Source of the DNA: a virus | DNA length: 64,000 nucleotides | Virus record (IMG/VR): IMGVR_UViG_3300032299_001203 | Coordinates: 32,001 to 96,000 of that record | Strand: one strand, 5' to 3' | Shown here: positions 1-64,000 of the stretch, piece by piece | How positions within the stretch are numbered: the first letter of the stretch is position 1 | Layout of the letters: each line of letters opens with the position of its first letter | Notes under the pieces: model-generated | Seen by the model: the letters and a program-made list of their open reading frames with translations, nothing else | Databases searched by the model: none | What the model was told of the DNA's origin: nothing | Translations under genes and position numbers: made by a program

Positions 1-2
1 TA

Positions 3-2897
<2,895 letters not shown>

Positions 2898-2898
2898 A

Positions 2899-4359
2899 AT
2901 GGCTAGCAAAATACAAGTAAGACGGGATTCATCTAACAACTGGACAAGTACAAATCCTACTTTGTCGCAAGGCGAACCTGGCTATGAAATAGACACAAAT
3001 AAAATAAAATATGGTGACGGAACAACTGCTTGGAACAGCCTCGCATACACTACAGGAGCTGGATCTGGTGCTACAGGTGCGACTGGTGCTGTTGGTTCAA
3101 CCGGTGCAACAGGAATTCAAGGTGCTACGGGTGCCACAGGTATTCAAGGACCTAATGGTGTAACAGGTAATACTGGTTCAACAGGTCCAGTTGGTACAAC
3201 AGGAGCTACAGGAATTGAAGGACCTGTTGGTGCAACAGGCGCTACTGGTGTAACAGGTAATACTGGCTCTACGGGTCCAGCGGGCACAACAGATTATAAT
3301 AATTTACTCAATACTCCGACAATTAATTTGCCACAATTTGAATACCATGTGGCTCAAAATGGAAACGATACTACAGGTGACGGATCATTATTAAATCCTT
3401 GGTTGACTATTGGCAAAGCTTTAATTGCAAGTGCAAATGATGCTAGCAAAATTATACTTCATGCAGGAGAATATATTGAAGATATTAATGTGAATAATTT
3501 ATTTGCCACAACTTTCACTAGTTTTGATGCTGGTGGTTTTGGAGCTTCGTCACCATTAATTGATGGTAATGTAATTGTTAGTGGAACTAGTTCTTCAATT
3601 GCATTTAAAAATGTAGGAATAAGGCGTGGTCTCACACACAGTTCGAGTGGTTCTTTATATTTGACTGATTTAACTTTAGGATCGAGCACTTATTTGGCAA
3701 CATTTAATAAATCTGGCTCAGGTTTCCTTAGTGTTCAAGATTGTAATATGTCAGTTATTGTAGGAGGTAATTTAACAAATGTTAATATTACGGGATCAGG
3801 CATTTCATTATTTAATAATACTCAATTTGCATCTTTAACAGCAAATAACGCTTCTACACAAATTAGTTTGGTAAATGGGTGTACCACTTATTCAGTAACA
3901 TTAACTACAGGAACTTTAAATATTTTTGACGGCATAATGTATACTTTGGCTCCTAGTGCTAATGCAATCACTGCTACGGGAGGCACATTGCAATTAAGAA
4001 ATAGTTTATTAGTTAATCCTGCTAATATGACGCCTGCAAAAATTAATTTGGCTTCACCAACTGTTTTTGCATATGATGATATATTTTTTGATAGAACGAA
4101 TAGTGTTCTTGGTATTAGTGCTAATACTGTTGTTGATTTTCAAAATGTAAGATTGTTTAACAGTTTAAGTGCTAATACAATATCTGCAAATACAATTACT
4201 ATTTCAAGTTTTATAAGATATCCTGTTTATACTTCAGCAAATTTAATATCTATTACCGGTAGCGTAGGTTCAACCGTTGCTCTTAATACCGGTAAATTGG
4301 CATATTGGGATGTTGCAAATACAAGATGGAGTTATGTGTCGGATGATTCAGCAGTATAA
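2899..4359 (+). CDS. Fibre/spike protein: Mtd_N-like N-terminal domain, short collagen segment, probable beta-helix
   Basis: N-terminus KIQVRRD...W...[27 protein letters not shown] resembles the major-tropism-determinant N-terminal domain. A GXY run follows, then [25 protein letters not shown], a typical entry into a pectin-lyase-like beta-helix. Confidence 0.75.
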
Positions 4360-4370
4360 TAGGAAAATAA

Positions 4371-4973
4371 ATGCCATTAAAACAAAGTGAAATTGCTCAG
4401 AGTGGTTTAGGTCGAGGTGCTACTGGCGCTTTTGGTTCTACAGGCGCTACCGGCATACAAGGACCATTAGGTTCTACTGGTGCTACAGGACCAATTGGAT
4501 CTACCGGTACAGGAACAACGGGCGCTACAGGTCCGTTAGGACCAACTGGTGCTACAGGCTTTGGTGCCACAGGAGCTACGGGTATTCAAGGACCAATTGG
4601 TTCTACTGGTGCTACAGGACCCGTTGGTTCAACAGGACCATTTGCAAACACCACAGCCACATTAAATATTACTGGAATAGCAGTTGCAAATACATATTAT
4701 TTTACTAATTACTCTCCAAGAAGTTTAACAGTACAATATCTATCAGCAAGAATTGTTAATGGATCAGGAACTGCAACGGTTACCGCATTTAATGGATCAA
4801 ATTTTGTTGGTGGTTTAGTAAATATTCCTGTTTCAGTTTTAGGCGTTTTTCAACCTGCTCAGATTGGAGTTAATAATGTAGCCAACACAGGAAATGCTTT
4901 GTATATTTCAGTTCAATCATTAAATTTACAAACAGCAAATACTGTTTTAGTGGTAACATTAGGTTTTTCTTAA
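4371..4973 (+). CDS. Short collagen-like protein with C-terminal beta-sandwich
   Basis: About 25 GXY triplets followed by a ~105-aa beta-rich domain; RBS aggaaa upstream. Confidence 0.8.
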
Positions 4974-4977
4974 TATA

Positions 4978-5700
4978 ATGGTAGAATTACTTTTTACTAC
5001 AAGTGTAATTTGGACAGTCCCTAAAGATTGGACAAATGAAAATATTATTGAAATTTATGGTGGAGGAGGTGGAGCCACAGGTCCTTACTTCTTTGGTTCA
5101 TTCGGAGGTAGCACTATCATGGGTTTCTCTGGTTTTGCAGGAGGTTATAATTTTACCAGAAATCTCAGCAATCTTATACCGGGTGATCAAATAGAAATTA
5201 ATGTTGGCGGAAGAGGATCCGGTGGTGTTGGTGTAGGAATATTAATTGAAACTCGTCCACCAAATTCACTCGCCATAAATAGACGTTTTCGAAGTTTTGA
5301 TTGGCTTGGCAAATACGGCGGTGACACTATAATTAAGCGCACTAATGGCAATATGATATTAAGCGCTACGGGAGGTGGACCAGGAAGTGTTAGATATGTA
5401 TCAGATTCTATCACTGTGTCACCTTTTACGATCTTTGCAACCATTCCTGGTCCCGATCGACCTGGAACTCCATTGCGCCTTTGGAGCAGCGGTGAAAGTG
5501 TTTTCAGTACAAATCGTTATACTCGTTATCCACCAATTAGTGACGGATCTTTGGTTAAACTTGTTACCAAATATGGAGCAGGAGGTGCGCCGAGTTCGGT
5601 TGTTAGTAGTACATTTACTCAACAAGCTGGCCAATCTGGTGTAGTTGCAATTTCATATGTATCACGGACAACACACTCACCTTGTGTATGGATATCATAA
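4978..5700 (+). CDS. Glycine-rich fibre-tip-like protein
   Basis: WTVP...IEIYGGGGG...AGGY...PGDQIEINVGGRG...GGDT...ATGGG...GQSGVVAISY is the pattern of glycine-rich domains of phage fibre tips/adhesins. Confidence 0.7.
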   Translation: MVELLFTTSVIWTVPKDWTNENIIEIYGGGGGATGPYFFGSFGGSTIMGFSGFAGGYNFTRNLSNLIPGDQIEINVGGRGSGGVGVGILIETRPPNSLAINRRFRSFDWLGKYGGDTIIKRTNGNMILSATGGGPGSVRYVSDSITVSPFTIFATIPGPDRPGTPLRLWSSGESVFSTNRYTRYPPISDGSLVKLVTKYGAGGAPSSVVSSTFTQQAGQSGVVAISYVSRTTHSPCVWIS

Positions 5701-5713
5701 TTTCAAAATTTCG

Positions 5714-5772
5714 AATTTTTGCGTTCCGGCCCAAAAATTTTTTCCTGCGCTTCTCAAGTTCCAAAAAGCGCA
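5714..5772 (+). other. Tandem stem-loop intergenic element (possible terminator or structured RNA/DNA)
   Basis: Inverted repeats aatttttg/caaaaatt (5714-5721/5732-5739) and tgcgctt/aagcgca (5746-5752/5766-5772). Confidence 0.5.
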
Positions 5773-5789
5773 TTTACTCCAAGAAACGT

Positions 5790-5797
5790 AATAAATA
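5790..5797 (+). promoter_or_regulatory. T4-type late promoter (AATAAATA) for the baseplate operon
   Basis: Near match to the gp55 consensus TATAAATA, intergenic, immediately before gp25. Confidence 0.6.
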
Positions 5798-5801
5798 AAA
5801 G

Positions 5802-6194
5802 ATGGCAAACCTAACAAAGATATATTCCGACATCGATTTCACTTTTACCAAGAAGCCGGTAGTTGGTGACGTTGCTCTCAGCTATGACGAATTGGCCGTT
5901 GTTCGTTCTATTCGTAACTTACTACTAACAAAGCATTATGAAAGACCTTTTAATCCTGACATAGGATCCAACATTGATGCTATACTATTTGAACCCATAT
6001 CTCCTGTAACTGCCACAACCTTAGAGAAAGAGGTTGAGTTGATCATTAAAAACTATGAAAAAAGAGCAAAATTAAAAGAAATAATCATTGTGCCATATCC
6101 TGACAAAAATGCTTATGATATCACAATTAGTTTCTATATTGAAAATGCAACACTACCAACATCAGTAACATTACTTCTAGAGAGAAATAGATAA
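5802..6194 (+). CDS. gp25: Baseplate wedge subunit gp25
   Basis: YSDIDFTF...AVVRSIRNLLLTKHYERPFNPDIGS...LFEP...YEKR is the gp25 signature; it precedes gp6. Confidence 0.93.
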   Translation: MANLTKIYSDIDFTFTKKPVVGDVALSYDELAVVRSIRNLLLTKHYERPFNPDIGSNIDAILFEPISPVTATTLEKEVELIIKNYEKRAKLKEIIIVPYPDKNAYDITISFYIENATLPTSVTLLLERNR

Positions 6195-6195
6195 A

Positions 6196-8265
6196 ATGGC
6201 TGGAAATAAATCCAATATTCAGATTACCGATTTAGATTTTAATACAATTAAAACTAATCTTAAAAAGTTTTTGCAATCACAAAACACATTACAAGATTAT
6301 AACTATGAAGGATCTGCACTCTCTACACTATTGGATATTCTTTCTTATAACACACAATATAATGCTTATTACTTAAATATGGTTGCCAATGAGATGTTTT
6401 TGGATTCAGCATTACAAAGATCATCAGTAGTTTCTCATGCAAAACTATTAAATTATACTCCAAAATCGGCAGCAGCACCATCAGCCACCATTAATATCAC
6501 TTTCAATCAAGTAACTGATTCTTCTTTAACACTACCAAAATTTACTTCGTTTATGTCCGAAGCAATTGATGGCGTAAACTACAAATTTGTAACAGTTAAT
6601 TCAACTACATTAAATACAAATACTGTTTTCAATTCGGTTACGTTTTCAAACTTAACAATTAAACAAGGTGAACCAATCAACTTAAATTATACTTATGATT
6701 CTGCGGCCAACCCAACAGCTATATTTGATTTACCTGACACAAACATTGACACTTCTACATTAACTGTATCCGTACAACAGAGTGGTTCAAATACTGCCTA
6801 CGAAATTTATACTTTGGCTTCAGATTATTTGAGTTTGGATGCAACATCGAGTGTGTATTTCTTACAAGAAGGTATCAATGGTTACTATCAGATATATTTT
6901 GGTGATGGCATATTAGGAAAATCAATTACTGATGGCAACATTGTAACAGTTTCATATATTGTAACCAATGGTACAAGTTCAGCAGGAGCAAATAATTTTG
7001 TATTGATGGATGCTATTTCTGGATACTCCAACACCACAATAACACCCGTCACATCTACAACACAAGGTTCTGAAAAAGAAACCATTCAATCAATTAAATA
7101 CACCGCACCTAAATCATACTCTGCTCAAGGTCGTGCTGTTACAAAAGAAGATTACATTTATCTGATTCAAAATAATGCTGGTATTTTTCCAATAGATGCT
7201 GTTAATGTTTGGGGCGGAGAAGAAAATAATCCTCCTGTTTATGGTACTATTTTTATTGCCATAAAACCAAAAGGTGGATACACTTTAACACAAACACAAA
7301 AAAATATTATTGAAGAAAGAATTATTAAACCTATTTCCGTGTTAACAATTAAACCAAAAATTATAGACGTTGACTATACATATTTAAAAATTATATCAAA
7401 CATATATTATAATCCAAAATTAACAGCATTGACTTCTGATCAATTAGAAACACAGGTGTTTAATTCTATTCAAAATTTTGCAACTAACACATTAAATAAA
7501 TTTAATTCAACATTTCAATTGTCATCATTGATAACTGCGGTGCAATCCGTTAATCAATCATTCATAACTAATGATGCATCGTTAGTATTACAAAAAAGAT
7601 TTTCACCAAATTTACTTAATTCAACATCATATTCATTTAATTTTGGTGTGCCATTGAAAAAAGATATTTTCTCAAAAAGTATTAGTATTAGTCCTACTTT
7701 TCAAGTAATTGATACAAAAAATAATAATATTGTTAGAACCGCATATCTAGAAGAAACTCCATCAGGAACAACTTTTTTAGATTCTATAACTATTATTAAT
7801 CCAGGATTTGGTTACACATCCAATCCAATAGTAACCATTGTAGGTGATGGTACAGGTGCAACAGCAAAAGCAACTGTTGTAAATGGCCAAGTTAATAACA
7901 TTACGATAACAAATTCTGGAATCGATTATACACAAGCTCTAATTGAAATTACTTCAGCTGATGGTAACGGAACTATGTGTTCAGCTTTGGCTGTTTTAGC
8001 TGGCAACAGAGGAACATTAAGAACATATTATTATAGTGAAGGTGTTAAAACAATTTTAAATGTTAATGCTGGCACAGTAGATTATCAAACTGGTGTGGTC
8101 ACATTAACTGATTTTAATCCATCACAAATTGATAATCCTTTAGGTATATTAACTTTACAAGCAATACCAAATTCAACAATCGTTTCTTCTGATAAAGATA
8201 AAATTATCACATTAGATAATACGGATCAGTCAGCAATTGAAATAAACATTACAGCAAGTAGTTAA
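6196..8265 (+). CDS. gp6: Baseplate wedge subunit gp6
   Basis: LDFNTIKTNLKKFL...DYNYEGSALSTLLDILSYNT..N...NEMFLDSA, YFGDGILGK, QGRAVTKEDY, VWGGEENNPPVYG. Confidence 0.95.
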   Translation: MAGNKSNIQITDLDFNTIKTNLKKFLQSQNTLQDYNYEGSALSTLLDILSYNTQYNAYYLNMVANEMFLDSALQRSSVVSHAKLLNYTPKSAAAPSATINITFNQVTDSSLTLPKFTSFMSEAIDGVNYKFVTVNSTTLNTNTVFNSVTFSNLTIKQGEPINLNYTYDSAANPTAIFDLPDTNIDTSTLTVSVQQSGSNTAYEIYTLASDYLSLDATSSVYFLQEGINGYYQIYFGDGILGKSITDGNIVTVSYIVTNGTSSAGANNFVLMDAISGYSNTTITPVTSTTQGSEKETIQSIKYTAPKSYSAQGRAVTKEDYIYLIQNNAGIFPIDAVNVWGGEENNPPVYGTIFIAIKPKGGYTLTQTQKNIIEERIIKPISVLTIKPKIIDVDYTYLKIISNIYYNPKLTALTSDQLETQVFNSIQNFATNTLNKFNSTFQLSSLITAVQSVNQSFITNDASLVLQKRFSPNLLNSTSYSFNFGVPLKKDIFSKSISISPTFQVIDTKNNNIVRTAYLEETPSGTTFLDSITIINPGFGYTSNPIVTIVGDGTGATAKATVVNGQVNNITITNSGIDYTQALIEITSADGNGTMCSALAVLAGNRGTLRTYYYSEGVKTILNVNAGTVDYQTGVVTLTDFNPSQIDNPLGILTLQAIPNSTIVSSDKDKIITLDNTDQSAIEINITASS

Positions 8266-8268
8266 TAA

Positions 8269-11178
8269 ATGATTTTAGATAATCACAAAACATCATTACA
8301 GGTTGCTAAACAACTTCCTGAATTTATTCAGGATGATTCAGCTTATCAAAATTTTGTTTCTTTTATTGAAGCATACTATCAATGGATGGAAACAACTCAT
8401 AGTGCAAATGCATCAAATACCATTGTTACTTCAAGTGACCAAGGTATAACACACGCATCAAAGAATTTATTAAATTATTCTGATGTTGACAATACATTAG
8501 ATGAATTTATTGATTATTTTATTAATGATTTTCTTCCTTACATACCAAAAGATGCTTTAACGGACAAAAGAAAATTATTAAAAATATCAAAAGAATTATA
8601 CAACAACAAAGGAACAGAAAGTTCTTATAAATTCCTGTTTAGAGCTTTATATAACTCAAGTGCCGAAATATTTAACACATCTGATACAGTTTTAAAAGCT
8701 TCAGATGGCAAATGGGTAATTACAAAATCTTTAAGAATAGATTCTTTAAATCCAAATTGGCTTTTAATTAATAATTTAAGAATTTTTGGAGAAACAACCA
8801 AATCATATGCAACAATTGAATATTCAAGTGTAACTGGTTCTAAAACTGAAGTTTTTATTTCAAACATACAGAGATTATTTAATTCTGGAGAATTTGTTCG
8901 TGTAGTTGACAACAATAATTTAGATGTTTATTTCCTTAATGGTAAAGTTTATATTCAAAACCAAGGAGTAAACATACCAGAAAACGCTGTGATACTAAGA
9001 GGTAAAATTATTGGTGTTATTTCATCGATTAGAATAAACTCCAAAGAACGTGGCCAATTTTATGAACCAGGTGATCCTGTTATTATTTCTGGCGGATTAA
9101 ATCCGGATGTTGTTGATCCAGTTGGTGCAGAAGCTTTTGTTGGTCAAACAACAAGAGGTAGTATTTCATCTATAGTTGTTACTGATGGATCAAATGGCTT
9201 TCAATTGCCTCCTAATTCAGCTATTAATTTTTTAGGAACGGCAGACGCACCAGCAAGAGCTGAAATTAATTTATTGGATAGTGAAAAATTAACAAATGTT
9301 TCTTTTATTATCAGCAATTCTTTAGGTACGGCTTCAAATATAGCAATTGGCAATACAACTTTAGCACAAACATATAATATATTTCAAAATCCAGGTGTAA
9401 CTAATACAAATTCTAGATTAGTGGATGCATTTACATTTACATCTTTTGTTGTTGGGCCAATCGGTTCTATTAAAATTACAAATCAAGGTGCAGGATATAA
9501 TAAAACACCAAACGTTACTGTTACTTCTTTGTATTCTACTGACGCAGGACAAAGTGATTTAAAAAATCTTGGCATATTACAACCTATTTCAATTCGAAAT
9601 GCTGGTACTGGTTATGGAAACAATGACACAATTAGTATTGTTGGTGGTTTGGGATCAGGAGCGTTTGCGAACATAGTAGTTAACGCAACAGGATCAATTG
9701 TTAGGGCACCATACATATTTTCTGGCAACAATATAAACACAACTTACTCATTAGGTGGTTTTGGATACACACTTTCTGATCTACCAACTATAATAATTAA
9801 TAGTGAATATGGATCAAATGCAAGTCTTGTTATTCCAGGAATTATGGGAGATGGTGCAATTTTATCTCCAACAACGGATCGTATTGGCCAAATTTCAACC
9901 ATCAATATTACCAATCCAGGCGAAGATTATGTTTCTGCACCAAAGGTATATTTAAATGTGCAAGATATTGCTCTGAGTAATGTGTCTGGAACAAATTCAA
10001 TTGTTACCGGAGATATCATCTATCAAGGTAATACATACCTGTCTGCAACATATTCTGCAAATGTTTATTCTTTTATTAGAACTTCATTTGACACCACAGG
10101 AAATACACAAAATGACATCTACAGATTAAGGGTGTATGATTATTCAGGAAATTATGCCGAAGGATTAACTTTAAATATTGATAGAGAAGTTGGCAACACA
10201 ACAGTACAATTAAATTTCAGTCCACAACCAGTATTGATTAACAAAGCTGGTTTACCTGGCAGTATGATTAAATATGGTGATGGTAATGCTAAAGCTAACG
10301 CAGCATTTTTAAATGGATTAATTGTTGGCCAAGGTGTATATTTAAATGAAGATGGACAACCTTCTTCATTAGGATTAGTTCTGGAGAGTTTAGATTATAA
10401 TAAGTATACATATGTTTTATCGGTAGAAAAAGCTTTAAAATCATATAAAGATTTAATTTTAAACCTTTTACATCCCGCTGGTTCAAAACTTATTGGTAGA
10501 AATTTACTAAGAAGTTCCAATTCCTTTAACCTTGGAACAGAAACGGGGCACCAAAAAGGTTACACTTTGGAATATGTGGCTGGCGGAGCAGCTTACTTGA
10601 CTTTAGAAGTTAACACCGCCACGGATATAATTAGCACCAATATTATCAAAGTCAACAATGTTATATCTGGTAATATTGGTAACACTATATTTGCTAATGA
10701 TTATATAAAATTTGAATCTAGCAATAATGTAAAAGTATACTCCTTAATTACTGACGTTGACTATGTAAATAACAAATTAACAATTGATGACAACGTATTT
10801 TTAACTTTTGCAAATGTGGGCTTTGGATATGCAAATGCCTCCTCAAACGTCATAAATATAACATCAGTTACGGGACAATATGATGGTAATTTTGACAGTA
10901 AGACACCAGCCAATAACATTATATACGTTGGAGATAGTGTTTCGTTAAACGGTGGACCATATTATGCAGTCACCAGAGTATTCGCCAACGGTAACATATC
11001 GGTGGCCAACAGTTCATTTGGACCATCAGGTAATTCTAGAATAACAGTAAACAAGAATGCTAATACACAAACCGCATTCATATACGGTCAAGTATTTGTA
11101 TATGATTATCCATTATTAGCAACAGAATCCGGCAATGAGATTATCACAGAACAAGGAACTTATCTAATCATAGGGTAA
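8269..11178 (+). CDS. gp7: Baseplate wedge initiator, gp7-like
   Basis: Lies between gp6 and gp8. Motifs QLPEFIQD...FIEAYYQWME, KGTESSYKFLFRALY, LKASDGKW, YVLS...YKDLILNLLHPAGSKL match gp7-like proteins of aquatic T4-like phages. Confidence 0.8.
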   Translation: MILDNHKTSLQVAKQLPEFIQDDSAYQNFVSFIEAYYQWMETTHSANASNTIVTSSDQGITHASKNLLNYSDVDNTLDEFIDYFINDFLPYIPKDALTDKRKLLKISKELYNNKGTESSYKFLFRALYNSSAEIFNTSDTVLKASDGKWVITKSLRIDSLNPNWLLINNLRIFGETTKSYATIEYSSVTGSKTEVFISNIQRLFNSGEFVRVVDNNNLDVYFLNGKVYIQNQGVNIPENAVILRGKIIGVISSIRINSKERGQFYEPGDPVIISGGLNPDVVDPVGAEAFVGQTTRGSISSIVVTDGSNGFQLPPNSAINFLGTADAPARAEINLLDSEKLTNVSFIISNSLGTASNIAIGNTTLAQTYNIFQNPGVTNTNSRLVDAFTFTSFVVGPIGSIKITNQGAGYNKTPNVTVTSLYSTDAGQSDLKNLGILQPISIRNAGTGYGNNDTISIVGGLGSGAFANIVVNATGSIVRAPYIFSGNNINTTYSLGGFGYTLSDLPTIIINSEYGSNASLVIPGIMGDGAILSPTTDRIGQISTINITNPGEDYVSAPKVYLNVQDIALSNVSGTNSIVTGDIIYQGNTYLSATYSANVYSFIRTSFDTTGNTQNDIYRLRVYDYSGNYAEGLTLNIDREVGNTTVQLNFSPQPVLINKAGLPGSMIKYGDGNAKANAAFLNGLIVGQGVYLNEDGQPSSLGLVLESLDYNKYTYVLSVEKALKSYKDLILNLLHPAGSKLIGRNLLRSSNSFNLGTETGHQKGYTLEYVAGGAAYLTLEVNTATDIISTNIIKVNNVISGNIGNTIFANDYIKFESSNNVKVYSLITDVDYVNNKLTIDDNVFLTFANVGFGYANASSNVINITSVTGQYDGNFDSKTPANNIIYVGDSVSLNGGPYYAVTRVFANGNISVANSSFGPSGNSRITVNKNANTQTAFIYGQVFVYDYPLLATESGNEIITEQGTYLIIG

Positions 11179-11182
11179 AAAA

Positions 11183-12841
11183 ATGGCAACAGTAAAAATA
11201 TCACAACTACCAGTTTTATCACAGTTATCGGCTAACAACGCCAACACAGTATTTGTGGTGGTAGATAAAACCACCAATACAACTTCACAGTTTTCTACCA
11301 CGGTTTTAGCTCAAGGCTTATACGCCAACAATATTTTGAATGTTGGTACTGCAAACACAGGTCTTTTACTTCCTAATTCTGTAGCACAATTTATTAGTAA
11401 TACTGCAATCTTTTCACAAGTTAATTTTCAAAACATTAATTCAAAAGGTTCTGCTGATATTGTTATAACATCAGATGATGGTGATAACTCAAATAATTAT
11501 TTGGATTTGGGTGTTCAAGGTTCAAATATGGATGCTGATCCAACATTTGACTTACCCAATAATGATGGTTATTTGTATATGCATGGCAAGGACAATCAAA
11601 AGTATGGTAATTTATGGATTGGTACAGCGATTGCAAATACTGATTTAGTTTTCTTTACTGGTGATCATAAACAAGCCAATGAGGTTGCAAGAATTGAAGA
11701 TGGTGTTGGTCTATCTTTAAAAATGCCTATCAAGTTTGCTGATGGCACCATACAGAACACGGCACCGGTCACAGCAGCACACTCACAAGTTATTTTCAAT
11801 CAAGCCAATTCAGCGTATAATTTTGCTATTAATGTAAACACTTATACTGCGGCAGTGTACGCTCTTTCTAATACACAAAGTAATAGTATAACAGTAATGC
11901 AAGGTGTTAATACAACACAGAATACCAACATCACAACTGCCAACAACCAAGCTTGGGCAGCTTTTGATGCTGCAAATACAAACTCTGGCAATATTGCCAT
12001 ACTACAGGCAGTTAACACAACACAGAACACCAACATCACTACAGCAAACAATCATGCTTGGGCTGCATTTACCAAAGCAAACAATGCTTTAGCCAATACA
12101 ACAGGTATATTTGGTGGTACACTGACCATTACTGGTGATTTGGTGTTTGATGGCAGCCAAACTATTTCAGCAACTGATGATCTTTATATTGGTTCAAACG
12201 CTGGTATACAAATACAAACTGATCTTGGCGGAACTCAGAAACAATTTCAATTTGGAACGGATGGAAATTTAACTGTTCCAAATTATATTGTATTCCCGGA
12301 CAATACTGAAATTGGATATAATCCTTCTGCAAGTCCAACTTCTTTCATGGTTTCGACAGCAAACACATTGACATTGGAAGCAAATACATACACTTGGGGT
12401 TTTGGCGCAGATGGTACTACGATATTTCCAAACGGATTGATTAAGACTCGGACCAATCAGTCCATTGGTATTTTAGCCATAGATGGCGGATCACTTTCAG
12501 AATATCCAGCACAGTTAATGGCACAGCAAGTGGCACAAGCTCAACCAGATACTATTATTTCTTCATATGATAATAGAGCTACTATCCAAACAAATGTTAA
12601 TAGTACCATCAAGACTTGGACATTTGGCAGGAATGGTAGTTTAACATTCCCAGATTTATCTGTTCAAAACACCGCATTTACTGGTACTGCAATTGACCAA
12701 AATGCAACCAATTTGGCTCAAAGTGCTTACGACAAAGCCAATACAACAGCCAATACAACAATTACCATATCACAATTAAAATCTATATCAGCAAATGCTG
12801 GAAATTTTGGCGATTTTCAAATTGCAATTGCTGCTTTATAA
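11183..12841 (+). CDS. Baseplate-associated fibre protein
   Basis: N-terminal VKISQLP fibre-anchor motif, coiled-coil repeats (QGVNTTQNTNITTANN.AWAAF), repeated W/FxFGxDGxLTxP motifs. Confidence 0.7.
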   Translation: MATVKISQLPVLSQLSANNANTVFVVVDKTTNTTSQFSTTVLAQGLYANNILNVGTANTGLLLPNSVAQFISNTAIFSQVNFQNINSKGSADIVITSDDGDNSNNYLDLGVQGSNMDADPTFDLPNNDGYLYMHGKDNQKYGNLWIGTAIANTDLVFFTGDHKQANEVARIEDGVGLSLKMPIKFADGTIQNTAPVTAAHSQVIFNQANSAYNFAINVNTYTAAVYALSNTQSNSITVMQGVNTTQNTNITTANNQAWAAFDAANTNSGNIAILQAVNTTQNTNITTANNHAWAAFTKANNALANTTGIFGGTLTITGDLVFDGSQTISATDDLYIGSNAGIQIQTDLGGTQKQFQFGTDGNLTVPNYIVFPDNTEIGYNPSASPTSFMVSTANTLTLEANTYTWGFGADGTTIFPNGLIKTRTNQSIGILAIDGGSLSEYPAQLMAQQVAQAQPDTIISSYDNRATIQTNVNSTIKTWTFGRNGSLTFPDLSVQNTAFTGTAIDQNATNLAQSAYDKANTTANTTITISQLKSISANAGNFGDFQIAIAAL

Positions 12842-12849
12842 AAACACTT

Positions 12850-12857
12850 AATAAATA
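12850..12857 (+). promoter_or_regulatory. T4-type late promoter (AATAAATA)
   Basis: Intergenic, directly before gp8. Confidence 0.55.
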
Positions 12858-12861
12858 AATC

Positions 12862-14274
12862 ATGGCAAATTTTACAGCAAACTCATCTCAACTCATATAC
12901 GGTAGTAAAATATATGAGGTACTACAATATTATTATGCTCCTGCAACCACTTCTAATGCCACAAACACATTACAGAATTCTTTGTATGCGTTTATTGGCC
13001 AAGTGGATCCATGGCCAGATGAAGAAGAACCACCCACACCAACACAAGATCAATATTCTTTAAAACAAGTATTCAAAAATATTATTGCTGCCAAAAAGGT
13101 AACATCATCTGATATTTCTCCGGTAATACCAAGGCGAGATTGGAAAACTGGTGTAATATATAATCAGTATTCTGATACAGAAGATATGTTTACGGTTGAT
13201 GCCAATGGTATACTAACAAAAAATTTCTATGTACGAAATCGTTTCGATCAGGTGTTCAAATGTTTAGGAAATGCTAATGGATCACAATCAACTATTGAAC
13301 CTGAGTTTTTACCTGGTACATTTGATAAGTCATTCTTGGTAAAAACAGCAGATGGTTATAAGTGGAAATTTTTATATACAATCAACATTGGCCAAAAACA
13401 AAAATTCTTAGATACAAATTGGATGCCTGTGGTTGGTATTGGCCAAAACATTCCAAATCCGGTTGAAACTTTTGCTGCGCAAGGTGATATTCAGGTTATT
13501 AATGTTACAAACACCGGCCGTGGTTACTTTTCTGGTGGTGTAAAAATTACCATTAATGGTGATGGTCAATTTGCAAATGCTACGGCTAGTGTTAACGCAT
13601 CCGGCTTTATTACAGACATTGTTATGGCAAATACCGGCCAAGGATATACTTATGCCGAAACAATAATAACAACGGAGGCAGGTTATCCGACCCCCAATGT
13701 AGTAGCTACTGCGAGTAGTCCTGTATCGCCTGTAGGAGGTCACGGATTCGATCCTATATCAGAATTAGGATGTAGTCACGCTATGATGGCTTTAGAATTT
13801 ACTGGCAGTGAAGGTGGATTAATACCAACCGATATCACTTACAGGCAATTAGGTCTGGTGTTGGATCCATATTCAAAAAGCAACTTAGGTAAACTCATAC
13901 CATATGCAACCGAAACTGTATATGATGTAACGACAAGTATTTTGGTTTCTTCCGGATTAGGTTCGTATGTTAGTGGCCAAGTGGTTTATCAAGGACCATC
14001 TTTGGCAAGAGCAACTTTTAAAGCAAAAATTGTTAGTTTTGATCCAACAACCAATATATTAAAGGTCATAAATATAACAGGAACACCAACTGCAAATGAA
14101 GTTCTTGTACAAGACAGTTTATTATCAGGTCAGGCTATTATTAGAACGTTATTACAGGTGACCGATCCTGATTTTATCATCTATTCTGGATATATCACTT
14201 ATATAGAAAATAGAACAGGAGTTGAACGTAGCGGAGATGCTACTGAACAATTTCGTGTTGTGTTAAGATTTTAA
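12862..14274 (+). CDS. gp8: Baseplate wedge subunit gp8
   Basis: LYAFIG..DPW.DE..PP.P, VIPRRDW, VFKCL.N, TADGYKWKFLYTI, YRQLGLV.DP, SGYITYIENR...R....TEQFRVVLRF. Confidence 0.92.
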   Translation: MANFTANSSQLIYGSKIYEVLQYYYAPATTSNATNTLQNSLYAFIGQVDPWPDEEEPPTPTQDQYSLKQVFKNIIAAKKVTSSDISPVIPRRDWKTGVIYNQYSDTEDMFTVDANGILTKNFYVRNRFDQVFKCLGNANGSQSTIEPEFLPGTFDKSFLVKTADGYKWKFLYTINIGQKQKFLDTNWMPVVGIGQNIPNPVETFAAQGDIQVINVTNTGRGYFSGGVKITINGDGQFANATASVNASGFITDIVMANTGQGYTYAETIITTEAGYPTPNVVATASSPVSPVGGHGFDPISELGCSHAMMALEFTGSEGGLIPTDITYRQLGLVLDPYSKSNLGKLIPYATETVYDVTTSILVSSGLGSYVSGQVVYQGPSLARATFKAKIVSFDPTTNILKVINITGTPTANEVLVQDSLLSGQAIIRTLLQVTDPDFIIYSGYITYIENRTGVERSGDATEQFRVVLRF

Positions 14275-14286
14275 TGGAAAGAAAAA

Positions 14287-17200
14287 ATGGCACTTAATTT
14301 TAATGTAGAACCGTACTATGATGATTTCGATGTAACTAAAAACTACCATCGAATTCTTTTTAAGCCAGGGTATTCTGTTCAGGCTCGTGAATTAACACAA
14401 TCTCAAACCATCTTACAAAATCAAATCACAAGTTTTGCTGATGCAATTTTTGCTCAGAACACTCCCGTTTCTGGTGGTAAAGTAACAGTCAATCAAAATG
14501 TTCATTTTCTAAAGTTAAATGCAATCACACCATCTGGATTAACCACAATTGCGGCATCGTTTGAAAACGGAACAATTTATAGCCAAGATGGTTCGATTGT
14601 TGCAAAGGTAGTTGCTTTCGCAGAAGCCACATCAACTTCTATTGGAGTTGACGGTGATCCACCAACATTAATGGTAACATACATTACTGGCAATAAATTT
14701 AATAGTGGTGACACCATCTATTTAAATGGATCAAACTATATTGCAACTGTTATTACTTCATCTGTTGGTAATGAAGCTACAGGAAAAGGATCCATTGCTT
14801 CTATATCGAGAGGTATTTTTTATGTTAAAGGTAATTTTGTAACTGCTTCTGAAGATACGGTTATTCTTTCCAAATACAACGAAAATCCTTCTTTAAGAGT
14901 AGGTTTAAATGCAACAGAAACAATTATAGATTCCAATGATGACACCACTTTGTTGGATCCAGCATTAGGTGCTACAAACTACCAAGCTCCTGGAGCCGAC
15001 CGATATTTAATTAGTTTATCGTTAGAAACTCGGCCATTAACATTAGGTGACGATGACAATTTTATTGAATTGGTTCGTCTTGCTGAAGGTAGCATACAAA
15101 AACAAGTTGATGGAACCGTATACTCTGTTATTGACGATTATTTTGCCAAAAGAACAAATGATACTAACGGTGATTTTATTGTTAATGATTATACTTTAAC
15201 CCCTAAAGCAAACACCATTAATTCCAGTAAATATGATATTGGAATTTCAAAAGGTGTTTCTTATGTTCGTGGTTATAGGTTAGAGAATCAAAGTCCTGTA
15301 TCATTAATAAACGACCGAGCAAGAACTCAAGATAGTGTATTGAATAATCCAACATTTATTGATTATGGAAATTACTTCTTTGTCAATTCATCTAATGGTG
15401 TGTTTGATGTAACTACTTTACCTCCTGTTGATTTTCACACAGTAGATAAAACAAGTATCTCTTTGACAAATGAAAATTCATACAACTCGACTAGAGCGGC
15501 CACAGGATATATTAGGAATATGATTTATTCCAGTACATCTAATACGGCAAATGGATCGGCTTACATTTACAAAGCGTATGTTTTTGGAATTCAAAACCAA
15601 ACCTTAACAGCTAATGTGGCCGCCGGTTCAGCAAATAATTCTTACATAACATTACCAAGCACAAATCAATTTTCAAATGTGGCAAATGCTTACTACAATG
15701 TAACTGTGAGTATTGACAAAGGTACTTCTGCTGGAGATTTTCGTGTAATTACTAGCTATGATGCCGCTAGCAAAATTGCTTACGTTGATAGACCTTTTAC
15801 GGTTGCACCAACCACTTCTTCTCAATTTACATTAAGGTTTGATGTAACTGATATAGAAACTATCATTAAAGCAACACCTGGAATATCATACAACATTACA
15901 GCAAATGCAACAATCGACACATCAAGCAAACAAACAAATGATGTTCTTGCTGATACTGTTCTTCAAAATCCAAATGCGCCTGAGTTATTGTTTAACTTAG
16001 GTAATCAATATGTAAGTTATGCAAACAACACTTCATACTTAACAACACAGGTGTTTAGAAACGTTGCGTTTGGTATTTCTGGTGGAAACATTGTTGCAAC
16101 ATTAACTTTTGGTTCTGCACCTGTTTCCACTCTTTCTTTCTTGGGATCAGGAACATTATCTGCCGATGCTGTTTCACAAAACTTTCAAATCATTGTAACA
16201 AATCCTGGTTCAAATGCAGGTTTAAGAGCTGGTCAAACACTTCCTTGGAACATTTTATCTAGAACGTGTTCGATTACTGGTGCAGGTTCTACGGCCACAT
16301 TTACAACACCATCTAGTGATTTAACATCATTTACAGCAACAATTATTGCAAAATCTTTTGTAAAAGCAGGTAATGATACGAGTTATATTATCAAAGCTAA
16401 AAATTTAGTAACAGGTAATACAACCGGTGTTAATCTTTCTGGAACAAATGTCAACAGTTACAGTTATGTTGACACAAATCAAGGTCAAGTGTATATTACT
16501 TGGCAAGGTTTGGTTAATCCAGGATCTCCACAAAAATTGTATATTACGGATGTAAAACGAATCGTAAAAATTATTGATACAAAATCTCAAGCAACATTCC
16601 CAACAGATGCAATGTTGTCCGATCCTTCTTATGATATTACCAATAGATTTACGTTTGATAATGGTCAAAGAGATTCTCATTATGATTTTGCCACAATTAC
16701 TTTAGGTGTAGGTCAGCCTGCAATTAAAGGTAACTTACTTGTGGTTCTAGATTACTATGCAACAACTGGTGGTGATGGTTATTATAGTGTGATGTCATAC
16801 TTGGCACCAATTTCTTCTTCGCCTGAAGATTATGCTGAAATTCCATCTTACACAAGTTCAACTGGTAACCCATACCAACTAAAAGATTGTTTGGATTTTA
16901 GGCCATCTCTGATTAATGCTCAACCTGATTTTACGATTAGAGCAAGTGCATCTGGATCAGGTGCCTTAGGTGCTTACATACCTGTTGACCTTTCAATATT
17001 TGAATCCAATTATGGTTATTACTTGAGTAGAAAAGATAAACTTGTTTTAACTAAAGATAGGTCTTTTGAAATTATTCAAGGCACTCCTTCATCCAATCCA
17101 ATTGCGCCTGGTGAACCAGATGGTGCACTCGTTATTGCAAATTTAACTCATGATCCATACACAGCTTATATTCCAGGTGAAGTAACAGGAGAATTACCAA

Positions 17201-20200
17201 ATCTTTCAATTGAAAGAGTAAAACATAAACGCTGGCAAATGAGAGATATCTCCGATTTGGAAAGCAGAGTTAATAATATTGAATACTATACGGCTCTAAA
17301 CACTTTGGAAAAAGGTGCTGCTTCATTACAAATTGCTGATGGTAATGGTTTAAACCGATTTAAAAATGGTATATTAGTAGATGATTTTTCTAGTTATGCT
17401 GCATCTGATATTTCTAATAATGATTATTTGGTTTCTATTAACCGCAGAACAAAACAAATGACAGCAGCGCAAGTGGTTAAAAATTTCCCATTACAATCAC
17501 TATCATTAGTATACAATATGGGTCAATTGGATTCCACTAGTGCAAATAATTTAGGTTATAAAATTACGACTGCTGGAAAATCTAATTTCTTTATGCTGGC
17601 CTATACAACAGCCAATGTTATTACTCAACAGATTGCTTCTCGTACAGTTAATTTAAATCCATTTGCTGTATCATTGAATTCAGGTATAATGGATTTAACT
17701 CCTCCAATGGACAATTGGGTTGATACCGAAAAAGCTCCTGATTTATTAATTGTTGATCCGAATCTACAAGTATATCGTGCAAGTGATCAGGTTAATGTTT
17801 TACAAGTAGGTGATTGGAAAACAACAGTAGCCACCACCACAGATAATGTAATTGCTGCCGGAAGAAACTGGAGAGTAAATCAGGTTACAACCTACACAGA
17901 GCAACAACAAAAAACTGTATTAGGTAACTATGATAAGTTGAGTTCCAGTTACCTCGAAACATCAGGATACATTACCGATGTCAGTATTTTACCATATATT
18001 CGCCAACAATTTTTACAATTTAATACTTATGGCATGTTGGTTAACACCGATGTAAGTGTATATTTTGATGGTGTTTTAGTTGACAAATATATTCGTAAAC
18101 CAAATATTATAGAATTAACAAACGTTAGTGGATCATTTGTTGATGGAGATGTTATTGGTTTATTTGCTGGTGGTAACTTTACACCTTATGCCAAAATTGT
18201 TTCTTATTATGTTAATCCACAAAACTCAAATGTTCGTTTGTATGTTGTAACTTTAGAAGGAATTACATTTAATTCTGGCGTAACACTTCAGAATGCCAAA
18301 TTTAATACATCTGGACAATATCAATCATCTACTGCTAGTGGTAGAATTGCTTCATATACTGGTGTATCTGGAAGATTAAGAAGTGCAAACTCAACAACAT
18401 CGATTCAGTTGTCTGTTGCGTCATCAAACACCGACATTTATACCGGTCAAACATTGTATGTTATTAGTGGTTCTGGTGCAGGACAATCTTCTGTAATTAG
18501 TGCATACAACACGACCACAAAAACAGCAACTTTAACAACGGGAGTTGGTGCAGCTGCAAATGACATCTACTCTATTGGAAAACTAACAACCAATGAAGTT
18601 GGTATGTTATCTGGTATTTTTGCTTTGCCTGGTGCTACTTTCAAAACAGGCCAAAGAACTTTCAGAGTAGATAATCGAATTGCTGGTAATATAGGTTCAG
18701 AAACAACATTCTCTGAAGCTACATTTCATGCTTCTGGTTTACAAACAACAAAACAAGGTGTAAATTATGCTTCTTCAATTGATTCAGCAAAAAATACATT
18801 TACACAAACACAAACCAAAACAAATGTAAGCAGTTACAATTACACAACTGTGTGGGATCCAGTAGCTCAAACATTTATTATCGATAAAGATAATTATCCA
18901 AACGGTTGTTTTTTAGATTCAATTAAAGTTTTCTTTGCCACCAAGCCTTCTACTGGATATGCACCTGTAACAATATCAATTGTAGGTACAGTCAATGGAT
19001 ATCCTGGTGGAGAAACTTTGGATCATTCACAAGTAACTTTAACAGCCGAACACATAAAAACATCCAATGATCCACACTATTTAAATCCTAATACATATAC
19101 AGTATTTAAATTCCCAACACCAGTTTATTTGGAACCAAATAAATTGTATGCATTTATATTAAAATGTCCTACATCTAACGAGTATACAATTTATACGGCA
19201 CAAAACGGTGATACAGCAATTTCTTCATCAGTTAAAAATTTGCCAACTGATCCTACACCAGCTACAACAACAAAAATTAACTCTGCGCCGTATGTTGGTT
19301 CATTATTTGTATCACAAAATTCTCAAACATGGACAGCAGATCAAAATGAATCTATGATGTTTGTTGTTGAAAGATGTGTGTTTGATGTTGGTTCACAACC
19401 ACAAATACAATTTGTTGTACCTAATAAATTACCTAATAGAAAAATTGTTGGTCAAGAAATAGAATATTATTTAAATGCAAATTCTATTTCAAATACAATA
19501 ACGTCTTTTGAAAACACAGATGTTTCTGTTGATGCCTTTAATATTTCAACAACAGATTTTATACCAGGTACAACTTCTTTGGGTTATCAATATGCATCAA
19601 CAGTAAAATCATCATATGCAGGTGCACCTACTGTAAGTGTAACTCCTGGTAAATTTGGTACACCAACTTATGATGACATTTATTTAAATGATGGTTTGGG
19701 ACAACGTGTATTGAATGCAAATTCAAATACATCATTCTCTCTATTTGCAACAATGACTTCTGTAAACGATGCCGTTTCTCCTGTAATTTCTGATGATGGA
19801 TTAAGTGTATATTCTATAACATGGAATATTAATAATCTTGGATTATCAAACAACATTATAACAATCGTTTCTGGTGGAACAGGATATAATGCACAAACAG
19901 TTTCCGTAACTGTAAACTCTACTGATGGATATGGTTCTGGTGCAACGGCTGTGGCTAATGTTGTTGGTGGTATTATTGATAGTGTACGCATTACTAATCC
20001 TGGTTCGGGTTACATAACCACTCCTACAATGACAATAACAGATGATAGCACTCGTTCTGGTAATGCAAATGCTTCCGTTATTCTTGCTGGTGAAACTTCT
20101 AAATCTGGTGGTAATGCGTTGGCCAGATACTTTACCAAGAAAGTTGTATTGAATCAAGGTTTTGATTCTGGTGATCTAAGAGTTTACTTTACTGCTTATC

Positions 20201-20532
20201 GTCCAGTCAATACAAATATATACGTATATTATAAAATACTTTCCAGAAACGATACACAAAAATTTGAAGAAGGTACATGGCAATTGATGACGTTAATTAA
20301 CAATAGTGATTCATTATATTCTCAAACACGAGATGACACATATGAATTTGTTGCTGCACCAGGAACATTGGGTAAATCACAAAATTATGTTTCATATACT
20401 AGTGACGTAACAAATCAAACTTACAACAACTTTAGCCAATTTGCTATTAAGGTTGTTCTATCAACATCAGATAACACTTTTGTTCCTTACCTTTCGGACA
20501 TTCGTGCTATCGCTCTACCATCGGCGGTTTAA
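14287..20532 (+). CDS. Large virion structural protein, DUF4815/VrlC-like
   Basis: FNVEPYYDDFD..KNYHRILFKPGYSVQARELTQSQTILQNQI, APGADRY, RFKNGILVDDF, DPVAQTF and C-terminal FAIKVVL...P.L.DIRAIAL; 2081 aa. Confidence 0.88.
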   Translation: MALNFNVEPYYDDFDVTKNYHRILFKPGYSVQARELTQSQTILQNQITSFADAIFAQNTPVSGGKVTVNQNVHFLKLNAITPSGLTTIAASFENGTIYSQDGSIVAKVVAFAEATSTSIGVDGDPPTLMVTYITGNKFNSGDTIYLNGSNYIATVITSSVGNEATGKGSIASISRGIFYVKGNFVTASEDTVILSKYNENPSLRVGLNATETIIDSNDDTTLLDPALGATNYQAPGADRYLISLSLETRPLTLGDDDNFIELVRLAEGSIQKQVDGTVYSVIDDYFAKRTNDTNGDFIVNDYTLTPKANTINSSKYDIGISKGVSYVRGYRLENQSPVSLINDRARTQDSVLNNPTFIDYGNYFFVNSSNGVFDVTTLPPVDFHTVDKTSISLTNENSYNSTRAATGYIRNMIYSSTSNTANGSAYIYKAYVFGIQNQTLTANVAAGSANNSYITLPSTNQFSNVANAYYNVTVSIDKGTSAGDFRVITSYDAASKIAYVDRPFTVAPTTSSQFTLRFDVTDIETIIKATPGISYNITANATIDTSSKQTNDVLADTVLQNPNAPELLFNLGNQYVSYANNTSYLTTQVFRNVAFGISGGNIVATLTFGSAPVSTLSFLGSGTLSADAVSQNFQIIVTNPGSNAGLRAGQTLPWNILSRTCSITGAGSTATFTTPSSDLTSFTATIIAKSFVKAGNDTSYIIKAKNLVTGNTTGVNLSGTNVNSYSYVDTNQGQVYITWQGLVNPGSPQKLYITDVKRIVKIIDTKSQATFPTDAMLSDPSYDITNRFTFDNGQRDSHYDFATITLGVGQPAIKGNLLVVLDYYATTGGDGYYSVMSYLAPISSSPEDYAEIPSYTSSTGNPYQLKDCLDFRPSLINAQPDFTIRASASGSGALGAYIPVDLSIFESNYGYYLSRKDKLVLTKDRSFEIIQGTPSSNPIAPGEPDGALVIANLTHDPYTAYIPGEVTGELPNLSIERVKHKRWQMRDISDLESRVNNIEYYTALNTLEKGAASLQIADGNGLNRFKNGILVDDFSSYAASDISNNDYLVSINRRTKQMTAAQVVKNFPLQSLSLVYNMGQLDSTSANNLGYKITTAGKSNFFMLAYTTANVITQQIASRTVNLNPFAVSLNSGIMDLTPPMDNWVDTEKAPDLLIVDPNLQVYRASDQVNVLQVGDWKTTVATTTDNVIAAGRNWRVNQVTTYTEQQQKTVLGNYDKLSSSYLETSGYITDVSILPYIRQQFLQFNTYGMLVNTDVSVYFDGVLVDKYIRKPNIIELTNVSGSFVDGDVIGLFAGGNFTPYAKIVSYYVNPQNSNVRLYVVTLEGITFNSGVTLQNAKFNTSGQYQSSTASGRIASYTGVSGRLRSANSTTSIQLSVASSNTDIYTGQTLYVISGSGAGQSSVISAYNTTTKTATLTTGVGAAANDIYSIGKLTTNEVGMLSGIFALPGATFKTGQRTFRVDNRIAGNIGSETTFSEATFHASGLQTTKQGVNYASSIDSAKNTFTQTQTKTNVSSYNYTTVWDPVAQTFIIDKDNYPNGCFLDSIKVFFATKPSTGYAPVTISIVGTVNGYPGGETLDHSQVTLTAEHIKTSNDPHYLNPNTYTVFKFPTPVYLEPNKLYAFILKCPTSNEYTIYTAQNGDTAISSSVKNLPTDPTPATTTKINSAPYVGSLFVSQNSQTWTADQNESMMFVVERCVFDVGSQPQIQFVVPNKLPNRKIVGQEIEYYLNANSISNTITSFENTDVSVDAFNISTTDFIPGTTSLGYQYASTVKSSYAGAPTVSVTPGKFGTPTYDDIYLNDGLGQRVLNANSNTSFSLFATMTSVNDAVSPVISDDGLSVYSITWNINNLGLSNNIITIVSGGTGYNAQTVSVTVNSTDGYGSGATAVANVVGGIIDSVRITNPGSGYITTPTMTITDDSTRSGNANASVILAGETSKSGGNALARYFTKKVVLNQGFDSGDLRVYFTAYRPVNTNIYVYYKILSRNDTQKFEEGTWQLMTLINNSDSLYSQTRDDTYEFVAAPGTLGKSQNYVSYTSDVTNQTYNNFSQFAIKVVLSTSDNTFVPYLSDIRAIALPSAV

Positions 20533-20533
20533 T

Positions 20534-20752
20534 ATGTTAGTTAAAGTAACTGGTACAACATTCGTAAGAGATACTAAAACAATGGCTCTAATCAATCAAG
20601 ATACAGCTGGTTTGGATGATTACAACTTTAAAAAACAATTAATGGGAAGCCAAAAAGAAGAAATAAATAAAATTAAAAATGAAATCAACGAAGTAAGAGA
20701 TGATATTAAAGTCATCAAAAATATGTTGATTCAGTTATCTTCCAGGAAATAA
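20534..20752 (+). CDS. Small conserved coiled-coil virion protein following VrlC
   Basis: Likely start is ATG 20534 (MLVKVTGTTFVRDTKTMALIN...), with a heptad C-terminus. The ORF-track start overlaps the previous gene and is unlikely. Confidence 0.8.
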   Translation: MLVKVTGTTFVRDTKTMALINQDTAGLDDYNFKKQLMGSQKEEINKIKNEINEVRDDIKVIKNMLIQLSSRK

Positions 20753-20754
20753 TA

Positions 20755-22956
20755 ATGGCTAATACCGTATCAGTTTTAAACTTTACAAATACCTTTGGTG
20801 ACCTTCTGGCTCAACAAAATATTATTGCAAAAGAATTAAACAATCTTGGTGCCAATAATTATACAAAAGATAGTGGAACATTATTTGTTAGTGGTATTGG
20901 TACAGGACTATCTGTAACAAACACAGCGGCTCTTGGTGCCGCAGTTGTTTCCACAACTTTATCCGTTGGTGGTGATTCAACTTTACTTGCAAACGTTTAT
21001 TTGGATGCTCCTGGTTTTACATTACAAGTTGCAAACAATGCAATTATACACAAACAAATAATTACTGATAATATTACAGCTAACACACTAGTAAGGTCAT
21101 CAACTCTTAATATTTCAGATGTTGCACGAGTTAACAATTTGACAAGCAACAACGTAGTTTTAACTCCAACATTAAACACCACAGGTTCTGCTTGGGTTAA
21201 TAATTTAAGAGCCAATTCTGGTGTATCGGCACCATTCATGATTGCTACAACAAGAGGTATTTTTGAGGACATTACTGCAAATAATCAAATTACCACAACA
21301 TTTTTAAATGTAACCACTAATGTCACATCGGACTTAAATGTAACCACCGATGTTCGTGGTAGAGATTTTTTTGGTAGAGTCGGAACATTTGATAGTTTTG
21401 TTGCTGGATCAATGACCGTAGCTGGAAATTTTGTAGTTAGTTCACCAACCATTTATTCTTCTAACACCTTTGTGTTAAATGCTAGTGCTGGTGCAGGTCA
21501 AACAAGCACATTAGGTGTTGATCGAGGTATTAGTGGTGCAAATGCTTCTTTTAGATGGAATGAATCATTAAGATATTGGGAAACACTTGACGTTCAAAAT
21601 GGTGAACACTTTAGAGTATTGACCAATATGCATTTAAGTAATTCAACGATGTTGAATAATTCTTTAAATGTGGCAACATCAGCAGCTGTGTTTGATTTAC
21701 AAGCACAAGTACGAGCAAATACAAATACATTTACATCAAATGTAAATTTTTTAACAACCACTCTGGCGGCCGCAAATCTTTATTCTCATACATCATTTGG
21801 TCGAGCCAATACATCAGCAAACGTATTTACGGGCACGGACGGTTTTTCTGCCAATGCCACCGACGGAAGAATGTCATTTGATAGTAATAATGGTGTTGTA
21901 ATTTCAGCAACAGGAAATACATTATTTGTAAATACTCCACAAGATTTAACCACCTTATCCAATCCAACATTTAACAGTATTTACAGTTTAGGTAATCCAC
22001 TTTCAGTAGAAAATGGTGGTATAGGTGCATCTGAAAAAGTTCAAGGTTTAATTAACTTATTACCATCTACTATTGATGTAGCAAACGGATCTATATTGGC
22101 CGCTAACGCCAACACAATATATTGGACAACTCGTGGACCATTTTTTGCCAATAACTTAACATTTACACCATTTGGTAGTATTACTCAGAATACTATTCAA
22201 TTGGCAGTACAAGACCTCGAAACAAGAAAAGCAACTATTGCTAGTCCGACATTGACAGGAACTCCTGCTGCACCAACTGCAACCACCAATACAAATACAA
22301 CACAAATTGCCACTACTGCTTTTGTTAATACATCAATTGATTCAGTATTAAATTCTACAACCACCAAAAATATTAGTATCAGCGGTAATGCCGGCACAGT
22401 TACAAATGGTGTATATACCAATCAATCGTATTCCGATCCATCATTTATTGCATCTTTGGCTTCAACGAAAGTAACAGGTTCAATACCTGGTTCTCAAATT
22501 AGTGGTGCCATATCAGGAACAGCCGCAGGCGTAACTGGATTTACAATTAATCAAAGTGTTGGTACCGGTGATAATACAAGATTTAATTCTCTTGGTGTTG
22601 GCACAGCCGCTTCTGGTACTGCAGGTGAAATTCGAGCAACTAATAACATCACTGCTTATTATTCAGACGACAGATTAAAAACACGTTTGGGTACCATTGA
22701 AAATGCTTTAGATAAATTGATGACTTTAAGTGGTTTTTATCACGAAGCCAATGAAACCGCTCAAAAATTAGGGTATACACCAATAAGAGAGGTTGGTCTT
22801 TCAGCTCAAGAAGTTCAAAGAATTATGCCCGAAGTAGTTGCACCAGCACCAATTGATGACAAATATTTAACTATTCGTTATGAAAGATTGATTCCTTTGT
22901 TGGTTGAAGCAATAAAAGAATTAAAAGCCGAAGTGGATTTGTTAAAATCCAAATAA
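20755..22956 (+). CDS. Tail fibre with C-terminal intramolecular chaperone (Peptidase S74-type)
   Basis: YYSDDRLK...IENALDKL..LSG..Y...VGLSAQEVQRIMPEVV...YERLIPLLVEAIKELK. The shaft motif SPTLTGTPAAPT...TTQIATTAFV is also present. Confidence 0.88.
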   Translation: MANTVSVLNFTNTFGDLLAQQNIIAKELNNLGANNYTKDSGTLFVSGIGTGLSVTNTAALGAAVVSTTLSVGGDSTLLANVYLDAPGFTLQVANNAIIHKQIITDNITANTLVRSSTLNISDVARVNNLTSNNVVLTPTLNTTGSAWVNNLRANSGVSAPFMIATTRGIFEDITANNQITTTFLNVTTNVTSDLNVTTDVRGRDFFGRVGTFDSFVAGSMTVAGNFVVSSPTIYSSNTFVLNASAGAGQTSTLGVDRGISGANASFRWNESLRYWETLDVQNGEHFRVLTNMHLSNSTMLNNSLNVATSAAVFDLQAQVRANTNTFTSNVNFLTTTLAAANLYSHTSFGRANTSANVFTGTDGFSANATDGRMSFDSNNGVVISATGNTLFVNTPQDLTTLSNPTFNSIYSLGNPLSVENGGIGASEKVQGLINLLPSTIDVANGSILAANANTIYWTTRGPFFANNLTFTPFGSITQNTIQLAVQDLETRKATIASPTLTGTPAAPTATTNTNTTQIATTAFVNTSIDSVLNSTTTKNISISGNAGTVTNGVYTNQSYSDPSFIASLASTKVTGSIPGSQISGAISGTAAGVTGFTINQSVGTGDNTRFNSLGVGTAASGTAGEIRATNNITAYYSDDRLKTRLGTIENALDKLMTLSGFYHEANETAQKLGYTPIREVGLSAQEVQRIMPEVVAPAPIDDKYLTIRYERLIPLLVEAIKELKAEVDLLKSK

Positions 22957-22963
22957 AATTAAA

Positions 22964-22971
22964 ACTAAATA
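22964..22971 (+). promoter_or_regulatory. Late promoter variant (ACTAAATA)
   Basis: Intergenic, followed by RBS agga and the start at 22987. Confidence 0.55.
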
Positions 22972-22986
22972 CCAATAGGATAAAGA

Positions 22987-23328
22987 ATGCCGGCCGGTTA
23001 CCAAGATTTATTTTTAGAACAAGGCACAACCTTTTCAACAACCATTACCTTAGATGATGTTGATGGTGTGGCTTATGATTTGACTGGCATGCAGGCCAAA
23101 GGACAAATAAGAAGGTCTTATTATTCTGCTAATGCCACAGCCACTTTTATTGTGTCGATTCCTAGCCCAACAGAAGGTGGTATTATTTTGAATCTGGCTG
23201 CAAATACGACAGCAAATATTGCAGCAGGTAGATATGTATATGATGTGGCAATTAAAGATTCATCTAACATAATCACTAGAGTTTTAGAAGGTACTGTTAG
23301 TGTTCTTCCACAAGTAACTAGGTTTTAA
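22987..23328 (+). CDS. Small beta-sandwich adaptor protein (fibre base)
   Basis: DLFLEQGTTF...DLTG...QIRRSYYS...AGRYVYDV...RVLEGTV.V.PQVTR, a conserved phage structural adaptor pattern. Confidence 0.7.
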   Translation: MPAGYQDLFLEQGTTFSTTITLDDVDGVAYDLTGMQAKGQIRRSYYSANATATFIVSIPSPTEGGIILNLAANTTANIAAGRYVYDVAIKDSSNIITRVLEGTVSVLPQVTRF

Positions 23329-23330
23329 AA

Positions 23331-23555
23331 ATGCCAGGACAAGTAATAGGCACAGTCAATGTGCAAGTTAATACTCAGAAAGCCAGTGCGGTCAGGTCGA
23401 TTACCTATGGTGCCAGAACATTAAAAAGTGCCACAGATTTATCAATGACTGGTGCAGAAGATGGAGAAGTTGTGGTTTATGATGGAGCTACAAATTCGTT
23501 TAAAGTGGCTCCTGTATCTGCCACAGCAACTAGTTTGGATGCCGGAGAGTTCTGA
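23331..23555 (+). CDS. Small fibre linker protein ending in LDAGEF
   Basis: 74 aa, tightly packed between its neighbours; its stop overlaps the next start (TGATG). Confidence 0.75.
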   Translation: MPGQVIGTVNVQVNTQKASAVRSITYGARTLKSATDLSMTGAEDGEVVVYDGATNSFKVAPVSATATSLDAGEF

Positions 23556-23791
23556 TGGCCAATACGACCATACAGATACTTCGTTCATATGCAAACACAA
23601 GGCCGTCAAATCTAGATGATGGTGAATTGGCGTACTCTTTTGTATCCAATACATTTTTTATTGGTGATAGAAATGGTAAAATAATTACGGTTGGTGGTTT
23701 AACCACTACGGAAAATGCAGCAAATACAGTAGTTCTTAGGGATGCAAATGGTAATATTAATGTTGCAACCATAGACGGTGGAAATTTCTAA
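23555..23791 (+). CDS. Minimal Mtd_N-like domain protein ending in IDGGNF
   Basis: IQILRS...PSNLDDGELAYSF.SNTFFIG; clear paralogue of the N-terminus of the next gene. Confidence 0.8.
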   Translation: MANTTIQILRSYANTRPSNLDDGELAYSFVSNTFFIGDRNGKIITVGGLTTTENAANTVVLRDANGNINVATIDGGNF

Positions 23792-23794
23792 ATA
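23787..23794 (+). promoter_or_regulatory. Late promoter variant (TCTAAATA)
   Basis: Overlaps the stop codon, ~40 bp before the start at 23833 (RBS aagga). Confidence 0.5.
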
Positions 23795-23832
23795 GTAGTA
23801 GTGGACAACTAGCCTAATAATAAGGAAAAAAA

Positions 23833-25806
23833 ATGGCAAATACAAATATTTTAATCAAACGTTCATCGAGCACAGGACGCCCAAGTTCGCTCGCTGCTGG
23901 TGAATTAGCGTACTCGTATCAATCAAACACATTATTCTTAGGTACTGCCGCAGGTAATGGTGCTATCAACGTTGGTGGTATATACTACACCCAAGCCATT
24001 GATAATGCCACTGCTGCTGCAACTCCAGATACCATTGTTAAACGAGATGCCACAGGCAACGCTTCGTTTAATTTCATTACTGCCAACATTATTGGTACTA
24101 TTCAAGGTACTGCAAATGCTGCTGTACAATTACAAAACTCTAGAGATTTCGCTATTTCTGGTGGTGACATTACTGCTAGTGCTGTAGGTTTTAATGGTAC
24201 AGGTAACGTAACACTAAATGCTTCACTTAATGCTATTCCCGGTTTATCTGCTGGATCATACGGTTCTTCGACTGCAATTCCAGTTGTTACTGTTGCCGCT
24301 AATGGTCGTATTACTTCAATTAGCACATCTTCAATTTCTACTGAGTTTACTTTAAATGGTGATTCTGGTACTACAACCATTTCTGGTGGTGATACACTTA
24401 CTCTTACTGGTGGTGCTGGTATTACAAGTAATGTTTCCGGTGATACAGTCACTTTTGATGTAGATAATACAGTTGTTCGTTCAAATACAGCAATCACAAG
24501 TCAGACTATTGATGGCAACATTACAATTTCTGGTAACTTAACAGTTCAAGGCTCACACACAACAGTTAACACATCCACATTGAATGTTGTTGATCCATTA
24601 ATTATCTTAGCTTCAAATAACACATCTGATGCAGTTGATATTGGTTTTGCTGCTCATTACAATGATGGTTCTACAAACAGACATACCGGTTTCTTCCGTG
24701 ATGCTGGTACAAAAGAATACCACGTATTTGATAACTACACTCCTGAATTGGTTGGTAATAGCATTGATGTTGCTAATGCATCTTTTAGACATGCAAACGT
24801 TAATGCATCAGTAGTTAAAGGTAATTTGATTGCCACAACAGCCGTATCTGATGGTTTTTATGGTAATACAGGCGCTGTATTGAATTTGTATCCAAATCAA
24901 GCATATGCCGCATCAGGTAACCAATATATTGTTGTTGATCCAACTGCACCAAATCATATTCATCTTCGTGCTGGTGGTACAATTGATGCTTCTACTGCTG
25001 AATTGTATTTGGGTGGTGAACAAACTAATGTTAATGTAAGTGACACTACAAAAGAAGTATACATTCGTGCAAACAATGCTCATGTAACAACATTTGCTAA
25101 CAATGGTACATTAATTGTTTCTAATAAAGTTATTGCTAATGGTCTCAATCTAAACGACCACTCACAAGCTGCATTTGATAAGGCCAATTCTTCTGTAACA
25201 TCTACAACATCATTAACATTAGGTCAGTTAGTTATTGGCACTGGTAGTAATACTGTTGCAACATTGGCAAATTCAACATATGTGTTAACCGGTTCTTTAT
25301 CTGCTTCTAAAACAATCACATCACTCACAGTTGATGCTTATGGTCGTGTAACTGCTGCCACTGGTGCTGATATTGCAATCGATACTTCTGCAATTACTTC
25401 TGGCACATTGAGTGTTGAAAGAGGCGGTACAGGTCAATCTTCATTTACAACAGGTGCAATTCTTGTTGGTAATGGTTCAGGTGGTTTACAGACTCTTGCT
25501 AATTCAACATTCACAGCAACGGGTTCTGGTGCTTCGAACAACACAATATCTTCAGTAACCGTTGATTCGTATGGCCGTTTAACAGCTACAACGTTCTCGG
25601 CAATTTCTGGTTTAACTGTTGGTCAAGGTGGTACAGGTCGTTCAACATTTACCACAAACGGTATTATATATGGTAATTCCACAGACGGTCAATTGGTAAC
25701 TGCTGCCGCAGGTACCGCTGATCAGACATGGAGTAATCAAATTCTTACTGTTACGAATGCTGGTGTTCCAGTTTGGACTAGGTCTTTAGATGGCGGCACA
25801 TTCTAA
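23833..25806 (+). CDS. Long fibre shaft protein with Mtd_N-like N-terminus, ending in LDGGTF
   Basis: ILIKRSS...PSSLAAGELAYSY; fibre repeats (TVAANGRIT, TVDAYGRVT, L.V..GGTG.S.FT); G/T/S/A/N-rich. Confidence 0.8.
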   Translation: MANTNILIKRSSSTGRPSSLAAGELAYSYQSNTLFLGTAAGNGAINVGGIYYTQAIDNATAAATPDTIVKRDATGNASFNFITANIIGTIQGTANAAVQLQNSRDFAISGGDITASAVGFNGTGNVTLNASLNAIPGLSAGSYGSSTAIPVVTVAANGRITSISTSSISTEFTLNGDSGTTTISGGDTLTLTGGAGITSNVSGDTVTFDVDNTVVRSNTAITSQTIDGNITISGNLTVQGSHTTVNTSTLNVVDPLIILASNNTSDAVDIGFAAHYNDGSTNRHTGFFRDAGTKEYHVFDNYTPELVGNSIDVANASFRHANVNASVVKGNLIATTAVSDGFYGNTGAVLNLYPNQAYAASGNQYIVVDPTAPNHIHLRAGGTIDASTAELYLGGEQTNVNVSDTTKEVYIRANNAHVTTFANNGTLIVSNKVIANGLNLNDHSQAAFDKANSSVTSTTSLTLGQLVIGTGSNTVATLANSTYVLTGSLSASKTITSLTVDAYGRVTAATGADIAIDTSAITSGTLSVERGGTGQSSFTTGAILVGNGSGGLQTLANSTFTATGSGASNNTISSVTVDSYGRLTATTFSAISGLTVGQGGTGRSTFTTNGIIYGNSTDGQLVTAAAGTADQTWSNQILTVTNAGVPVWTRSLDGGTF

Positions 25807-25838
25807 AGTAGTTTTATAATCTATATTATTTTTTATGT

Positions 25839-25856
25839 GGCCACTTTCGGGTGGCC
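25839..25856 (+). promoter_or_regulatory. UUCG-tetraloop hairpin upstream of an RBS
   Basis: ggccact-ttcg-ggtggcc. There is no downstream U-tract, so it is not a classical terminator. Confidence 0.6.
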
Positions 25857-25876
25857 CAACAATTTAGGAGTTTGAA

Positions 25877-26560
25877 ATGGGAAATGAAAAGTTTGTTAAT
25901 TATTATATTGAAAATTTAATTGCCACGATGAATGATTGTTTGATAAGAAACATATCATTACAAGTAAACGAAAGAATTAGTAAAGAAGCAATTGAAGATC
26001 AATCTAAAGCAATTGAAGATTTACAAAATACTATTGAATCTTTAAAAAAAGAAAATCATTTTTTACAAGATAATAGACAGGTTTCTGACCAAGAAAAATA
26101 TCAAAATTTAGAAAATAGTATTAAAGAGCATTTAAATACCATTAGAGGTTTAAATGAACGAATTGCTGAAGCCGACAAACTTAAAAATGAATATGAAAAT
26201 GTAAAACATCAGGTTCAACATGTTGATACATTTAGAAATGAATTGATTAAAACTCAAAAAGAATTGGAAGAAGTTAAATCACAAAATGTTAGTCAACAAA
26301 GTTTGAATGACCAAGTTAATAGACTACAAGCTGAACTCACCAATTCACAAAATATTATCATTCAAAAAAATGGTATTATTGAGAAAATTAATATTGATAG
26401 AGATAAAACAATTGCTGAACTATCAGAAAAAATTGAATATTTACAATTAACTCCTGCCAAGCGAAAAAAAATTGATGAAGAAAGAGCCAAAGAAATAGAA
26501 GCTCCTGCTTCAGATTTATTTGTTTCCGATACATTAGATAGGGACGGCGGAAGTTTTTAA
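25877..26560 (+). CDS. Charged coiled-coil protein ending in DGGSF
   Basis: E/K/Q/N/L/I-rich heptads throughout; strong RBS aggag. Confidence 0.8.
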   Translation: MGNEKFVNYYIENLIATMNDCLIRNISLQVNERISKEAIEDQSKAIEDLQNTIESLKKENHFLQDNRQVSDQEKYQNLENSIKEHLNTIRGLNERIAEADKLKNEYENVKHQVQHVDTFRNELIKTQKELEEVKSQNVSQQSLNDQVNRLQAELTNSQNIIIQKNGIIEKINIDRDKTIAELSEKIEYLQLTPAKRKKIDEERAKEIEAPASDLFVSDTLDRDGGSF

Positions 26561-26564
26561 GTAA

Positions 26565-27227
26565 ATGGCAATTGCAAACACGACTGTAAAGTTAAAAAAT
26601 TCAGGTGTAGCAAATAATGTACCATCATCACTATTATTTGGTGAGTTGGCGATCAATTACGCCGATGGAAAATTATTTTATAAAAACGCCAACAATTCAA
26701 TTGTAGCATTTACTTCTGGTGCAAATGCTTCCAATACATCATCATTTGCAACTGTTAATGCAAATTCATCTTTAGTTCTTGCTACATCCTCTACAGACAC
26801 ATTAAATTTAGCGGCCGCAAATGGTATTAGTATTACAACTAATACAATCACCAAAACAATTACATTTGGTGATGCAGCCACTCAACAATTAGCTCAAGCA
26901 GCTTTTGATGCCGCAAATAATGCTTCTAGTGGAGGTGGCGGAGTATTAACTTCTACGGTCAATACTTTTTTAGGTAATGGTTCAAATAGATTTTTTAATT
27001 TAACGGTAACACCTACAGATATTAATTATACAACTTTAGTAATTGGTGGTGTTTCACAACCTAGAAGTTATTATACGGTTGCTGGTTCTTTATTAACAAC
27101 CAGTTCAGCACCAGCAAACAACATTATTGTTGAAGTAACCACGGTAGGCACATCCAATACAACACTATATACCATTAATTACACAACAAATAATATTCTT
27201 AGTCCATTTTTATTAATGGGCGCTTAA
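26565..27227 (+). CDS. Fibre connector: Mtd_N-like N-terminus, C-terminal PFLLMGA
   Basis: VKLKNSG....PSSLLFGELAINYADGKLFYKN; a GNGS...F.L...GGVSQP...YTV..S.L...APAN domain follows. Confidence 0.75.
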   Translation: MAIANTTVKLKNSGVANNVPSSLLFGELAINYADGKLFYKNANNSIVAFTSGANASNTSSFATVNANSSLVLATSSTDTLNLAAANGISITTNTITKTITFGDAATQQLAQAAFDAANNASSGGGGVLTSTVNTFLGNGSNRFFNLTVTPTDINYTTLVIGGVSQPRSYYTVAGSLLTTSSAPANNIIVEVTTVGTSNTTLYTINYTTNNILSPFLLMGA

Positions 27228-27237
27228 AGGAAAAAAT

Positions 27238-27567
27238 ATGGGGATAGTTTATAAAGTACTAGGACAATCCAATCCAACGGCAAATACTGCTGGAACATTG
27301 TATACTGTGCCTGGAGGAACTAGTGCAGTAATTAGTACTGTTACTGTATGTAATCAATCAGCTACACCTGCATGGTTTAATCTTGCGGTTCAACCAGCTG
27401 GTGCACCATTGGCAGCCAAACATTATGTGAATTTCAATACTCCAGTTCCTGGAAATGATACAGTTTCTTTAACACTTGGTATTACTTTGGGTAATACTGA
27501 CATCTTATCTTGTAATGCCAATACTAGCACCGTAAGCTTTAATGTATTTGGCAGCGAGATAAGTTAA
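27238..27567 (+). CDS. ~110-aa beta-sandwich adaptor protein (copy 1)
   Basis: YKVLGQ.NP.A....TLYTVP....AVISTVTVCN...LTLGITL...D.L....SFNVFGSEI. Confidence 0.75.
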   Translation: MGIVYKVLGQSNPTANTAGTLYTVPGGTSAVISTVTVCNQSATPAWFNLAVQPAGAPLAAKHYVNFNTPVPGNDTVSLTLGITLGNTDILSCNANTSTVSFNVFGSEIS

Positions 27568-28847
27568 TGGCAATCACAACAGCAAGTCAAGCTCAACTAG
27601 GACAAGCTACTGCCAAGAATAGTCAAGTAGTTACTACTGCGGTAAAACTGATTAATTCTGGTGGTGGAGCAGCTGCTGGTCCTAATATTACATCTATTAT
27701 CGTAACAGATAGTGGATATAATAATTTGGATGATACGGCTGCTGCAACAAGTAATTCGTATATTAAAATTCTTGGCACAGGTTTTCAATCAACTGCCAAT
27801 GTGTTTCTTAATGGTACGATGGTACTAAAAGCCAATGTTACATTTGTAAGTTCTACTGAATTGCGGGCTGTATTGCCTGTTTCTAATACAGGCAACTATG
27901 CGGTATCAGTTTATAATTCTAATTCAGCGGGTGCATTGTATTCAAGTTCATTTGTTATTTCTACAATGCCACAATGGCTGACATCAGCAACTTTAGCTAA
28001 TGTAACCAGTAATACAGTATTTTCTGAAACATTATCTGCTACTTCCGATTCATCTGTTACATATGCCAACACCACTATATTACCAACCGGATTTAATTTA
28101 TTAGCCAATGGATATTATTTTGGTAATATATCAGTTGGTGCAACCACAACATACTCATTTGATGTTAAAGCTACTGACGCTCAAAATCAAGATTCGACCA
28201 GAACATTTAGTTTAACAACAATCACAGTAAATCCTTATGGTGATTTTGGATTTTCTTTAGAAGGTGGAACTTTAACAAATATAGGATCAGGTTCAAATGC
28301 GATGAATAATAATGGAGCATCCGTTTCAACCGCTCAAGCTGCTCAAGGATCCTACTCATTATATTTTAATGGATCCGCTTCAGTTGATATAAATTCAACC
28401 AATTCTAGTACTTGGTCATTTTTAAGTTCTTCACCATTAGGAACAAATACTTTAGGTACAATTGAATTTTATATTTACCCACAAACGGCACCCCCCAGAG
28501 GAGTAATGGTAGGGAGTTATCGTTCCTCACAAGAAAAAGGATGGACGATTGACTATGATCAGTTTGGTAATTTATTTTTTGCAAGAGATTCCAGTGGCCC
28601 AGGCACATATGCGGTTGGTTTGTCATTTAATACTTGGACAAAACTAGGATTTGTTTTTAGAACTGATGGTAATCACCAAATAGAAATTTATAAAAATGGA
28701 ACATATCACGGCACGTATAATTATGGTTCTGCCGCCACCTTTAGTGAAGCAAATATGAGAATTGGCCGAAGAGGTGACAACTCTTTAGGAACAGTTGGTT
28801 ATATTGACGACTTTAAAATATGGCTAGGTACCAGAGGCCCCTACTAA
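27567..28847 (+). CDS. Putative receptor-binding protein: IPT/TIG-like, Ig-like and LamG/ConA-like lectin domains
   Basis: IKILGTGFQ....VFLNG...VTFVSSTELRAVLP; LP.G..L...G...G.....TYSFDVKATD; SLYFNG...TIEFYIYP...WTKLGFV...IYKNG...IG.R....GYIDDFKIW. Confidence 0.75.
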   Translation: MAITTASQAQLGQATAKNSQVVTTAVKLINSGGGAAAGPNITSIIVTDSGYNNLDDTAAATSNSYIKILGTGFQSTANVFLNGTMVLKANVTFVSSTELRAVLPVSNTGNYAVSVYNSNSAGALYSSSFVISTMPQWLTSATLANVTSNTVFSETLSATSDSSVTYANTTILPTGFNLLANGYYFGNISVGATTTYSFDVKATDAQNQDSTRTFSLTTITVNPYGDFGFSLEGGTLTNIGSGSNAMNNNGASVSTAQAAQGSYSLYFNGSASVDINSTNSSTWSFLSSSPLGTNTLGTIEFYIYPQTAPPRGVMVGSYRSSQEKGWTIDYDQFGNLFFARDSSGPGTYAVGLSFNTWTKLGFVFRTDGNHQIEIYKNGTYHGTYNYGSAATFSEANMRIGRRGDNSLGTVGYIDDFKIWLGTRGPY

Positions 28848-28851
28848 TATT

Positions 28852-28859
28852 AATAAATA
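28852..28859 (+). promoter_or_regulatory. T4-type late promoter (AATAAATA)
   Basis: Intergenic, before 28885. Confidence 0.55.
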
Positions 28860-28884
28860 ATAGAATAAGAATAAAAGTTTATAA

Positions 28885-30054
28885 ATGACTACCTTAAAAA
28901 TACAACCGTTAGCCGTAGACCAAACAGGTGACTTCTATTTTAATACAGTCACGGCTAATAATTTACTTGTAAATACGGTCAATGTATATGATTCTATTGT
29001 TGGTGCCAATGCCAATATTGCTTTACTATTTTCAGTAAACAATTATCAAAATACCATAATAACCAATGTAAACACCTATGCAACCTCTGCATATGGTCAA
29101 GCAAACATTGCTACAACATTGGCTCAAGCGGCTTTCAATTACGCTAATACTATTGTTAGCGATACACAAATTGACCCATTTGCCAGAGCAAATGCAAATG
29201 CGGCTTTGGCCACAGCCAATACAGCATCAGCAAACACCATTTATTTACAAGGTGTTAATACCACACAAAATACCAATATTACAACTGCTGATGTAAAAGC
29301 TCAAGCGGCTTTTGATAAAGCAAATACTGGTGTAACTACTTCATTTGACCAGTATGCCAGAGATACTGCCAATTCAGCACAAGCCAATACCATCTACAAT
29401 CAAGGTGTAGATACAACTCAGAATACTAATATCTCCTTATTACAAGGAGCAATGACTTCAGCCAATGCCAATATAGTACAAATATTTGGTATTACGTTGG
29501 GCCAAAATGCTTTTTCACAAGCAGCTTTTAATACAGCCAATACAGCCTCAGCAAACACAATCTATTTACAAGGCGTTGTTTCAGGCCAAAATACATTTAT
29601 TCAAGCGGCTTTTGATAGGGCAAATACCGGTATATCAGATTCCATAGATGCTATTGCTAGAGCCAATGCAAATGCAGCTTATGGTCAAGCAAATATTGCT
29701 ACATCGTTGGCTCAATCCGCTTTTGATTATGCCAACACCATTCAAGGTGGAGGCGGTAGTGGTACCTTTACCGGTGGTTTAGTCACAGGACCTACAATTT
29801 TTGCCAGCACCTTACAAGCCAACGGTGCTGTAAGAATTGCCAACACCAGCGGTAATGTAGTATATACTTTACCAAATTATGATGGTGTTACTGGTCAGTC
29901 CTTAATAACTGATGGTTACGGAAGATTACAATGGACTACTTTGACTGCTATAAATGGTACTGGTGGTGGTACTAGTACCGGTTTTCCATATGTTGATTTA
30001 GGTTTTGTTTGGGAAAATCCGAGTGTACTTCTTGATATGGGTACGTTGACCTAA
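28885..30054 (+). CDS. Coiled-coil fibre stalk protein
   Basis: Repeated AQAAF.xANT and ANTIYLQGV units; LP..DG..GQ.LITDG.G.L.W motif; ends VDLGFV...LDMGTLT. Confidence 0.75.
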   Translation: MTTLKIQPLAVDQTGDFYFNTVTANNLLVNTVNVYDSIVGANANIALLFSVNNYQNTIITNVNTYATSAYGQANIATTLAQAAFNYANTIVSDTQIDPFARANANAALATANTASANTIYLQGVNTTQNTNITTADVKAQAAFDKANTGVTTSFDQYARDTANSAQANTIYNQGVDTTQNTNISLLQGAMTSANANIVQIFGITLGQNAFSQAAFNTANTASANTIYLQGVVSGQNTFIQAAFDRANTGISDSIDAIARANANAAYGQANIATSLAQSAFDYANTIQGGGGSGTFTGGLVTGPTIFASTLQANGAVRIANTSGNVVYTLPNYDGVTGQSLITDGYGRLQWTTLTAINGTGGGTSTGFPYVDLGFVWENPSVLLDMGTLT

Positions 30055-30067
30055 TCGGAAATAATAA

Positions 30068-30075
30068 TATAAATA
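30068..30075 (+). promoter_or_regulatory. T4 late promoter (TATAAATA)
   Basis: Perfect consensus, intergenic, 25 bp before 30101. Confidence 0.7.
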
Positions 30076-30100
30076 TAAGATAACTTAATAGAGATATTCC

Positions 30101-31879
30101 ATGCCAGCTACACAATTACAATTCAGAAAAGGTAACACCGCCCAGCACTCCACCTTCACCGGTGCGTTTGCCGAGGTTACAGTAGACACCGACAAGAAAG
30201 TTATTGTTGTTCACGATGCCGTCACTCCTGGTGGTACTCCAATGGCAACCGCAGCGTTTGCTCAAGCTGCTTTCAACAAAGCGAATACAACTGCCACCAA
30301 TAATAGAATTACAGTAAGTAATACCGCAGGTTATGTTCCGACGGCCAACACATTATTACCTGGTGAATTATTTGGTAATTTATTTGATGGTAAATTGTAT
30401 ATGCAGCTTACAACAGGTCGCATTATTGACCTTTCAACAAGAGCTGTAGGTAAAACATTCTATGTTTCGACAACCGGTTCAGATACTTTTGATGGAGTAA
30501 CGCCATCTGGTGCGAAAGCAACTATTCGTGCTGCATTAGCCTTGGCTCAACCAACTGATATTGTTCAAGTATTTGCTGGTACTTACACAGAAATTAATCC
30601 TTTAATTCTTCCACAAAACGTACAGTTAGTAGGTGCTGGTGAAAGAGCTTGCATCATTCAGCCTTCCGATCCAACTAAAGATATTATTTGGGTAAATAAC
30701 AATTCTTATGTGACCGGTTTTAAATTTATAAATTATTCTAAATCTGCGATTGCTTTTCCAGATTTAGTCATTGATGCCAATACTACGGTAGCTGCAACAC
30801 AAAATACGTTTACTCTACGATCAGGTGTACCTTACGATAATTTTTATAATAGTATGAGAATTACTATTACTGGTGGTATTGGTGCTGGACAATTTTCAAA
30901 CGTGGCATCTTATAATGCCGCAACTAGAGTTTGCACAATGGATGTAAATTGGAATCCTTTTCCAACCAATACATCCACCTATTCAATTGGCATTCCTTTG
31001 AGAACAACACCTGCAGCCAACACAACAAGATATACAACCAATATTACAGGTAGTCCTTACATTTATAATTGTTCTTCTATTACTTCAAATGGTACCGGCA
31101 TTAAAGTTGATGGAGCTTTATCAACAGGAAATAAGAGTATTATTTCTGCACAATTTACACAAGTAAATTCTAATGGCCGAGGCATTCATATTACCAATGA
31201 CGGATATTCTCAATTAGTTTCTATTTACGGTATTTTCTGTGACACTGCTTTTTTAGCTGATAATGGTGGTACTGCTTCACTAGGTAACTGTAACGTTAAC
31301 TTTGGTAACAAAGGTCTAGTGGCTAATGGTAAAGGTGCTTTAGCAATGACAGCTCGTTTTGCTAATACATCGGCAGAGGCCTGTACCTCTATTTTTCTAA
31401 ATACAATTAGTTCAAATACCGATTTAGGTATCACCGCCAATGTACCGTATTCTGGTTTAGTAATGAAAATTACTGGAGATGGTGTAGACAATTATTATTC
31501 AGTCGCTGAGGCAACTCCATTGTCTGCAGGAAATACACAAGTAACATTTCAAACTGGATTACCTGTTAGTTGGCCAAGTGAAACAACAGTTTCATTTTTT
31601 CAACAAAGTCAATTAAGAGCTTCTGGCCAAACATTTGAATTTGTTGGTGCTGGCACCAGTATAAATTCTTTGCCAAAATCAGGCGGAGTACCAAATGTGG
31701 AATCTCAAATTATTACAATTGGTGAAGGCGCAGTGTTTGCTACATCTACCGATCAAGACGGAAACTTTAAGGTATCGGAGTTAGTAATTAATCAATCAAC
31801 ATCAACCATTACAGGTAGAACTTTCTCAAAAAGTCTTTTTGCAGAAATGACGCCATATATTCTTGCTCTGGAGACTTAA
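30101..31879 (+). CDS. Fibre/spike protein: two Mtd_N-like domains plus right-handed beta-helix
   Basis: QLQFRKG...FTGAFAEVTVDTDKK...VHDAVTPGG, then PGELFGNLFDGKLY. YVSTTGSD..DG...TIRAAL...AGTYTE.NPL, SPYIYNCSS and TSTDQDGNF are typical of cyanophage-like fibre proteins. Confidence 0.75.
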   Translation: MPATQLQFRKGNTAQHSTFTGAFAEVTVDTDKKVIVVHDAVTPGGTPMATAAFAQAAFNKANTTATNNRITVSNTAGYVPTANTLLPGELFGNLFDGKLYMQLTTGRIIDLSTRAVGKTFYVSTTGSDTFDGVTPSGAKATIRAALALAQPTDIVQVFAGTYTEINPLILPQNVQLVGAGERACIIQPSDPTKDIIWVNNNSYVTGFKFINYSKSAIAFPDLVIDANTTVAATQNTFTLRSGVPYDNFYNSMRITITGGIGAGQFSNVASYNAATRVCTMDVNWNPFPTNTSTYSIGIPLRTTPAANTTRYTTNITGSPYIYNCSSITSNGTGIKVDGALSTGNKSIISAQFTQVNSNGRGIHITNDGYSQLVSIYGIFCDTAFLADNGGTASLGNCNVNFGNKGLVANGKGALAMTARFANTSAEACTSIFLNTISSNTDLGITANVPYSGLVMKITGDGVDNYYSVAEATPLSAGNTQVTFQTGLPVSWPSETTVSFFQQSQLRASGQTFEFVGAGTSINSLPKSGGVPNVESQIITIGEGAVFATSTDQDGNFKVSELVINQSTSTITGRTFSKSLFAEMTPYILALET

Positions 31880-31882
31880 AAA

Positions 31883-32221
31883 ATGGCTACAATAGCATTA
31901 AATACATTTAAAACAACTACAGCGAATGTAACAACAGTCCAACAGACAATATATACCGCACCTGCTGGAGTAACCACAGTTATTCTTTTGGCTCAAGTTT
32001 CAAATATAGATACAACCAATTCTGTAACAGTTTCTGCGAATCACGTTAGAGGTTCAAATGTTACTTCAATCATTAGAAACACCACTATTCCTATTAGAGA
32101 TGCCGCCACTTTATTAACAGGTAAATTAATTTTGCAAACAGGAGATTCATTTACTGCAATTGCTGATGCCAATAATAGAGGACAATTGTTGTTGTCTTAC
32201 TTAGAAACAGCTAATCAATAA
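31883..32221 (+). CDS. ~110-aa beta-sandwich adaptor protein (copy 2)
   Basis: NTFKT......IYTAPAG.T.VILLAQVSN...GKLILQTGD...LSYLET; same layout as 27238. Confidence 0.72.
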   Translation: MATIALNTFKTTTANVTTVQQTIYTAPAGVTTVILLAQVSNIDTTNSVTVSANHVRGSNVTSIIRNTTIPIRDAATLLTGKLILQTGDSFTAIADANNRGQLLLSYLETANQ

Positions 32222-32229
32222 AATAACAA

Positions 32230-33588
32230 ATGCCTAATAAAGATTCAAGATTAATTAGCGGTCGAGTTCCGGTAAGTAATTCGTCCAGTGTAACATCAGA
32301 TAGATATGAATATCTGGATTTAAGTTCTGCGGAACCAAATTTAGGTGTTGGTAATACTGGTGATGTTTTAATTTATAGTTCAAACACACCTGGTAATAGG
32401 CAATGGGTTTTACCTAGTCAGATAAATGCGTATGATGCTATCGCCAGAGCTCAAGCAAATGCGGCATTTTTGGCAGCCAATACAGCTGCAGCAAATACTG
32501 TTGTATTGCAAAATGTTAATGATTCACAAAACTCCGCAATTACAGTTCTTCAAGGTGTCGATAGTGGTCAAAATGCTTTTATTAATTCTGTAAGTTCTTT
32601 TGCTCAAAGTGCTTTTCAACAAGCCAATACCGCTTCAGCAAATACTGTATATTTACAAGGTGCATTAAATACTGCCAATTCGAATACTGTTATATTACAA
32701 GGCCAACAAGATTCACAAAATGCTTCAATAACAGCCGTTAATCAATATGCTCAATCGGCATTTAGTTCATCAAATACAAATGCAGTACAAATTAGCCAAG
32801 TAAGCACATATTCTCAATTTGCTTTTTCTTTGGCCAACACAGTACAAGCAGGTTTAACAACCACACAAATTTATGTACAAGGTATTAATGATTCTCAAAA
32901 TGCTTCTGTAGCAAATTCTTTTTCTTATACCAATAGTGCTTTTTTAAGAGCTAATAATTCACTTGTTTTAGCTCAAGCTGCTTTCGATAAAGCAAATACT
33001 TTTGGTGGTGGTGCAGGTGGTGGTGGCGGAGGAAGTGACTTTGACGGAGGTTCAATCACTCAACAGTTAATTCTTCTGAATACAGAAGATGCTGTGTCAA
33101 ACACCACAGGTTCTTTGCAAGTTAGAGGTGGTGCCGGTATCAAAGGTAACCTCTATGTAAGTCAAATTTATATTACAGGTAACAATGGACTTAACTTTCC
33201 TGATGGTTCAACCTTCAATGTGGCCACAACCTTTGTTACCTACGTACTGGATGATATTTCACAAAAATTTGATGGTAAAACAACCAATTTTGATCTAACA
33301 CACTCTGGTGGTCAAGTAGTTATACCTACTAATCCAGTTCAACTAAATATATCGATAGGTAATATAAAAATAAACCCGGCAACCAGAATTGATGATTTGG
33401 TTCATTTGACAGAAATTTCTCTATTCGATAGAGGTTATATTTTTTCAAACAATCAAATTTTATTTGCTTCGGCACCATCACCGAGTTTAGGATTTTTTGG
33501 TACTTTTACATCAAACCAAGTAGTACCAAAAGACTATAGTTATATAACAACACCATTTACACCACTAAATATAATGCTAGGACCTTAA
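32230..33588 (+). CDS. Coiled-coil fibre stalk protein
   Basis: RLISGRV...RYEYLDL..AEPNLG N-terminus, AQAAF/ANT repeats, TTGSLQVRGGAGIKGNLYV, LDDIS..FDG.TT.F.L. Confidence 0.75.
   Translation: MPNKDSRLISGRVPVSNSSSVTSDRYEYLDLSSAEPNLGVGNTGDVLIYSSNTPGNRQWVLPSQINAYDAIARAQANAAFLAANTAAANTVVLQNVNDSQNSAITVLQGVDSGQNAFINSVSSFAQSAFQQANTASANTVYLQGALNTANSNTVILQGQQDSQNASITAVNQYAQSAFSSSNTNAVQISQVSTYSQFAFSLANTVQAGLTTTQIYVQGINDSQNASVANSFSYTNSAFLRANNSLVLAQAAFDKANTFGGGAGGGGGGSDFDGGSITQQLILLNTEDAVSNTTGSLQVRGGAGIKGNLYVSQIYITGNNGLNFPDGSTFNVATTFVTYVLDDISQKFDGKTTNFDLTHSGGQVVIPTNPVQLNISIGNIKINPATRIDDLVHLTEISLFDRGYIFSNNQILFASAPSPSLGFFGTFTSNQVVPKDYSYITTPFTPLNIMLGP
33564..33571 (+). promoter_or_regulatory. Possible late promoter (ACTAAATA) inside the 3' end of the preceding gene
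   Basis: About 30 bp upstream of the start at 33601. Confidence 0.4.
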
Positions 33589-33600
33589 AGGAAAACTAAA

Positions 33601-36600
33601 ATGGCAAGACGAATAATCTTAGAAACCCACTATACATTCACACCATCAACAAGAACGATTGTGCTACCAAGAGTTCTGCCAAAAGAACGTTTATTGTTGA
33701 TTACGAATGTCACTACAAATAAAGTACTCTATAACTTTAGTGATCCTACACTCACCACCACTAATTATATTATTACTCAAGGTACAGATATTTCTACTCC
33801 ACCATCTACTAGCATTGTATTGAGTTATAATACTACCAGTATGTCCTCAACAGACAAAATACAAATTGTTGTTGATGAAATTGCTGAGGCATTTGAGCCT
33901 GTAGATTCACTCTATGATCCGGTTGGTAAATTAAGAGTTTCGGAACCAGAAGCTTTGATTGATACTGACTTTGAATTTGGTTTACAACCAACAAAATGGG
34001 AAAATTTAACTTTATTAAATAATCGTCCTTCATTCTTTACAAATACACAAGTACCAATTAATTTGTTGAATTTATCAGCAACGAATGGTTCTGTTACTGT
34101 TGTAGCAAATACTTCTCCAAGTGCACCACCAGCAATTGGTACTCCAGTTTTGATTAATGATAGTTATTTTCCTGGAGGAAATGGACCATTTTTAGTTGAA
34201 GCAAACAACACATCACTAAACACTTTTTCTTATTCTGCAAGAAACACTTTTACAGCTCCAACCGGTTCAATTTTTAATTCTGCACAAACCGTTGCTTATG
34301 CTGGAACTTTTTATAGTAATACAAATATTGCTTTTACTTCCGTAACATCATCGGGTCAAGTAGTTACAGCAACAACAACTCAACCTCACGGTTTACAAGT
34401 TGGTGACGGAGTTTATTTTATTAATATGACAGCTGTATCAAATGCGCCAAACGGATCATGGACTGTGGCGGCCGCATTGTCAAGCACAGTTTTTCAAGTT
34501 ATTGTTAATGCTGCACCAGGATCATTAAACTCTACTGCTGGCACAATTTATCCAAGGCCAGATGGATTTTTTGCGCATCGAGCTTTTGATGGCGGTGTTC
34601 AATTTTCATCAGGTGGTCCTTCAGGAAATGGTAGCGCAATTCGTCAAACTCGTAAATATTTCCGTTACCAATCAGGTAAAGGTTTACAAATGAGTTCTGG
34701 TACAATTCTTAAACCAAGTTTAAATGTTGATGAAATTTCTTCATCAGGTACAACTTGTAGAGTAACAACAAAAATTCCTCATCAGATGGCTCCAGGAGTT
34801 AGTGTACGAATTTCAGGTTGCAACGAGAGTGCTTATAATGGTATATTCATTGTTGATTCTGTTATAAATCCTTTTACATTTACATATACAGCTATTAGTG
34901 CACCATCAGCAACTCCAGCTTCTGGTGCAGCAAACGTATCGGTCAATAATTGGTATAATGCAGCTGCTCGATTAGGAATGTTTGATTCTAATAACGGGCT
35001 TTACTTTGAGTTTGATGGCCAACAATTGTATGCAGTTAGAAGAAATACTACTCAACAAATTTCTGGTTATGTAAATTTAACAAATAATTCTGCAACAGTT
35101 ACAGGAGTAGAGGTTAATGGTGTAACAACCAAATTTAGTAAACAATTGTTGCCTGGTGACAATGTATTAATTCGTGGTACTTCATATAGAATTGTTGATA
35201 TTCTTAGCGATACATCAATGACAATTGTTCCTCCATATAGAGGACCATCTTATTCTGGCAGTAATGGTGTAACTATTTCTAAAACCAATGAACTTAGAAC
35301 TCCACAATCACAATTTAATATTGATAAGTTAGATGGAACCGGCCCAAGTGGCATGATTTTAGATTTATCTAAAATGCACATGTTTTTAATCGATTATTCT
35401 TGGTATGGTGCGGGTACAGTTCGTTTTGGATTCAGAGATACACAAGGTAAAATTGTGTATGTTCACAGAATGGTTAATAGTAATCAAAACACCGAAGCTT
35501 ATATGCGTTCTGGTAACTTACCTGCTCGGTATGAAATTGATTGTAAACCGCTTAGAGCTGTTTTAGCTGCAACTTGTTTAAGTTCAGATACCACATTAAC
35601 AGTATCCAATACTGCTGGATTCCCAAGTGTAGGAACATTATTAATTGCAAACCCAGGTGCATATGAATATGTTAATTACACAGGTATTTCATCCAACACA
35701 GTATTTACTGGTGTAACAAGAGGTACTGGTACAACCACTATTGCAAGCATTGCAACTACTGCAAATTCAATTAATGTCACTACAACAAGTTCTGTAACCG
35801 GAATACATAAAGGAATGTATGTATACGGTCCTAATATTCCAAACAATTCATTTATTTATAATATTATTCCAGGTGCTACAAGTGTTATTCAATTATCACA
35901 AGCTGCTACTGGAACTGCTGCGGGACAAACATTAAACTTTAATCAAATGGGTGTATCAGCAACAACTCATTCATATAGTGCTTCAGGTCCTATTGCAGTA
36001 TATTTACATAGTCCATACTTTGGTCCAACAGTAAGCCATTGGGGAACTTCTGTAATAATGGACGGTAGATTTGATGATGATAAAAATTTACAATTTACTT
36101 ATGGTGAACTTGTTCAGACTACTGTTGCTGCTGGTGCTACAGCTGCATTGTTAAGTATTCGATTGGCTCCATCTGTTGATAATGGTATTACAGGTTTTCT
36201 TGGCCAAAAAGAAATTATTAACCGTATGCAATTGCAATTAAAATCACTTGGTGTTCTAGTTAATGGCTCATTTTTAATTAACTTAGTACTAAATGGTACT
36301 GTAGTAACATCAACTGGTAATTTAGGAACTTTTGGTCGTTTAGCAGTAGGAACATCAAGTTTGGCTCAGATTGCCGATCACACAGGTAATGTGACGATAT
36401 CCGGCGGCGAAAATATTTACGGTTTCTATGCAGTTAATTCTGCTGGTGCTGGTAATTTTTCTGTACAATCATCCGATTTAAGTTTCCTTCGTGAAATGGG
36501 TAACTCTATTCTTGGTGGAGCTATATCTAATACACCAGGTCAAGGAATTTATCCTGATGGTCCTGATGTTGTTACAATTTTGGCAACCAATATTGGTACC

Positions 36601-36651
36601 GCTTCAGCAAACTGTCAAGCTCGTTTAAACTGGACAGAAGCTCAGGCATAA
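33601..36651 (+). CDS. Large beta-rich virion structural protein
   Basis: GKLRVSEPEALIDTDFEFGLQPTKWE, RQTRKYFRYQSGKG, YSWYGAG.VRFG, YMRSGNLPARYE; repeated HGL..GD.V-type small beta-barrels. Confidence 0.75.
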   Translation: MARRIILETHYTFTPSTRTIVLPRVLPKERLLLITNVTTNKVLYNFSDPTLTTTNYIITQGTDISTPPSTSIVLSYNTTSMSSTDKIQIVVDEIAEAFEPVDSLYDPVGKLRVSEPEALIDTDFEFGLQPTKWENLTLLNNRPSFFTNTQVPINLLNLSATNGSVTVVANTSPSAPPAIGTPVLINDSYFPGGNGPFLVEANNTSLNTFSYSARNTFTAPTGSIFNSAQTVAYAGTFYSNTNIAFTSVTSSGQVVTATTTQPHGLQVGDGVYFINMTAVSNAPNGSWTVAAALSSTVFQVIVNAAPGSLNSTAGTIYPRPDGFFAHRAFDGGVQFSSGGPSGNGSAIRQTRKYFRYQSGKGLQMSSGTILKPSLNVDEISSSGTTCRVTTKIPHQMAPGVSVRISGCNESAYNGIFIVDSVINPFTFTYTAISAPSATPASGAANVSVNNWYNAAARLGMFDSNNGLYFEFDGQQLYAVRRNTTQQISGYVNLTNNSATVTGVEVNGVTTKFSKQLLPGDNVLIRGTSYRIVDILSDTSMTIVPPYRGPSYSGSNGVTISKTNELRTPQSQFNIDKLDGTGPSGMILDLSKMHMFLIDYSWYGAGTVRFGFRDTQGKIVYVHRMVNSNQNTEAYMRSGNLPARYEIDCKPLRAVLAATCLSSDTTLTVSNTAGFPSVGTLLIANPGAYEYVNYTGISSNTVFTGVTRGTGTTTIASIATTANSINVTTTSSVTGIHKGMYVYGPNIPNNSFIYNIIPGATSVIQLSQAATGTAAGQTLNFNQMGVSATTHSYSASGPIAVYLHSPYFGPTVSHWGTSVIMDGRFDDDKNLQFTYGELVQTTVAAGATAALLSIRLAPSVDNGITGFLGQKEIINRMQLQLKSLGVLVNGSFLINLVLNGTVVTSTGNLGTFGRLAVGTSSLAQIADHTGNVTISGGENIYGFYAVNSAGAGNFSVQSSDLSFLREMGNSILGGAISNTPGQGIYPDGPDVVTILATNIGTASANCQARLNWTEAQA

Positions 36652-36663
36652 TAAAAAAATAAT

Positions 36664-37230
36664 ATGTCTATTAATAAAATAGTATTAGAAACTGATGGGT
36701 TGATTGTAGGTGATAATCAACTTGTGGCATCCGGTGGTGGTGTTTCTATTGGCAAAAATTTAGTTGTCGAAGGAAACACCTACACAGGAAATATTATATC
36801 GTCTAATGTGGTAACACAAACATTATTTGCTACATCAATATTTTTTCCTGCTAATAATGCTACAGGATCTCCACAACAAACAATTACTGGTGCCACAGTA
36901 TTAGAAAAACAATATACAAAATTGGGAGGTTTAACTCCTTTTGTGGATAATTTAAATAGATTTTATCCATCTGCTCCTGTTTTAGTAACATCTCTTTTAG
37001 CAAGAGTAGGAACAGCACCAATTGGAGCAAATGCAACATTTTCAGTATGTAAAAATGGCATTCCAAGTGCCAATTTAACAATTTTATCAGGTCAAACCGC
37101 TTCAGCTGAAGTAGTAACTTCTATTACAGCAACTACGGGAGATTTCTTTAATATAAATATAAATACTATTGGAGCAACAGTTGCAGGTGCCGACTTGTAT
37201 GTTATACTTAAATACTTTAGAACCACTTAA
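36664..37230 (+). CDS. Small structural adaptor with C-terminal jelly-roll
   Basis: RFYP......SLLARVGTAP.GA.......KNG...GDFFNINI..IG...AGADLYVILKY. Confidence 0.7.
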   Translation: MSINKIVLETDGLIVGDNQLVASGGGVSIGKNLVVEGNTYTGNIISSNVVTQTLFATSIFFPANNATGSPQQTITGATVLEKQYTKLGGLTPFVDNLNRFYPSAPVLVTSLLARVGTAPIGANATFSVCKNGIPSANLTILSGQTASAEVVTSITATTGDFFNININTIGATVAGADLYVILKYFRTT

Positions 37231-37253
37231 AAAAATATAATTGGAGAAATAAG

Positions 37254-37466
37254 ATGGCAATAACCCATACTTTCATAAACAACAGTCTTGAAGTGTTTAA
37301 AGACGGCGTAGTTCAAATTAATCAACCATTTAGACCAACTTCAACAGGTGATCAACCTGCATGGGAAACTGAGCAAGAAGCTCTTGAATGGTTTTATGAA
37401 AACGGTTCTCATAGATTTGCAAAAGAAGAAATTGAAGAATACAAAATAAGTTTGGGAGCAGAATAA
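37254..37466 (+). CDS. Small acidic protein, possible fibre assembly chaperone
   Basis: 70 aa, RBS ggag; QPFRP......W.TE.EALEW motif; its stop abuts the next start. Confidence 0.7.
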   Translation: MAITHTFINNSLEVFKDGVVQINQPFRPTSTGDQPAWETEQEALEWFYENGSHRFAKEEIEEYKISLGAE

Positions 37467-39434
37467 ATGCCAAAAATTAAATCAGTTCAAGTATCAAATA
37501 CAAGATATCAATTAATTGAAGATCCAAATCCTAGCTTCAACAGGTTATTTCAAGACGGACAAGCTCTCGATTTAAATACATTGGTTCCTGCATGGCAAAA
37601 ACAATTTATGTACAATATTGGTGGCACTCAACAATATGCTGGCCAAAATCATTTTGATGGAACTTTTCAGGATATTCAACCAGCTTTAACTCGAACCAAT
37701 TTAGCTACTGGTTTTACAGATAATTTTCCTGTTTTAGATTATGGATTTTTTAGAATTGGATATATGGCTTTACAAAAAGGCACCGTTTCAACTTACGCTG
37801 TAGCTGATGGTTCTGCAGAGAGTGGTGCTACTGCAGGCGGCTCAGGCTCAACGTATTCAAGGTCAACTTTACAAGGCCAATATGATACTTATTGGTGGTC
37901 TTTAGATTTTGCAAATTATCCTGTTGTAAAAAGTTGGAAAAGTCCTGTAACAGGATATTGCCACATGATTTATTATCCAAAAGAAATTTTAAATAATGAC
38001 ACAACTACGATTGGTTGGGGAACTTGGTTGTCCGATTTAACTCAAGGTATAAACAATACATCAAATAACTCAGCATTATTCATCAACACACATAATCTTC
38101 AAATGAATATGTTTTGTTGGGAAGATACCAATTTTGGTGTTATGTATGGTATGAGAAAAATTGGTGGCCAATCGCAAAGAGCAGTAGCTGTTCAAGGATT
38201 TAATTTTGGAAATACTTACAGTTTTACAACCAGTATTGTAGCACCAGGAGATCAATCATGCATATTTTTTATGGGTGTTGATAGCTTTGGATTTACTTGG
38301 TGGTATCAACATCAAGATCAACGTGACGATAGTAGAGGATTTATTTACAAAATTGATCCTAGAAATTTAGCTTCAACAACAATGATTTCTGCTTTAACAT
38401 CACAATCTGTTCAAACTACTAGAACTAGTGGAGGATATAAGAGAAATTGGCCAAGTAATATTCGCCGTGATGCCAATAATCGTTATGTACTTTATACTTC
38501 ACATTTTGATAACAATGATTCACAATTAGCTCCAATGAGAATTGTGTGGGATGCAGCAAACGGAACAGTCAATACCGCTAACTGTAATATGGTTTTCCCG
38601 GTAGGTCAAAATTATCGTAGTTTTGCATCACCAATGGCGATTCCGGTGGTTGATGCCACCGGTTTTAATAACCATACATGGATGATGAAGCCACACCAGT
38701 TTACTTCGAATGGTAACACATATATTACATACTGGTTGGTTGATCAATTCGCATGGCCATCGGCTTCTTTATCTGGTACATATCAAACTTATTATTCGTC
38801 TAACGGAAATATTCGTTGGGCAAATACAGCACAAAGAACAATGGTAACTTATCAGATTGCTGCTAACTCTGGTTTTGGAAATCCTCTTGCAAATAGCGAT
38901 GCAACATTAATTTACCATAGTAATTACACATTTAGCACAGTTCTTGATATTCCTAAAAACTTTATGCCAATCAATGCCAACAACACATTGATGGCTGTTG
39001 TTTCTGGAAGTAAAACAAACTTCTTTGCTTGGAACAATCAAACTGGTTGGGCTTCAGGTGGCGTATACAATACCGAATTCCGTATGCTTGGTATGGATAC
39101 AACCAACAGAATTTGGGGTTATGCAATGGATGAAAACAATGGTAGTCTACATGTTCTCACACCAAGTTTATCAGTAAACGTTGTAATTCAAATGGCTTCT
39201 GTAAGTTATACCTACACAGGAACAACAATTAGTACATCAGCAACAATTAATGCTTATGACTTTACCGGTTCCAGAGTAGCAGCTAACGTTACATTGACCA
39301 TTGATGGTACAACAATGACGTTTGCACAAAATGGATTAAGAACATTAAATATTCAGACAAGTTCTACTATTGATACTACAGTTAATTTAAGTATTTTTGG
39401 TGGTGGTGTTAATAATATTTACGCCTACGCTTAA
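37467..39434 (+). CDS. Putative receptor-binding/structural protein, paralogue A
   Basis: Aromatic/Asn-rich beta protein with an Ig-like C-terminal domain; many blocks shared with 39474..41702. Confidence 0.7.
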   Translation: MPKIKSVQVSNTRYQLIEDPNPSFNRLFQDGQALDLNTLVPAWQKQFMYNIGGTQQYAGQNHFDGTFQDIQPALTRTNLATGFTDNFPVLDYGFFRIGYMALQKGTVSTYAVADGSAESGATAGGSGSTYSRSTLQGQYDTYWWSLDFANYPVVKSWKSPVTGYCHMIYYPKEILNNDTTTIGWGTWLSDLTQGINNTSNNSALFINTHNLQMNMFCWEDTNFGVMYGMRKIGGQSQRAVAVQGFNFGNTYSFTTSIVAPGDQSCIFFMGVDSFGFTWWYQHQDQRDDSRGFIYKIDPRNLASTTMISALTSQSVQTTRTSGGYKRNWPSNIRRDANNRYVLYTSHFDNNDSQLAPMRIVWDAANGTVNTANCNMVFPVGQNYRSFASPMAIPVVDATGFNNHTWMMKPHQFTSNGNTYITYWLVDQFAWPSASLSGTYQTYYSSNGNIRWANTAQRTMVTYQIAANSGFGNPLANSDATLIYHSNYTFSTVLDIPKNFMPINANNTLMAVVSGSKTNFFAWNNQTGWASGGVYNTEFRMLGMDTTNRIWGYAMDENNGSLHVLTPSLSVNVVIQMASVSYTYTGTTISTSATINAYDFTGSRVAANVTLTIDGTTMTFAQNGLRTLNIQTSSTIDTTVNLSIFGGGVNNIYAYA

Positions 39435-39442
39435 TCTAAATA
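39435..39442 (+). promoter_or_regulatory. Late promoter variant (TCTAAATA)
   Basis: Intergenic between the two paralogues. Confidence 0.5.
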
Positions 39443-39473
39443 ACATTATACTTTAATTTTAGGGAAGTTAAAA

Positions 39474-41702
39474 ATGCCAGAAATCAGAACAGTTCAATAT
39501 ACAGATAGAAAAATTGCAGTTATTGAGGACCCAAATCCAACATTTAGCCGGATTTTTATTGATACGGTTCAACACGATTTAACAACTTTGACTCCATCAT
39601 GGACTAAAAGCTGGCATTATAACTATCAAGGTATTCAATGGCACGCCACAGGCAATTCATATGCTCAACTTGTTGGTTCTTTTGGTCCAGGACAAGGAAT
39701 ACAAAGAGTTATTAAATCCAGCACTGGCGTTTCAATGGCCACAATGGAAGCAAACATTTATTTTCCGGTAAGTGATGATGGATTTTTTAGAGCTGGAATT
39801 ATGTGTTTGTCTAAAGGAACAATTTCAACTTATGCAGTAGGTGATCAGTCAAACAATTTTGCAGCAAATACCAATGCATCCAATACTATTCAAGGTGGTT
39901 CAAGAGCTTTCAATAATTTTCAACACGACACTTATCACCAAACAATGGATTTTGCAAATTATCCTATGTTAAAATTAGCAAGAGTTGCTAATAATACTTT
40001 AGTTATCGCAATTCTACCTGGTGACCGAGGCCTCGGTGGCCAAATATCTTCCGGCGGCTCAACAAATCAGTTTGGCCAGAATCTCGTTTTTAATATAAAT
40101 GCAAATGATGGTTGGTTTCTTTATGGTTCAGATATAACTGCTGGTATTGGTGCTACATATGGTGTTCCTGGATTGCAATCGTTTACTAGTGGCGGCACAA
40201 ACAACCCTCCACTAGTAACATTAGCACTAAGCCAAGCTGAAGCAATAGCAAATCCAACAACTCGAAATGTGATTGGTGGCCAAAGTTGGGGATTTGGTAA
40301 ACTGGGAAGTTCCATTGCATGGGAAGATTCTGGTAATGGTTTCATTTATATGATGAACAACGCAAATCCATCTAAACCTTATGTTAGTAGAATTACTGGT
40401 TATACAACAGTAAATCCTGTTATTAATCCGGTGATTGGTGGTGTTGGAAGTCCATCCAGTTGGGACTCTACCGGTTCAGCCAACAACCAACAACGTATTT
40501 TCTTTGCTGGTGTAGATAACTTAGGCAATACATTGTGGGTGATAGCTAATGACAGTCCATCCAGAGCTCACTCTGTTGATACTGGTATTATAGTTCAACG
40601 TTTAAGTTCACAAAATAATTTCTTCTCAAACGTTTCCTTTATTCATACTTCAGCAAATCAAAATACTCATTTTACCAGTTATTCCGGTGAAAGATTACGC
40701 AGATTATCTCCAAGTAACATGCGCAGAGATGCGGCTGACGCCAATCGTTGGGTATTTTATACTCCTCATTATGATTCAGGTACTGCAACCAATCCAAATA
40801 ACTTCCCTGGAGGTTCTGCTTTTGGTAACGCAAACTTGATTCCTTTAAGATGGACAATCAATGTCAATACAGGTAATGTACAACCATCTTATTGTAACAT
40901 AGCTTACCTTGGATCAAATTCTCACTGGAATATTGCTGCTCCAATGGTGTTGAATATGAACCAATGGACTCCAGATACAGCAAACAATACTTGCCCATGG
41001 GGAATGAAGCCTCATCAGTTTGTATCGAATGGTAATACATACATTACTTTCTGGATTACAGACCAGATGGCATTATCTTCAACTGGTCAAGGTGCTCGGC
41101 GTTGGCCTACTCCAAATACCAGAACCATGATTACGTATCGGGCAGGTACAGGTACTAGTGACAACCAATTGACATATCATAGCGCATATACATTCTTCAC
41201 ATTGCAAGATATTCCTAAGAATTTTATGCCTTTAAATGCTAATTCGACTCAGATGATAGTTCCACAAACATACAAGACTTCATTCTTTGTTTGGGAAGAT
41301 GCTACTGGTTGGAGAGTTGGTTCAGTATACAATTCTGAATTCCGCACATTAGGTATGGATGCAACAAATCGTATTTGGGGTTATGCAATGGATAAACATA
41401 ATGGTAGTATTCACATTATTACTCCTACATTACCTGTAAACGTTGCTGTTATTATGTCTGGTACAAACTTTACATATACAGGAACAACTATTTCAGCAAC
41501 TGCTACAGTAAATGCTTATGATTATACTGGAAATAGATTAGCAGCCAATGTACAACTATCAATTGATGGTTCTACAATGTTGTTTGCTACAAATAGTTCT
41601 AGAAACTTAACAGTATCTACAAGCAATACAGCTGATACTGTGGTTCCCGTGAATATTACTGGTGGTGGAATTAATAATATCTATGCTGCTATAAGCGTAT
41701 AA
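39474..41702 (+). CDS. Putative receptor-binding/structural protein, paralogue B
   Basis: Shares IEDPNP.F.R, MKPHQF.SNGNTYIT, DIPKNFMP and LGMD.TNRIWGYAMD with the upstream gene. Confidence 0.7.
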   Translation: MPEIRTVQYTDRKIAVIEDPNPTFSRIFIDTVQHDLTTLTPSWTKSWHYNYQGIQWHATGNSYAQLVGSFGPGQGIQRVIKSSTGVSMATMEANIYFPVSDDGFFRAGIMCLSKGTISTYAVGDQSNNFAANTNASNTIQGGSRAFNNFQHDTYHQTMDFANYPMLKLARVANNTLVIAILPGDRGLGGQISSGGSTNQFGQNLVFNINANDGWFLYGSDITAGIGATYGVPGLQSFTSGGTNNPPLVTLALSQAEAIANPTTRNVIGGQSWGFGKLGSSIAWEDSGNGFIYMMNNANPSKPYVSRITGYTTVNPVINPVIGGVGSPSSWDSTGSANNQQRIFFAGVDNLGNTLWVIANDSPSRAHSVDTGIIVQRLSSQNNFFSNVSFIHTSANQNTHFTSYSGERLRRLSPSNMRRDAADANRWVFYTPHYDSGTATNPNNFPGGSAFGNANLIPLRWTINVNTGNVQPSYCNIAYLGSNSHWNIAAPMVLNMNQWTPDTANNTCPWGMKPHQFVSNGNTYITFWITDQMALSSTGQGARRWPTPNTRTMITYRAGTGTSDNQLTYHSAYTFFTLQDIPKNFMPLNANSTQMIVPQTYKTSFFVWEDATGWRVGSVYNSEFRTLGMDATNRIWGYAMDKHNGSIHIITPTLPVNVAVIMSGTNFTYTGTTISATATVNAYDYTGNRLAANVQLSIDGSTMLFATNSSRNLTVSTSNTADTVVPVNITGGGINNIYAAISV

Positions 41703-41706
41703 GACA

Positions 41707-41738
41707 GGTAACCCGATGACACTCGCTACCGGGTTACC
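41707..41738 (+). promoter_or_regulatory. Stem-loop occluding the translation start region of 41716
   Basis: Perfect 9-bp stem ggtaacccg/cgggttacc with the ATG in the loop. Confidence 0.55.
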
Positions 41739-43176
41739 GGTTTCTACCGGCACAGCAGTAGTATCAGCATCTGTTGCAACAGTAGTACCCAATACAAATA
41801 AGGGTGACCAAACAGATTTTTTGGGTTTGAGAACTATTGAGGTAATGATACAATATCGTATTGGGAATCAAGGAAATTTTATTTCCAATACGATAGTTTC
41901 AGTACAAAAAGTAACGGTACCAACAATAACCAATGTTAATTATGGATTATTAACTGGCGGATTGACCAATGGTTTAAGTTATGTTTCTGCTGTTGTAATT
42001 GCCGACTTGCGGACACCTGTTGTAGTTCAAGCCAATAATTGGGCTTCTTTATCTTCAACTGGAATTGCTTCAAATCCTGTATACACATACGGTTCTAGAA
42101 ATGATAGCAGCCAACAAGCAACAACTGTAATAACAAATGTTCGTACACCTGCAGCATTTGGATCAAATTTATCTATAACGGCCGTTGGTTCTCAATCGGC
42201 AGTATTACCTTTTACTACAACTGTATCTATAGGTTCACCAAATCCTGTTGTAGGTTTTGGATCAAATTATACATTTAGTTCAAATGTTGGTTTTAATTAT
42301 CCTATGGTTCAAGTTATAACAGAGTATTATACAGGAACCAATACTGTAATAAATTTAATTGATGTTCAATCCAGAAATTTTGTAAACACATTTACTAGTA
42401 CAGGAAATACAGAACACAGGCAAATAATGAGTCCTTGTGTTGTGGCTATCAAATCAAACAATGATATTAATTTGTTTATTAATAGATATATTACAAATGA
42501 AAGACCTGTTACTGTAAGTACAATTACTCGATCAGAAAGCTTTAATCCTTTTAATGCTTATGCAGAGTTAAATCGTAGAACTGTTGTAACAAATTATTAT
42601 GGTGGACCAAGTAGTTTAATTCCAAATATTTTACCCTCAATAGATCCAGAAGCCGTAACTAAAACCATAGTTGATATGCCAAACGATTTAGGAACAAACA
42701 ACTATCCTTATCGGCCCTATAATATTAGAAGTCAACTTTCAGCACCTGTAACCATAAATAGTTTTATTCCGGCTGGCAATTTAATACCAAGAATAGCAGC
42801 TTCTATTCTTCCTATTGCGTCTGTTACTATCAATGATATGGTAGCAGGAGGAACAGCAAAACCATATAATATTCAAAATTCAACGCAAATTATAACTGCA
42901 AACACAAATGCAAGTTTACAAGCCGGACTATTGCAAAGAATTACAAGTGTTAATCCAATTGCTTTACCATTTGAAAATTATTTAATTGGTGGTCCAATAA
43001 GACCGTTATATACTACCGGCATGCCGTTGAGGCCAGTGCGAATAGACACCACAGCTTTTAGTCCAGTAACCTTTAGATTTAATACAGGTTTTGCTCAGGT
43101 TGTTACTAATTTGTTTACTACTGGTGGTACCGGTGGTATTGGTGGTATTGGTGGAGCTACTGCGTACTGGAGTTAA
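41716..43176 (+). CDS. Hypothetical V/I/T/N/P-rich structural protein
   Basis: 486-aa ORF closing the fibre block; very few charged residues; Gly linker followed by a terminal AYWS. Confidence 0.65.
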   Translation: MTLATGLPVSTGTAVVSASVATVVPNTNKGDQTDFLGLRTIEVMIQYRIGNQGNFISNTIVSVQKVTVPTITNVNYGLLTGGLTNGLSYVSAVVIADLRTPVVVQANNWASLSSTGIASNPVYTYGSRNDSSQQATTVITNVRTPAAFGSNLSITAVGSQSAVLPFTTTVSIGSPNPVVGFGSNYTFSSNVGFNYPMVQVITEYYTGTNTVINLIDVQSRNFVNTFTSTGNTEHRQIMSPCVVAIKSNNDINLFINRYITNERPVTVSTITRSESFNPFNAYAELNRRTVVTNYYGGPSSLIPNILPSIDPEAVTKTIVDMPNDLGTNNYPYRPYNIRSQLSAPVTINSFIPAGNLIPRIAASILPIASVTINDMVAGGTAKPYNIQNSTQIITANTNASLQAGLLQRITSVNPIALPFENYLIGGPIRPLYTTGMPLRPVRIDTTAFSPVTFRFNTGFAQVVTNLFTTGGTGGIGGIGGATAYWS

Positions 43177-43188
43177 TACCGCTGGTGA

Positions 43189-43196
43189 ACTAAATA
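43189..43196 (+). promoter_or_regulatory. Late promoter variant (ACTAAATA) for neck genes
   Basis: Intergenic, followed by RBS aggag and the gp13 start. Confidence 0.6.
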
Positions 43197-43216
43197 CCCT
43201 AATATAGGAGATTATT

Positions 43217-43984
43217 ATGCCGGCCGTAACAGATAGAACAACCTTCAAAGACTATTGCCTTAGACGATTGGGCTTCCCCGTTATTGATATTAACGTGGAT
43301 GAGGATCAAATCGAAGATCGCATTGACGATGCGCTTCAATATTGGCAAGATTACCATTTTGATGGACTTCAAAAATTTTATTATGTAAAAAGAATTGATC
43401 AAACCGATATTAACCAAAAATACATTGATTTAAGTAATGTTCAAGATTCTTCTAATAACAAATTAGATATTGTTGGTATTTCTCGTATATTCCCTATTCA
43501 AGATTCTCAAGCATCAATTAGTATGTTTGATTTAAGGTATCAACTTCGCCTAAATGAACTCTATGACTTTACTTCTGCATCATATGTTAACTATACATTA
43601 ACACTGCAACATCTACGTTCACTAGAACTTATGTTTTCTGGTGAAGTACCAATTCGTTTTCAACGTCATATGCAAAAACTCTATATTGATTGGGCATGGG
43701 GTTCATCACAGGCACCAAAAATTGTTGTTGCTGAGTGTTATGCTAATATTGACCCTACTGTTTATAACAGAGTATGGAATGACCGTTGGATGAAAGAATA
43801 TACCACAGCATTAATTAAACGAACATGGGGAAATAATTTAAAAAAGTTTAATAATCTACAGTTGCCTGGTGGTGTAACATTAAATGGTGATAAAATTTAT
43901 GAAGAAGCCGTTGGTGAAATTGAAAAGTTAGAAACCGAAATGCAAAATGAATATGGTGCACCATTAGAATGGTTTATGAATTAA
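43217..43984 (+). CDS. gp13: Neck protein gp13
   Basis: YCLRRLGFPVIDINVDEDQIEDRIDDALQY..DYHFDG; WMKEYTTALIKRTWGNNL.KF..LQLPGGVTLNG. Confidence 0.95.
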   Translation: MPAVTDRTTFKDYCLRRLGFPVIDINVDEDQIEDRIDDALQYWQDYHFDGLQKFYYVKRIDQTDINQKYIDLSNVQDSSNNKLDIVGISRIFPIQDSQASISMFDLRYQLRLNELYDFTSASYVNYTLTLQHLRSLELMFSGEVPIRFQRHMQKLYIDWAWGSSQAPKIVVAECYANIDPTVYNRVWNDRWMKEYTTALIKRTWGNNLKKFNNLQLPGGVTLNGDKIYEEAVGEIEKLETEMQNEYGAPLEWFMN

Positions 43985-43985
43985 C

Positions 43986-44867
43986 ATGGCAACTTCAGTT
44001 TATTTTAACAACTATAACTCTGTAGCCGAACAACGAGTTTTAGAAGATTTGATTGTTGAGTCCATAAAAATTATGGGCTTTGATGGTTACTATCTACCAA
44101 ACGATAATGATATTGCCAGAGATTTATTGTTTGGTGAAGATCCTGTTAAAAAATTTCAATCAGCATTTCCATTAGAACTCTATCTTTCCAATTCATTAGA
44201 CTATGATGGCGAAAAAGAATTCTTCTCTAAGTTTGGTTTAGAAATTAAAAATAATGTTAATGTAATTGTTTCTAAAAGATCATTTCAACAAAGAGTTCCA
44301 CAAAATGTATTTCAAAGACCTCGTGAAGGTGATTTGATTTATGTTCCTTTTTTAAATGGTACGGGTGAATTGTATGAAATTAAATTTGCAGACCAAGATA
44401 AAGATTTTCATACATTAGGTAGACGTGTGCCTTATTTCTATGAATTACAATTAGAGAAATTCAAATTCTCACATGAACTCATCAGCACAGGTGTTCAAGA
44501 GATTGATGATTCTGCAACATTTTCTTCTTACACCATTCAACTCAATGTTGGAGCTGGTACAGGTATATACCAAAATAAAGAAATTGTTTATCAAGCACTT
44601 GACAGTACAGAAGCAAATGCAACTGTGGTTGCTGTGGTACAAGAATGGAACAAAAAAGCGAATACACTAAACGTTACCAATATTGCTGGTGAGTTTGTAC
44701 CTAACAGAAATATTATTGGTGCATCAAGCAATGCTAGTTATGTTTTGGCCAATTTTGATCCATTAAAAGATAATGTTAGAGATGAATCAAGTGATAATTA
44801 TATTATTGAGAATCAAGCCAATTCGATTATTGATTTTTCTGAAACCAATCCGTTTGGAAGTATATAA
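43986..44867 (+). CDS. gp14: Neck protein gp14
   Basis: EQRVLEDLIVESIKIMG.D.YYLP, FSKFGLEI, RPREGDLIY.P, IDFSETNPFG. Confidence 0.93.
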   Translation: MATSVYFNNYNSVAEQRVLEDLIVESIKIMGFDGYYLPNDNDIARDLLFGEDPVKKFQSAFPLELYLSNSLDYDGEKEFFSKFGLEIKNNVNVIVSKRSFQQRVPQNVFQRPREGDLIYVPFLNGTGELYEIKFADQDKDFHTLGRRVPYFYELQLEKFKFSHELISTGVQEIDDSATFSSYTIQLNVGAGTGIYQNKEIVYQALDSTEANATVVAVVQEWNKKANTLNVTNIAGEFVPNRNIIGASSNASYVLANFDPLKDNVRDESSDNYIIENQANSIIDFSETNPFGSI

Positions 44868-45958
44868 TGGCTAATATTTTTTATAACCGAATCATACGAA
44901 AACTTGTTATTGGTTTTGGTAATATTTTTAATGAAATTACTTTGGTTCGATATAATCCAGATTTGACTGAAGCGGAAAGGCTTATTGTTCCTATTATCTA
45001 TGGACCAAAAGAGTTATATGTTTTTCGTAATGAAGAAGATCCACTATTAAACAAAAAAGTTCAAGTAACGTTACCAAGAATGTCATTTGAGATGACAGGA
45101 TTTACATACGATGTTTCTAGAAAATTAAATACCAATTTTAAAAATTTTGCACAAACAAATACAGGTTTGGTCTCACAATATAATCCTGTACCATATAATT
45201 TTGATTTCAATCTTTACATTTATGTAAGAAATATTGAAGATGGTACACAAATTATTGAACATATTCTTCCTTATTTTACGCCAGATTATACAATCAAATT
45301 AAATTTAATACCTGAAATGGGTATTGTTAAAGAAGTTCCTATTATTTTGAATTCAACTTCACAAGATATAGATTATGAAGGTGATTATTCTAGAAGTACC
45401 AGAAACATTATTTGGACATTGAACTTTACGGTCAAAGGATTTATATTTGGTAAGATTAATGATTCATCTAGTGGTTTAATTACACATTCAATTACATCTG
45501 TTTTAAACAAAATTGGACCAGAAGATGTTGTACTCTTTAATATGAATGCAAATTCTGGTGTCGGTAATTATCAAGTAGGAGAAATTGTATATCAAGGTTA
45601 TTCTGCAGGTACAGCAACTGCCACCGGAAGAGTTATTCTTTGGAATAATAATACATTACACTTAACAAACATTAATGGAAACTTTGTTTCTAGTGTGCCT
45701 ATTCGATCAACCAGTTCTAGCACAAACTATACATTTACTTCTTATAGTCCAACACCAGAAATACTTGCAAGAATCAATACTACACCATCACCAACCGATG
45801 CAAATGTCAATACGCCACACATTATCACTTCAAATATATCCGAGTTTCCAAATATTGTAAGTGGTGAGTTACCAGATAATTTTGCTGGTGATGCTCTACT
45901 TCAAGTTGGTCAAGATGACCTACATATACAACAACAGAAAACAACAGATTTACAGTAA
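44867..45958 (+). CDS. gp15: Tail sheath stabiliser/terminator gp15, with C-terminal extension
   Basis: FYNRIIRKLVIGFGNIFN.I, VPIIYGPKE, LPRMSFEM, PVPYNFDFNL, QIIEHILPYFTP. Confidence 0.93.
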   Translation: MANIFYNRIIRKLVIGFGNIFNEITLVRYNPDLTEAERLIVPIIYGPKELYVFRNEEDPLLNKKVQVTLPRMSFEMTGFTYDVSRKLNTNFKNFAQTNTGLVSQYNPVPYNFDFNLYIYVRNIEDGTQIIEHILPYFTPDYTIKLNLIPEMGIVKEVPIILNSTSQDIDYEGDYSRSTRNIIWTLNFTVKGFIFGKINDSSSGLITHSITSVLNKIGPEDVVLFNMNANSGVGNYQVGEIVYQGYSAGTATATGRVILWNNNTLHLTNINGNFVSSVPIRSTSSSTNYTFTSYSPTPEILARINTTPSPTDANVNTPHIITSNISEFPNIVSGELPDNFAGDALLQVGQDDLHIQQQKTTDLQ

Positions 45959-45969
45959 AGGTAATCAAA

Positions 45970-46251
45970 ATGCCACGCACACTACAATTTAAACGATACG
46001 GTTCAGCGACATTAGCCAATACAACTGGTGCTAATGGTGAGTTAATTATTAATAGCACCAATAAAACTTTGACTGTTCATGACGGTATAACTCCTGGTGG
46101 ATTTGCATTACTTAACACTGCAACAGATAGTAATATTGATTCATTTGCCAGAACAAAAGCTAATGGCGATATTGCAATTGTTCAATTAAAAGCTTTGGTG
46201 GCCAACTGTGCAACTTATACCGATTTTAAAACCGCAATAGCATCATTATAA
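45970..46251 (+). CDS. Small Mtd_N-like domain protein (possible collar/neck appendage)
   Basis: TLQFKRYG.....TGANGELII.STNKTL.VHDGITPGG is similar to the N-terminus of 30101; the C-terminal helix resembles that of 11183. Confidence 0.75.
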   Translation: MPRTLQFKRYGSATLANTTGANGELIINSTNKTLTVHDGITPGGFALLNTATDSNIDSFARTKANGDIAIVQLKALVANCATYTDFKTAIASL

Positions 46252-46270
46252 CTAAACACTATACAATTTT

Positions 46271-46690
46271 ATGAACGATTTGAATAAAAATTTATCTGAT
46301 GTTTTTGATATTACTCCTATACCAGAAGAAAAAAAAGAAAAACTTCCGGTACTACAAGCACACTATAACGAGCCTGATTTAAAACAAGACCTTACCGATG
46401 CATATCAACAATCAAGAGAAAACCTACAAGGTCTTATTGACCAAGGTCAAGAAGCAATGCATGAGATACTTAACATCGCTAAAGCAGGACAGCATCCCCG
46501 TGCTTTTGAAGTATATGGCACATTACTCAAAAATGTGGTAGACGCCAATAAAGAATTGTTGGCTATACAAAAACAAATGCGTGAGATGGATGAAAACGCT
46601 AAAAAAGATAAAGGTGGTACCAATATTGATAAAGCCATCTTTATTGGTTCTACCGCTGAGTTGAATAAACTCATTAAAGGCAAAGAGTAA
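46271..46690 (+). CDS. gp16: Terminase small subunit gp16
   Basis: D....RENL..LI..GQEA....L..A....HPRAFEV...L.K; C-terminal AIFIGSTAEL.KL; overlaps the gp17 start. Confidence 0.9.
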   Translation: MNDLNKNLSDVFDITPIPEEKKEKLPVLQAHYNEPDLKQDLTDAYQQSRENLQGLIDQGQEAMHEILNIAKAGQHPRAFEVYGTLLKNVVDANKELLAIQKQMREMDENAKKDKGGTNIDKAIFIGSTAELNKLIKGKE

Positions 46691-48372
46691 TGGCCACTCA
46701 AAATAAAGATTCTTATCGTGACAATCCGTTATTAAAAAAAGTAGGCGTTGAACACAAATATACAGAAGAACAGGTTCAAGAATATATAAAATGTTCTAAA
46801 GATCCTGTATATTTCTGTATAAATTATATTAAAATTGTAAACGTAGATGAAGGCCTCATCAATTTTAATATGTGGGGCTTTCAGAAAGAAATGATTAATC
46901 TGTTTAAAGATAATCGTTTTGTTATCACTAAATGTCCTCGTCAGGTTGGCAAAACAACCACTACGGTTGGATATCTTCTTTGGGCAACCATTTTTACCGA
47001 TTCACAAAACGTAGCCGTTCTGGCAAATAAAGGCTCATTGGCTCGTGATATTCTATCCAAGTATCAACTGGCATATGAAAACTTACCACAATGGCTCCAA
47101 CAAGGTGTGGTGACATGGAACAAGGGTAATGTAGAACTAGAGAACGGGTCTAAGGTTATTGCGGCCAGTACGTCATCCTCAGCAATCCGAGGTGGTTCTT
47201 TTAACATTGTGTTCTTGGACGAATTCGCTTTCGTACCAAACAATATTGCCAACGAGTTTTTTAACTCTGTTTATCCTGTAATTTCTTCTGGTAAATCTTC
47301 CAAAATTATTATTGTTTCCACGCCAAATGGTATGAATCTATTCTATAAGTTATGGATGGATTCACTAGAAGGTCGAAACAACTACAAAAATTTTCAAATT
47401 CATTGGTCAATGGTACCAGGTCGAGATGATGCTTGGAAAGAAGAAACAATTCGTAATACCTCTGAGAGGCAGTTTGCACAAGAGTTTGAAACCGAGTTTT
47501 TAGGATCATCAAACACTCTTATTTCTGGTTACAAACTACAGCAATTAAGATATATTAATCCAATTGCCGAGCATGATAAGATGAAAATATATGAACATCC
47601 AATCAAAGAAGGTACAGAAAACAAATCAGACCACTTATACTGTATTTGTGTGGATGTATCAGAAGGTAAAAATTTAGATTCTTCCGCCTTTTCGGTAATA
47701 GATATATCTTCAACACCATATAAACAGGTGGCCACATATAATAGTTCTTCAATATCGCCAATACTATTCCCCACCGTAATCTACAATGCGGCCAAATTGT
47801 ATAACGATGCTTACGTTTTGGTAGAAATAAACAATAATCCTCAAGTGGCCGACATACTACACCAAGACCTTGAGTATGAAAATCTATTAAAGGTGTTTAC
47901 TGGCAATAAAAAACCACAACAATTGTCAGCTGGTTTTGCCAGAGGTGTACAAATGGGTCTTAAAATGTCGCCACAGGTGAAGCAAATTGGTTGTTCAAAC
48001 CTTAAAACATTAATAGAAGGTGATAAATTATTAATTAATGATTTTGATACTTATTCAGAATTGACCACTTTTGAACAATATAAAACTTCTTTTTCTGCGG
48101 CCGATGGAGCTAATGATGATAATGTAATGACTTTAGTTATTTTTGCTTGGGCTGCCACTCAAAAATACTTTAGAGAAATAGTAAACCATGATCTTAGAAA
48201 ACAGATTCAATTGGAAAATATGAATCAAATTGATGAAGAGGTTCTACCTGAACCCATTATTGATGACGGTACAAAACCAGATTTTATGATTGAGGGTGGA
48301 GATTTATGGGAAGTTGCTAATGGTGGTGACACTTATGCAAATTATAGTGCCAAATGGTTCAAGGATCTATAA
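46690..48372 (+). CDS. gp17: Terminase large subunit gp17
   Basis: Walker A PRQVGKTT, Walker B FLDEFAF, STPNG, QEFETEF, nuclease motifs VDVSEG and NDDNVM. Confidence 0.97.
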   Translation: MATQNKDSYRDNPLLKKVGVEHKYTEEQVQEYIKCSKDPVYFCINYIKIVNVDEGLINFNMWGFQKEMINLFKDNRFVITKCPRQVGKTTTTVGYLLWATIFTDSQNVAVLANKGSLARDILSKYQLAYENLPQWLQQGVVTWNKGNVELENGSKVIAASTSSSAIRGGSFNIVFLDEFAFVPNNIANEFFNSVYPVISSGKSSKIIIVSTPNGMNLFYKLWMDSLEGRNNYKNFQIHWSMVPGRDDAWKEETIRNTSERQFAQEFETEFLGSSNTLISGYKLQQLRYINPIAEHDKMKIYEHPIKEGTENKSDHLYCICVDVSEGKNLDSSAFSVIDISSTPYKQVATYNSSSISPILFPTVIYNAAKLYNDAYVLVEINNNPQVADILHQDLEYENLLKVFTGNKKPQQLSAGFARGVQMGLKMSPQVKQIGCSNLKTLIEGDKLLINDFDTYSELTTFEQYKTSFSAADGANDDNVMTLVIFAWAATQKYFREIVNHDLRKQIQLENMNQIDEEVLPEPIIDDGTKPDFMIEGGDLWEVANGGDTYANYSAKWFKDL

Positions 48373-48383
48373 ATCCTATGATT

Positions 48384-48391
48384 GATAAATA
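48384..48391 (+). promoter_or_regulatory. Late promoter (GATAAATA) for the sheath gene
   Basis: Intergenic between gp17 and gp18. Confidence 0.55.
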
Positions 48392-48442
48392 TTGCTATGG
48401 TATCATAACTGCCAGAATAACATCATATTTAAGGAGAATAAA

Positions 48443-50146
48443 ATGGCGTTTCAAATCTCTCCAGGCGTAAATGTTTCCGAGGTTGACTTAACTACAGTCG
48501 TTCCTTCGATTCTAACTACGGCCGGTGCTTTTGTTGGAAATTTTGCGTGGGGACCAGCAAAAAAAATAATTCTTGTAGACAGCGAAGCAACTTTAAAACA
48601 AACATTTACAGGTCCAACTGAAAATACAGCTGCATCCTTTTTTACTGCAGCAAGTTTTTTATCATATGGAAATAATTTAAGCGTTGTTCGAGCTGTTGAA
48701 GCTAACGTATCTAATGCAACAGCAAATTCAGTATTACAAATTGCAAACGAAGATGTATTCCAATATCTTTATTTAAATAACGATAATAGAAATTTATATG
48801 GTGCTTTTACTGCTCGATATCCTGGTTCTTTAGGCAATTCTTTAGATGTTCACGTTTGTGCAAATACATCACTATTCAGCTCTTGGTCATATAAATCGTA
48901 TTTTACCAGTGCACCAGGAACTTCTGGATATGCGGAATCAGTTGGAGGTTCTAATGATGAACTCCACGTTGTTGTAGTAGATTCTGGCGGTAAATTTACC
49001 GGATCACGAGGAACTGTATTAGAAACTTATGCGTTTTTGTCGAGAGCATCTGATGCTTCAATCAATGGTTCTTCAAATTATTATAAAAATGTAATTTTTG
49101 ATAAATCAAAATACGTTTATGCTATGGATCCTCCAAGTTATGGTGCTACTTATTTGTCTTGGGGAACTTCAGCTGCAAATACTAATTTTACAAATTTAAC
49201 AACAAATTTAAGTATTCCTTTAGCTGATGCTTCTTTGGTTGAATTTGTTGATGATGCTGTTCCTGCATTAAATCAATATCAACAAGGTTATGATTTGTTC
49301 GCCAATAAAGAAGAAACTAATATTTCTTTAGTTTTAACTGGTGGCGCTACTGTAGAATTACAACAATATGTTATTGATAACATTGTAAATTTACGAAAAG
49401 ATTGTGTAGCATTTATTTCACCTCCATTTACTTCAATTGATGGCATTGGAGAAACTCCTACAGCAGGTATTACAACATGGTTAGCATCGTTAGCTCGATC
49501 AAGTTCATATGTTGTAGCTGATAGTGGATTTAAATATATGTACGACAAATATAACAACAAGTATCGTTGGATACCACTTAACGGTGACGTTGCTGGTCTA
49601 TGTGTAAACACAGATACAGTTCGTGATCCATGGTTCTCGCCTGCTGGATTGAATCGTGGTCAACTTAAAAATGCAATTAAATTGGCCTGGAATCCAAATA
49701 AAACTCAAAGAGATGTATTATATTCGGCTGGTGTTAATCCTGTTATATCTTTGGCTGGCCAAGGAATTGTTTTGTTTGGCGATAAAACATTACAATCAAA
49801 ACCGTCCGCATTTGACCGAATCAATGTCCGTAGATTGTTTATTGTTCTTGAAAAAGCAATTGCTGAAGCTGCAAAATATTCATTGTTTGAATATAACGAT
49901 GAATTTACACGAGCTCAGTTTGTTGCACTAGTAACTCCTTTCTTACGAGATGTTCAAGGTCGCCGTGGTATAACAGACTTTAAGGTTGTATGTGATACAA
50001 CAAATAATACTCCACAAGTTATTGATTCTAATCAATTTGTTGGTGATATTTTCATCAAACCTGCTCGTTCAGTCAATTTCATCCAATTGAACTTTGTTGC
50101 TGTTGGAACTGGTGTTGACTTCACAACAGTTGTTGGTGCTGTCTAA
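48443..50146 (+). CDS. gp18: Tail sheath protein gp18
   Basis: True start is ATG 48443 after RBS aaggag (MAFQISPGVNVSEVDLT). Motifs WFSPAGLNRG, FGDKTL, FDRINVRRLF, IKPARSVNFIQLNF. Confidence 0.97.
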   Translation: MAFQISPGVNVSEVDLTTVVPSILTTAGAFVGNFAWGPAKKIILVDSEATLKQTFTGPTENTAASFFTAASFLSYGNNLSVVRAVEANVSNATANSVLQIANEDVFQYLYLNNDNRNLYGAFTARYPGSLGNSLDVHVCANTSLFSSWSYKSYFTSAPGTSGYAESVGGSNDELHVVVVDSGGKFTGSRGTVLETYAFLSRASDASINGSSNYYKNVIFDKSKYVYAMDPPSYGATYLSWGTSAANTNFTNLTTNLSIPLADASLVEFVDDAVPALNQYQQGYDLFANKEETNISLVLTGGATVELQQYVIDNIVNLRKDCVAFISPPFTSIDGIGETPTAGITTWLASLARSSSYVVADSGFKYMYDKYNNKYRWIPLNGDVAGLCVNTDTVRDPWFSPAGLNRGQLKNAIKLAWNPNKTQRDVLYSAGVNPVISLAGQGIVLFGDKTLQSKPSAFDRINVRRLFIVLEKAIAEAAKYSLFEYNDEFTRAQFVALVTPFLRDVQGRRGITDFKVVCDTTNNTPQVIDSNQFVGDIFIKPARSVNFIQLNFVAVGTGVDFTTVVGAV

Positions 50147-50152
50147 TAAATA
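50145..50152 (+). promoter_or_regulatory. Late promoter (AATAAATA) for the tube gene
   Basis: At the gp18 stop, before RBS aggag of gp19. Confidence 0.6.
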
Positions 50153-50175
50153 CTAAGAATAATAGGAGAAATTAA

Positions 50176-50718
50176 ATGGCATTCAATGTAGCAGAATTTA
50201 GAGCAAATATGATTGGTGACGGAGCTCGTCCTAATCTATTCAAGGTCTCTTTAACATTTCCAACAGTAGCAGCAAACGGTGTTGCAGCTGGCCAAAAAAC
50301 AACTTTTATGGCCAAAACAGCACAATTACCTGGTTCAACAATTAATAGCTTTCCATTGTATTACTTTGGACGTGAATTAAAGTTTGCTGGTAATAGAACA
50401 TTTACAGATTGGACATTACAAATTATTAATGACGAAGATTTTTTAATTCGCAATGCATTAGAATCGTGGATGAATTCAATCAACAGTCATGTATCTAACG
50501 TAAGAAATCCTAATGCTGTAAATCCTTCAAACTATTCAGTTGATGCCGAAGTTACTCAATATGGTAAAGCCGGACAAGAATTGAAGAAATATAAATTTGT
50601 TGGTGTGTTTCCTGTAGACGTGGCTCCAATTGATTTAGATTGGGGTTCAAATGATTCTATTGAAGAATATGCAGCAACATTTGCATTTCAATATTGGGAA
50701 ACAGATACTACTTCTTAA
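50176..50718 (+). CDS. gp19: Tail tube protein gp19
   Basis: GARPNLF.V, AQLPGS, GRELKFAGNRTF.DWT..IINDEDF.IR..LESWMN, FP..V.PIDL.W....IEEY..TF..QYW. Confidence 0.96.
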   Translation: MAFNVAEFRANMIGDGARPNLFKVSLTFPTVAANGVAAGQKTTFMAKTAQLPGSTINSFPLYYFGRELKFAGNRTFTDWTLQIINDEDFLIRNALESWMNSINSHVSNVRNPNAVNPSNYSVDAEVTQYGKAGQELKKYKFVGVFPVDVAPIDLDWGSNDSIEEYAATFAFQYWETDTTS

Positions 50719-50730
50719 TATGTTTTTTAT

Positions 50731-50757
50731 ATGGGGTATTTTACCCCATTTATGTTT
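50731..50757 (+). terminator. Probable intrinsic terminator after gp19
   Basis: Stem atggggta/taccccat followed by the U-rich ttatgttt. Confidence 0.55.
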
Positions 50758-50781
50758 AATTGAATTGGAAAAGTAAATAAT

Positions 50782-52476
50782 ATGGCAGCTAATAAATTCT
50801 CTCTTTTTGGTTTCACAATCGCACGGGATAAAGCCGAGAGTGATCAGTCGGCGCAACAATCTTTTACATCACCGGCTAATGAGGATGGTGCATTAACAAT
50901 ACAATCGGCCGCTTATTATGGAACTTATGTTGATCTGGATGGTACAGCAAAAAATGAAGTAGAGTTGATTTCTCGTTATAGAGAAATGGCTATGCAACCA
51001 GAAATAGAATCGGCTATTGATGATATTGTAAACGAAGCTATTGTAAAAGATGATGATGGTCAAGTTACCAATATTGTTTTGGATAATTTGAACCAACCAG
51101 ATAAAATTAAAAAGGCGATTAAAGAAGAATTTCAAAATATTTTAAGAATATTAAATTATAATAATATGGCTCAAGATATTTTTCGCCGGTATTATATTGA
51201 TGGTAGATTGTTTTATAATATTATTATCGATAAAGAGAATCCAGTTGCAGGTATTAAAGAACTACGGTACATTGATCCACGTAAATTGAGAAAAGTACGT
51301 GAATTAAAAAAACAAAAAGATGATAAAACTGGTGCAGAAGTTGTGAATGTGGCCAATGAGTATTACATTTTTAACGACAAAGTGGTTACCGGCAGTTCTA
51401 CTAATTATGGTCCTATTGGTGTACGAATTACAACTGATTCTATTATATCTGTTGTTTCTGGTTTAATGGATTCTCGCCGTGCTGTGGTATTATCTTACTT
51501 ACACAAGGCGATTAAGCCACTTAATCAGTTAAGAATGATAGAAGATGCGACAGTTATCTATCGTATCTCACGTGCACCAGAGCGCCGTATATTTTATATT
51601 GACGTAGGTAATTTGCCTAAATTAAAAGCAGAACAGTATCTTCGTGATATTATGGTCAAATATAAAAACAAACTTGTGTATGATGCCAACACAGGTGAAG
51701 TTCGTGATGACCGTAAATTCTTATCTATGATGGAAGATTTTTGGTTGCCACGCCGTGAAGGTGGTAAAGGCACAGAGATTACAACATTACCTGGTGGACA
51801 AAACTTGGGTGAGTTGGAAGATGTAAAATATTTTCAAAAGAAATTGTATCAATCGTTAAGTGTTCCTATTTCTCGATTAGAACCTAATCAAGGTTTTTCA
51901 ATTGGTCGAGTTGCAGAAGTTACACGAGATGAATTAAAGTTTGCTAAATTTGTTGATAGAGTTCGTAATAAGTTTTCAGATATTTTTGATCAAGCTTTAC
52001 GTGTGCAATGCGTATTAAAAGGCATTTGTACCAATGAAGAATGGTCTTTATTTAAAGAAAACATTCATTATGATTTTATTAAAGATAACAACTTTAGTGA
52101 ATTAAAAGAAGCTGAGTTAATGACCAACAGATTACAGTTGTTGAGTTCTGTTGATCCCTATACAGGTCGGTATTTTTCTCAGGCATGGATACAACGAAAT
52201 GTATTGCGTTTAAATGATGATGAAATTAAACGTATGCAAGAAGAAATTGATGAAGAAAAAGAAGCTGGTCTTGGATTGCCTGTTGGTGTTATGAATGACG
52301 TAGCACAACAAACTATGATGTCACAGGTGCCTGCTCAACCACAAAATCCAGATGACCAAGAACATCAAATGGATATGCAACAACAAGCAGCTGATCAAGC
52401 AATGCAACAAGCAAAAGCGGCTTCTAAAGTTAAAGAGTCTACCGGAACATTTGGTAAATTAAAACAAATGCTATAA
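50782..52476 (+). CDS. gp20: Portal protein gp20
   Basis: YREMAMQPEIESAIDDIVNEAI, LSYLHKAIKPLNQLRMIEDA.VIYRISRAPERRIFYIDVGNLPK, EDFWLPRREGGKGTEITTLPGGQNLG. Confidence 0.98.
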   Translation: MAANKFSLFGFTIARDKAESDQSAQQSFTSPANEDGALTIQSAAYYGTYVDLDGTAKNEVELISRYREMAMQPEIESAIDDIVNEAIVKDDDGQVTNIVLDNLNQPDKIKKAIKEEFQNILRILNYNNMAQDIFRRYYIDGRLFYNIIIDKENPVAGIKELRYIDPRKLRKVRELKKQKDDKTGAEVVNVANEYYIFNDKVVTGSSTNYGPIGVRITTDSIISVVSGLMDSRRAVVLSYLHKAIKPLNQLRMIEDATVIYRISRAPERRIFYIDVGNLPKLKAEQYLRDIMVKYKNKLVYDANTGEVRDDRKFLSMMEDFWLPRREGGKGTEITTLPGGQNLGELEDVKYFQKKLYQSLSVPISRLEPNQGFSIGRVAEVTRDELKFAKFVDRVRNKFSDIFDQALRVQCVLKGICTNEEWSLFKENIHYDFIKDNNFSELKEAELMTNRLQLLSSVDPYTGRYFSQAWIQRNVLRLNDDEIKRMQEEIDEEKEAGLGLPVGVMNDVAQQTMMSQVPAQPQNPDDQEHQMDMQQQAADQAMQQAKAASKVKESTGTFGKLKQML

Positions 52477-52479
52477 ATA
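52472..52479 (+). promoter_or_regulatory. T4 late promoter (TATAAATA)
   Basis: Perfect consensus overlapping the gp20 stop. Confidence 0.7.
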
Positions 52480-52497
52480 TTTTGAATGGAGATAATA

Positions 52498-52737
52498 ATG
52501 GAAAATACAAGAGCAATTATTGATTACGCTTTTGACGACAATGCAAAAGATATGCGTGATGCACTTTATAGTGACATACAAGATAGAGTAATGGCACATT
52601 TGGATGCTCAAAAGCAACAAATTGCACAAAACATATTAAGTCCGGCTGAAGATCCGTTGGCCACGGCACAAGATGTGGCGGTAGAACCGGCAGAAGAACA
52701 AGACCAAGAACAGGAACAAGAGAGTGAAAACACTTAA
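52498..52737 (+). CDS. Small acidic prohead core protein (gp67-like position)
   Basis: Directly after the portal gene; acidic tail; ATG 52498 has RBS ggag at suitable spacing. Confidence 0.65.
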   Translation: MENTRAIIDYAFDDNAKDMRDALYSDIQDRVMAHLDAQKQQIAQNILSPAEDPLATAQDVAVEPAEEQDQEQEQESENT

Positions 52738-52945
52738 AGAGTTTTGCAACCTCTACGAAAAAAAGAATAAGGCTGAGCAAGATCCGCCAAATATTCTAAT
52801 AATGAAACGACAATCCATTAGGTTGTTTCCTAATGGCCAAAAAGTAGCATTGTATTATGTGGATAAAATTAATAAATATGTGACCATACCATACGAATCT
52901 ATGACATGGTCCTCTTCCATACCAGAAGAATTTAAACAGGAATAA
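52724..52945 (+). CDS. Small head-associated protein, candidate internal protein
   Basis: GTG start; N-terminus MKTLKEF resembles T4 capsid-targeting sequences. Confidence 0.65.
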   Translation: MKTLKEFCNLYEKKNKAEQDPPNILIMKRQSIRLFPNGQKVALYYVDKINKYVTIPYESMTWSSSIPEEFKQE

Positions 52946-52948
52946 AAA

Positions 52949-53473
52949 ATGCCAAACTCATTTACATATCAGGTTATTAAAGATACTACAGAAACGGCCG
53001 TAATTAAAATTACTGGTAATTTTGATGGTTCAGGACAAGAAGATAATTCTGCACGGATTACAGCAAACTCATTGTATGGAGCTTTAGATGCAAATAATGT
53101 TCCGTTAGGTTCAAGTTTAAGTCAAAGTAATACGGCAAAACCATTTTATGGACTATCCGTGAATCGTTTGTGGTATACTATTCCTTCAGGAACATTGGTT
53201 CAGTTGTATTGGACTGCATCGACCAATGCACCTATATGTAATCTTGTTGCTAGTGGTGAGTTTGATGGAACATCACAATGGGCTACCATTCAAAACAACG
53301 CACAAGGAACTGCAGGTTGCAACGGAAATATTGGCATCTCAACAAAAGGAATGGGAGCCAACAGTGCTTATACAATTATGTTAGATGTGCGTAAACATAA
53401 CGAATATTACCAGCGTGGTCAGTTTAATGATCCTGCTGCATTCAATTATGGCGATTACTCAATAGATCCGTAA
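52949..53473 (+). CDS. Conserved beta-rich hypothetical virion protein
   Basis: 174 aa, RBS agga; QVIKDT...AVIKITG..DG.GQE...RLWY...NNA....GNI...T......YTIMLDVRK. Confidence 0.7.
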   Translation: MPNSFTYQVIKDTTETAVIKITGNFDGSGQEDNSARITANSLYGALDANNVPLGSSLSQSNTAKPFYGLSVNRLWYTIPSGTLVQLYWTASTNAPICNLVASGEFDGTSQWATIQNNAQGTAGCNGNIGISTKGMGANSAYTIMLDVRKHNEYYQRGQFNDPAAFNYGDYSIDP

Positions 53474-53865
53474 TGAAAGATTTTGTTACCAAATTATTGT
53501 CTGGTAATTTAATAGAGGCAAAAGAATTATTAGATAAACGTATTGAAGAATTGATTAATGAAAAATTTAACCAAATTCAGGAACGTTTGGCTAATGAAAT
53601 AGCTGAAGGTAATATACAAAAAATAGGAAGAACAAGCCTTGTTCGTATACGATTCCGTAAAGGAAAAATTCAACGAAGGGTTAAGAAGTCGGCGGTATCG
53701 GGTTTCACGATTCGTGGTGGTCGTTTAGTAAGAATGTCACCACAAGAACGTAGGCGGAGATCAATGGCTGCCAGACGTTCTAAGTTTAAACGAAAAAGTA
53801 AATTAAGACAGTCGTTAAGAAAACGGCAAATATCTTTAAGAAAACGAAAGGCAATGGGACTATAA
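53473..53865 (+). CDS. Basic prohead core protein (gp68-like position)
   Basis: Immediately precedes gp21 with TAATG overlaps; extremely R/K-rich C-terminal half. Confidence 0.7.
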   Translation: MKDFVTKLLSGNLIEAKELLDKRIEELINEKFNQIQERLANEIAEGNIQKIGRTSLVRIRFRKGKIQRRVKKSAVSGFTIRGGRLVRMSPQERRRRSMAARRSKFKRKSKLRQSLRKRQISLRKRKAMGL

Positions 53866-54509
53866 TGAAGTTAATTACAGAAGTCACCGAAACATTACAA
53901 TATCTTGCTGAAGATAAAGACGGCAAAAAAACTTTGTTTATCGAAGGTCCATTTCTTCAAGCAGAAGTGGTAAACCGTAATGGTCGTAAATATCTGAAAG
54001 AGACCATGGCCAAAGAAGTACAAAGATATACAGAAAATTACATTAATAAAAATCGTGCCTTTGGTGAGCTGGGTCATCCAGACACACCATCTATCAATCT
54101 CGACAGAGTTTCACACATGGTTGTGGGTCTCCGTCAAGAAGGTAATGATTGGATTGGCAAAGCAAAGATTCTTGACACCCCTATGGGTAACATTGTTAAG
54201 AGCCTAATCGAAGGTGGCGCACAAATTGGTGTGTCGTCCCGTGGTATGGGTTCTCTTAAAAATGTTAATGGTGTTAACATAGTTCAAGATGATTTTCATC
54301 TAGCCACAGCGGCGGATATTGTAGCAGACCCTTCTGCTCCAAATGCTTTCGTTCAAGGTATTATGGAAGGCAAAGAGTGGGTATTAGTCAACGGTGTATG
54401 GACCGAACAGCAATTCTCTGAAGCCAAACAGGCAATTAAAAAGGCCTCGCAAAGGGAAATTGAGGAAGTGAGTCTACGCATTTGGGAATCACTCGTAAAA
54501 AAACTTTAA
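53865..54509 (+). CDS. gp21: Prohead protease gp21
   Basis: IEGPFLQAEVVNRNGRKY, AFGELGHP, LDRVSH, ILDTPMG, GVSSRGMGSL, DIVADPSAP.AFV.GIME. Confidence 0.97.
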   Translation: MKLITEVTETLQYLAEDKDGKKTLFIEGPFLQAEVVNRNGRKYLKETMAKEVQRYTENYINKNRAFGELGHPDTPSINLDRVSHMVVGLRQEGNDWIGKAKILDTPMGNIVKSLIEGGAQIGVSSRGMGSLKNVNGVNIVQDDFHLATAADIVADPSAPNAFVQGIMEGKEWVLVNGVWTEQQFSEAKQAIKKASQREIEEVSLRIWESLVKKL

Positions 54510-54510
54510 A

Positions 54511-54518
54511 TATAAATA
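54511..54518 (+). promoter_or_regulatory. T4 late promoter (TATAAATA) for gp22-gp23
   Basis: Perfect consensus, intergenic. Confidence 0.75.
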
Positions 54519-54546
54519 TCCAATATAAATCAAGGAGATTTTCAAA

Positions 54547-55734
54547 ATGGGAAAATTTAATCTGTCCGAAGCCGCTAAAGAGATTCTTGCTGGTACTGTA
54601 TCAAGCAAAAAATCTGGCCAAGATAAATCACAAAAATTAACTGGCGATGTAGCCTATGGTACCAAAGAAGTTGGTGACATTGGTACAGAAATTACCAAAA
54701 CAACCGATTCTGGTCCTGATGCATACAAAGGAGCACCTACAGCAACCGCACCTGGTGCAACACCTCCTGTAGGTTCTGAGCCAGCCAAGAAACTCAAAGG
54801 TCAGCCTGCTGAGCAAGGTTCTGTTGAGCATCCAGAAGGCAAAACTGGCAAAAACCAAATGCCTTTAAATAAAGGTTCTGTTGGTGTTCAGCAATACGAA
54901 GAAACTGAAGATGATGACGAAGTTATCGTTGAAGCAGAAAAAGAAGGCCACGAAGATGAGAAAGAAGATAAAGCCATGATTAAAAAAATGCTCAAAAAAG
55001 AAAAAATGAAGGAAGATATTGACGCCTTAATTTCTGGCGAAAATCTTTCCGAAGAATTTATCACTAAGGCAACAACAATTTTTGAAGCAGCAGTTATTGC
55101 TCGTGCTGAAGAAGTTATTGCTGAAGCCGAAGAAGCTTTAACAGAACAATTCGAAGCCGCCATCGAAGAAATTAAAGAAGAAATGGCCACCAAAGTTGAT
55201 GATTACCTCAACTACATGGTTGAAGAATGGGTTAAAGATAATGAAATCGCCATCGAAAAAGGTCTCCGTGCCGAAATCGTTGAAGATTTTATTTCCGGTT
55301 TAAAAGATTTATTTGAAGATCATTACATTGACATTCCGGAAGAAAAAGTGGATGTTGTTGAAGAGCTTACCGCTAAAGTTGAAGAACTTGAAGAAGCTTA
55401 CAATGAGCAAATCAAATCTGCTATTGAGTTGAAAAAAGAACTCAATGAGCACAAAAAGTTTGAGGCTATTTACGCAGCGTGTGAAGGCCTAACGCAGACC
55501 CAAGTAGAAAAAATGAAATCACTCGCAGAGAGTATTGAGTTTACTACTGAGGAAGAATTTACAGAAAAAATGGAAACATTGAAAGAATCATATTTCAAAA
55601 ATCCAGTAGTTTCTGCTGATAGTTCTGCTTTGGATGATGAAGTCCAAATTGAAGAAGAAAAGAAGGTTGTAAAATCTTCCGATCCTTTAATGGAAGTTTA
55701 CTCGAAAGCAATTTCACAAACTGTAAACAAATAA
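54547..55734 (+). CDS. gp22: Prohead scaffold protein gp22
   Basis: Acidic coiled coil; LSEEF..KATTIFEAAV, KVDDYLNYMVEEW..DNEIAIEKGLR.EI.EDFI.GLK.LF..HYIDIPEEK, LKESYF. Confidence 0.93.
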   Translation: MGKFNLSEAAKEILAGTVSSKKSGQDKSQKLTGDVAYGTKEVGDIGTEITKTTDSGPDAYKGAPTATAPGATPPVGSEPAKKLKGQPAEQGSVEHPEGKTGKNQMPLNKGSVGVQQYEETEDDDEVIVEAEKEGHEDEKEDKAMIKKMLKKEKMKEDIDALISGENLSEEFITKATTIFEAAVIARAEEVIAEAEEALTEQFEAAIEEIKEEMATKVDDYLNYMVEEWVKDNEIAIEKGLRAEIVEDFISGLKDLFEDHYIDIPEEKVDVVEELTAKVEELEEAYNEQIKSAIELKKELNEHKKFEAIYAACEGLTQTQVEKMKSLAESIEFTTEEEFTEKMETLKESYFKNPVVSADSSALDDEVQIEEEKKVVKSSDPLMEVYSKAISQTVNK

Positions 55735-55765
55735 TAACAAATATACAAAAAAAGGAAAACAAAAA

Positions 55766-57115
55766 ATGTATATGACCGAAGAACTACAAAAGAAATGGAA
55801 TCCTGTTTTGGAGCACCCAGAACTTGAAGCCATTAAAGACCCATACAAGCGTGCTGTTACAGCTCTTGTTTTGGAAAACCAACAACAAGCTATGTCACAA
55901 GATGCTCAAGTATTGAATGAAACAGCATACGGTACAGGTGGTCCTACCAACGTTACCGGTTCTGGTATCAGCAATTTTGATCCTATCTTGATCAGCTTAG
56001 TTCGCCGTTCATTGCCAAATCTTATCGCTTATGACGTTGCTGGCGTTCAGCCAATGACAGGTCCTACAGGTTTGATTTTTGCAATGCGTGCACGTTACAC
56101 CAACCAATCTCAGACTGAGGCATTCTTCAACGAAGCCAATACAGTATTCTCTGGTGCTTCTTCTGGTGCTAACCCATACGGTTTCCGTGGCACAACAACA
56201 CCTGACAATGACATCGCAACAAATCCTGTAGCAAGCTTTACAGCTAACGCCTTTACAACTGGTATTGGCATGCCAACATCGACAGCTGAAAATCTTGGCG
56301 CTGACTCTGACAGCGTATTTGGCCAAATGGCATTTAGCATTGAGAAAGTTACTGTAACTGCTCAAAGCCGTGCTTTGAAAGCCGAGTACTCTTTAGAACT
56401 CGCACAAGACTTGAAAGCAATCCATGGTCTTGATGCTGAAACAGAATTGTCTAACATTCTGTCTACAGAAATTCTTGCTGAAATCAACCGTGAAGTTATC
56501 CGTACCATTTATTTGTCCGCTGTAACAGGTGCACAATACGGTACAACAACTGCTGGTACATTTGACTTAGACACAGACTCCAACGGTCGTTGGTCTGTTG
56601 AACGTTTCAAAGGCTTGATTTTCCAAATCGAGCGTGATGCAAACGTTATTGCTAAGCAAACTCGCCGTGGTAAAGGTAATGTGTTGATCGTTTCTTCTGA
56701 CGTTGCTTCCGCTATGGCAATGGCTGGTGTATTGCAATATACTCCTGCTCTGTCTGCTGATTTGCAAGTAGATGACACAGGCAATACATTTGCTGGTTTG
56801 TTACATGGCCGTATCAAGGTATACATTGACCCATATTTTGGTGGCTACACAAGCAACCAAGAGTTGGTTACAATTGGTTACAAAGGTACATCGCCTTATG
56901 ACGCAGGTCTGTTCTATTGCCCATACGTTCCTCTCCAAATGGTTCGTGCTGTTGACCAGTTTACATTCCAACCTAAGATTGGTTTCAAAACTCGTTACGG
57001 CATGGTAGCTAACCCATTTGCTAAAGGTGCTTTGGCAAGCGGTGCTGGTACAAACCAGATTACACCAAGAACAAACGTATACTATCGTATATTCAAAGTT
57101 GCAAACTTGATGTAA
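55766..57115 (+). CDS. gp23: Major capsid protein gp23
   Basis: FDPILISLVRRSLPNLIAYDVAGVQPMTGPTGLIFAMR, SRALKAEYSLELAQDLKAIHGLDAETEL, FYCPYVPL, FQPKIGFKTRYG. Confidence 0.99.
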   Translation: MYMTEELQKKWNPVLEHPELEAIKDPYKRAVTALVLENQQQAMSQDAQVLNETAYGTGGPTNVTGSGISNFDPILISLVRRSLPNLIAYDVAGVQPMTGPTGLIFAMRARYTNQSQTEAFFNEANTVFSGASSGANPYGFRGTTTPDNDIATNPVASFTANAFTTGIGMPTSTAENLGADSDSVFGQMAFSIEKVTVTAQSRALKAEYSLELAQDLKAIHGLDAETELSNILSTEILAEINREVIRTIYLSAVTGAQYGTTTAGTFDLDTDSNGRWSVERFKGLIFQIERDANVIAKQTRRGKGNVLIVSSDVASAMAMAGVLQYTPALSADLQVDDTGNTFAGLLHGRIKVYIDPYFGGYTSNQELVTIGYKGTSPYDAGLFYCPYVPLQMVRAVDQFTFQPKIGFKTRYGMVANPFAKGALASGAGTNQITPRTNVYYRIFKVANLM

Positions 57116-57145
57116 TATAAAGTCACCAACAAGAGTGACCTTTAG

Positions 57146-57176
57146 AGAGACCTCCTACCCGGAGGTCTCTTTTTTT
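57146..57176 (+). terminator. Rho-independent terminator after gp23
   Basis: 10-bp stem agagacctcc/ggaggtctct plus a T-run; a small upstream hairpin gtcac/gtgac lies at 57122-57139. Confidence 0.9.
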
Positions 57177-57180
57177 ATGA

Positions 57181-57188
57181 CCTAAATA
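57181..57188 (+). promoter_or_regulatory. Late promoter variant (CCTAAATA) for gp3
   Basis: Between the terminator and the gp3 start, where a new promoter is required. Confidence 0.6.
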
Positions 57189-57193
57189 AACAC

Positions 57194-57730
57194 ATGAACG
57201 TACTAACTAGAACTCCCGAAAATACCAACCTATTACAACCGTCAAAGTATATAATGACCTTTGATCGGATAGGTTCAACACAATACTTCTGCCAATCTGT
57301 AAACTTACCAGGGGTAAGTGTAGGACAAGCTCTAATCAACTTTCCATCGTTAGATGTATATGCACCTGGTAATAAGATTGCTTACAACAATTTCAACATT
57401 GAATTTATTGTTGATGAAGAACTAAAGACATGGCAACACATGTATAACTGGTTTCTTTCTTTTGCTTCTCCTGAAGGCACGGATGACCGAAATTTAAAAA
57501 CCGAGTTACAGAATAATTTTAAACGACAGCAAAAGAAAGAATATTCTGATGCTACATTGACCATACTTTCCGCTTTAAATAACCCTATTTTGCGGATAGA
57601 GTTTACCAATATGTTTCCTGTATCACTATCGGATGTTATATTCGATACCAAATTATCTGCGGATGATATAGTATCTGCTGACGTATCCTTTGTGTATGAA
57701 AGTTTTAAATTTGTACCAATTACGGCTTGA
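57194..57730 (+). CDS. gp3: Tail tube terminator/completion protein gp3
   Basis: N.LQP......R.....YFCQSVNLPG, F.VDEEL..W..MYNW, SDATLTILS..NNP....F...FPVSLS; syntenic after gp23. Confidence 0.88.
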   Translation: MNVLTRTPENTNLLQPSKYIMTFDRIGSTQYFCQSVNLPGVSVGQALINFPSLDVYAPGNKIAYNNFNIEFIVDEELKTWQHMYNWFLSFASPEGTDDRNLKTELQNNFKRQQKKEYSDATLTILSALNNPILRIEFTNMFPVSLSDVIFDTKLSADDIVSADVSFVYESFKFVPITA

Positions 57731-57756
57731 CACGATAACATAGTTTGTGTTATGGT
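57727..57756 (+). promoter_or_regulatory. Host sigma70-type early/middle promoter for the uvsY operon
   Basis: TTGACA (57727-57732), an 18-bp spacer ending TGT, then TATGGT (57751-57756). Confidence 0.55.
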
Positions 57757-57787
57757 GTAGAATTATCGTTATATCATTGAATATATT

Positions 57788-58222
57788 ATGGAAAATCTAG
57801 AACAAATATTAAAGTTGTGGGAAAAAGATACAGAAATTGACCAGACTGAACCTGGTAAAGAACTGTTGAAGATACCAAAATTACACAATCAATATCTCTC
57901 CATACTCACCAAACATAAGATTGCCTCTAAGAAGGCACATTTTGATTATCTCCGTATGCGTAAAATAAAGATCGATTACTATTCTGGTCGTATGGACCAA
58001 GAAGAATTGGATGCGCATGGATGGTCACCCTTTGCGTTTGTTTTGAAATCTGATATCAACGCCTACTTAGAAGGTGATACGGATTTAATTAAAATGTTAG
58101 AGAAGAAAGTATACCATGAAGAATGTGTGTCGGTCATCGAATCTATTATGAATGAACTCAAACAAAGAACTTGGCAACTGAGAGATTTCATCTCTTGGGA
58201 AAAATTTATTGGAGGTCAATAA
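57788..58222 (+). CDS. uvsY: Recombination mediator UvsY
   Basis: W.KD..ID.......L.IP.LH..YL, YYSG, F..VLKSD...YL..D, I......R.WQ....I.W.KF..G. Confidence 0.9.
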   Translation: MENLEQILKLWEKDTEIDQTEPGKELLKIPKLHNQYLSILTKHKIASKKAHFDYLRMRKIKIDYYSGRMDQEELDAHGWSPFAFVLKSDINAYLEGDTDLIKMLEKKVYHEECVSVIESIMNELKQRTWQLRDFISWEKFIGGQ

Positions 58223-58860
58223 TGTCATTTCTCGTTGCCAACATACCACCAGTTCAATGTTTTGTTCGTAAAGAGTTTCTTTATAACCATGAAAAAGGTC
58301 ATGGTGAATTAGAACCTTGTGTATGGATAACTGCCAAGGCTATCAAAGGTCAGGCATTTCGTATTGAGTGTATGTTGACCGATTATGGTGCTTTGTTTGA
58401 TAAACTACCTATCTCTGCATATGTTTGGAAACCTGTAGAAGAATATCTGCCGTTAGATAATCTACAGATATGGGATTGTTTATCATACGACATGGCGGTA
58501 ATTGAGAAATCAAATCTACGAGGACTTAAAGTAAAATACTTTGGCAAAGACCGAGCATTTCATTTTGGAAAATACCTTTTTACAATTGACTTTGCGTCAC
58601 CAGATTTTAATCGTATCGACACGAGTTTTTCAGAAGGTGTGCAAGAACACAAGTCGTATAACTTTATTCAATTGGATAATGGCCAGTTTGCCTGTCAGCC
58701 AAACAATCGTTGCCTATGGTATGATGTATCACTGGTACCTCCTGCAGTTAAAACTCCCGATTTCAAAATACCAACAGAAGTATATTCAGTAGAAAACATA
58801 TCCAAGTGGAGTGTTGGTAATCCCGATTCATGGTTCTATAAGTTTGATGAGAAAGAATGA
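58222..58860 (+). CDS. Conserved hypothetical phage protein
   Basis: Likely start ATG 58222 (MSFLVANIPP) after RBS ggagg, overlapping the uvsY stop; motifs LPISAY, LQIWDC.SY, EHKS, NGQFACQPNNR. Confidence 0.8.
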   Translation: MSFLVANIPPVQCFVRKEFLYNHEKGHGELEPCVWITAKAIKGQAFRIECMLTDYGALFDKLPISAYVWKPVEEYLPLDNLQIWDCLSYDMAVIEKSNLRGLKVKYFGKDRAFHFGKYLFTIDFASPDFNRIDTSFSEGVQEHKSYNFIQLDNGQFACQPNNRCLWYDVSLVPPAVKTPDFKIPTEVYSVENISKWSVGNPDSWFYKFDEKE

Positions 58861-60347
58861 GTGATATAGTTATATCCAAAAGAGATGAAGTGTATGCCAA
58901 AATAACTTGTGAAAAACATATTTCAAAAGAGTTATCGGAGTTTTTTACATTCTTTGTTCCTGGTTATCAATTTGTTCCTGCATATCGTAATCGAGTTTGG
59001 GATGGAAAAATTCGTTTGTACAATTTACAAACAAGCCAAGTTTATCTTGGTCTTTTGCCGTACATTGAAGAATTTTGTAATGAAAGAGAATATAAATTTG
59101 ATTATGGTGATCCAAGGCCTGATATTGAAGATGAATATTCGGCATACCATGCCAAAAAGTTTACAGATTCTTTAAATATTCATTCTCGTGGCGAATCAAT
59201 TGAAGTACGAGAACATCAGTTGAATGCTTATATTCACGCCATGCAAAAACGCCGAGCGTTGTTAGTTTCACCAACTGCTTCTGGCAAATCTCTCATCATA
59301 TATCTAATCTTTCGTCAATTACACCAATATCAAAATCTTAAAGGACTTATAATTGTTCCCACCACATCATTGGTTGAACAATTGTATTCTGATTTTGGTG
59401 ATTATAATGATGGTGAAATGACCGATGTACATCGAATTTACCAAGGTAAAGAAAAAGAAACGGACAAATCACTTACCATTTCAACATGGCAATCTCTATA
59501 CAAGATGCCAAAAGAATACTTTCACCAGTTTGATTATGTTATTGGTGACGAAGCACACCTTTTTAAAGCTCAATCATTAACAACTATATTAACATCTTGT
59601 ATTAATGCCAAATACCGTATTGGTCTTACTGGCACTTTAGATGGAACAAAAACGCATAAACTGGTATTAGAAGGTTTATTTGGCACGGTTAAAAAAGTTA
59701 TTAGTACAAAAGAATTAATTGATAAACAACAGCTCTCAAATTTTGAAATTAAATGTTTAGTTTTAAAACATACCGATGAAGAATGTTTGAAGGCAAAAGA
59801 TTATACTTACCCCGAAGAAATTCAATATCTGATATCACACGAAATTAGAAACAAATTTATTAAAAATCTTGCAGTTAGCTTAGGTAAAAATACACTTGTA
59901 TTATATCAAATGGTTGACAAACATGGTAAAATACTGTATGATATGATAAGAGAAACAGAGAAGATTGGCAATAGAAAAGTATTTTTTGTTCATGGTGGTA
60001 CAGATACAACTGACCGTGAAGATATTAGAAAAATTATGGAGATAGAACAAGATGCTATTGTAGTTGCTTCTTTTGGCACTTTTAGTACCGGTATCAATAT
60101 TAGAAATTTGCATAATATTATATTTGCAATGCCAACTAAATCGTCTATTAGGACGTTACAAAGTATTGGTAGGGGTCTTAGGCAAAATGAAGGCAAAGAA
60201 ATAGCCACATTGTATGATGTATCAGATGACTTACGATATAAAAAACATATGAATTATACACTAAAACATTTCGTGGAAAGAACAAAGATATATAATGAGG
60301 AGAAGTTCCCATTCAAAATATACAAAATAGGACTAAAAAATGAATAA
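58857..60347 (+). CDS. uvsW: DNA/RNA helicase UvsW
   Basis: WDGKIRL, Walker A SPTASGKS, VPTTSLVEQ, DEAH, GLTGT, FSTGINI, LQSIGRGLR. Confidence 0.96.
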   Translation: MSDIVISKRDEVYAKITCEKHISKELSEFFTFFVPGYQFVPAYRNRVWDGKIRLYNLQTSQVYLGLLPYIEEFCNEREYKFDYGDPRPDIEDEYSAYHAKKFTDSLNIHSRGESIEVREHQLNAYIHAMQKRRALLVSPTASGKSLIIYLIFRQLHQYQNLKGLIIVPTTSLVEQLYSDFGDYNDGEMTDVHRIYQGKEKETDKSLTISTWQSLYKMPKEYFHQFDYVIGDEAHLFKAQSLTTILTSCINAKYRIGLTGTLDGTKTHKLVLEGLFGTVKKVISTKELIDKQQLSNFEIKCLVLKHTDEECLKAKDYTYPEEIQYLISHEIRNKFIKNLAVSLGKNTLVLYQMVDKHGKILYDMIRETEKIGNRKVFFVHGGTDTTDREDIRKIMEIEQDAIVVASFGTFSTGINIRNLHNIIFAMPTKSSIRTLQSIGRGLRQNEGKEIATLYDVSDDLRYKKHMNYTLKHFVERTKIYNEEKFPFKIYKIGLKNE

Positions 60348-60720
60348 CGTCAAAATAGTCAGGTTAAAGAATGGTGAAGATATTGTTGGACAATTAACAG
60401 CCAACGGTATAAATGCATATGATGTTACTGAGCCTATGACTGTTGGATTAGAGTTTCAAGGTAAAGAACTTGGTCTTGTAATGAGGCATTGGTTACCAAT
60501 ACAATTAATTAAAAAAAATGAAATCAGTTTGGAAAAACAAGACATACTTTGTTTAATTGAACCTGCAGATGATTTCTGTGAATATTACGTCAACACAATA
60601 AAGAAAATACAAGACTTATTGAAAGCTAAAAAAATGGTACAGAACATGTCTGACGAAGAAATAAACGATGCACTACAACAATTTGAAGATTTAAATCATG
60701 ATGGAAATATATTACATTAA
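60340..60720 (+). CDS. Conserved hypothetical protein (Sm-like pattern) between uvsW and gp55
   Basis: VKIVRLKNGEDIVG...P......WLP motif typical of this position in T4-like phages. Confidence 0.75.
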   Translation: MNNVKIVRLKNGEDIVGQLTANGINAYDVTEPMTVGLEFQGKELGLVMRHWLPIQLIKKNEISLEKQDILCLIEPADDFCEYYVNTIKKIQDLLKAKKMVQNMSDEEINDALQQFEDLNHDGNILH

Positions 60721-60744
60721 TACTTTCAACCAAGGACATACTCG

Positions 60745-60773
60745 ACTATACACACTTGTCAAGCGATTGTCAA
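60745..60773 (-). promoter_or_regulatory. Antisense sigma70-type promoter
   Basis: Minus strand TTGACA (60773-60768), 17-bp spacer, TATAGT (60750-60745). Confidence 0.65.
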
Positions 60774-60791
60774 CAACAATATGTGGTAAAT

Positions 60792-61331
60792 ATGGTTACT
60801 AAACAAAAACATTATATAAACAACGCTGATTTTTTGAAAGCACTTGTCGATTACAAAGAGGCATGTAAGAAAGCTAAAAAAGAAAAACAAATAAAACCTG
60901 CCATACCAAATTATATCGGTGAGTGTTTTATGAAAATAGCGGAAGGCCTATCACATAAACCTAATTTTATTAACTATACCTATCGTGACGAAATGATGTC
61001 GGATGGTATAGAAAATTGTTTACAGTATTTTGACAACTTTGATCCGGCCAAGTCAAAGAACCCATTTGCCTATTTTACACAAATCATTTATTTTGCTTTT
61101 TTACGGAGAATAGGTAAAGAAAAGAAACAAACATATGTTAAGTATAAAGCCACAGAACAAATGGGCATTTTGGATGAAATGGAAATGATGGAGTTTGATG
61201 ACGGCACCACCAAACAATTTGAATTGTACGATAATATAGCCGAATTTATAGATACTTATGAAAAAACAAAGAAGGCCAAAAAAGAAGCGGTAAAGAAATC
61301 AAAAGGTATTGAAAAATTTTTAGGAGAGTAG
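60792..61331 (+). CDS. gp55: Late transcription sigma factor gp55
   Basis: HYINNADFL.AL, IPNYIGECFMKIAEGLSHKPNFINYTYRDEMMSDGIENC, NPFAYFTQIIYFAFLRRI.KEKKQ; likely start ATG 60792. Confidence 0.96.
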   Translation: MVTKQKHYINNADFLKALVDYKEACKKAKKEKQIKPAIPNYIGECFMKIAEGLSHKPNFINYTYRDEMMSDGIENCLQYFDNFDPAKSKNPFAYFTQIIYFAFLRRIGKEKKQTYVKYKATEQMGILDEMEMMEFDDGTTKQFELYDNIAEFIDTYEKTKKAKKEAVKKSKGIEKFLGE

Positions 61332-61337
61332 TATAAT
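61309..61337 (+). promoter_or_regulatory. Sigma70-type promoter upstream of gp47/gp46
   Basis: TTGAAA (61309-61314), 17-bp spacer, TATAAT (61332-61337). Confidence 0.55.
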
Positions 61338-61509
61338 GTACAAAGTTACATATTATCCAGCACTGGATAAAAAAGATGTTTTACTGTTTAAATGGTTTAA
61401 AACTCATAGAGAGTCATTGGATTTTGCCAAAAAAATAAACAAAGATTGTTTATTTGAAATTAAATTCTATGACGAGAATGATCCTAATGCTCCAACGGTG
61501 AACATATAA
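61336..61509 (+). CDS. 57-aa hypothetical protein (not in ORF track), paralogue 1
   Basis: MYKVTYYPALDKKDVLLFKWFKTHRESLDFAKKINKDCLFEIKFYDENDPNAPTVNI; RBS aggag upstream. Confidence 0.7.
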   Translation: MYKVTYYPALDKKDVLLFKWFKTHRESLDFAKKINKDCLFEIKFYDENDPNAPTVNI

Positions 61510-61534
61510 TTTTAAAAAAAAATGTGAGTTAATT

Positions 61535-61711
61535 ATGTATTATAAAATTTCTTATTATAAAAAAGATAAAGATGCTTCACCTTTTGTTCAATTTCAAAAA
61601 GTTGAAACTATGGAAGAATCTATAGAGTTTGTAAAAACAATTTCAAAAGACCATGCCGTATTAGAAATAAAATGTTACTCAGATGAAGTAGCAAAACCTG
61701 ATAGAACTTAA
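61535..61711 (+). CDS. 58-aa hypothetical protein (not in ORF track), paralogue 2
   Basis: MYYKISYYKKDKDASPFVQFQKVETMEESIEFVKTISKDHAVLEIKCYSDEVAKPDRT; ends 2 bp before gp47. Confidence 0.7.
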   Translation: MYYKISYYKKDKDASPFVQFQKVETMEESIEFVKTISKDHAVLEIKCYSDEVAKPDRT

Positions 61712-61713
61712 TT

Positions 61714-62796
61714 ATGAAAGTAGCAATTATTACTGACCAGCACTTTGGTGCTAGGAACGATTCAATCCATTTCTTAGATTATTATGAACGGTTTTATCGT
61801 GATACCTTTTTTCCAACCCTTGAAGAACATGGTATTAATACTGTTCTTATTTTAGGTGATACCTTTGATCGTAGAAAATATGTAAATTTCTACACACTCA
61901 AACGATCAAGAGAAATGTTTTTCGATAAACTGTATGCAAAAGGTATACAGGTACACATGTTGGCTGGTAACCATGATACCTATTTTAAAAATACCAATGA
62001 GGTCAATTCAGTTGATTTATTATTACAAGAATATAGTAATATCAACGTCATTTCATCTCCACAAACCATTCATTTAAAATATAGTGATACCGGTTATGAT
62101 ATCTGTATGGTACCATGGATTTGTCCAGAAAATTACAATAACAGTTTGGCAGAAATACAAAACACCTCGGCAAGCATTTGTATGGGACATTTTGAGATTG
62201 CCGGTTTTGCCATGTATCGTGGCATGCCAAGCCAGGAAGGATTAAGTCGAGAATTATTCAGACGCTTCGATTTTACTTTTAGCGGTCACTATCATCATAG
62301 AAGTTCAGCTGATGATATACATTATCTTGGAAACCCGTATGAACTTACTTGGCAAGATTATAATGACCCTAGAGGGTTTCATCTTTTTGATCTTGCTACA
62401 CGCAGTCTTACTTTGATAAAAAATCCAAATGTGATGTTTCATAGAATTGTTTATGATGATAAAGTGGAATCAATTACGGATATTACCAATAAAGATTTGA
62501 GTAAGTATACCAATACCTATGTCAAAGTGGTGGTAATTAACAAAACAAACCCCTATCTGTTCGATAAGTTTATGAACAGCCTATACAATGTCAATCCAGT
62601 TGATATTACCATTGCCGAGGACTTTACGGACTTGACAGAAGGTGTAGAAGATGATATGATTGATCAAGCAGAAGATACTATTACAATTATTAATAAATTT
62701 GTGGATGGTATTCAAGAAGAACATATTAATAATGAAAAGCTAAAAACAGTAATGCGTGAATTATATGTAGAGGCATTGAACCAAGAACAGGCATGA
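61714..62796 (+). CDS. gp47: Recombination endonuclease subunit gp47 (Mre11/SbcD-like)
   Basis: Phosphoesterase motifs TDQHFG, LGDTFD, GNHD, GHFE, SGHYH. Confidence 0.96.
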   Translation: MKVAIITDQHFGARNDSIHFLDYYERFYRDTFFPTLEEHGINTVLILGDTFDRRKYVNFYTLKRSREMFFDKLYAKGIQVHMLAGNHDTYFKNTNEVNSVDLLLQEYSNINVISSPQTIHLKYSDTGYDICMVPWICPENYNNSLAEIQNTSASICMGHFEIAGFAMYRGMPSQEGLSRELFRRFDFTFSGHYHHRSSADDIHYLGNPYELTWQDYNDPRGFHLFDLATRSLTLIKNPNVMFHRIVYDDKVESITDITNKDLSKYTNTYVKVVVINKTNPYLFDKFMNSLYNVNPVDITIAEDFTDLTEGVEDDMIDQAEDTITIINKFVDGIQEEHINNEKLKTVMRELYVEALNQEQA

Positions 62797-64000
62797 TTAA
62801 ATTTGAAAAAGTCCGTTGGAAGAATTTTCTTTCGACCGGAGCAATATTTACGGAAATTAATTTAACCAAATCACCGAACACACTCATCATTGGTAACAAT
62901 GGTGCCGGCAAATCTACAATATTAGATGCCTTATGTTTTGGTCTCTTTGGTAAACCATTTCGTAAAATTAATAAACCACAGTTACCAAACTCCATCAACC
63001 AATCCGATTGTGTGGTTGAGATTGAGTTTTCGATTGGCAAAAAACAATACAAAGTAATTCGTGGTATTAAACCAAATATATTTGAGGTTTATTGCAATGG
63101 TGTAATGGTTGACCAAGATGCCAAGGCCAAAGATTACCAAGAACACTTAGAAAAGTTTATTCTTAAATTAAATTATAAATCGTTCACTCAAGTAGTAATT
63201 CTTGGTTCAGCATCGTTTGTTCCTTTCATGCAGTTATCTCCGTCTGACCGGCGAGCCATTATTGAGGACTTACTGGACATTCAAATCTTTTCGTCTATGA
63301 ATGGTGTGGTCAAAGAAAAAATGGCCGTCATTAAAGACACCTTTACCAAAAATAAGTATGAAATGGATTTAACATCCGAGAAAATTAACTTTCAGAAACA
63401 AAGTATTGAAGATCATAAGAGTCGTTCTGATGAAGAAATCACCAAGAAGCGTAAAGAGATTGCCGATTCGGTTGATCAAATCTTTACACTAGAAAGAGAT
63501 GTTGAATTAATTCAAAAACATATTGCCGTGTTACAGAGTAAGATTGCCGATCAAATGGCCATGCAAAAAAAGAGTGGCAAACTGATTCATCTGGAATCCA
63601 AATTAGAATCTCGTTTAAAGAAGATTGAAAAAGAAGTAGGATTCTACCACGATAATAGTGATTGTCCCACTTGTAAACAAGGTATTGACCAAGAATTTAG
63701 AGAAGAACAGATTACCACATTAAATGAAACTAAGATTGAAGTTAATGGTGCATTAACGGATATAGCAAAACAAATTGCAGAAACAAGTAATAGAATTGAT
63801 ACAATACAAAAGATACTACAACACATACAGGCACACAGTAATGAGGTTGTAAAACACAATTCTACCATTACAGCCGTGAATAGTTTTATCAATAAACTAC
63901 AAAATGAAATTAATGAGTTATCCAATCACAAAGATAACCTAGAAGAAGAAAATGCCAAATTAAAAGAACTTAAAACAGAACTTGTTGCATTGGTTGCCAA
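62793..64000 (+). CDS. gp46: Recombination ATPase subunit gp46 (Rad50/SbcC-like), 3'-truncated
   Basis: ATG 62793: MIKFEKVRWKNFLSTG...GNNGAGKSTILDALCFGLFGKPFR, SFTQVVILGS, Zn-hook CPTC at 63663-63674. It runs off the window end and is absent from the ORF track. Confidence 0.96.
   Translation, partial: MIKFEKVRWKNFLSTGAIFTEINLTKSPNTLIIGNNGAGKSTILDALCFGLFGKPFRKINKPQLPNSINQSDCVVEIEFSIGKKQYKVIRGIKPNIFEVYCNGVMVDQDAKAKDYQEHLEKFILKLNYKSFTQVVILGSASFVPFMQLSPSDRRAIIEDLLDIQIFSSMNGVVKEKMAVIKDTFTKNKYEMDLTSEKINFQKQSIEDHKSRSDEEITKKRKEIADSVDQIFTLERDVELIQKHIAVLQSKIADQMAMQKKSGKLIHLESKLESRLKKIEKEVGFYHDNSDCPTCKQGIDQEFREEQITTLNETKIEVNGALTDIAKQIAETSNRIDTIQKILQHIQAHSNEVVKHNSTITAVNSFINKLQNEINELSNHKDNLEEENAKLKELKTELVALVA

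What the first reader, a model, noticed from the sequence alone, without database searches (positions are those of the whole stretch)
22987..28847. Candidate plug-and-socket code for fibre assembly: C-terminal DGGxF peptides paired with Mtd_N-like domains of the next gene
Seen: four consecutive, otherwise dissimilar ORFs end in nearly the same peptide: LDAGEF (23555), IDGGNF (23791), LDGGTF (25806) and RDGGSF (26560). In three of the four cases the next ORF starts with the same domain, (I/V)x(I/L)(K/L)(R/N)S...PS(S/N)L..GELA(Y/I) (23555, 23833, 26565). Known: the Mtd N-terminal domain of Bordetella phage BPP-1 is the virion-proximal end of that receptor-binding trimer. Inference: DGGxF is a terminal docking peptide that inserts into the Mtd_N-like domain. 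Gene order would then spell out an assembly chain of adaptor 22987 > 23331 > 23555 > 23833 > 26565 > 27238 > LamG tip 27567. This would be a modular, swappable appendage-building system that I do not know to have been described as such.
Basis: partly seen in the sequence, partly recalled or inferred. Interest (0 to 1): 0.9.

Follow-up and report, generated by a model that had tools for sequence, protein, structure and literature searches.

The report
Plug-and-socket joints chaining phage fibres
Four neighbouring tail-fibre proteins of this T4-like phage end in a short Asp-Gly-Gly-x-Phe peptide that most likely clips onto a small cap domain at the start of the next protein, which is the same sequence pair found where gp36 joins gp37 in the phage T4 long tail fibre, so fibre assembly order may be partly readable from gene sequence.

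Summary
Exactly four ORFs in the window and in the whole 104-kb contig end in D[GA]GxF. They are consecutive, and three are followed by a gene that opens with the same about 50-residue domain.

The pattern is conserved in 80 related viral contigs: 108 of 119 cap-bearing ORFs have a plug-ending ORF directly upstream. It recurs in unrelated myo-, sipho- and podoviruses.

A complex prediction of 3 x 74 aa with 3 x 78 aa scored ipSAE 0.86 against a best control of 0.01. It places residues 63-74 of the upstream protein on residues 1-26 of the downstream one. This supports binding but does not show it.

The cap is not a Pfam Mtd_N domain. It belongs to the N-terminal domain family of T4 gp37, and T4 gp36 ends in DFGYY. 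The literature states that trimeric gp36 binds the N-terminal region of gp37.

The 113-aa protein at the head of the chain has the fold of the T5/DT57C collar protein LtfC.

Three points are unresolved: the partner of the 657-aa fibre's plug, the role of the coiled-coil protein, and whether the plug subtypes form a specificity code. The distal part of the proposed chain uses a different joint.

The scan has noted the same pairing on at least 30 other genomes. My verdict is a generalisation of a known joint, with a residue-level mechanism I did not find described.

The parts
22987..23328 (+). 113-aa LtfC/p132-like beta-sandwich protein; the probable dock or collar at the base of the fibre
   Evidence: PHROG 3304 'L-shaped tail fiber protein assembly', E 2.6e-20. 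Pfam LtfC hit is below cut-off at 15.4 bits. AF2 model pLDDT 90.7. Foldseek top hits are DT57C LtfC 8hqz_T (E 2.8e-10, TM 0.76) and T5 7qg9_L.
23331..23555 (+). 74-aa plug-only protein; the plug LDAGEF is residues 69-74 (nt 23535-23552)
   Evidence: In 30 homologues down to about 20% identity, only G72 and F74 are invariant. Residues 63-74 form the predicted interface. Its stop codon overlaps the next gene's start (TGATG).
23555..23791 (+). 78-aa adaptor: socket (residues 1 to about 48, QILRSYAN...GELAYS) plus plug IDGGNF (nt 23771-23788)
   Evidence: Residues 1-14, 17-18, 21, 24 and 26 contact the upstream plug in the model. Its own C-terminus (residues 72-78) has pLDDT below 50 in the monomer model.
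23833..25806 (+). 657-aa fibre shaft: socket (residues 1 to about 52, ILIKRS...GELAYS) and plug LDGGTF (nt 25786-25803)
   Evidence: Its C-terminal 64 aa match the syntenic protein of Prochlorococcus phages, which ends IDGGTF. Complete proteins of this socket type in the 1.84-billion library end W..LDGGxF.
25877..26560 (+). 227-aa E/K/Q-rich, presumably coiled-coil protein with plug RDGGSF (nt 26540-26557) and a conserved helical N-terminus
   Evidence: No Pfam or PHROG hit. Among 27 orthologues the terminal F is invariant and 21 end KDGG[ST]F.
26565..27227 (+). 220-aa fibre segment with the distal-type socket (KLKNSG...GELAINYADGKLFYK); no DGGxF plug; ends SPFLLMGA
   Evidence: The socket type is conserved behind KDGGSF plugs. 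In the top 150 library hits, proteins with this socket type are 90-1845 aa long and only 1 of 106 ends in the plug.
27238..27567 (+). 109-aa small protein that follows the PFLLMGA terminus; a second kind of joint, not the DGGxF kind
   Evidence: PHROG 1276 and 11338. The pairing of ..[PS]FLL[MAG]G[AM] termini with this family is conserved in loci.
27567..28847 (+). 426-aa IPT/TIG + LamG (Laminin_G_3) protein, the presumed tip; this gene is absent from the 97%-identical relative L003
   Evidence: Pfam PF13385 E 4.9e-12 and PF01833. Gene order in L003.
30296..30439 (+). Internal socket-like domain (residues 66-113) of the 592-aa protein, whose N-terminus is a true Mtd_N; a candidate acceptor for an unpaired plug
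   Evidence: My HMM hits this region in homologues. hhalign probability 80%. 15.7 bits with the A3 profile. Pfam Mtd_N at residues 7-39.

Best explanation
This is a serial fibre joint of the T4 gp36-gp37 type.

The parts. The 113-aa LtfC-like protein is the dock on the tail. The 74-aa protein anchors there and presents a C-terminal D-x-G-x-F peptide. Three such peptides, from one trimer, lie as added beta-strands along the first strand (residues about 4-11, I-x-I-[KL]-[RK]-S) and the G-E-L-A turn of the trimeric N-terminal cap of the next protein.

The chain. The same joint is used for 74 aa to 78 aa, for 78 aa to the 657-aa shaft, and for the 227-aa coiled coil to the 220-aa distal segment. 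Separate gene products are thereby bolted end to end. The distal, variable segment needs only the conserved cap to be mounted.

What is shown. The motifs, their conservation and adjacency, homology of the cap to the gp37 N-terminus, the LtfC fold, and the published finding that gp36 trimers bind the gp37 N-terminal region.

What is predicted. The 74/78 interface.

What is inferred. The other two joints, the strand-addition geometry, the attachment of the 74-aa protein to the LtfC-like dock, and the partner of the 657-aa plug.
For: 1. Exactly four consecutive ORFs carry the motif.
2. In 80 loci fetched with the neighbouring LtfC-like gene as a motif-blind anchor, the order is: LtfC-like, then a ~75-aa plug protein, then an optional ~65-aa socket+plug protein, then a ~600-aa socket+plug protein, then a coiled coil with plug, then a socket-only protein. 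108 of 119 socket ORFs have a plug ORF directly upstream, against a mean of 23.5 and a maximum of 36 in 2000 gene-order shuffles.
3. In the 74-aa family only G72 and F74 are invariant.
4. Complex prediction of 3 x 78 aa + 3 x 74 aa: ipSAE 0.86 (runs 0.86, 0.88, 0.67) against a best control of 0.01. In calibration this mark was reached by 58 of 80 solved complexes and 2 of 110 mismatched pairs. Runs agree in at least 94% of contacts. Partner pLDDT is at least 71. The interface is residues 63-74 with residues 1-14, 17-18, 21, 24 and 26.
5. No solved homologue by sequence for either chain or for the socket profile, so sequence-level memory is unlikely.
6. Lineages retrieved with the socket alone have a G-x-[FY] terminus on the upstream gene: Limnohabitans DC31, Ralstonia PY059YO380, Vibrio 1.293.O, ctpbd312, and, with 1-3 extra residues, S-CBS2/S-CRES3 and BcepSaruman.
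7. T4 gp36 ends DFGYY. The next gene, gp37, starts with the socket, scoring 31.1 bits with E 9e-6 at Z=1e6. 118 of 120 gp36 homologues end D-x-G-x-[FY]. [quoted passage not shown]
8. LtfC fold of the 113-aa protein. In DT57C, LtfA is attached to LtfC by donated beta-strands (PMC10713586).
9. All best 150 of 12,769 library clusters carry the domain at residues 1-5.
Against: - No binding was measured. The only complex job used my own alignments and copy numbers unlike the calibration set.
- The window has four plugs but only three N-terminal sockets. The 657-aa plug is followed by a coiled coil.
- In four T4-like cyanophages the socket-bearing fibre has no plug gene upstream. One MAG locus shows a plug followed by a protein with only a partial socket.
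- In several proteins the Phe is not terminal but followed by 1-3 residues, so a free carboxylate is not essential.
- Conserved adjacency within the 80 loci is largely shared ancestry.
- The plug/socket subtype concordance (44 of 44) reduces to 1-2 independent events on the tree, with sign test p = 1. It also fails in T4 and DC31.
- The monomer model of the socket is mediocre (pLDDT 64.5) and finds no fold match.
Confidence: 0.66

Rival explanations
1. Plugs and sockets do pair, but not collinearly. The apparatus would be branched. The 657-aa plug would dock on the distal-type socket (as in DC31 and the Ralstonia phage) or on the internal socket of the 30101 protein. The coiled-coil protein would be a fibritin-like strut or assembly factor that uses the same plug, rather than an in-line fibre segment.
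For: - There are four plugs and three N-terminal sockets, plus one internal socket-like domain in ORF 30101.
- In DC31 and Ralstonia PY059YO380 the shaft plug IDGGT[YF] is followed directly by the distal-type socket, with no coiled coil.
- Vibrio 1.293.O has three plugs for two sockets.
- In T4 the coiled-coil fibritin is reported to touch the gp36-gp37 junction region (PMC3004832).
Against: - The order shaft, coiled coil, distal socket is kept in about 30 loci, with 4-7 nt between the last two genes.
- KDGGSF is specifically conserved in front of the distal-type socket.
- No test of any alternative pairing was possible.
Confidence: 0.17
2. The DGGxF peptide binds a common third partner, such as a fibre chaperone or a repeated site on the baseplate. 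Its position in front of socket genes would then reflect only conserved operon order.
For: - The same peptide sits on four unrelated scaffolds.
- Adjacency within the marine clade is inherited.
- Some sockets lack an adjacent plug gene.
- In Pakpunavirus P7-1, fibre N-knobs bind loops of a baseplate protein rather than another fibre (PMC13338283).
Against: - The pairing recurs in lineages with otherwise different gene content and tail types.
- Position-specific plug subtypes are kept across the clade.
- The predicted interface is plug-on-socket with controls near zero.
- T4 gp36 binds gp37 directly.
Confidence: 0.09
3. The motif is an intrinsic folding or trimerisation cap of each protein's own C-terminus, like a very small foldon, and makes no contact with other proteins.
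For: - Terminal aromatic residues can close the hydrophobic core of trimeric fibres (general knowledge).
- The motif follows a common 'G..V...G.P.W' type fibre element in the 657-aa protein and its relatives.
Against: - It also ends a coiled coil and 65-aa mini-proteins that have no such element.
- The C-terminus of the 78-aa protein is unstructured in its own model.
- The distal-type socket proteins, which are also trimeric fibres, almost never carry it: 1 of 106.
- The complex model uses it as the interface.
Confidence: 0.08

Closest known systems
Phage T4 long tail fibre, distal half: the gp36-gp37 joint
   Same: gp37 opens with the same N-terminal domain (IQFKRS...GELAINLKD...IF.KD): 31 bits with the profile built from this window and its relatives. 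gp36, encoded immediately upstream, ends D-F-G-Y-Y, a terminus kept in 118 of 120 homologues. Trimeric gp36 binds the N-terminal region of gp37 (PMC3004832).
   Different: T4 uses the joint once; here it is used three or four times in a row. The plug carriers here are not gp36 homologues: there is no PF03903 hit. They include 65-78-aa mini-adaptors and a coiled coil. The residue-level contact in T4 is not resolved in the texts I read; the fibre maps are at about 7-8 A.
T5 / DT57C lateral tail fibre attachment: the LtfC (p132) collar with the LtfA N-terminus
   Same: The 113-aa protein has the LtfC fold and sits directly upstream of the fibre genes. Attachment there works by donated beta-strands that extend a partner's sheet (PMC10713586), the same physical principle predicted for the plug.
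   Different: LtfC is a dodecameric ring on a siphovirus tail tip, whereas this is a T4-like myovirus with gp6- and gp8-like baseplate genes. In DT57C the donor is the fibre's own N-terminus, not a separate 74-aa protein. Pfam's LtfC model scores below its cut-off.
Bordetella phage BPP-1 Mtd N-terminal domain (Pfam Mtd_N, PF18454)
   Same: A short N-terminal beta domain of a trimeric receptor-binding protein with a similar motif layout (hydrophobic strand - R/K - ... - GE - ... - hydrophobic strand - G). hhalign aligns the two in the same register.
   Different: The three sockets do not reach Pfam's model, while two other proteins of the same window do. The socket profile gives a true Mtd_N 4 bits. 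No plug partner is known for Mtd (own knowledge).
Anchor-and-branch receptor-binding protein systems (CBA120 TSP1-4, G7C gp63.1/gp66, Klebsiella KP32-type phages with T4 gp10-like domains); from my own knowledge
   Same: Conserved terminal modules mount interchangeable receptor-binding proteins on a common stalk.
   Different: In those systems the docking element is an N-terminal peptide or XD domain of the incoming protein on a gp10-like branching domain. Here it is a C-terminal six-residue peptide of the proximal protein on an N-terminal cap of the distal one.
Pakpunavirus P7-1 fibre attachment (gp89 loops FAL1/FAL2 holding the fibres' N-knobs)
   Same: An N-terminal knob of a trimeric fibre grips a short peptide segment of the more proximal protein (PMC13338283).
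   Different: The peptide there is an internal loop of a baseplate protein. The socket profile found no P7-1 or other phage chain among solved structures.

Membership tests
T4 gp36-gp37 type fibre joint | The downstream protein opens with the gp37 N-terminal domain | tested here: met
   The profile A3 (this window's three sockets plus relatives) hits T4 gp37 residues 6-51 at 31.1 bits, E 9e-6 with Z set to 1e6. The domain starts at residues 1-5 in all best 150 library hits.
T4 gp36-gp37 type fibre joint | The protein encoded directly upstream ends in D-x-G-x-[FY] | tested here: met
   T4 gp36 ends DFGYY. 118 of 120 gp36 homologues end this way. The window has LDAGEF, IDGGNF and RDGGSF in front of sockets.
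T4 gp36-gp37 type fibre joint | The upstream protein is a gp36 homologue (Pfam PF03903) | tested here: not met
   No PF03903 hit at E up to 0.1 for the 74-, 78-, 657- or 227-aa proteins. Only the terminal peptide is shared.
T4 gp36-gp37 type fibre joint | Physical binding of the upstream trimer to the N-terminal region of the downstream trimer | not testable with these tools
   Prediction only: ipSAE 0.86 against a best control of 0.01, a mark reached by 58 of 80 solved and 2 of 110 mismatched pairs. For T4 itself the binding is stated in PMC3004832.
Mtd_N (Pfam PF18454) | Score at or above Pfam's gathering cut-off (26.3 bits) | tested here: not met
   No hit at E up to 0.1 for ORFs 23555, 23833 and 26565. 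ORFs 2899 (49.9 bits) and 30101 (41.4 bits) of the same window do pass.
Mtd_N (Pfam PF18454) | Remote profile similarity or shared fold | tested here: inconclusive
   hhalign of A3 against the Mtd_N of ORF 2899 gives probability 39.7%, E 3e-4, same register. The monomer model has pLDDT 64.5 and no Foldseek match at E up to 0.001.
LtfC / p132 fibre collar (Pfam PF23926), for ORF 22987 | Single-domain beta-sandwich with the LtfC fold | tested here: met
   AF2 pLDDT 90.7. Foldseek gives 8hqz_T at E 2.8e-10 and TM 0.76, and 7qg9_L at E 5.7e-10. PHROG 3304 at E 2.6e-20.
LtfC / p132 fibre collar (Pfam PF23926), for ORF 22987 | Pfam score at or above the cut-off (27 bits) | tested here: not met
   15.4 bits, E 0.028.
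LtfC / p132 fibre collar (Pfam PF23926), for ORF 22987 | Ring around the tail that holds fibre N-termini by strand donation | not testable with these tools
   Known for DT57C (PMC10713586).

The most novel reading that the evidence does not exclude
The plug and cap form a portable address code. Under this reading there are at least three mutually orthogonal subtypes: D-[A/S/E]-G-F-F with Q-I-L-R-S caps, [V/I]-D-G-G-x-F with I-K-R-S caps, and K-D-G-G-S-F with L-K-K-S-G...NYADGKLYYK caps. These subtypes would fix the order and branching of fibre segments. They could be placed on any trimeric scaffold, and they would let the appendage architecture of phages from all three tail types be read from genome sequence.
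Probability: 0.3. Interest if true: 0.8.

Novelty: new variant of a known kind. Interest (0 to 1): 0.62.

Why it matters
How the separate proteins of long phage fibres are joined is known only at the level of which protein binds which, even for T4. A six-residue C-terminal peptide plus a cap of about 50 residues would give that joint a concrete, mutable mechanism.

It would explain why very variable receptor-binding proteins share a conserved N-terminus; the cap family has 12,769 clusters in the library searched.

It would also let annotators predict which fibre genes form one appendage and in what order, including in uncultured phages.

It turns the T4 gp36-gp37 junction into a directly testable model for a widespread connector.

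Tried and rejected
- Nucleotide search of the region against 50,697 phage records found nothing.
- PDB sequence searches with the socket profile, the 657-aa fibre, and the 74- and 78-aa families gave only spurious repeat-protein hits or nothing.
- The AF2 monomer of the 78-aa protein was mediocre (pLDDT 64.5), and its Foldseek search gave no match at E up to 0.001. The weak top rows, collagen XVIII/XV trimerisation domains, were not pursued.
- The search for related loci with the socket alignment failed for lack of a conserved stretch. With a single socket it returned one MAG contig whose arrangement is only partly consistent.
- I tested the idea that plug residue -4 and socket residue 9 covary as a contact pair. 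The concordance is 44 of 44 and the model puts them in contact. It reduces to 1-2 independent events on the tree, with sign test p = 1, and it fails in T4 and DC31, so I do not count it as evidence for a code.
- The Ralstonia 112-aa protein could not be shown to be LtfC-like (probability 15%).
- Literature searches for a described C-terminal Phe docking peptide, for cyanomyovirus fibre structures, and for Mtd_N as an adaptor found nothing relevant.
- No tRNA is present in the window. The promoter and terminator scans were at background.

Full report
**Context**

The window is the structural module of a T4-like myovirus, with all genes on the plus strand. It carries gp6-like, baseplate-wedge and gp8-like genes and a 2081-aa DUF4815/VrlC-like protein. 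It also carries a 733-aa fibre with a Peptidase_S74 chaperone domain. G+C is about 35%. The contig held is 104 kb.

**The observation**

ORFs 23331-23555 (74 aa), 23555-23791 (78 aa), 23833-25806 (657 aa) and 25877-26560 (227 aa) end LDAGEF, IDGGNF, LDGGTF and RDGGSF.
- A scan of all ORFs of 40 aa or more on both strands finds D[GA]G.F at a C-terminus in these four only, in the window and in the whole contig.
- ORFs 23555, 23833 and 26565 open with one domain, M-A-N-T-x-[IV]-x-[IL]-[KL]-[RKN]-S ... P-S-x-L-x-x-G-E-L-A.

**Conservation**

I fetched 80 viral contigs using the neighbouring 113-aa gene as a query that is blind to both motifs. The loci share one gene grammar:
1. a protein of about 112 aa;
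2. a protein of about 75 aa ending D-x-G-x-F;
3. optionally a protein of 61-88 aa that is just the N-terminal domain plus DGGxF;
4. a fibre of 450-800 aa with both elements;
5. a 140-230-aa helical protein ending KDGGSF, or in distant members ..DDF, with the terminal Phe present in 27 of 27;
6. a protein of 160-1300 aa with the N-terminal domain and no plug.

Further points:
- Of 119 domain-bearing ORFs, 108 have a plug-ending ORF directly upstream. Shuffling gene order within loci gives a mean of 23.5 and a maximum of 36. Much of this excess is shared ancestry.
- In an alignment of 30 homologues of the 74-aa protein, down to about 20% identity, the only invariant residues are G72 and F74.
- The same cluster exists in the Prochlorococcus T4-like phages P-HM1 and MED4-213: VrlC, small coiled coil, 112 aa, 73 aa ending NGGSF, 560 aa from MASNILIKRS to IDGGTF, 68 aa ending PDDF, then gp7.

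**Independent lineages**

I ran tblastn with the first 60 residues of ORF 26565 only, so the search was blind to the plug. It retrieved several unrelated phages. In each phage below, the gene in front of a socket gene ends in the peptide.

| Phage | Order of products (upstream to downstream) |
|---|---|
| Limnohabitans DC31 | 92 aa ending ESGQY; 589 aa, socket to IDGGTY; 118 aa with socket |
| Ralstonia PY059YO380 | 89 aa ending TDGGNF; 466 aa, socket to IDGGTF; 226 aa with socket |
| Vibrio podovirus 1.293.O | 146 aa ending IDGGDY; 174 aa ending VDGGSF; 239 aa, socket to IDGGSF; 682-aa socket plus pectin-lyase spike |
| Siphovirus ctpbd312 | 853-aa upstream protein ending IAGGAF; 827 aa with socket |
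| S-CBS2/S-CRES3 and BcepSaruman | plug motif present, followed by 1-3 extra residues |

- DC31 also has the LtfC-like gene in front (hhalign probability 98.5%).
- Four T4-like cyanophage fibres with the socket have no plug gene upstream.
- One MAG contig is only partly consistent.

**Predicted contact**

I had one complex job and used it on three copies of the 78-aa protein with three copies of the 74-aa protein, each supplied with its alignment.
- ipSAE was 0.86 (runs 0.86, 0.88, 0.67) against a best control of 0.01. In calibration this mark was reached by 58 of 80 solved complexes and 2 of 110 mismatched pairs.
- The runs agree in at least 94% of their contacts, and partner pLDDT is at least 71.
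- The tool's verdict is that the model supports binding but does not show it. It also notes that my own alignments and the copy numbers differ from its calibration.
- The closest pairs rise together (socket 4-11 with plug 68-74), which I read as a parallel added strand.
- Neither chain, nor the socket profile, has a relative among solved structures by sequence. A pass from sequence-level memory is therefore unlikely.
- In the monomer model of the 78-aa protein, its own C-terminal seven residues have pLDDT below 50. This fits a peptide that waits for a partner.

**What the socket is**

- Pfam's Mtd_N model finds ORFs 2899 and 30101 of this window but none of the three sockets.
- The socket profile gives the true Mtd_N 4 bits. 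hhalign aligns the two in register at only 40% probability.
- The same profile gives T4 gp37 residues 6-51 a score of 31.1 bits, E 9e-6 for a nominal million sequences.
- T4 gp37 starts [39 protein letters not shown]. The gene directly upstream, gp36, ends SVQDFGYY.
- Of the 120 best gp36 homologues, 118 end D-x-G-x-[FY].
- The review of T4 tail morphogenesis states that trimeric gp36 first binds the N-terminal region of gp37 (PMC3004832).
- A 2026 preprint resolves the T4 fibre only at about 7-8 A and does not describe the junction at residue level.

The feature is therefore the T4 gp36-gp37 joint, used serially and on carriers that are not gp36 homologues.

**Base of the chain**

The 113-aa protein models at pLDDT 90.7. 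Its best structural matches are DT57C LtfC and T5 p132, with E about 3e-10 and TM 0.76. In DT57C, LtfC is a collar that holds the fibre by beta-strands donated to its sheets (PMC10713586). That the 74-aa protein plays this part here is inference from gene order only.

**Size of the family**

The socket profile finds 12,769 clusters at E up to 1e-3 in 1.84 billion representatives. In all 150 best hits it starts at residues 1-5, on proteins of 74 to 1845 aa. Complete proteins with the shaft-type socket end W..LDGGxF. Proteins with the distal-type socket almost never carry a plug (1 of 106) and have very varied bodies. This fits a conserved proximal chain with exchangeable distal parts.

**What is not settled**

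1. The 657-aa plug has no socket in the next gene. Candidate partners are the conserved helical N-terminus of the 227-aa protein, the distal-type socket (as in DC31 and the Ralstonia phage), or the internal socket-like domain at residues 66-113 of the 30101 protein.
2. Plug subtypes track socket subtypes within the clade. The concordance of plug residue -4 with socket residue 9 is 44 of 44, and the model puts these two in contact. On the tree of the LtfC-like protein this needs only two changes and gives 1-2 independent pairs, with sign test p = 1. The rule also fails in T4 and DC31. A specificity code is therefore not shown.
3. The steps 26565 > 27238 > 27567 rest on another conserved pairing. 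Termini of the type PFLLMGA are followed by a family of about 109 aa, and TPYILALE[TG] by a paralogous family of about 112 aa. I did not test this for binding.

**Earlier notes of this scan**

Notes on at least 30 other genomes describe the same pairing, and several follow-ups name the same T4 joint. I reached the T4 link from the sequence, before reading them. They are AI notes and I do not count them as evidence.

**Verdict**

The docking reading is supported by prediction, comparative genomics and a homologous, experimentally known protein-protein joint. It remains unmeasured. The Mtd_N label and the single collinear chain are not supported as stated. I rate the finding a new variant of a known kind.

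Noticed in passing
window 26565-27567 and 30101-32221: There is a second terminal-motif pairing. The 220-aa protein ends SPFLLMGA and is followed by a 109-aa protein. The 592-aa protein ends TPYILALET and is followed by a paralogous 112-aa protein. Both pairings recur in related loci, and the gene after the 112-aa type starts MPN..LISGRVPV...DRY.
   Followed up: partly
window 27567-28847 versus L003: The IPT/TIG + LamG gene is missing from the 97%-identical relative L003. There the 109-aa gene is followed directly by a 598-aa protein that starts like ORF 28885. This looks like a tip cassette gained or lost between close relatives.
   Followed up: partly
window 30296-30439 (residues 66-113 of ORF 30101-31879): A protein with a true Pfam Mtd_N start carries a second, internal copy of the gp37-N-type socket after an alanine-rich linker. 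Homologues in L003, L004, L006 and L008 have it too.
   Followed up: partly
window 3-2897 / 2899-4359: The 964-aa collagen-like ORF ends LIYNGGTA one base before the gene whose product starts with a true Mtd_N domain. This may be a related terminal peptide in front of the canonical Mtd_N.
   Followed up: no
window 28885-30054; library hits P0008, P0011, P0015 and others: ORF 28885 ends YVDLGFV...LLDMGTLT, and many distal-type socket proteins elsewhere end [FY]DYG[TFS]L. Divergent gp36 homologues end VLDYGIF or VLDYGEF, so these may be further plugs for partners not identified here.
   Followed up: no
window 25807-25876: The 70-nt gap before the coiled-coil gene holds a G+C-rich hairpin (GTGGCCAC TTTC GGGTGGCC, about 25838-25858). 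It has no T-run and stands in an otherwise A+T-rich spacer. The other junctions in the cluster are -1 to 41 nt, and the 74-aa stop codon overlaps the 78-aa start (TGATG).
   Followed up: no
L010, L027, L028, L053-L071; L084, L085: In several homologues the Phe of the plug is followed by one to three residues (DGGTFT, DGGIFS, SGGTFGSG, DEGTYSGT). The free C-terminal carboxylate therefore cannot be essential to the motif.
   Followed up: partly
window 20441-20752: A small coiled-coil ORF lies between the VrlC-like gene and the S74 fibre. It has a counterpart of about 73 aa at the same place in most related loci and in P-HM1/MED4-213. Its start codon is uncertain because it overlaps the end of the 2081-aa gene.
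   Followed up: no
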